In this document: one piece after another, positions 1-43,393 of the stretch | Numbering within the stretch: position 1 is the first letter of the stretch | Layout of the letters: every line of letters begins with the position of its first letter | Assembly (NCBI RefSeq): GCF_001194135.2 | Contig: NC_068986.1 | Span: 32,845,070-32,888,462, forward strand | Source: Octopus bimaculoides | Taxonomy: Eukaryota | Length of the DNA stretch: 43,393 bases | Direction of reading: 5' to 3' | Position numbers and translations under genes: made by a program | Notes under the pieces: model-generated | The model's database searches: none | Told to the model about the DNA's origin: nothing | Seen by the model: only the letters and a program-made list of their open reading frames with translations

Positions 1-406
1 ATCTATTTTGAACATAATGCAAAATGGTGTATCAACATCTTCTGCCCAATCTGATAGAATTCTGGCAAAACTGTATAGCAACAGATCGCCAGCAATTGCT
101 TCATCAGAAATTGCCGTCCTAGCTCCTGCTAAAAGGGATTACCCTGCTATGTATAATCAGGGCAGCGCAAACAGTTGTTTTGCACAAGCATTTCTATAGC
201 CAATTACACGGATGAAATTTACATATGCTTAATAATTTTACGCAAAACAGCCTTCAGACTTTCCCTATTAATTTCATCGTCTTTTGAATTATGAACATAT
301 TTACATCATAAGGGTTTTTTTCTTTTTTAGTTGATTTTCAGCTAGCAAGACTTTTCGTAGATTGCATAATAAGTCACACCCGGACAAGGTCGGATTATAC
401 TGCTAG
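1..406 (+). mobile_element. Helitron 3' portion (runs off the window start)
   Basis: Canonical Helitron 3' end: imperfect GC hairpin cccggacaaggtcgg (379-393), then CTAG (403-406), then T of a (TA)n tract. Plus-strand ILAKLYSNRSPAIASSEIA (59-115) weakly resembles the LLAK..IA.A.ASSGIAA segment after Walker A of Helitron Pif1 helicases. Confidence 0.6.
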
Positions 407-434
<28 letters not shown>

Positions 435-437
<3 letters not shown>

Positions 438-571
438 GCAGAGGCAACCGGCGTTGCCCGGGAATTAAATTGTTCCCTATATATTTGAAGAAAATGCAAA
501 ATACGTTGTATAGTAATTTGTTATTCTAAATTTAATTTATCTTTCAACTGGGAAATCAATTCTGAATTCAT

Positions 572-620
<49 letters not shown>

Positions 621-1479
621 ATAATAATAAACGATAATAATGAAAAGTGAAAAATTTTATTATATGTACACCGTTGTTCTGGAAGAAGTTTACGTTCATG
701 TTCATTCACAAATGCAGCCAAGTCTGTGATGTCACATTTTGTACGTGTGCGTGTGTGTGTGTGTGTGTGTGGAAGAGAGAGAGAGAGATAGAGAGTAAAT
801 ACCACTTAGACATCATTCTCTCTCTCTCTCTCTCACTCACACGCATACAAAGATACAAAAAAGATGTGCGCATATGTATTTATGTATGCACGTATACATG
901 ACAACACACCCGTTGACTGACTCACTCTCTCTCCCTCTCTCCGTCTCTCTCTCACACACACAAACACACACACATACATAAATGTATACAAACGTACTCA
1001 CAAAAGAACACGTGTGCGTGTGTGACTGACTTTTGTGTGTGAGAGAGAGAGGGGGAGAGAGAACATTGCAAGCAATGAATGAAATTAATATGGAATGAAA
1101 AAATCGTATAAATAAACGCTCTTGTACCAAATATTTTAATTTGTGGACTTAGTAAATATTTCTTTCAGTAATTTATCGTAGTCGTTTGCAAATAGCGAAT
1201 TAAAACTTGAAACATCAAAACAGAGAGTGAGAGGTTTTGCAAATGAAAACGGAAAACTTCGGTATTGCTACGTTAATACCAGAAGTACCTTTTTAAAGAA
1301 GTGAAGTACATATATAAAGCAATATTACTTATTTTTAATTTAAAAAAATAAATAAACTGAAGACCCTATTATGTATCCGAGGTCAAATTATTTATGCATC
1401 CAAGAATGGAAGCTATTCGCGCAGCAGTTTTCCCGCGAAAAGCGAATACACACTCAGTGGTCTATTTTATATAAGATGA
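435..1479 (-). mobile_element. Non-autonomous Helitron, apparently complete (Lep1-like architecture)
   Basis: On the minus strand: 5' A|TC start (tcatcttatataaaatag, from 1479) next to (TA)n; internal GA/CA/GT microsatellites; 3' hairpin cccgggcaacgccgg (462-448) followed by ctgCTAT (degenerate CTAG, 438-435) abutting (TA)n. Confidence 0.72.
650..739 (-). pseudogene. Helitron Rep/helicase remnant
   Basis: KCDITDLAAFVNEHERKLLPEQRCTYNKIF matches the recalled YD...L..FV..NE..L.PEQ...Y..I segment just upstream of Walker A in Helitron Pif1-family helicases; same strand as the enclosing Helitron. Confidence 0.7.
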
Positions 1480-2111
1480 TATATATATATATATATATAT
1501 ANNNNNNNNNNNNNNNNNNNNNNNNNNNNNNNNNNNNNNNNNNNNNNNNNNNNNNNNNNNNNNNNNNNNNNNNNNNNNNNNNNNNNNNNNNNNNNNNNNN
1601 NNNNNNNNNNNNNNNNNNNNNNNNNNNNNNNNNNNNNNNNNNNNNNNNNNNNNNNNNNNNNNNNNNNNNNNNNNNNNNNNNNNNNNNNNNNNNNNNNNNN
1701 NNNNNNNNNNNNNNNNNNNNNNNNNNNNNNNNNNNNNNNNNNNNNNNNNNNNNNNNNNNNNNNNNNNNNNNNNNNNNNNNNNNNNNNNNNNNNNNNNNNN
1801 NNNNNNNNNNNNNNNGTGGCGGACAAAAAAACAAGACAGGAAAACAAACAGAAAAGGCTTTACGGCCAGACGGGAAAAATTATGTGTGTATGAACGCTGT
1901 GAGGCACGAACTTGAAAGTAGGGACGAAGTAAGTTCGCGTGTTTGCTCGGCGATAGCCAAGCAAGAAAAGGATCATTGACCCGAAGCATGTGACCATGCC
2001 GGTGTTAGGGGAAGAGAGAGAGTGGTAGAGGGAGAAACAAAAGGAGGAAGTAGAAGAATAGGTGAGCAACGAGAGGAAAAGAGAAAGAGAGGAAGTACGA
2101 GGGGGGAAAAA

Positions 2112-2232
2112 GAGATACGTAGTAGTAACAGAGGAAGAACGAGAGGTGTAAAGCGAGATACGTAGTAGTAACAGAGGAAGAACGAGAGGGGTAAAGCGAG
2201 ATACGTAGTAGTAAAGAGGAAGAACGAGAGGG
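2112..2232. repeat. 43-bp purine-rich tandem repeat, about 2.8 copies
   Basis: Unit gagatacgtagtagtaacagaggaagaacgagagg(t/g)gtaaagc starts at 2112, 2155 and 2198. Confidence 0.9.
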
Positions 2233-2316
2233 GGGGGGAATGATAGAGGAAGAGAAAGAGAAAGAGATAACGTATATAGTAAAGGGGAAAATGTAGATAT
2301 AGGTACCTTTCTTATA

Positions 2317-2670
2317 ACGTAAGCATTGTCCAAATCTAGTGAGATCAATGTCACGTTGCCTTCAGCGTATTGGTTTTCTGGATCATCTGTCTGAGAATTC
2401 CAGTATGGTCTAGATGTTTGAAGAATCCTGGACTCTCACCTTTCTGGATAGAAGCTTGCATGTATTTGTTTTCAATCATGTACAAGTTCACATTTTTTGT
2501 CAATGCAGGAAAGAGTTTTTACCTTCAATACTTAGGAGCGAGAATACGTTGAATTTGTTGACAGCTCAGGAATTTTCTTCCTTTTTGCACAAAGCAATCT
2601 TCTGCCTTCTTTCCAGCACGATAGAATGGTTCCTTTTTTCAAGATCTCAAGTGATAATAGTGATAAGATT
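2317..2670 (-). pseudogene. Non-LTR retrotransposon reverse transcriptase fragment (R2 superfamily, Hero-like), frameshifted
   Basis: Joining minus frames gives KGTILSCWK..AEDCFVQK..EENS*AVNKFNVFSLLSIEGK / LFPALTKNVNLYMIENKYMQASIQKGESPGFFKHLDHTGILRQMIQKTNTLK / GNVTLISLDLDNAY, collinear with the recalled FRTISLLSVEGK...SVQKGG.PG..GCLEHT...WLDLANAY RT motifs. Confidence 0.85.
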
Positions 2671-3799
2671 TCCTCAAATGGTAATAGAAATAAGACAAAA
2701 GATTTTATATTTATATACGAAATAAACAAGCGTTGAAAGTATGATATATGTAAGCAGTAGAACATTTTTTGATTGGTTTGAGGAATGTTATGGTATTATA
2801 CTGGTCTATGCAGCATTGAACTGTTAGAAATCTTAAAATATCTCAACAAAAATGTTGATTTATGACGACAAGTAGTTTTTCGCTTAGAAGGAGCTGAAAT
2901 ATTATCCCTTATGGGACAATATATCAGCGCTTAGTTTAGCAATATTCTTATTGAAAATCTCAAAATATCAATGCTTTTTTATTCGAAAAATATTTATCTA
3001 ATCAATGAAACGGGGATTGTACGTCAAAATTTTACGTTTACTACTTTTCCGTGTTTGAGAATTGATGTTATTGTTATTTATGCAATTAATCTTATGCTTA
3101 AAACTATTGAGCTTTAACGCTTTGTTATAAGAAGGGTTTGCCTCATTCTAAGATAAAACTTCAGATAAAATATATAATAAATTGGAGTTAATCTTTTCTT
3201 TTACCTGCAATTATTTGATATAGAAGTCACCGAAAATTAGTCCTTTGTAGAGGAAGGAGATAGCTATGAAAGGGTAAAGTTACTTGATACCAAAGTGAGT
3301 GCACTTATGAAGTGGTTTATTGCTTAAGAATTTTAACTAATTATTTACAGAAATGTTGTTCTATAAAATTAAAGTAGTTGATACTTTCATTTTAAGAATT
3401 CTTGTCAACAATAATAAATTCACGTAACTCCCGTTTGCTTGAATTTATAACATACAAGACCTATTCCTAATAGTATTCTGTTTATAGTACTGCAATATAA
3501 TATATGATCTCTGAGAGGTTAAGCATTCGATTCTATCAGCTACGGCAGCATTTTAGAATTAAATATAGACTCGTTAATTTCTTTGTAACTTATATAATGC
3601 TTTTCACACAAAAACCTGTTATAAGTGTTTTATAAAATAGTTTAAACCTTAGATTGAATCCCGCCAAAGCCAAATTTCCCTTTCATTCTTTAGGGCATCG
3701 ATAAAATAACGTACCAAAAAGGGTATTGTGTCGTTGTGATCGATTATCTCTCTTCCCTAAAAATCATGCCTTGTACTTCAATTATAAACAGCATTACGA

Positions 3800-3993
3800 A
3801 AGTGGTGAGATGGCAGTATTGTTAGGAAATAAAGCCAGACTAAATGCTTAGTGGCTTTTCTGAGTTTTAACTTTGCCTTTAGTTTTTTCGACCTCGATAA
3901 TATAAATACCAGTTGAGCACTGCAGTCGATGTAATCGATAGGCCCCCCCTCCTGCAAAATGTCGGGCGTTGTGCCTATAATAAAAAGAATTAT
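3800..3993 (+). mobile_element. Decayed tRNA-derived SINE (family A)
   Basis: Shares aaataccagttgagcactgcagtcgatgtaatcgat...ccccctcc...ttgtgcctata with the reverse complement of the better-preserved copy at 7168-7316. Confidence 0.55.
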
Positions 3994-4360
3994 ACACACT
4001 ACATTTCTTCAAACAATTTTGAATTAGCGTCAATATCCTTTTATCTAATTTTGCAACGATATAAAGAACAATTGCATGTCATGTAATAAAACGTGTCTTA
4101 ATTTACAAAGAATAAACAAAATTTGCACATTGATGTTGTTTCTGTTGATAATGTTTATTTTAATGACAACCATAATCTAGCAAAACAATAATAAAAAATC
4201 CCGTCTATATTTCAAGGACTACATCTTCCACCAACCTTTAATTCATTAAGACGGTAGAGTATAAATCGAGAGAATATGGCGGTTTTTCTTTTTCTGTACG
4301 AGTGAATAAGCAGCTAGAAAGTTTATTCGTAGTGTTATTTTGACAGGCATTCAGAAATTA

Positions 4361-4581
4361 TTAACCCTTTTGTTACCATATCTCTGTTGAAATATGCTAA
4401 CTTTTTTTCAATTAATTCTTAAAATAACGAAGAATAAAGTAAAATAAAATTGCCATTATTAAGCTGGCGTTTGGATCAAATTAACATGAAATTTTGATGG
4501 AAGATTTTAATTTAGATTACTTTAGAACAGGAAGTATGTGTCATAGAACCAAGCGCGGTCTCAGACACAGCGTGATAATTA
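4361..4581. mobile_element. piggyBac-like MITE, right end degraded
   Basis: Begins TTAA-CCCT (ttaacccttttgttacc), the piggyBac target site plus TIR start. No clean matching right TIR; the body resembles an octopus repeat I recall. Confidence 0.4.
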
Positions 4582-4627
4582 GACAAGTTGCTATATCTAT
4601 TTACTTGTTTCATACATCTTGGTGTGT

Positions 4628-4724
4628 GGAGGCGCAATGGCCTAGTGGTTAGGGCAGCGGACTCGCGGTCACGGTATCGCGGTTTCGATTCCCAGACCGG
4701 GCGTTGTGAGTGTTTATTGAGCGA
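4628..4724 (+). mobile_element. SINE family B, tRNA-like head only
   Basis: ggaggcgcaatggcctagtggttagggcagcggactcgcggtcacggtatcgcggtttcgattcccagaccggg with A/B-box-like motifs; near-identical to the heads at 15995 and 30319; similarity stops after about 97 bp. Confidence 0.85.
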
Positions 4725-5275
4725 TAAGAAAATGGAGGGAGTAGGTGGTATTCATCAACTTGCAGACATTGTATAGTGTCAATTCACATGTTTATGTGTT
4801 TACTAAAAGGACAATAATAACAATATACAAACACATGTGACATATCATTTCATATCAGTAATTAAAAAATGACATATAGTGACAGAAAATGGGATAATGT
4901 CTTATAGTTGTTTCAGTCTAGGGTGACATGTCTCATTTTATCTTTATCACTCCAGTAGACTGAAGTAACCAATAGATGAAATAGAGGTACATGGACGATT
5001 CTCTAGGCTTCTTCAGAGATTTTACAAAGTTCATAAAGTTAAGTTAAAAATATAAAAAAACGATAAAAACCCACATATATATGCATACTTTAACATATAC
5101 ATAGATATACATAAATAAACATAAATACATAAATACATATATGTACATTCACACAAATGAACCAATTATTATTGTTATTATACATGAGGAGGAAACATAT
5201 ATACACATACATACATACATACACATATGTATACATAAACATTTCCGTACAGACATGCTCATTGGTACTTACTTG

Positions 5276-5355
<80 letters not shown>

Positions 5356-5594
5356 GAAAATTTGCACAGTTTTCATTTACTAAAATATATTCACCAAGTA
5401 TTGGTCAACCAGAGAATGAGTAATTATGACGTTAGCTTCGCAACTACGTAGTTTACACCTCAATCACCCCACCCCCGCGCTCATACACATATATATATAT
5501 ACATACATACATACATACATACAATAGATATTTACATGAATAAATACACGTTCATACATATATGTCCGTCTTTGAGTGAGCATATTTTGTTTGA

Positions 5595-5762
5595 CACTAC
5601 ACCGCTCATAGTTTGTGCTGGTTTGTTTTGTCCTCGTAAATTAGCAGTTCGACAAAAGGCTCCATAAAGAAAAGAAAAAAAAAGGACCTGACTGAAAAAT
5701 AAAAGACTAAACTCTTGGAGGTGCTACCGCAGAAAGGTCGCAGTCCAGTGACTGAAACGAGT
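5595..5762 (+). mobile_element. Decayed 3' half of SINE family C
   Basis: ggaggtgctaccgcagaaaggtcgcagtccagtgactgaaacgag resembles the family C tail ggcggtgctccagcatggccgcagtcaaatgactgaaacaag. Confidence 0.5.
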
Positions 5763-6430
5763 ATATCAATGTTTTGTAGCATCCCATAAAGAAATTTGTG
5801 GTTGCGTAGGGGCCTTCTCAACCACACAAGCAAATAAATAAGGGTATGTGTCAACCAGATACATTTACAAATTTACTGCATTCATATTCTCTCCTTATAG
5901 TGATACGTTTTATGATGAAATAATATTCTCAAGTTTTAAGGGCAAATGGTCAGATATTATCCGTTAATGGAATGGGTGCTAGATTATTTTTGCTTTTAGT
6001 TTTTTTTGCCCGGATAGTCCGTGAGTTCGAATTACGCTTCAGGCAATGCATAATATTCTTTTATCAAAGGGTTACTTCGTACTATTTTCCTTGGTGTACT
6101 CAGCAGGATATTAAATAACTGACCAGTCTAGGAAATTAAATTAGGAATTTATTATTTTGCCATTCCAACGCAAAATGTCTGTGTCATACGCCCAGCACCA
6201 CAGGAAACCGGAAATAAGCACCAGATTCGCGAATCATCGCTTTAGGGTGGCTGTTCAACGAAAACTGGTTTTCGGTAAAATAAATAGATGAATAAATCAC
6301 GTGATCCTGCTGATCCTTTTAAACAGTCATAATGGCTATGCACTTTTATCGCAGCCTATGCGTCGAGTATATTACATATGTGTGTATGGATGTATTTATG
6401 TGGGAGAGAGTGAGAAGGAGAGAGACAGAG

Positions 6431-6834
6431 AAAGTGAGAGAGAATGTTTGAGAGACAGAGAATGTTTGGGAGAGAGAATGAGAGAGACATACACACACAG
6501 ACAGAGAGAAAGTATGTGTAAGAGAGTAAGACAGAGCATGAGAGAAGAAGAGAGAGAGAGAGAGAAAGTGAGAGAGAATGTTTGAGATACAGAGAATGTT
6601 TGAGAGAGAGAATGAGAGTGACATACACACACAGACAGAGAGAAAGTATGTGTAAGAGAGTAAGACAGAGAATGAGAGAAGAAGAGAGAGAGAGAGAAAG
6701 TGAGAGAGAATGTTTGAGAGACAGAGAATGTTTGAGAGAGAGAATGAGAGAGACATACACACACAGACAGAGAGAAAGTATGTGTAAGAGAGTAAGACAG
6801 AGAATGAGAGAAGAAGAGAGAGAGAGAGAGAAAG
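6431..6834. repeat. About 133-bp tandem repeat built from GA/CA microsatellite modules, 3 copies
   Basis: Anchor aaagtgagagagaatgtttgag at 6431, 6565 and 6697 (aaag again at 6831); periods 134, 132, 134. Confidence 0.9.
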
Positions 6835-7167
6835 GGAAAAGAGAAAGAGAGAAAGAGAGAGAGAGAGAGAAAGAGAAAAAGAGAGAGAAGCAAACTTAGC
6901 TGGATCATTTCTTGAAAAATATGTAGCTTCGAGGTCGATTTCGAGGCGCAGAACCTTCGGCTGAAGCTAGCCTCGGGTTAAACTGTCTTTGAACAGGGGT
7001 CTGCTGCTATAATCTCGGATTGTGAGTGAGGTTTGGTTGCTAAGAACTGTGAAGGAAACGTCCTGTGTATATATATATCAGGTGATCCTTTGATCCTTAT
7101 AGAACAATGGTAATGTTTATGCGCAGTTATCGTAACCTTTGTGACGAGCATATACATATCCTTATGG

Positions 7168-7316
7168 TATGAAACCTTTCTACTATAGGCACAAGGTGGN
7201 NNNNNNNNNGGGGGGGTGAGTCGATTACATCGACGCCAGTGCGGAACCGGTACTTAATGCATCGACCCCGAAAGGATGAAAGGCAAAGTCGACCTCGGCG
7301 GAATTTGAACTCAGAA
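7168..7316 (-). mobile_element. SINE family A, 5'-truncated
   Basis: Minus strand ttctgagttcaaattccgccgaggtcgactttgcctttcatcctttcggggtcgatgcattaagtaccgg...gtcgatgtaatcgactcaccccc; B-box-like gagttcaaattcc. Confidence 0.8.
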
Positions 7317-7519
7317 TATATGCTTTTAAATTCCAGTACTTATTCTACCGGCATCTTTACCGAATCGCTAGGTTACGAGGCTGTAATCAAATCATCATCG
7401 CTTGCCAACTGATGAGACAATAAACCATATACAATGATATACACAAAGATACACATGCACACACATGTGAGCGTGTATATATGTGTGTATGTGTTTACAT
7501 TAGCTCATCAAATCGACGT

Positions 7520-7689
7520 TATCTGAGCAGTTGCAAGGTGTACAAGGCGTCAGATGTCGAAATGATTGTAGACCAAATGTGACATAAGGTGTTTTAATCA
7601 AGAGCACAACGCACCACCCGGTATAGGAATTGAAACCTCCATGTAGCAGTTGTGAATGCCATGCCCAAATCAATAGGCCATGCGTCCTT
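7520..7689 (-). mobile_element. Decayed SINE family D
   Basis: Minus strand gcatggcc...gaggtttcaattcctataccgggtggtgcgttgtgctcttgattaaaacacc, similar to the copy at 15799-15950. Confidence 0.5.
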
Positions 7690-7699
7690 ACGTATACTC

Positions 7700-7944
7700 T
7701 CTCTTCTACTTGTTTCAGTCATTTGACTGCGGCCATGCGGGAGCACCGCCTTTAGTCGAGCAAATCGACCCCAGGACTTAGTCTTTAGAAGCTTAGTACT
7801 TATTCTATCGGTCTCTTTTTGCCGAACCGCTAGGTTACGGGGACGTAAACACGCCAACATCGGTTGTCAAGCGATGGTGGGGGGGACAAACAGAGACACA
7901 CAAACACACATGCATACATACACACACACACACACACACACACA
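7700..7944 (-). mobile_element. SINE family C, 3' half (runs into a gap)
   Basis: cttgtttcagtcatttgactgcggccatg...ttagtcgagcaaatcgaccccaggac...gccgaaccgctaggttacggggacgtaaacac, near-identical to 22190-22560. Confidence 0.85.
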
Positions 7945-8395
7945 NNNNNNNNNNNNNNNNNNNNNNNNNNNNNNNNNNNNNNNNNNNNNNNNNNNNNNNN
8001 NNNNNNNNNNNNNNNNNNNNNNNNNNNNNNNNNNNNNNNNNNNNNNNNNNNNNNNNNNNNNNNNNNNNNNNNNNNNNNNNNNNNNNNNNNNNNNNNNNNN
8101 NNNNNNNNNNNNNNNNNNNNNNNNNNNNNNNNNNNNNNNNNNNNNNNNNNNNNNNNNNNNNNNNNNNNNNNNNNNNNNNNNNNNNNNNNNNNNNNNNNNN
8201 NNNNNNNNNNNNNNNNNNNNNNNNNNNNNNNNNNNNNNNNNNNNNNNNNNNNNNNNNNNNNNNNNNNNNNNNNNNNNNNNNNNNNNNNNNNNNNNNNNNN
8301 NNNNNNNNNNNNNNNNNNNNNNNNNNNNNNNNNNNNNNNNNNNNNNNNNGAGACGAAGAGAGAGAAGGGGTGACACGAGAGACAGACAGACAGAC

Positions 8396-8461
<66 letters not shown>

Positions 8462-9451
8462 GTAGATAGATAGATAAATAGATAGATAGATAGGTAGATA
8501 GATAGATAGATAGATAGACAAAGAGGGCTAGGAAAAGAGAAAGAGAGCGAGAGAGAGAGGGAGGGAGACAACGTGAGAGGTTGAGACAGGTGAGAAGATA
8601 TGTTTTGACTGGAAGACTATAGAAACATGGTAGGGGAGATACACAAATGGAGGCAAATTGATAAATCGAGAGAAATGATGATATTCACCTTGAGCGAACA
8701 TCAAACATTATGGAGGACACAAAATAAGGGAGTAATCAGAATGAATAAAGTGAGATGCCCTACAGCACAACGACACTAATGTGTATATGTGTGTATATAT
8801 ATATAGGAATCTGTGTACGGTATGTGTATGTATATATGCGGGTGTGGGTGTATATATATATGCTTATATATATGTTTATATATATACGTACGTACATATT
8901 TATGTATATATGTATACATATATGAAGAGAGTGAAAGATAGATTGATAGATAGGTAAATAGATAGTGCGATACATAGACATATGTTAAAATACATGTATA
9001 TAAATGTATAAATGTATATATATATATATATATATANNNNNNNNNNNNNNNNNNNNNNNNNNNNNNNNNNNNNNNNNNNNNNNNNNNNNNNNNNNNNNNN
9101 NNNNNNNNNNNNNNNNNNNNNNNNNNNNNNNNNNNNNNNNNNNNNNNNNNNNNNNNNNNNNNNNNNNNNNNNNNNNNNNNNNNNNNNNNNNNNNNNNNNN
9201 NNNNNNNNNNNNNNNNNNNNNNNNNNNNNNNNNNNNNNNNNNNNNNNNNNNNNNNNNNNNNNNNNNNNNNNNNNNNNNNNNNNNNNNNNNNNATATATAT
9301 ATATATATATATACATATATATATGCGTATATATATATATAGATATACATGTGTGTGTATGTGTAATCATATATATATTTATACATATACACATACATAT
9401 ATATATATATATATATAGACGCACACACACGCGTACGTACGCACACAAAAC

Positions 9452-9492
<41 letters not shown>

Positions 9493-9610
9493 GTATATAT
9501 ATATATGTATATAAGCGAATATGTGTGTGTGTATGCATATGTTGCTACTAATGGTTATATCTAAAAATAGCTTGCAAATGAAAATTAGAGGCTTGTGTAC
9601 GCATATGGCT

Positions 9611-9685
<75 letters not shown>

Positions 9686-9914
9686 TGTGCGTGTGTGTTA
9701 GTGTAATTGTCCGAGCGCTACAATGTGTGCGCTTGTGTTTGCGCAAATCGTATTGACAAGTTCAATGGGAAACCTAACAACAATGAGCGCTCGAGGCTAA
9801 TAACATGTATATAAATATTACATACATATATGTGTGCGTAGGTGCGTGAATACTTGCGCGCGCGCGTTTGTGTATGTGTGTGTTTGAGAATGTCTGTCTC
9901 TCGATGTACGTATG

Positions 9915-9948
<34 letters not shown>

Positions 9949-10307
9949 TGTATGAATAAATGTATATTTTGCATATCCAAAAATAGGGACATTTCTCTGT
10001 ATGAATGTCTGCAAAGAACAGGTTTCGAAGCGACAATGTTCCAGAATTAATTCTTACCTCAAATAACCATAATTCAAAGGCTCCTTTCTACTGTAATGGT
10101 TCTCCCCTTGCAGGCATTCTTCTCGTCTTTCTTCTATTCTTGCCTAACTTTTATTCATTATTTATATTTATTTAAATTTTCTTCTTTCTTCAGCATTTAT
10201 CGATGTCTCTCAATGTCTGTGTGTCTGAAAGTCTCCAAAATATCACTGCCAAAATATCGCTATTTCTAACATTCCATTTCTCCCTCTTTATAAATGTATA
10301 TATGTGC

Positions 10308-10351
<44 letters not shown>

Positions 10352-10353
<2 letters not shown>

Positions 10354-10445
10354 TGAAGTTTGCTCTACGACCAATTAGTTCCAGGTTCAGTCCCACTGCA
10401 TAGCACCTAGTTCAGGTGTCTTCTACTATAGCCTCAGGCCGAACA
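10352..10445 (+). mobile_element. SINE family C head/core fragment
   Basis: ccaggttcagtcccactgcatagcacctagttcaggtgtcttctactatagcctcaggccga is the reverse complement of the head region of 22190-22560. Confidence 0.65.
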
Positions 10446-10514
10446 CCCGTCGTAGAGATACACGTGTGTGATTAAACGGGTAAAGACCGTTGTTTTGCTG
10501 TAGATGGCAAAATT

Positions 10515-10887
10515 GGAGGCGCAATGGCGCAGTGGTTAGGGAAGCGGACTTGCGGTCGACTCCCAGACCGGGCGTTGTGAGTGCATACTAAGCGAAAACA
10601 CCTAAAGATCCGCAAGGCTCCGGCAGGGGATGGTGGTGAACCCTGCTGTACTCTTTCACCACAACTTTCTCTCACTCTTACTGCCTGTTTCTGTTGTGCC
10701 TGTAATTCAAAGGGTCAGCCTTGTCACACTCTGTGTCACGCTGAATATACCCGAGAACTACGTTAAGGGTACACGTGTCTGTGGAGTGCTCAGCCACTTG
10801 CACGTTAATTTCACGAGCAGGCTGTTCCATTGATTGAATCATCTGGAACCCTCGTCGTCGTAACCGACGGAGTGCCAACTAGCAAAC
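10515..10887 (+). mobile_element. SINE family B, near full length, with target-site duplication
   Basis: Aligns end to end with 15995-16376 and 30319-30702; 11-bp direct repeat agatggcaaaa at 10502-10512 and 10888-10898. Confidence 0.9.
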
Positions 10888-10984
10888 AGATGGCAAAAAG
10901 AAAGGAAGAAATTAAGTCAAGTCAACAATGGTTGTTCTAAATGTACCAATGGCTAAATGTGTCTCAATTGTCCAGTTAGTTTCT

Positions 10985-11216
10985 ATCTTTTATCTTTTAC
11001 TTGCTTCAGTCATTTGACTGTGGTCATGCTGGGGCACCGCCTTGAAAAGCTGTTAGTCGAGCAAATCGACCCCTGGTCTTAAGGTTTTTCTTAAGCCTTG
11101 TAGTTATTCTATCGTAATCTTTGAACGAACCGCTACGTTGCGGAGACGTAAACACACTAACAACGGTTGTGAAATAGTGGTACGAGAGAAACACAGACAC
11201 AAAGACATTCACGCAC
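10985..11216 (-). mobile_element. SINE family C, 3' half
   Basis: cttgcttcagtcatttgactgtggtcatgctggggcaccgcc...tagtcgagcaaatcgacccc...gaaccgctacgttgcggagacgtaaacac. Confidence 0.8.
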
Positions 11217-11254
<38 letters not shown>

Positions 11255-11343
11255 ATATATACAATTTCAGCGTGGAAGGTGTTTATAAACAATTTTAAAT
11301 AACACACAAAATCTGTTAGATTCACTTCAACATTTAAATTTAA

Positions 11344-11394
11344 TTTGTCAAAATATTTTCGTCGCTTTGAGACCGCGACCTGTTCACTGACAAA
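11344..11394 (-). ncRNA. Minimal type-I hammerhead-ribozyme-like motif, G3-C8 variant
   Basis: Minus strand UUUGUCA-GUGAACA-G-GUCGC-ggucucaaa-GCGAC-GAAA-AUAUU-U-UGACAAA: 7-bp stem I, 5-bp stem II, GAAA, palindromic AAUAUU stem III, H17=U. Folded by eye only. Confidence 0.68.
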
Positions 11395-11539
11395 ATTCGA
11401 ACCAGAGAGAATTCTTAAGTCAAATTTTTGGGCCATGTTTACATATTAGGGAATTCCTGCTAGCATTTTGGAGTCCCAGGAGTCAAAACAATAATGTACC
11501 TATCATATAATGTGGGCCATTCGATCTACAACAACAACA

Positions 11540-11575
<36 letters not shown>

Positions 11576-11578
11576 GCA

Positions 11579-11627
<49 letters not shown>

Positions 11628-13940
11628 ACTCCATACAAAGACGTGCCCTTGTGCATTGTGCCAATATGCGTTGTTGGCGTTGGTATCGTTTCCACTGTCG
11701 GTACTGGTAGAATGAATTTATTTTACTGCTGTAATGGTATATATATNNNNNNNNNNNNNNNNNNNNNNNNNNNNNNNNNNNNNNNNNNNNNNNNNNNNNN
11801 NNNNNNNNNNNNNNNNNNNNNNNNNNNNNNNNNNNNNNNNNNNNNNNNNNNNNNNNNNNNNNNNNNNNNNNNNNNNNNNNNNNNNNNNNNNNNNNNNNNN
11901 NNNNNNNNNNNNNNNNNNNNNNNNNNNNNNNNNNNNNNNNNNNNNNNNNNNNNNNNNNNNNNNNNNNNNNNNNNNNNNNNNNNNNNNNNNNNNNNNNNNN
12001 NNNNNNNNNNNNNNNNNNNNNNNNNNNNNNNNNNNNNNNNNNNNNNNNNNNNNNNNNNNNNNNNNNNNNNNNNNNNNNNNNNNNNNNNNNNNNNNNNNNN
12101 NNNNNNNNNNNNNNNNNNNNNNNNNNNNNNNNNNNNNNNNNNNNNNNNNNNNNNNNNNNNNNNNNNNNNNNNNNNNNNNNNNNNNNNNNNNNNNNNNNNN
12201 NNNNNNNNNNNNNNNNNNNNNNNNNNNNNNNNNNNNNNNNNNNNNNNNNNNNNNNNNNNNNNNNNNNNNNNNNNNNNNNNNNNNNNNNNNNNNNNNNNNN
12301 NNNNNNNNNNNNNNNNNNNNNNNNNNNNNNNNNNNNNNNNNNNNNNNNNNNNNNNNNNNNNNNNNNNNNNNNNNNNNNNNATATATATAAGCATATATGA
12401 CACTTCGCCCCGCTCATTCATTTCTCCCATTAACGATTTACCATTATTTATTCTTCAACAGTTTGCCTGCCTACCTCTACATTTATCATTCACTATTTCA
12501 AGTGCCCGATTCAATTTTAATTGCCATGCTTCTCATGGATCTTTCTGAGATACTTCGATATTATTCGATGCGTAGGCATGTTTTCCAATGATTTTTCTGT
12601 TCATCTTATTCTTCTTTTAATGGTGTATATTGGTTGGTTTCTACTTTATTTTCGAGTCGTATTCATTTTTACGATAGAATGATACATATAGATATTACTG
12701 ACACTCCCTCCCTATATACACATATGTGTGTCTATAATTAACGATATATAAGTGTGTGAGTGTCTGTTTGTCTGTGTGTTATACGTATATGTATATATAT
12801 ACGTGTATATGTGTACGTAGATATGTAATTGTAACAAACATATACACATGTGTGTATATGAATATGTATATCTATATATCTGTGTTGGTATATACTTTTT
12901 ATATGCATGCACGCACCCCCTATATATATATATATATACATTTATATATATATATATATATATATANNNNNNNNNNNNNNNNNNNNNNNNNNNNNNNNNN
13001 NNNNNNNNNNNNNNNNNNNNNNNNNNNNNNNNNNNNNNNNNNNNNNNNNNNNNNNNNNNNNNNNNNNNNNNNNNNNNNNNNNNNNNNNNNNNNNNNNNNN
13101 NNNNNNNNNNNNNNNNNNNNNNNNNNNNNNNNNNNNNNNNNNNNNNNNNNNNNNNNNNNNNNNNNNNNNNNNNNNNNNNNNNNNNNNNNNNNNNNNNNNN
13201 NNNNNNNNNNNNNNNNNNNNNNNNNNNNNNNNNNNNNNNNNNNNNNNNNNNNNNNNNNNNNNNNNNNNNNNNNNNNNNNNNNNNNNNNNNNNNNNNNNNN
13301 NNNNNNNNNNNNNNNNNNNNNNNNNNNNNNNNNNNNNNNNNNNNNNNNNNNNNNNNNNNNNNNNNNNNNNNNNNNNNNNNNNNNNNNNNNNNNNNNNNNN
13401 NNNNNNNNNNNNNNNNNNNNNNNNNNNNNNNNNNNNNNNNNNNNNNNNNNNNNNNNNNNNNNNNNNNNNNNNNNNNNNNNNNNNNNNNNNNNNNNNNNNN
13501 NNNNNNNNNNNNNNNNNNNNNNNNNNNNNNNNNNNNNNNNNNNNNNNNNNNNNNNNNNNNNNNNNNNNNNNNNNNNNNNNNNNNNNNNNNNNNNNNNNNN
13601 NNNNNNNNNNNNNNNNNNNNNNNNNNNNNNNNNNNNNNNNNNNNNNNNNNNNNNNNNNNNNNNNNNNNNNNNNNNNNNNNNNNNNNNNNNNNNNNNNNNN
13701 NNNNNNNNNNNNNNNNNNNNNNNNNNNNNNNNNNNNNNNNNNNNNNNNNNNNNNNNNNNNNNNNNNNNNNNNNNNNNNNNNNNNNNNNNNNNNNNNNNNN
13801 NNNNNNNNNNNNNNNNNNNNNNNNNNNNNNNNNNNNNNNNNNNNNNNNNNNNNNNNNNNNNNNNNNNNNNNNNNNNNNNNNNNNNNNNNNNNNNNNNNNN
13901 NNNAATGATAATTAAAATAATAATAATAATAATAATAATA

Positions 13941-14023
<83 letters not shown>

Positions 14024-14072
14024 CATCGGAAAGACGAAGAGCGCGGTGCGATTGCAATACACATTTTATTGG

Positions 14073-14111
14073 TTGAACAATATTTCGACAGGAAGTCTTT
14101 GTCGAGTTCAA
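14073..14111 (-). ncRNA. Degenerate minimal hammerhead-like motif, U3-A8 variant, in pLTR-like segment
   Basis: Minus strand UUGAAC-UCGACAA-A-GAC-uuccu-GUC-GAAA-UAU-U-GUUCAA: 6-bp stem I, 3-bp stem II, palindromic AUAU stem III; U4 replaced by C. Confidence 0.5.
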
Positions 14112-14337
14112 AATGAAAAGTGATAAATATTCAAAATTATAGGAATTCAAATCTAAAGTATGAACGAGAGCAACCAGCGTCCTCACGTTGATGGAATGAT
14201 ATAATCAGTCTCTAAGTTTCAGTTTTCAAACTGGCGAAAAGAAAAAGACAGAATAAAAAGGCGAGAAATGAAAGGTGAGTGAACATATTTGCTTTGATGT
14301 ATGAAGAGCAGTCATTTTTACTTTCGGTACAAATGTT

Positions 14338-14750
14338 ATGTGACTAACCTATTGACGCTGGGTTGATAATCGTAGCGGAAAATTTTCCTGAAATTCCAAC
14401 ACAACCAACCATTTTTTTTCTAACATAGATTCCACACTGCACACTGTTCGTTCATCACAGAAGGAACAATCATTTTTGTTTTGTCAACCACTTTTTTCGG
14501 AGATGTTTATATTTATGAATTTTTGAACTTACCAGTACCACCACAAACAGACATAATTCCTACAGTTCAACAAGTTCATATTACTAATCCCCAATTTGGC
14601 GCATATGATTGTGGGCTTTTTGTCCTGGCGTATGCATTTGAACTGATCATTGGAAATGCTCCAGAGAAGTTTTTATTTGATTACTCAAAACTGCAAGCAC
14701 ATTTGAGATCTTGCCTCGAAATCAATAAATTAGTTCTTTTCCCGAGAGTA
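14338..14750 (+). pseudogene. Ulp1/SENP-family (peptidase C48-like) cysteine protease domain, frameshifted
   Basis: M*LT..IDAGLIIVAENFPEIPTQPTI, then NNHF(+1 T)VLSTTFFGDVYIYEFLN...PQFGAYDCGLFVLAYAFELIIGNAPEKFLFDYSKLQAHLRSCLE. His 14471-14473, acidic residue (Glu) 14517-14519, Gln 14592-14594 and Cys 14610-14612 occur in the Ulp1 order. Confidence 0.85.
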
Positions 14751-15007
14751 AAGTTTTTTCAAATGTATACAAAAAACATATATGTCATTCACTTTCTATC
14801 ACCCACGCAGAAATGGATTACTCCTAGAAAGACGACTAAAAATTATAACTTCTCACATGAACGTTCAGGACAAATTTTATTACCCAATGGGTTTCATGTT
14901 TTAAGTGAAGATTTCGAGCAAAACCCAAAAAGTAATCAGGTATCTAATGAGAGTAAGACTCTGAAACCGATTGCCCGAGAAAATGTATCACACTAGAGAA
15001 TAAGTCG

Positions 15008-15775
15008 GTCATAAATTTATCTCAACTAAAACTTTAGCCCGACAATGTCTCAGTCTTGGGGCTTCGACTGAGTTTCTTCCCAAGCACTAAGAATTTCGAT
15101 AAGAATAAACTAGCTCAAGACCTATTTCAGCCACAAGCAGAAGGAATATATTTTTGAAATAACTTGTAACGAGGAGTCAGAAAACCCTATGCTTACTGAA
15201 AATAAAAATGATGATGATCGAATGAGGTATAATTGGATTGAAAAGATTCCCAGTTGGTATCCAGATAAAGTTCGGGATGGACGTTCACAAGCACTACTGG
15301 AATTTCTTGAATCATATCAGACACGCATTAGAGAAAGCCTTAAAAGAAGTGGAAAGAAGTCCTGGAATAACCTCACAAATTCCCGACGTAACGCACTCCG
15401 ACGTAACGCACTCCGACGTAACGCACTCCGACGTCCGGCTAATAACGATTCTATTCTTATTAAAATGTAGGATAAAGGAGGCGTTATCGTAATTATGGAC
15501 AAAAGTGAGTATATATCGGCTTGTGAAGATGTTTTAAGAGACAAAACTTCATATAAAGAAATACCTGTCGATCTAAACCCCGATTCCAGAAAGGAACTTG
15601 ACAAAATAATTCTGGAAATGGAGGAAAACAATTTCATTAATTAGGCCGAATCCAGGATTTACGGTCAGAAAGAATACCTATATTTTATGGTCTCCCTAAA
15701 ATACACAAAAATTTTGAAAGATTTCCTCCAATGCGCTAAATTTGCAGCGGATATGAATGTTGTACAGCCAAGATA
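15008..15775 (+). pseudogene. Penelope-like reverse transcriptase, N-terminal part, with stops and frameshifts
   Basis: VINLSQLKL*PDNVSVLGLRLSFFPSTKNFDKNKLAQDLF ... WNNLTNSRRNAL...NNDSILIKM*DKGGVIVIMDKSEYISACEDVLRDKTSYKEIPVD ... IFYGLPKIHKNFERFPPMR*ICSG, matching the PLE hallmarks NLS..L..GL.F.P, K.ADKG..VV.D and FY.LPKIHK...RPIVS. Confidence 0.9.
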
Positions 15776-15798
15776 GTGTTATTCAAGGGAAAGTGAAG

Positions 15799-15950
15799 AC
15801 ACCAGTGACGTCACAACTCATTTCTACAGGTGAGTGAACTGGAGCAACGTGAAGTAAAATATATTGCTCAAGAACACAATGCACAGCCCGGTGCGGGAAT
15901 CGAAATCTCTACCTCATAAATGTGAGCCCGATGCTCTAACCACTGAGCCG
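15799..15950 (-). mobile_element. SINE family D
   Basis: Minus strand ggctcagtggttagagcatcgggctcacatttatgaggtagagatttcgattcccgcaccgggctgtgcattgtgttcttgagcaa...: tRNA-like A and B boxes. Confidence 0.8.
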
Positions 15951-15994
15951 ACTACAAACCTGATTGTCTTTAGGTTCTATTTATCTTTTACTAT

Positions 15995-16376
15995 GGAGGC
16001 GCAATGGCCCAGTGGTTAGAGCAGCGGACTCACGGTCATAGGATCGCGGTTTCGATTCCCAGACCGGGCGTTGTGAGTGTTTATTGAGCGAAAACACCTA
16101 AAACTCCACGAGGCTCCAGCAGAGGATGGTGGTGAACCCTGCTGTACTCTTCCACTACAATTTTCCCTCACTCTTACATCCTGTTTCTGTTGTGCCTGTA
16201 ATTCAAAGGGTCAGCCTTGTCACACTGTGTCACGCTGAATATTCCCCGAGAACTACGTTAAGAGTACATGTGTCTGTGGAGTGCTCAGCCACTTGCACGT
16301 TAATTTCACGAGCAGGCTGTTCCGTTGATCGGATCAACTGGAACCCTCGACGTCGTAAGCGACGGAGTGCCAACAA
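15995..16376 (+). mobile_element. SINE family B, full length
   Basis: tRNA-like head (tggcccagtgg; ggtttcgattccc) plus the body shared with 10515 and 30319, ending gacggagtgccaac. Confidence 0.9.
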
Positions 16377-16721
16377 TATCNNNNNNNNNNNNNNNNNNNN
16401 NNNNNNNNNNNNNNNNNNNNNNNNNNNNNNNNNNNNNNNNNNNNNNNNNNNNNNNNNNNNNNNNNNNNNNNNNNNNNNNNNNNNNNNNNNNNNNNNNNNN
16501 NNNNNNNNNNNNNNNNNNNNNNNNNNNNNNNNNNNNNNNNNNNNNNNNNNNNNNNNNNNNNNNNNNNNNNNNNNNNNNNNNNNNNNNNNNNNNNNNNNNN
16601 NNNNNNNNNNNNNNNNNNNNNNNNNNNNNNNNNNNNNNNNNNNNNNNNNNNNNNNNNNNNNNNNNNNNNNNNNNNNNNNNNNNNAATTAGAAACGGAAAA
16701 CTAAGAAAAAAGAAGGCGGCG

Positions 16722-16952
16722 GCGGCGGAGGAGGAGAATGGAAGACGAGGAGGAGGAAAAGGAGGTGGAGGGGGAGGAAAAGGAGGAGGAGGACGAGGAG
16801 GACGAGGAGGACGAGGAGGACGAGGACGAGGAGGACGAGGAGGACGAGGAGGACGAGGAGGAAGAGGAGGAAGAGGACGAGGAGGAGGAGGACGGGGACG
16901 AGGAGGAGGAGGACGGGGACGAGGAGGAGGACGAGGAAGAGGAGGAAAGAGA
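16722..16952. repeat. (GAG/GAC)n low-complexity repeat with gacgaggag modules
   Basis: Read directly from the sequence; produces the poly-E/D ORF 16738-16959. Confidence 0.85.
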
Positions 16953-17517
16953 TAAATAACTAAATTAATGTATCACAGAAAATTAAACCTTTCACCTTTA
17001 CCTTACGTGTCTTGTCACTATACACAACCAAATCAATACATACATATATATAAATATGCATGGAATTATGCATGTATATATATGTACACATATGTATTAT
17101 ACCCACATTATACAGGCACACTGCGCTCTCTCCTTTTATTTTGGCATGATGTATAAGAAGGTCGATAACTAATACTTAGGCAAAACAAACTAACGACACA
17201 TCAATAAATCGAATATGTTTATCTGCTTTGATTTTAAAATCATTTGAGTTAATTTTGCAACCCCGCCATCTCCAATTTTCCCACCAATACCCCCAGAACA
17301 ACACACGCGAACACACTTACGCACGCACACGAACACACTCGCAAACACACACACACGTACACACATACACACAAACACACGCGCACACACACACATACAC
17401 ATACACACTTGCGCATTTATAACATTTAATGTGTATGTGTCTGAGTGTATGCATATATATATATATATGTATGCATATATATGTATACATATATACGTAT
17501 ATGTATGTATTCATATA

Positions 17518-17584
<67 letters not shown>

Positions 17585-17672
17585 NNNNNNNNNNNNNNNN
17601 NNNNNNNNNNNNNNNNNNNNNNNNNNNNNNNNNNNNNNNNNNNNNNNNNNNNNNNNNNNNNNNNNNNNNNNN

Positions 17673-17780
<108 letters not shown>

Positions 17781-18745
17781 CATGCGTACATATATATATC
17801 GTATATATATTCATATAAATGTATGCATTCAAACATATACATAAATTGACATATATACACCCACAAAATCACGCACATACACACACACATACAAGCACAC
17901 ACACATACAAGTACACACACACAGACACACATACTCCTCACCCTATCCCACCCCACCATACACGTCGTGTCTATCATCTCTTATCATCTGCTACCGTTTC
18001 TATCAATTTGATATGGTGAAAATGCCAAGGAAACAACAGTAATTTCCAAGATATCTTTAAAACTTAGAAGTTATCGGCTTTCTATTTCCCTAATTATGAG
18101 CTCCGAGCTAAAATCACTCAAATTAAGCTTGCCAACAGATCGTTTATCCCCCTTCATCCACCCATCAGTAACCTCACGAAACCCAACCAAACTCCAAAGA
18201 AGCAGCCGTATTTCCGAAGATCTTGAAAGAAAAGTTGATAGATTCTTGCTTTGTTTTCTTCGATATGTGTCTAATCACACAATCGTGATTAGATATTGTT
18301 TCCATCATGTATATTTGTCATTCCTTTAACGATATCGAGACATTGATTATTATTAACCCATTTTCGTTCCGGAGTTGAGAAACCACCCACCAACTCAAGC
18401 TATCTTACCACCATTCAACGAAGAAACCACCACCACTACTAATAACTCCAGCAACAACAATACCACTAATAACGCCGACAACGACCAGAACAATTACAAC
18501 AACAATAACAAATACGAAAATCAGAACAACGGAACAGCAGCTACAACAACAAAATTTAGAACAACGTATGTGCGTTATCGGCTGATTTATTTACGCGCGT
18601 GTCTCATTATTGACAGAAGGGTTCCTCATCAGGGGATATAGCCAAATAGAATGTTCACCTTATTCACAACGGCACATTTCTCCAGTTTATTTAAGCAATA
18701 TTTGTGTATGTATGAATATATATATATATAAATGCATGTATATAA

Positions 18746-18942
<197 letters not shown>

Positions 18943-19256
18943 TATACGTATATAGATACAGATAGATATATACATATATTCATATATTTATATGTATATG
19001 AATTTGTGTGTGTATATTTATATATATTATATATATACGTATAATGTAAGCATGTATATGTGTATAGGAATGTGTGTGTATATATAATATATATATATAC
19101 ACACACACTCATGTATACACATTTACAATGTGACAATCACTAACACTTGCATACACATCCATGTGTGTGTGTAAGTTTATATGTATACATGAGGGTAAAC
19201 ATACATATTTTTATATATATACACACATCTATATATGCATGGACATTTGTGAGTAT

Positions 19257-19305
<49 letters not shown>

Positions 19306-19345
19306 NNNNNNNNNNNNNNNNNNNNNNNNNNNNNNNNNNNNNNNN

Positions 19346-19402
<57 letters not shown>

Positions 19403-20310
19403 CATATACAACTATATATATATATTTTTGTGTGTGTGTGTATATACACATGCACACACACATACGCACGCGTGCAGACACACAGACACACAAATGCACA
19501 CACACGCACTCACACACACACACACACACACTCACTCACACACACACACACACATATATATATAATTAGTTCCTGTATATACATGCATATGCATATGTAT
19601 ATGAATATGTCTACGTGTATTACACTCGTAAAAATATTGCTATAATTATATTATCCAGTTAAACCGTTATTTAAATTATCCAAGTTAACAAGAAGACATG
19701 GCTGCCTGGATTGCTAAAAACACATCCACACGCATTTACTTTAACTCGCGTTCTTACGCTCATTTAGGGGAACAGTTATTAAAACTAGGTGCAGATCATA
19801 ATGAGAGTTGAGATATGTATGTATTAATGCAAAATTTAAATGAATGTAATTACCTTTAATTATTTTGCAGCTTAGAAGCAATATAGTAGAAGTTACAGCA
19901 AAAACTGAATCGTGTATGTATAAACATATATGTGTGTGTATGTGCGTGCGTGTGTTTACGTATGTGTGTGTGTGTGAGAGATAGATAGTTTGTGTGTGTG
20001 TATTTAATAAAGGTAAACTATTCTGCCTCTAATGTTGCGATATGGAGTATATCATATCGTAATAGACACACACATATACACACATACACACCCACGCACG
20101 CACACATACTCACATATACACACGCGTATACGCACACATCTTTCATGATGTATCACAACTTTAGTCTTTGCATCTCTCCTTTCCATCTTGCAGTAGCACT
20201 GAACAGCTTATAATTTATATACGGACACTCCTGAGCACATTTGAGGCGCGTCTATAACTGCAGGTATGACACTTCCATCATTTATCGATATTTGTATTCA
20301 TATGTGTGTC

Positions 20311-20355
<45 letters not shown>

Positions 20356-20389
20356 TGTATATCTGTCTGTCTGTCTGTATGTTTTTCTG

Positions 20390-20585
20390 TCTGTCTTCTA
20401 CGCCACCTCGCTTGACAACCGATGCTTGGTTGTTGACAACCCAGCAACTTAGCGGTTCAGCAATGAAGAGACAGATAGAAAAAGTGCCAGTCATGAAAAC
20501 TAAGTAGAAGAGTCGATTTGTTTTGACTAAACTCTCCCAGAGTTTGTCCAAGCATCGCCGCAGTCCAGTCACTGAAACGACGGAT
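20390..20585 (+). mobile_element. Decayed 3' half of SINE family C
   Basis: tcgcttgacaaccgatgcttgg...caacttagcggttcagcaa...gtcgatttgttttgactaaa...gccgcagtccagtcactgaaac. Confidence 0.6.
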
Positions 20586-20984
20586 AACGACAGCAAAATA
20601 TTACAGAAAAAGCAATTCCAGGCTTACATGCATATAATAAATGCTATATACACAAATATATCGTAATCTACTACTGTTTCAAGTGTTAATTTATTAATTT
20701 TATCTTAGCCTGGTTAGCTTTCACTCAAACCAGTACAAGTTTGTTTACCGACTTCTATATCAGAATAAGCATTTTCGGCTTAGCTCAGAACAATCGGTGT
20801 AGTCCTCACCGAGAAGAGACAAAATCAAGCCAAAAAATACCTGTCGGGCGATCCATAGGCGTTCTTAGCAGAATCTTCTCATTTTAATACTCAAGTCACG
20901 TTACAGCTAGTACTGTTCCATGTTTGCACAAATATTACAAACGCTATCTAGATTGGTATTTTAACCTAAGACTATTTTTAGTTT

Positions 20985-21318
20985 ATTCTTTCTTTTATTT
21001 GTTTCAGTCATTTGACTGCGGCCATGCTGGAGCACCGCCTTTAGTCGAACAAATCGACCCCAGGACTTATTCTTCGTAAGCCTAGTACGTATTCTATCAG
21101 TCACTTTTTCCCGAACCGCTACGTTACGGGGACGTAAACACACCAGCATCTGTTGTCAACCGATGTTGAGAGGGGACAAACACAGACACACACACACATA
21201 CATACATACATATATTTAGGTACGACGGGCTTCTTTCAGTTTCCGTCTACCAAATCCACTTACAAGTGGGACTAAATCCAGAAGCATGTGGTTCGTAAGC
21301 AAGCTACTTACCACACAC
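20985..21318 (-). mobile_element. SINE family C with internal deletion of the core
   Basis: Matches 22190-22560 but jumps from ccacttacaa directly to gtgggactaaatcc, losing roughly 55 bp. Confidence 0.85.
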
Positions 21319-21475
21319 ACACACACANNNNNNNNNNNNNNNNNNNNNNNNNNNNNNNNNNNNNNNNNNNNNNNNNNNNNNNNNNNNNNNNNNNNNNNNN
21401 NNNNNNNNNNNNNNNNNNNNNNNNNNNNNNNNNNNNNNNNNNNTATATATATATATGTGTATGTATGTATGTATG

Positions 21476-21506
<31 letters not shown>

Positions 21507-22189
21507 GTATTTGTGTATATATATCTATACTTGTGTGTCTTTATGTTGCAATTCGTTGACCATAGCTATTTCAGGTCTGTATGTAGTTACCTTACACAGA
21601 TATTTTCCCATTAACATTGTTGCAATGGAATCCAGATTCTTGATGTGCTTGTTTTACTTCTTTTGTGGTCTTTTTTGTTTTTGTTTTTTGTAGTTGTTTT
21701 GTTTGTCCTTTACAAAAGCCGGATTCCCAACGATGACTTTTTATTATATGGCCCACGTATTATTCACGCAGCAACAGTTAAACGTCACGGTTTTATCTTT
21801 TCCAATTTCTTGTATTTATTTTTTTGTTTTGTTAAACAGCATATGGTATTTTTGTCTGTCAGGAAAAAATGTCCGCTGATTAATGCAAGTACTTTTTTTT
21901 TGTCGTTTTTTCGATGCAGGTATATTTTTACGTTCATATCAAATGAGAATTCGAAGCGGATGACCTAAACGATTCTTCTTTTGCTAGTTCTATTGCACGC
22001 TGGTTCACGCTTGGCTAGAAACTTCATTTTCTCTTTAAGTCTATCTTTCTTTACACAGACTTCTTTCCAGTAGTTTTCAACCTAGCTATAACTATATATA
22101 TATTCAAGGATATATTACAGAGGTACATATTATAGTGTTAAGGTCACTATTATGATCAGTAGCTGCTTAAAATCCATAGCTGACATATA

Positions 22190-22560
22190 CTCTCTTTTAC
22201 TCTCCTTTCCTTGTTTCAGTCATTTGACTGCGGCCATGCTGGAGCACCACCTTTAGTCGAGAAAATGGAAGCCTAGTACTTATTCTATCAGTCCCTTTTG
22301 CCGAACCGCTAAGTTACGGGGACGTAAACACACCAGTATCGGTTGTCAAGCGATGGTGGGGGAACAAACAGACACACGTGCATATATACATATATACACA
22401 TATATACGACGGGTTTCTTTCAGTTTCCGTCTACCAAATCCACTCACAAGGCTTTGGTCGGCCCGAGGCTATAGTAGAAGACACTTGCCAAAGGTGCCAC
22501 GCAGTGGGACTGAACCCGGAACCATGTGGTTGGTAAGCAAGCTACTTACCACACAGCCAT
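22190..22560 (-). mobile_element. SINE family C (CORE-SINE-like), full length
   Basis: Minus strand: tRNA-like head tggctgtgtggtaagtagc...ccgggttcagtccc; CORE-like ggcacctttggcaagtgtcttctactatagcctcggg; internal (TA/TG)n; tail ending gactgaaacaag. Resembles octopus OR-type SINEs as recalled; exact family not assigned. Confidence 0.9.
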
Positions 22561-22582
22561 ATGCAACACATATACGCATATA

Positions 22583-22672
22583 TACCGTCTTACGTGCTCA
22601 TACCGTCTTACGTATACATAACGTCTTGCGTACACATATCGCCTTACGTACAGAAAACGTCTTACGTATATA
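22583..22672. repeat. 18-bp minisatellite, 5 divergent copies
   Basis: taccgtcttacgtgctca / taccgtcttacgtataca / taacgtcttgcgtacaca / tatcgccttacgtacaga / aaacgtcttacgtatata. Confidence 0.85.
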
Positions 22673-36911: not shown

Positions 36912-37846
36912 GTATGTGACTGATACATGAATCAATAAAATTGGTAAACAACAAAGAAATATAATATATAAATGGCAACTCAAAATAGATGTTGTTGATT
37001 TTTTGCCGTTGTTGTTATTCATTTTTTTTTTGTCTTGTCTTTAAACACCAAATTTAACGAAACAAAATAAACAGAATATAACTAAGATGGCGATCGTCAA
37101 TGGCGGGAATAGCCTTCTAACTGAAGTTGAGTACGTGCGAATTTTTATATCATTTATTTCACGCTCGGAAGCCAGTCGCCAAGAATGACGTGTCTCGCTG
37201 ATTGCTAACCAGATGTGTTAAAAAAAGAGACCTACTTAACGCAGTCGCTTCTGTCGATAGACAGACACGAGGCATAAGCATGCTATCGAAATTAAATGTT
37301 GCCTCCTATTCTATCTTTGGTTATCTCAATAGACGAAAGTTAAAAAGAATTCGTGAATAATGGAAGAAGGAGAAGAAGAAGAAGAAAAAGATAGGGAAAT
37401 AGATGAAAGAAAAAGAAAAAAAGGTGAGGGTAATATTTGGAACGCAACATCAGTGATAGCAACAATAACAAGCATGAAATCAGAAATATATATACATATA
37501 TAAAAAAAGTGGGGAAACACGTTAGAAAAAATTTGCAACAGGAATACGAACCTAAACGACACGAAAATTAACAAGTGTAGATAGCAAATGAGAAACTAAA
37601 TATACAGGACAAAAATAATACGTTAATAATCGCAACAATACAGTTGAGGAGGGGTTTGCAACAAACAGTAAAAAATAACTGTAATAACAGAAGCGATTGC
37701 AACACGTCGTCGTCGTCGTCGTCGTCATCATCATCATCATCATCATCAACAACAAAATCTTTTGTTGCCGACGTTATCATCTTTCTCATTGTCATTGTCA
37801 TCGTTATCATCATCGTCGTCGTTGTCGTCGTCATCATTATCATCGT

Positions 37847-37878
<32 letters not shown>

Positions 37879-37910
37879 CCATCACCATCATCATCATCAT
37901 CATCATCATC

Positions 37911-37942
<32 letters not shown>

Positions 37943-38274
37943 TATCACCATCACCATCATCATCACCACCNNNNNNNNNNNNNNNNNNNNNNNNNNNNNN
38001 NNNNNNNNNNNNNNNNNNNNNNNNNNNNNNNNNNNNNNNNNNNNNNNNNNNNNNNNNNNNNNNNNNNNNNNNNNNNNNNNNNNNNNNNNNNNNNNNNNNN
38101 NNNNNNNNNNNNNNNNNNNNNNNNNNNNNNNNNNNNNNNNNNNNNNNNNNNNNNNNNNNNNNNNNNNNNNNNNNNNNNNNNNNNNNNNNNNNNNNNNNNN
38201 NNNNNNNNNNNNNNNNNNNNNNNNNCGTCATCGTCGTCGTCATCATCGTCATCATCATCATCATCACCACCACC

Positions 38275-38308
<34 letters not shown>

Positions 38309-39104
38309 TCAGTATAATTATTGTCATCAACCGGATTTTGCAGCAGCGGCAGTGCGAATACTGGCATTACGAATAACAATACCAGCAAAAGCAAACGTCA
38401 AAAAGTAAAAATAAAATAAATAAATAAAAAGAAAACCAACTCCTTCGACAGGGAGGGAGGAGAAGGCGAATTATATGAAAAACAGGGCATAATCATTGAA
38501 ATGTTCTCAATGAGGAATTTCCTACCAAAAAAGGAGTCTGAAGACACTCATCTAAATTTTTGTCAATTTTCTCTGCGCTTTACACTTGTTATTAATAGCG
38601 AATTGCATTTTGCTCAGAATCATTATGCGACACACATACCACACATACGGATATATAGACGAGCACGTGCGTGTGTTCACGAGTGCAAACACACATAAAC
38701 ATACCCAGACGTACGAACAGAAGCACGGGCATTCACAACAGAAAAACACGCAGTCAATCACACATGTTCACATATGTTTAGATACATCTATGTCCTTATA
38801 TATATATATATATATATNNNNNNNNNNNNNNNNNNNNNNNNNNNNNNNNNNNNNNNNNNNNNNNNNNNNNNNNNNNNNNNNNNNNNNNNNNNNNNNNNNN
38901 NNNNNNNNNNNNNNNNNNNNNNNNNNNNNNNNNNNNNNNNNNNNNNNNNNNNNNNNNNNNNNNNNNNNNNNNNNNNNNNNNNNNNNNNNNNNNNNNNNNN
39001 NNNNNNNNNNNNNNNNNNNNNNNNNNNNNNNNNNNNNNNNNNNNNTGTGTGTGTGTAAACATACATACATTGATACATATATATACATATACGCATGTAT
39101 ATAC

Positions 39105-39173
<69 letters not shown>

Positions 39174-39326
39174 TAGATAGATACACATATATATGTATAA
39201 AAGTATACAAGCAGATGCTTATATGCACAAATGCACGCTTATCTCTCTCTACCTAGATTATCTCTCTATCTATGTAGCTCCGTATGTCTATGTGTGTGTG
39301 TGTGTGTGTTTGTTTGTGTTTGCGTA

Positions 39327-39394
<68 letters not shown>

Positions 39395-40299
39395 ACAACA
39401 TATACGTACACAAGTGTGTGTGAGCGTGTAAGCAAGTGTGTATGTATGTATGTATGTATGTATGTATGTATGTATATATATGTATATATATACATTACTT
39501 TATATACATGCATAGGTATATGTATATATTCAACTCACCCAAATAGTTTGATATATGATATATAGAGTTTCAGATATTTCCGCGTATTATTTTGTGTTTG
39601 TGTTCGTGTGTGTGTGTGTATGCGTGTGCGCGTGTGTGTGTATGCGTGTGCGCGTGTGTGTGTATGCGTGTGCGCGTGTGTGTGTTTGTGAACGTCTTCT
39701 CCGTATGTGCATGTTTATATATATATATATGTTTATATATATATGCAAACATATTGTAAATTATTTCTTCCTATTCTTTCTTCGACACTTTTTATTTGCC
39801 CCACTGATTTTTTTACTTCTTCACATGCACTCTCTCCCCACCCCATCACTCTCCCTCTCTTCTAACTCTCTCTCTTCCTCTTTTCCTTTTTTCTCTCACT
39901 TTCTTCCTTATCCCTTTTTCCTCCTCCTCCTCCTCCTCCTCTCTCTCTTTCGCTTTCTGTTTTATTAATTGTCTGACATTTCCTCTTCATCGTTCAGTCT
40001 CTCATCCACTCACCTACACCTTTAATAACTCGTCATATACATCGACAACACCGCCTCCTCCGCTACCACCATTCTCTCTTCACCTCTCCCACTTGTCACT
40101 CTATATTTCCGAGCAATTTTTCATAATATCCTTCATTATAACTTCTTAATATATATGTGTGTGTGCATATTTTAGTGTGTATATGTATGTATGTACATAT
40201 ATGCATATACACATACTTATATCATGCATTATTCATACATAGATACATATATACATACTTATATATGTATGTATATATTATATATGTATTGTATATACA

Positions 40300-40383
<84 letters not shown>

Positions 40384-40979
40384 TGCACGTGTGTGTGCAT
40401 ACATATGCATATATATATATATATATATATATATGAGCATATATAAGTCTACATAGGTGTATGCAGGTGTATGTATATATATATATATATATATATATTA
40501 TTTATATATGCATTCACATCTTCGTAGATAAGTACATACCTACCTACATCCGTCCATCCATCAATCCATCTATCCATCCATCCATCCATACATACATACA
40601 TACATACATACATACATACACATTTCAACTTATTGTCATTAAGTCCTTCCCTCACCTCGCACCTCATGCGGTAATTTCAGATCGCTTCATTTCAAAGGCT
40701 GACGACCCTGCATTACTATGTTATTATAGACATTTAGCTTTATGACAAATTAATGACAATGAAGAAAAGAAAATAACTCTTCTTCACGACGCAGCTCTTC
40801 AGCAAACCGTATTACCTTTATTGTCAAATTTGTGATTAAATTTCATTAGAGAGTTTCTGTATTTTTTACTCTCTTTACTGAATATAGATACACGAAATCA
40901 TAGATACGTATGTGCATATCGGTAAAATATATGCATATATTTTATGCATGCATGTATACAGAGCTCACTATCTTGCTAG

Positions 40980-41014
<35 letters not shown>

Positions 41015-41342
41015 TATATATGAATGTATGCGGTGTGTGTATATATATATGTATATATAAATATATATTCATGCCTATATATAAGTGTTTGTTTGCATGT
41101 GTGTTTGTGTGTATGTGTGTGCGTGTGTGCGCGCGTGTGTGCGTGCGCGCGCGTGTGTGTGTGTGCGCGCGTGTGTGTATGATACAGTCTAAAATAGATA
41201 GATCGATAGACAGACCGACAGATAAATCAATCAGATGTTATACAGATAGTTCAATATATTAGTTAGATATATGATATCATCGGAAGTTAAATCCACAATT
41301 ATCACGGACGTATCTAAAGTCGCAAACATAGAATACTTCGTT

Positions 41343-41417
<75 letters not shown>

Positions 41418-41889
41418 AGCAACAACAATAACAACAATCATAACAACAACAACGACAATGATGACAACAACAGCAGTAACAATAATAACCTGCTAGAGGA
41501 AATATTTAATGTCGGCAAATCAGGTGTGAAGTTATGTTGTACTGAGTGACTTTAGCAAAAAGCTTCTCGATAAATTAACTTTCTCGTCTTAATTGTAGAA
41601 ACCAAATAGAAAAGTAATTGAAATTGGTAATGTCTGTTAAAGAATAAATGGATATAATTTTAAGGATGGAAAAGGCTTATGAGGCAAAATTTAAATTAGA
41701 GGAAATTTGGAATTTTGCTGCCAGAAAAAAAAAAAAAGAAACTTGCAGCTGAGTAAATGTTTCTATGTTATTTGATCTTTATAGCTAATTTTAATCAAAA
41801 TAATATCTCCTTAACTAGTTCCTAAAAATTTTGCACATACAAAATAATTACGAATAATGCTCACTTATATCTAAGGAAAATAACATATT

Positions 41890-42203
41890 CATTTACTTGT
41901 TTCTATCACTTTGACTGCGGCCATGCCGGAGGACCGACTTTAGTCGAACAAATCGACCCTAGGACTTACTCTTTGTAAACCTAGTACATATTCTATCGGT
42001 CTTACTTGCTGAACCGCTAGATTACAGGGACGTAAACATAACAGCTTCTGTTATCAACTTATAGGGACGGTGGGGGGGGGGAAACAAATACAGACACACA
42101 AACATATATATACGTACATACGACAGGCTTCTTTCAGTTTCCTTCGACAATATCCACTCACAAGGTTTTGGTTGACCCGAGGCTATAGAAGAAGACACCT
42201 GCC
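41890..42203 (-). mobile_element. SINE family C, head truncated
   Basis: ttgactgcggccatgccggaggaccgactttagtcgaacaaatcgaccc ... tccactcacaaggttttggttgacccgaggctatagaagaagacacctgcc. Confidence 0.85.
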
Positions 42204-42295
42204 TAGCAAACTCTCCACCTTAATAAAGTGATGATGATGATGACGATGATGATGATGATGATAATCACTTTTAGTCATCCATAGCCATCAATTTT

Positions 42296-43140
42296 ATGGC
42301 TATGGATGACTAAAAGTGATTTAAAACCGGAAACGGAGGCTCAAATCTGTGCTGCCCAAGAGCAAGCACTAAGAACGAATTACTTCAAATACAGAATAGA
42401 CAACACATCAGAAAGTGATAATTGCAGAATTTGTGAACAAAATGGTGAAACCGAATGGCATATTACAAGTCAATGTATACCACTAACCCAGAAAGAATAT
42501 AAGAGACGTCAAGATAATATAGCAAGGATTGTCCATTGGAATCTTTGCAACAAGTATGGATTTGACAGAGCAAAAAAGTGGTACGAACGTAAACCCGAAG
42601 GCATCAACGAAAAGGATGATGCAAAGATCCTATGAGATTTTATGATTCAATGCGACAATGAGATAGAAAATAGGAAGTCAGACATAGTGTTAATTGAGAA
42701 AGAAAGCAAACGATGCTGGGTCATAGATACAGCATGCACAGGTATACGATAAGGAAGAAAGAAAAGTCGATAGATACGACAGGTTAGCTTGGGAGGTAAA
42801 GCAGTTGTGAAGGTAAAGCTGAAAAAGGTGGTAACAGTACCAATAACTGTCGGAGCCCTAGGAACATTGAGTAAAAATCTCGAGAAGTACATGGAACAAA
42901 TAGGGCTGCAATAAGGGTGGAGCACTTGCAGAAAACAGCACTGCTTGGAACAGCTCGAATACTCCGGAAGGTACGCCAAAAATAAGAGGTGTTACCTTAG
43001 TTCACTGGTAGTGAATAGCTGACTTTGTAGTACATCTCCAGCGATAGAAGCTGTGCAAAGACAATAAGTAATGATGATGATAATGATGATGATGATGATA
43101 ATGATGATGATGATGATGATGATAATAATAATAATAATAA
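42296..43140 (+). mobile_element. R4/Dong-clade non-LTR retrotransposon, 5'-truncated: zinc knuckle, restriction-like endonuclease, 3' UTR and (TGA/TAA)n tail
   Basis: WMTKSDLKPETEAQICAAQEQALRTNY...CRICEQNGETEWHITSQC (CCHC, 42423-42476)...YKRRQDNIARIVHW...KIL*DFMIQCD...RKSDIVLIEKESKRCWVID (PD..D-type endonuclease)...VPITVGALG...LQKTALLGTARILRK; coding region ends about 42985; later frameshifts. Confidence 0.93.
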
Positions 43141-43363
43141 TAGAGTCAAAATTAAAAGAAGAGTGCCATTTGCTATCTTGTGAACAATATTTCGACATCT
43201 CGCGTGTCTTCCACTGGTTCAAAAAATAAATTTGTCAATCTACTTCATTTTGGTTAATATAGAAAGGATTGAGGTAACTCCTCCTGAAGATATAGAGTCA
43301 AAATTAAAAGAAGAGTGCCATTTGCTATCTTGTGAACAATATTGATTTTGACTCTATATCTTC
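43140..43363 (-). mobile_element. Penelope-like pLTR remnant with partial tandem and inverted duplication
   Basis: 52-bp direct repeat (43140-43191 and 43292-43343), 19-bp inverted repeat (43286-43304 and 43345-43363) and a hammerhead-like fold sharing tgaacaatatttcgaca with 14074-14090. Confidence 0.55.
43181..43221 (-). ncRNA. Degenerate minimal hammerhead-like motif, C3-G8
   Basis: Minus strand UGAAC-CAGUGGA-A-GACA-cgcgaga-UGUC-GAAA-UAU-U-GUUCA; U4 to A and A6 to U substitutions suggest it is inactive. Confidence 0.45.
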
Positions 43364-43393
43364 TTCCGTTTCTTTTTTGCTTTCATTCAGTAC

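What the first reader, a model, noticed from the sequence alone, without database searches (positions are those of the whole stretch)
14338..15790. Penelope-like retroelement carrying an N-terminal Ulp1/SENP-type protease
Seen: a C48-like domain (His, Glu, Gln, Cys motifs) whose reading frame runs to 14996. The PLE N-terminal motif VINLS...L..SF.P starts at 15008, only 11 nt after that stop codon, on the same strand, and continues into the RT, with no repeat, TSD or microsatellite between them. Established: canonical PLE ORFs encode RT plus GIY-YIG; Ulp1-like proteases are known in NeSL LINEs and some Mutator-like DNA transposons. I do not know of a described protease-RT PLE, so this may be an undescribed architecture. 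Possible roles are polyprotein processing or deSUMOylation that counters SUMO-dependent transposon silencing (inference).
Basis: partly seen in the sequence, partly recalled or inferred. Interest (0 to 1): 0.85.

Follow-up and report, generated by a model that had tools for sequence, protein, structure and literature searches.

The report
Dead Penelope retroelement carrying Ulp1 protease
This is a broken, truncated copy of an octopus Penelope-like retrotransposon from a lineage that carries a SUMO-protease-like (Ulp1/C48) domain in the same reading frame, ahead of its reverse transcriptase; many intact relatives share this layout, and I found no published description of it.

Summary
Window 14258-15784 (+) is one decayed copy of a Penelope-like element (PLE). 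It is colinear with residues ~300-755 of uninterrupted 1050-1460-aa ORFs found elsewhere. Those ORFs read: hydrophobic leader plus 2A-like NPGP motif, Ulp1-like protease, PLE N-terminal motifs, RT, GIY-YIG endonuclease.

The stop at 14994-14996 is not an ORF end. It follows a frameshift near 14960, and a sister copy (P0009) reads straight through into the VINLS motif.

The protease assignment holds at family level:
- His, Asp, Gln and Cys are invariant in 34 sequences.
- The domain profile hits SENP1 (E 6e-9) and Ulp1.
- A PLE-linked member passes Pfam's Peptidase_C48 cut-off.
- An AlphaFold model finds SENP/Ulp1 folds first.

The domain is as conserved as the RT (47% vs 49% pairwise identity; linkers 22-25%).

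The window copy itself is dead. It is 5'-truncated against an inverted 3'-UTR fragment (14031-14257), cut at ~15784 before a SINE-like sequence, carries seven stop codons and at least four frameshifts, and has Asp changed to Glu.

No paper in the library describes a protease-bearing canonical PLE. Repbase and Dfam could not be checked. The protease's function (Ubl isopeptidase or self-processing) is inferred, not shown.

The parts
13905..14030 (.). (AAT/ATT)n microsatellite abutting the inverted PLE 3' end; an assembly gap (12967-13903) lies to its left
   Evidence: The same-family copy L001 also ends in a trinucleotide repeat, (GTT)n. PLEs show an insertion bias for microsatellites (PMC8557442).
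14031..14257 (-). Inverted, heavily 5'-truncated copy of the element: only the ~225-nt 3' UTR
   Evidence: blastn: window 14063-14257 matches L001 12763-12567 at 82% identity. In L001 this segment lies directly after the stop of the GIY-YIG ORF. That it is the element's own 3' UTR is inferred from two loci only.
14258..15784 (+). Direct PLE copy, 5'- and 3'-truncated and decayed; colinear with aa ~300-755 of full-length Ulp1-PLE ORFs
   Evidence: tblastn: P0005 aa 302-754 aligns with 14460-15775 (E 1.5e-59); P0018 aa 295-746; P0023 aligns from aa 301 at 14258. Stop codons at 14345, 14426, 14994, 15035, 15468, 15642 and 15737; at least 4 frameshifts.
14285..14759 (+). Remnant of the Ulp1-like (C48, clan CE) protease domain, from 'YEEQSFLL..PIDAGLIIVAENFPEIP' to 'LFPRVKFF'
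   Evidence: P0004 (Octopus, UniRef A0A0L8FR10) matches 14333-14816 at 58-60% identity. Family profile against PDB: SENP1 E 6.4e-9, Ulp1 2.3e-6. The window piece alone gives no Pfam or PDB hit.
14453..14476 (+). His motif 'HHRRNNHF' (catalytic His codon 14471-14473), in a different frame from the rest of the domain
   Evidence: Aligns with the invariant His of 'HIHHNGxxHF/W'.
14493..14528 (+). 'FFGDVYIYEFLN': catalytic Asp replaced by Glu (codon 14517-14519); a ~12-14-residue deletion follows
   Evidence: Asp in 'YDSL' is invariant in 34 of 34 aligned sequences.
14592..14612 (+). 'QFGAYDC': oxyanion-hole Gln (14592-14594) and catalytic Cys (14610-14612), both retained
   Evidence: Q110 and C116 are invariant in alignment A2. 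They align with 'QQMNGSDCGMFA' of SENP1.
14808..14912 (+). Conserved linker motifs 'QKWITPRKT' and 'LLPNGFHVLSED' between the protease and the PLE N-terminal motifs
   Evidence: Present as 'KWxxPKK' and 'NRFxxL' in intact relatives.
14960..14996 (+). Frameshift (~14960-14966) followed by an out-of-frame stop (14994-14996); this is not an ancestral ORF end
   Evidence: P0009 aligns aa 1-80 to 14763-14984 in one frame and aa 68-90 to 14963-15031 in the other. It is uninterrupted in itself.
15005..15130 (+). PLE N-terminal motif 'SVINLSQLKL*PDNVSVLGLRLSFFPSTKNFDKNKLAQDLFQ' with a stop at 15035
   Evidence: Matches 'VTNLSSRxLxxxExxxLxxGLSFxPS' of P0018, P0005 and P0016.
15383..15434 (+). Triplicated 15-nt unit (3 overlapping 22-nt copies), in frame (RRNAL x3), inside the ORF; L001 has one copy
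15471..15503 (+). PLE 'DKGG' motif ('DKGGVIVIMDK'), preceded by a stop at 15468
   Evidence: DKG is a conserved PLE motif (PMC8557442).
15680..15775 (+). Start of the RT core: 'IFYGLPKIHKNFERFPPMR*ICSGYECCTAKI'; the copy ends just after this
   Evidence: The blastn match to L001 stops at 15774, while L001 continues into RT and GIY-YIG.

Best explanation
What it is. Window 14031-15784 is the wreck of one complex insertion of a canonical, C-terminal-endonuclease PLE. An inverted 3'-UTR stub (14031-14257, minus strand) sits head-to-head with a 5'-truncated direct copy (14258-15784, plus strand). The direct copy ends where a SINE-like sequence begins.

The lineage. The element belongs to a PLE lineage whose single long ORF reads, in order:
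- a short hydrophobic leader ending in a 2A-like (S/G)(I/V)ExNPGP motif;
- a ~170-aa poorly conserved stretch;
- a ~150-aa Ulp1/SENP-like clan-CE cysteine protease with an intact His-Asp-Cys triad and oxyanion Gln;
- a variable linker with KWxxPKK and NRFxxL motifs;
- the PLE N-terminal motifs (VxNLS.., DKG, LPKxHK);
- the RT;
- a GIY-YIG endonuclease containing the CCHH cysteines, without the CX2-5CxxC linker finger (Penelope/Poseidon-like).

What is shown:
- the architecture and its recurrence;
- the Ulp1 fold and catalytic residues;
- conservation of the protease equal to that of the RT.

What is inferred (mechanism). In live copies the element moves by endonuclease-nicked, target-primed reverse transcription, like other PLEs. 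The protease is an active accessory enzyme.
- My preferred reading (about 45%) is a SUMO or other ubiquitin-like-modifier isopeptidase acting in trans on host or element proteins in the nucleus. It could, for example, relieve SUMO-dependent repression or tune repair at the insertion site. This is what has been proposed for the related Ulp1 modules of DNA transposons, which have no polyprotein to cut.
- The alternative (about 30%) is self-processing of the polyprotein.

The copy in this window does nothing. It lacks the 5' third, the RT core and the endonuclease. Its protease has Asp changed to Glu, a deletion, frameshifts and stop codons.

The confidence of 0.85 refers to the identity and architecture, not to the protease's role.
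For: Colinearity of the window with full-length ORFs across the protease/PLE junction: (P0005 E 1.5e-59; also P0018 and P0023).

Read-through of the junction in a same-family copy: (P0009).

Recurrence:
- 509 library proteins match the protease piece at E<=1e-3.
- 27 of 34 hits with at least 150 aa downstream carry the PLE N-terminal region.
- All 13 hits of at least 800 aa carry RT, and 10 carry GIY-YIG.
- Pfam finds RVT_1 and/or GIY-YIG in 7 of 7 tested.
- Genomic loci L002-L004 are colinear with P0018 aa 226-1259.

Ulp1 identity:
- Invariant H, D, Q, C.
- PDB profile hits SENP1 6.4e-9, Ulp1-like 1.9e-8, SENP5, Ulp1 2.3e-6, SENP2 and SENP8.
- Peptidase_C48 is matched by 30 of 34 members; P0153 scores 24.1 bits against a cut-off of 20.7.
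- AF2 model has pLDDT 81.5, and the top Foldseek hits are SENP5, SENP1, Ulp1 and SENP2, probability about 1.
- UniRef names the Octopus copy P0004 a 'Ubiquitin-like protease family profile domain-containing protein'.

Constraint: mean pairwise identity is 0.47 for Ulp, 0.49 for RT, 0.46 for PLE-N, and 0.22-0.25 for linkers.

PLE-type insertion anatomy: inverted 3' stub and microsatellite flank. [quoted passage not shown]

Same-family copy L001 in Octopus sinensis carries RT and GIY-YIG.
Against: - The window's protease piece alone gives no Pfam or PDB hit. The assignment rests on relatives.
- The only same-family locus with RT and EN (L001) is 5'-truncated inside the VINLS motif, so it does not itself show the protease.
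- No hammerhead ribozyme was found in the 3' UTR of either copy.
- The full-length ORFs come from unnamed ENA contigs of 3.6-5.4 kb. Their host species and nature (genome or transcript) are unknown.
- Clade placement rests on motifs, not on a phylogeny.
- Foldseek TM-scores are modest (0.45-0.5). The modelled protein lacks the N-terminal helices and has a disordered tail.
- Nothing here tests enzymatic activity or substrate.
- Repbase and Dfam were not available, so 'undescribed' holds only for the searched literature.
Confidence: 0.85

Rival explanations
1. Self-processing protease. The Ulp1-like domain cuts the element's own polyprotein, as clan-CE proteases of adenoviruses, poxviruses and asfarviruses do after Gly-Gly-type sites. 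It might release the GIY-YIG endonuclease or the N-terminal part.
For: In the whole-ORF alignment the only conserved Gly-Gly dipeptide (8 of 9 sequences) lies ~9 residues before the GIY-YIG core, at the RT/EN boundary: 'I.GG.ATD..VIYA'. The ORF already has another device for splitting its product, the 2A-like NPGP motif. From my own knowledge, a processing role was suggested for the N-terminal protease of NeSL-1.
Against: - The nearest solved relatives are SUMO and NEDD8 isopeptidases (SENP1/2/5/8, Ulp1). The viral processing proteases come far lower: asfarvirus pS273R and poxvirus I7L have Foldseek E>=1.
- Close relatives of the domain occur as short Ulp1+PHD ORFs that are not part of a polyprotein.
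- The conserved GG may simply be structural to the endonuclease. It was not compared with protease-less PLEs.
Confidence: 0.3
2. Chance adjacency or nesting. The protease piece belongs to a DNA transposon (Ginger1, Mutator, Zisupton or Crypton type) or another element that merely lies next to a PLE fragment.
For: Ulp1 domains are well known in DNA transposons (PMC2836005; PMC3212892). More distant relatives of this domain (25-38% identity) are Ulp1+PHD ORFs, one near a CxC1/CxC2 gene. L001 has the PLE part without the protease.
Against: - Uninterrupted ORFs in at least 13 clusters distinct at the library's 50% identity level join the two parts in the same order.
- So do three further loci.
- P0005 is colinear across the window's junction, and P0009 reads through it.
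- L001's lack of the protease is explained by 5' truncation inside the VINLS motif.
- No TIR, repeat or other boundary lies between the halves.
Confidence: 0.03
3. Host gene relic. The protease piece is an exon or pseudogene of a cellular SENP/Ulp gene, into or beside which a PLE inserted.
For: UniRef and NCBI list the related octopus sequences as ordinary uncharacterised proteins.
Against: - It is multi-copy and decayed. P0001, P0004, P0009, P0010, P0017 and P0083 are 42-69% identical to the window's translation, and several align only across frameshifts.
- It is only distantly related to SENPs (13-20% identity in structural alignments).
- It is always upstream of PLE motifs when sequence continues.
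Confidence: 0.02
4. The domain is kept as a non-catalytic binding module (for example SUMO or ubiquitin binding, or nuclear-pore docking) rather than as an enzyme.
For: In PLE-linked members the Trp next to the catalytic His of SENPs is Phe or Tyr ('HF'/'HY'). No activity data exist.
Against: His, Asp, Gln and Cys are invariant in 34 of 34 sequences and in all aligned full-length ORFs that cover each position. Such invariance is not expected for a pure binding module.
Confidence: 0.1

Closest known systems
Canonical endonuclease-positive Penelope-like elements, Penelope/Poseidon type (Arkhipova 2006; Craig et al. 2021, PMC8557442)
   Same: [quoted passage not shown]
- No CX2-5CxxC linker finger.
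- 5' truncation, an inverted partial copy beside the main copy, and microsatellite flanks.
   Different: - The ORF is 300-500 aa longer at its 5' end. It adds a hydrophobic leader with a 2A-like NPGP motif and a Ulp1-like protease.
- Neither feature appears in the 2021 survey of PLE architectures.
- No hammerhead ribozyme was detected.
NeSL and Utopia-1_TSP non-LTR retrotransposons of nematodes (PMC4640811)
   Same: A retrotransposon ORF with a Ulp1-like cysteine protease placed N-terminal to the RT.
   Different: - A different retroelement class: restriction-like endonuclease and non-LTR RT, target-specific, known from nematodes.
- Here the RT is PLE-type and the nuclease is GIY-YIG.
- The two protease acquisitions are probably independent. 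This was not tested.
Ulp1 (+PHD) modules of DNA transposons: Ginger1, Mutator-like elements, CryptonF/S; Zisupton (the last from my own memory)
   Same: The same protease family. The nearest non-PLE relatives of the domain are short Ulp1+PHD ORFs. Ginger1-9_HM has Ulp1+PHD. A role in the SUMO/ubiquitin pathway was proposed there.
   Different: In those elements the protease accompanies a DDE transposase, integrase or tyrosine recombinase, usually at the C-terminus or in a separate ORF. No RT is present.
Cellular SUMO/NEDD8 proteases (yeast Ulp1, human SENP1/2/5/8)
   Same: Fold, order and identity of the catalytic His-Asp-Cys and oxyanion Gln, the 'QxxxxxDCGxFA' motif and the N-terminal 'WLxDxxI' helix.
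   Different: - 13-20% identity.
- Compact, ~150 aa.
- 'HF/HY' instead of 'HW' in PLE-linked members.
- Embedded in a retrotransposon polyprotein.
- Substrate unknown.
Other protease-bearing PLE or LINE oddities: Chlamys-1_cBra (Josephin-like motif) and Dualen (Josephin-like)
   Same: A retroelement of the PLE or non-LTR world with a deubiquitinase-type cysteine protease as an accessory domain.
   Different: A different protease fold (Josephin against clan CE), a C-terminal position, in algae. Chlamys is an N-terminal-EN PLE.

Membership tests
Penelope-like elements (EN+, canonical) | PLE-type RT with the conserved N-terminal motifs (VxNLS.., DKG, LPKxHK..RPI) | tested here: met
   Motifs at 15005-15085, 15471-15503 and 15680-15775. 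Colinear tblastn with ORFs that have RVT_1 and GIY-YIG. The RT core itself is missing from the window.
Penelope-like elements (EN+, canonical) | C-terminal GIY-YIG endonuclease with CCHH motif | tested here: inconclusive
   Absent from the window because the copy is cut at ~15784. Present in the same-family copy L001 (~12150-12520) and in 10 full-length relatives.
Penelope-like elements (EN+, canonical) | Insertion anatomy: 5' truncation, tandem or inverted partial copies, microsatellite targets | tested here: met
   Inverted 3'-UTR stub at 14031-14257 abuts the 5'-truncated copy, and (ATT)n lies at 13905-14030. This agrees with PMC8557442.
Penelope-like elements (EN+, canonical) | Hammerhead ribozyme motif near the 3' end | tested here: not met
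   Rfam at E<=1 finds no HHR in window 13900-16400 or in L001 10500-13200. Decayed copies and a short stub weaken this test. HHRs are not universal in PLEs (Naiads lack canonical ones).
Penelope/Poseidon clade, as opposed to Neptune, Nematis or Hydra | CCHH present, CX2-5CxxC linker finger absent, DKG not DKT; placement in an RT phylogeny | tested here: inconclusive
   Motif inspection of P0018, P0023, P0016 and others fits Penelope/Poseidon (criteria). P0005 has a C-x11-C-x2-C stretch. No reference sequences were available for a tree.
Peptidase C48 / Ulp1 (clan CE) | Catalytic His, Asp, Cys and oxyanion Gln in the order H..D..Q..C | tested here: met
   Invariant in alignments A2 (34 sequences) and A3 (36 sequences). 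In the window copy, His is out of frame, Asp is Glu, and Gln and Cys are kept.
Peptidase C48 / Ulp1 (clan CE) | Significant sequence similarity to the family model or its members | tested here: met
   Profile against PDB: SENP1 6.4e-9, Ulp1 2.3e-6. Pfam PF02902 is matched by 30 of 34 members, best 4.5e-8. P0153 scores above the gathering cut-off. The window piece alone gives no hit.
Peptidase C48 / Ulp1 (clan CE) | Ulp1 fold | tested here: met
   AF2 model of P0153 has pLDDT 81.5. The top 20 Foldseek PDB hits are all clan-CE proteases (SENP5, SENP1, Ulp1, SENP2, XopD, NEDP1 and others), probability up to 1.0, TM 0.32-0.51.
Peptidase C48 / Ulp1 (clan CE) | Ubl-specific isopeptidase or processing activity | not testable with these tools
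   Needs an enzyme assay.
NeSL/Utopia non-LTR retrotransposons | Non-LTR RT with C-terminal restriction-like endonuclease | tested here: not met
   Relatives carry GIY-YIG and PLE motifs instead.
Ulp1-bearing DNA transposons (Ginger1, MULE, Crypton, Zisupton) | DDE transposase, integrase or tyrosine recombinase, and terminal inverted repeats around the protease | tested here: not met
   No such ORF or repeat surrounds 14258-15784. The protease is in frame with PLE motifs.

The most novel reading that the evidence does not exclude
A widespread, still undescribed lineage of Penelope-like retrotransposons ('Ulp1-PLEs') encodes, in one ORF, a 2A-like ribosome-skipping leader and a catalytically competent SUMO/Ubl protease that is as constrained as the RT. 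This would mean these elements actively edit host ubiquitin-like modification, for instance to escape SUMO-dependent transposon silencing, as part of their life cycle.
Probability: 0.35. Interest if true: 0.75.

Novelty: new variant of a known kind. Interest (0 to 1): 0.6.

Why it matters
PLEs are usually presented as minimal elements of RT plus GIY-YIG. The latest broad survey lists only a few accessory domains, and those are in algal and protist Chlamys elements.

A canonical animal PLE lineage that keeps a Ulp1-type protease under constraint equal to the RT would put PLEs alongside NeSL/Utopia LINEs, Ginger1, Mutator-like elements and Cryptons, which independently carry this enzyme. That strengthens the case that tampering with SUMO/Ubl conjugation is a general transposon strategy. 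It also provides compact, natural protease domains to test it with.

Practically:
- Octopus gene models such as LOC115222486, and the UniRef 'Ubiquitin-like protease' entry A0A0L8FR10, are transposon fragments, not host genes.
- TE libraries that start PLE consensi at the VINLS motif miss about 1.3 kb of 5' coding sequence.

Tried and rejected
- Pfam and PDB searches with the window's own protease piece found nothing. Only family profiles work.
- The word-indexed homologue search with the window piece found one fragment only. With the PLE piece it found two hits.
- No contig is on record for P0001.
- There is no second copy of the element in the window.
- L001 was expected to show the protease upstream of the PLE. 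It does not, because it is 5'-truncated inside the VINLS motif.
- The hammerhead ribozyme search was negative. The tRNA scan was negative.
- RT phylogeny against named PLE clades was not possible. No reference sequences or supplements were held.
- The host species of the full-length ORFs could not be recovered. They are unnamed ENA contigs.
- Chance adjacency, host-gene relic and chimeric gene model were considered and rejected. The long proteins occupy most of their 3.6-5.4-kb contigs, and the three loci checked at DNA level are colinear without large gaps except one ~5.5-kb insertion in L002.
Full report
**1. What is in the window**

The window is gap-rich, microsatellite-rich animal DNA. 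Its closest database matches are Octopus sequences.

- A frame running to a stop at 14994-14996 contains 'NPQFGAYDCGLFVLAYAFEL'.
- From 15005, in another frame, comes 'SVINLSQLKL*PDNVSVLGLRLSFFPS'.
- After further frameshifts come 'WYPDKVRDGRSQALLEFLE', 'DKGGVIVIMDK' and 'IFYGLPKIHK..PPMR*ICSGY'.

No repeat or microsatellite separates the two halves. The window holds no second copy.

**2. First searches were weak**

The window's protease-like piece alone hits nothing in Pfam or among PDB sequences. The word-indexed protein search found only one fragment, P0001. P0001 is a second decayed copy of the same repeat, ~70% identical to the window's translation in two frames.

The PLE half found Octopus sinensis LOC115222486 (P0002). 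Its locus L001 (CM016878.1) matches window 15045-15774 at 80% identity. L001 continues into RT motifs, has an internal deletion, and then a GIY-YIG domain.

L001 starts inside the VINLS motif. It is therefore 5'-truncated and says nothing about what lies upstream.

**3. The decisive search**

A full HMMER scan of 1.84 billion representative proteins with window 14424-14993 gave 509 hits at E<=1e-3.
- Every hit of at least 800 aa (13 proteins, 839-1461 aa) has the matching segment followed by PLE N-terminal motifs and RT. Where the N-terminus is present the segment sits at about residues 180-540. Ten of the 13 also have GIY-YIG (jackhmmer).
- Pfam finds RVT_1 and/or GIY-YIG in all seven tested.
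- Of 34 hits with at least 150 residues after the domain, 27 continue into the PLE N-terminal region.
- The long proteins fill most of their 3.6-5.4-kb contigs.

P0005 aligns colinearly from aa 302 to 754 with window 14460-15775 (E 1.5e-59). P0023 aligns from aa 301 at 14258.

P0009, a 91-aa sister copy that is 62.5% identical to the window's translation in the local alignment, runs without interruption from 'QKWI..GFHILSEDF..SNESKALK' into 'RKYIALENKPVIKFAKLK'. In the window these two parts lie in two frames that overlap at 14963-14984. The stop at 14994 is therefore a by-product of a frameshift, not an ORF end.

Three further genomic loci from two ENA assemblies (L002; L003 and L004) show protease, PLE-N, RT and GIY-YIG in order on one strand.

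**4. Is it really Ulp1?**

- An alignment of 34 domain sequences has invariant His, Asp(-Ser), Gln and Asp-Cys. A second alignment of 36 independent proteins gives the same result.
- The profile hits SENP1 (6.4e-9), a Ulp1-like SUMO protease (1.9e-8), SENP5, yeast Ulp1 (2.3e-6), SENP2 and SENP8. The catalytic motifs are aligned.
- Thirty of 34 members match Pfam Peptidase_C48 at E<=1.
- P0153 lies directly upstream of PLE ORFs in L003 and L004. It scores 24.1 bits against the curated cut-off of 20.7.
- An AlphaFold2 model of P0153 (pLDDT 81.5) retrieves SENP5, SENP1, Ulp1, SENP2, XopD and NEDP1 as its best PDB matches.
- UniRef calls the Octopus copy P0004 (A0A0L8FR10) a 'Ubiquitin-like protease family profile domain-containing protein'.

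The domain is a divergent but genuine clan-CE Ulp1-like protease.

**5. Constraint**

Across 11 full-length or near-full-length ORFs, mean pairwise identity is:
- 0.47 in the protease;
- 0.46 in the PLE N-terminal region;
- 0.49 in the RT;
- 0.42 in the linker plus endonuclease;
- 0.22-0.25 in the two variable linkers.

The protease is therefore maintained like the core enzymes. That this reflects purifying selection is an inference from conservation, not a dN/dS test.

**6. Anatomy of this locus**

- Window 14063-14257, read on the minus strand, matches at 82% the ~200 nt that follow the GIY-YIG stop codon in L001.
- In both loci this segment ends at a trinucleotide microsatellite.
- The locus is therefore (ATT)n, then an inverted 3'-UTR stub (14031-14257), then a direct copy that begins at about residue 300 of the ORF (14258).
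- This is the 'inverted 5'-truncated copy adjacent' arrangement, with the microsatellite association, described for PLEs (PMC8557442).

The direct copy is badly decayed:
- It has seven stop codons and at least four frameshifts.
- A 15-nt unit is triplicated in frame (15383-15434).
- The catalytic Asp is changed to Glu.
- It has a ~12-14-residue deletion.
- It ends at ~15784, before the RT core. A tRNA-like SINE-type sequence follows on the minus strand, and a second SINE follows on the plus strand.

This copy is dead.

**7. Which PLE clade?**

[quoted passage not shown] Most have no CX2-5CxxC linker finger. By the criteria quoted this fits Penelope/Poseidon rather than Neptune, Nematis or Hydra.

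No tree could be built, because no reference sequences were held. No hammerhead ribozyme was detected.

**8. How it probably works**

What is shown: the ORF architecture, the fold, the catalytic residues and the conservation.

What is inferred:
- Mobility is by GIY-YIG nicking and target-primed reverse transcription, as established for PLEs.
- The protease is active.

For the protease's role I favour a Ubl (most likely SUMO) isopeptidase acting in trans. There are two reasons:
- The nearest solved relatives are SENP/Ulp1 enzymes, not viral processing proteases.
- Close relatives of the domain are short Ulp1+PHD ORFs of the kind reported from DNA transposons, which have no polyprotein.

The main rival is self-processing. 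The single conserved Gly-Gly of the whole ORF lies ~9 residues before the GIY-YIG core. It would be a natural Ulp-type cleavage site that frees the endonuclease. I did not test whether protease-less PLEs also have this GG.

**9. Known or new?**

Ulp1 domains are documented in:
- NeSL and Utopia LINEs;
- Ginger1 and Mutator-like elements;
- Cryptons.

For PLEs, the 2021 survey mentions only a Josephin-like motif, PHD, SAP and zf-CCHC in Chlamys elements. It mentions no Ulp, SENP or OTU.

Nine full-text searches combining Penelope/PLE/GIY-YIG with Ulp1, C48, SUMO protease, ULP or NPGP found no description. Two further PLE papers contain none of the terms.

Repbase and Dfam could not be queried, and the library lacks most subscription journals. 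I therefore rate this a new variant of a known kind, not yet excluded from being catalogued.

**10. Verdict**

The locus itself is an inert fragment. The interest lies in the lineage it reveals.

Noticed in passing
Relatives only (for example P0018 aa 40-66, P0023 aa 125-157, P0005 aa 45-72); this region is missing from the window copy, which starts at about aa 300: All 14 relatives that contain an NPGP motif have a hydrophobic stretch followed by a 2A-like motif, (D)P(S/G)(I/V)ExNPGP, 17-153 residues from the N-terminus. This suggests co-translational 'StopGo' release of a small leader peptide. From my own memory, 2A-like motifs are known in some non-LTR retrotransposons. No paper in the library links NPGP with Penelope elements.
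   Followed up: partly
Relatives, alignment position P0018 aa 1146-1147: The only conserved Gly-Gly dipeptide in the whole polyprotein (8 of 9 sequences) lies ~9 residues upstream of the GIY-YIG core. It is a candidate Ulp-type cleavage site at the RT/EN boundary. It was not compared with protease-less PLEs.
   Followed up: partly
window 15785-15955 (-) and 15994-16380 (+): Two tRNA-like SINE-type sequences in opposite orientation (heads 15886-15949 and 16006-16069, 78% complementary) follow the point where the PLE copy ends. The plus-strand one recurs at 30318-30699 (91%), 10514-10879 (87%) and 4627-4727 (93%), and in L001. ARAGORN calls no tRNA.
   Followed up: partly
L001 10001-11958 (Octopus sinensis CM016878.1, LOC115222486): The annotated 'uncharacterized protein LOC115222486' is a gene model built on a 5'-truncated, internally deleted PLE copy. 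It is not a host gene.
   Followed up: yes
L005 7001-7720 and 12646-12900 (GCA_012263305.1); P0176 (Paramuricea clavata): The nearest non-PLE relatives of the protease are short Ulp1+PHD-finger ORFs. One lies ~5 kb from a gene with CxC1/CxC2 domains, which from my own memory are typical of Kyakuja-Dileera-Zisupton transposons. This hints at the donor of the PLE's protease.
   Followed up: partly
window 42285-42632 (+): An open frame 'CRICEQNGETEWHITSQC..KWYERKPEGINEKDDAKIL' with a weak zf-RVT match (E 0.014). It looks like the C-terminal tail of a non-LTR retrotransposon ORF2.
   Followed up: partly
window 16720-16940: A long imperfect (GAGGAC/GAGGAA)n purine-rich tract that reads as an acidic Glu/Asp 'ORF' (16738-16959). 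It follows the gap at 16381-16684. It is low-complexity repeat, not a gene.
   Followed up: no
window 15383-15434: An in-frame triplication of a 15-nt unit (RRNAL x3) inside the decayed PLE ORF. The O. sinensis copy has a single unit.
   Followed up: no
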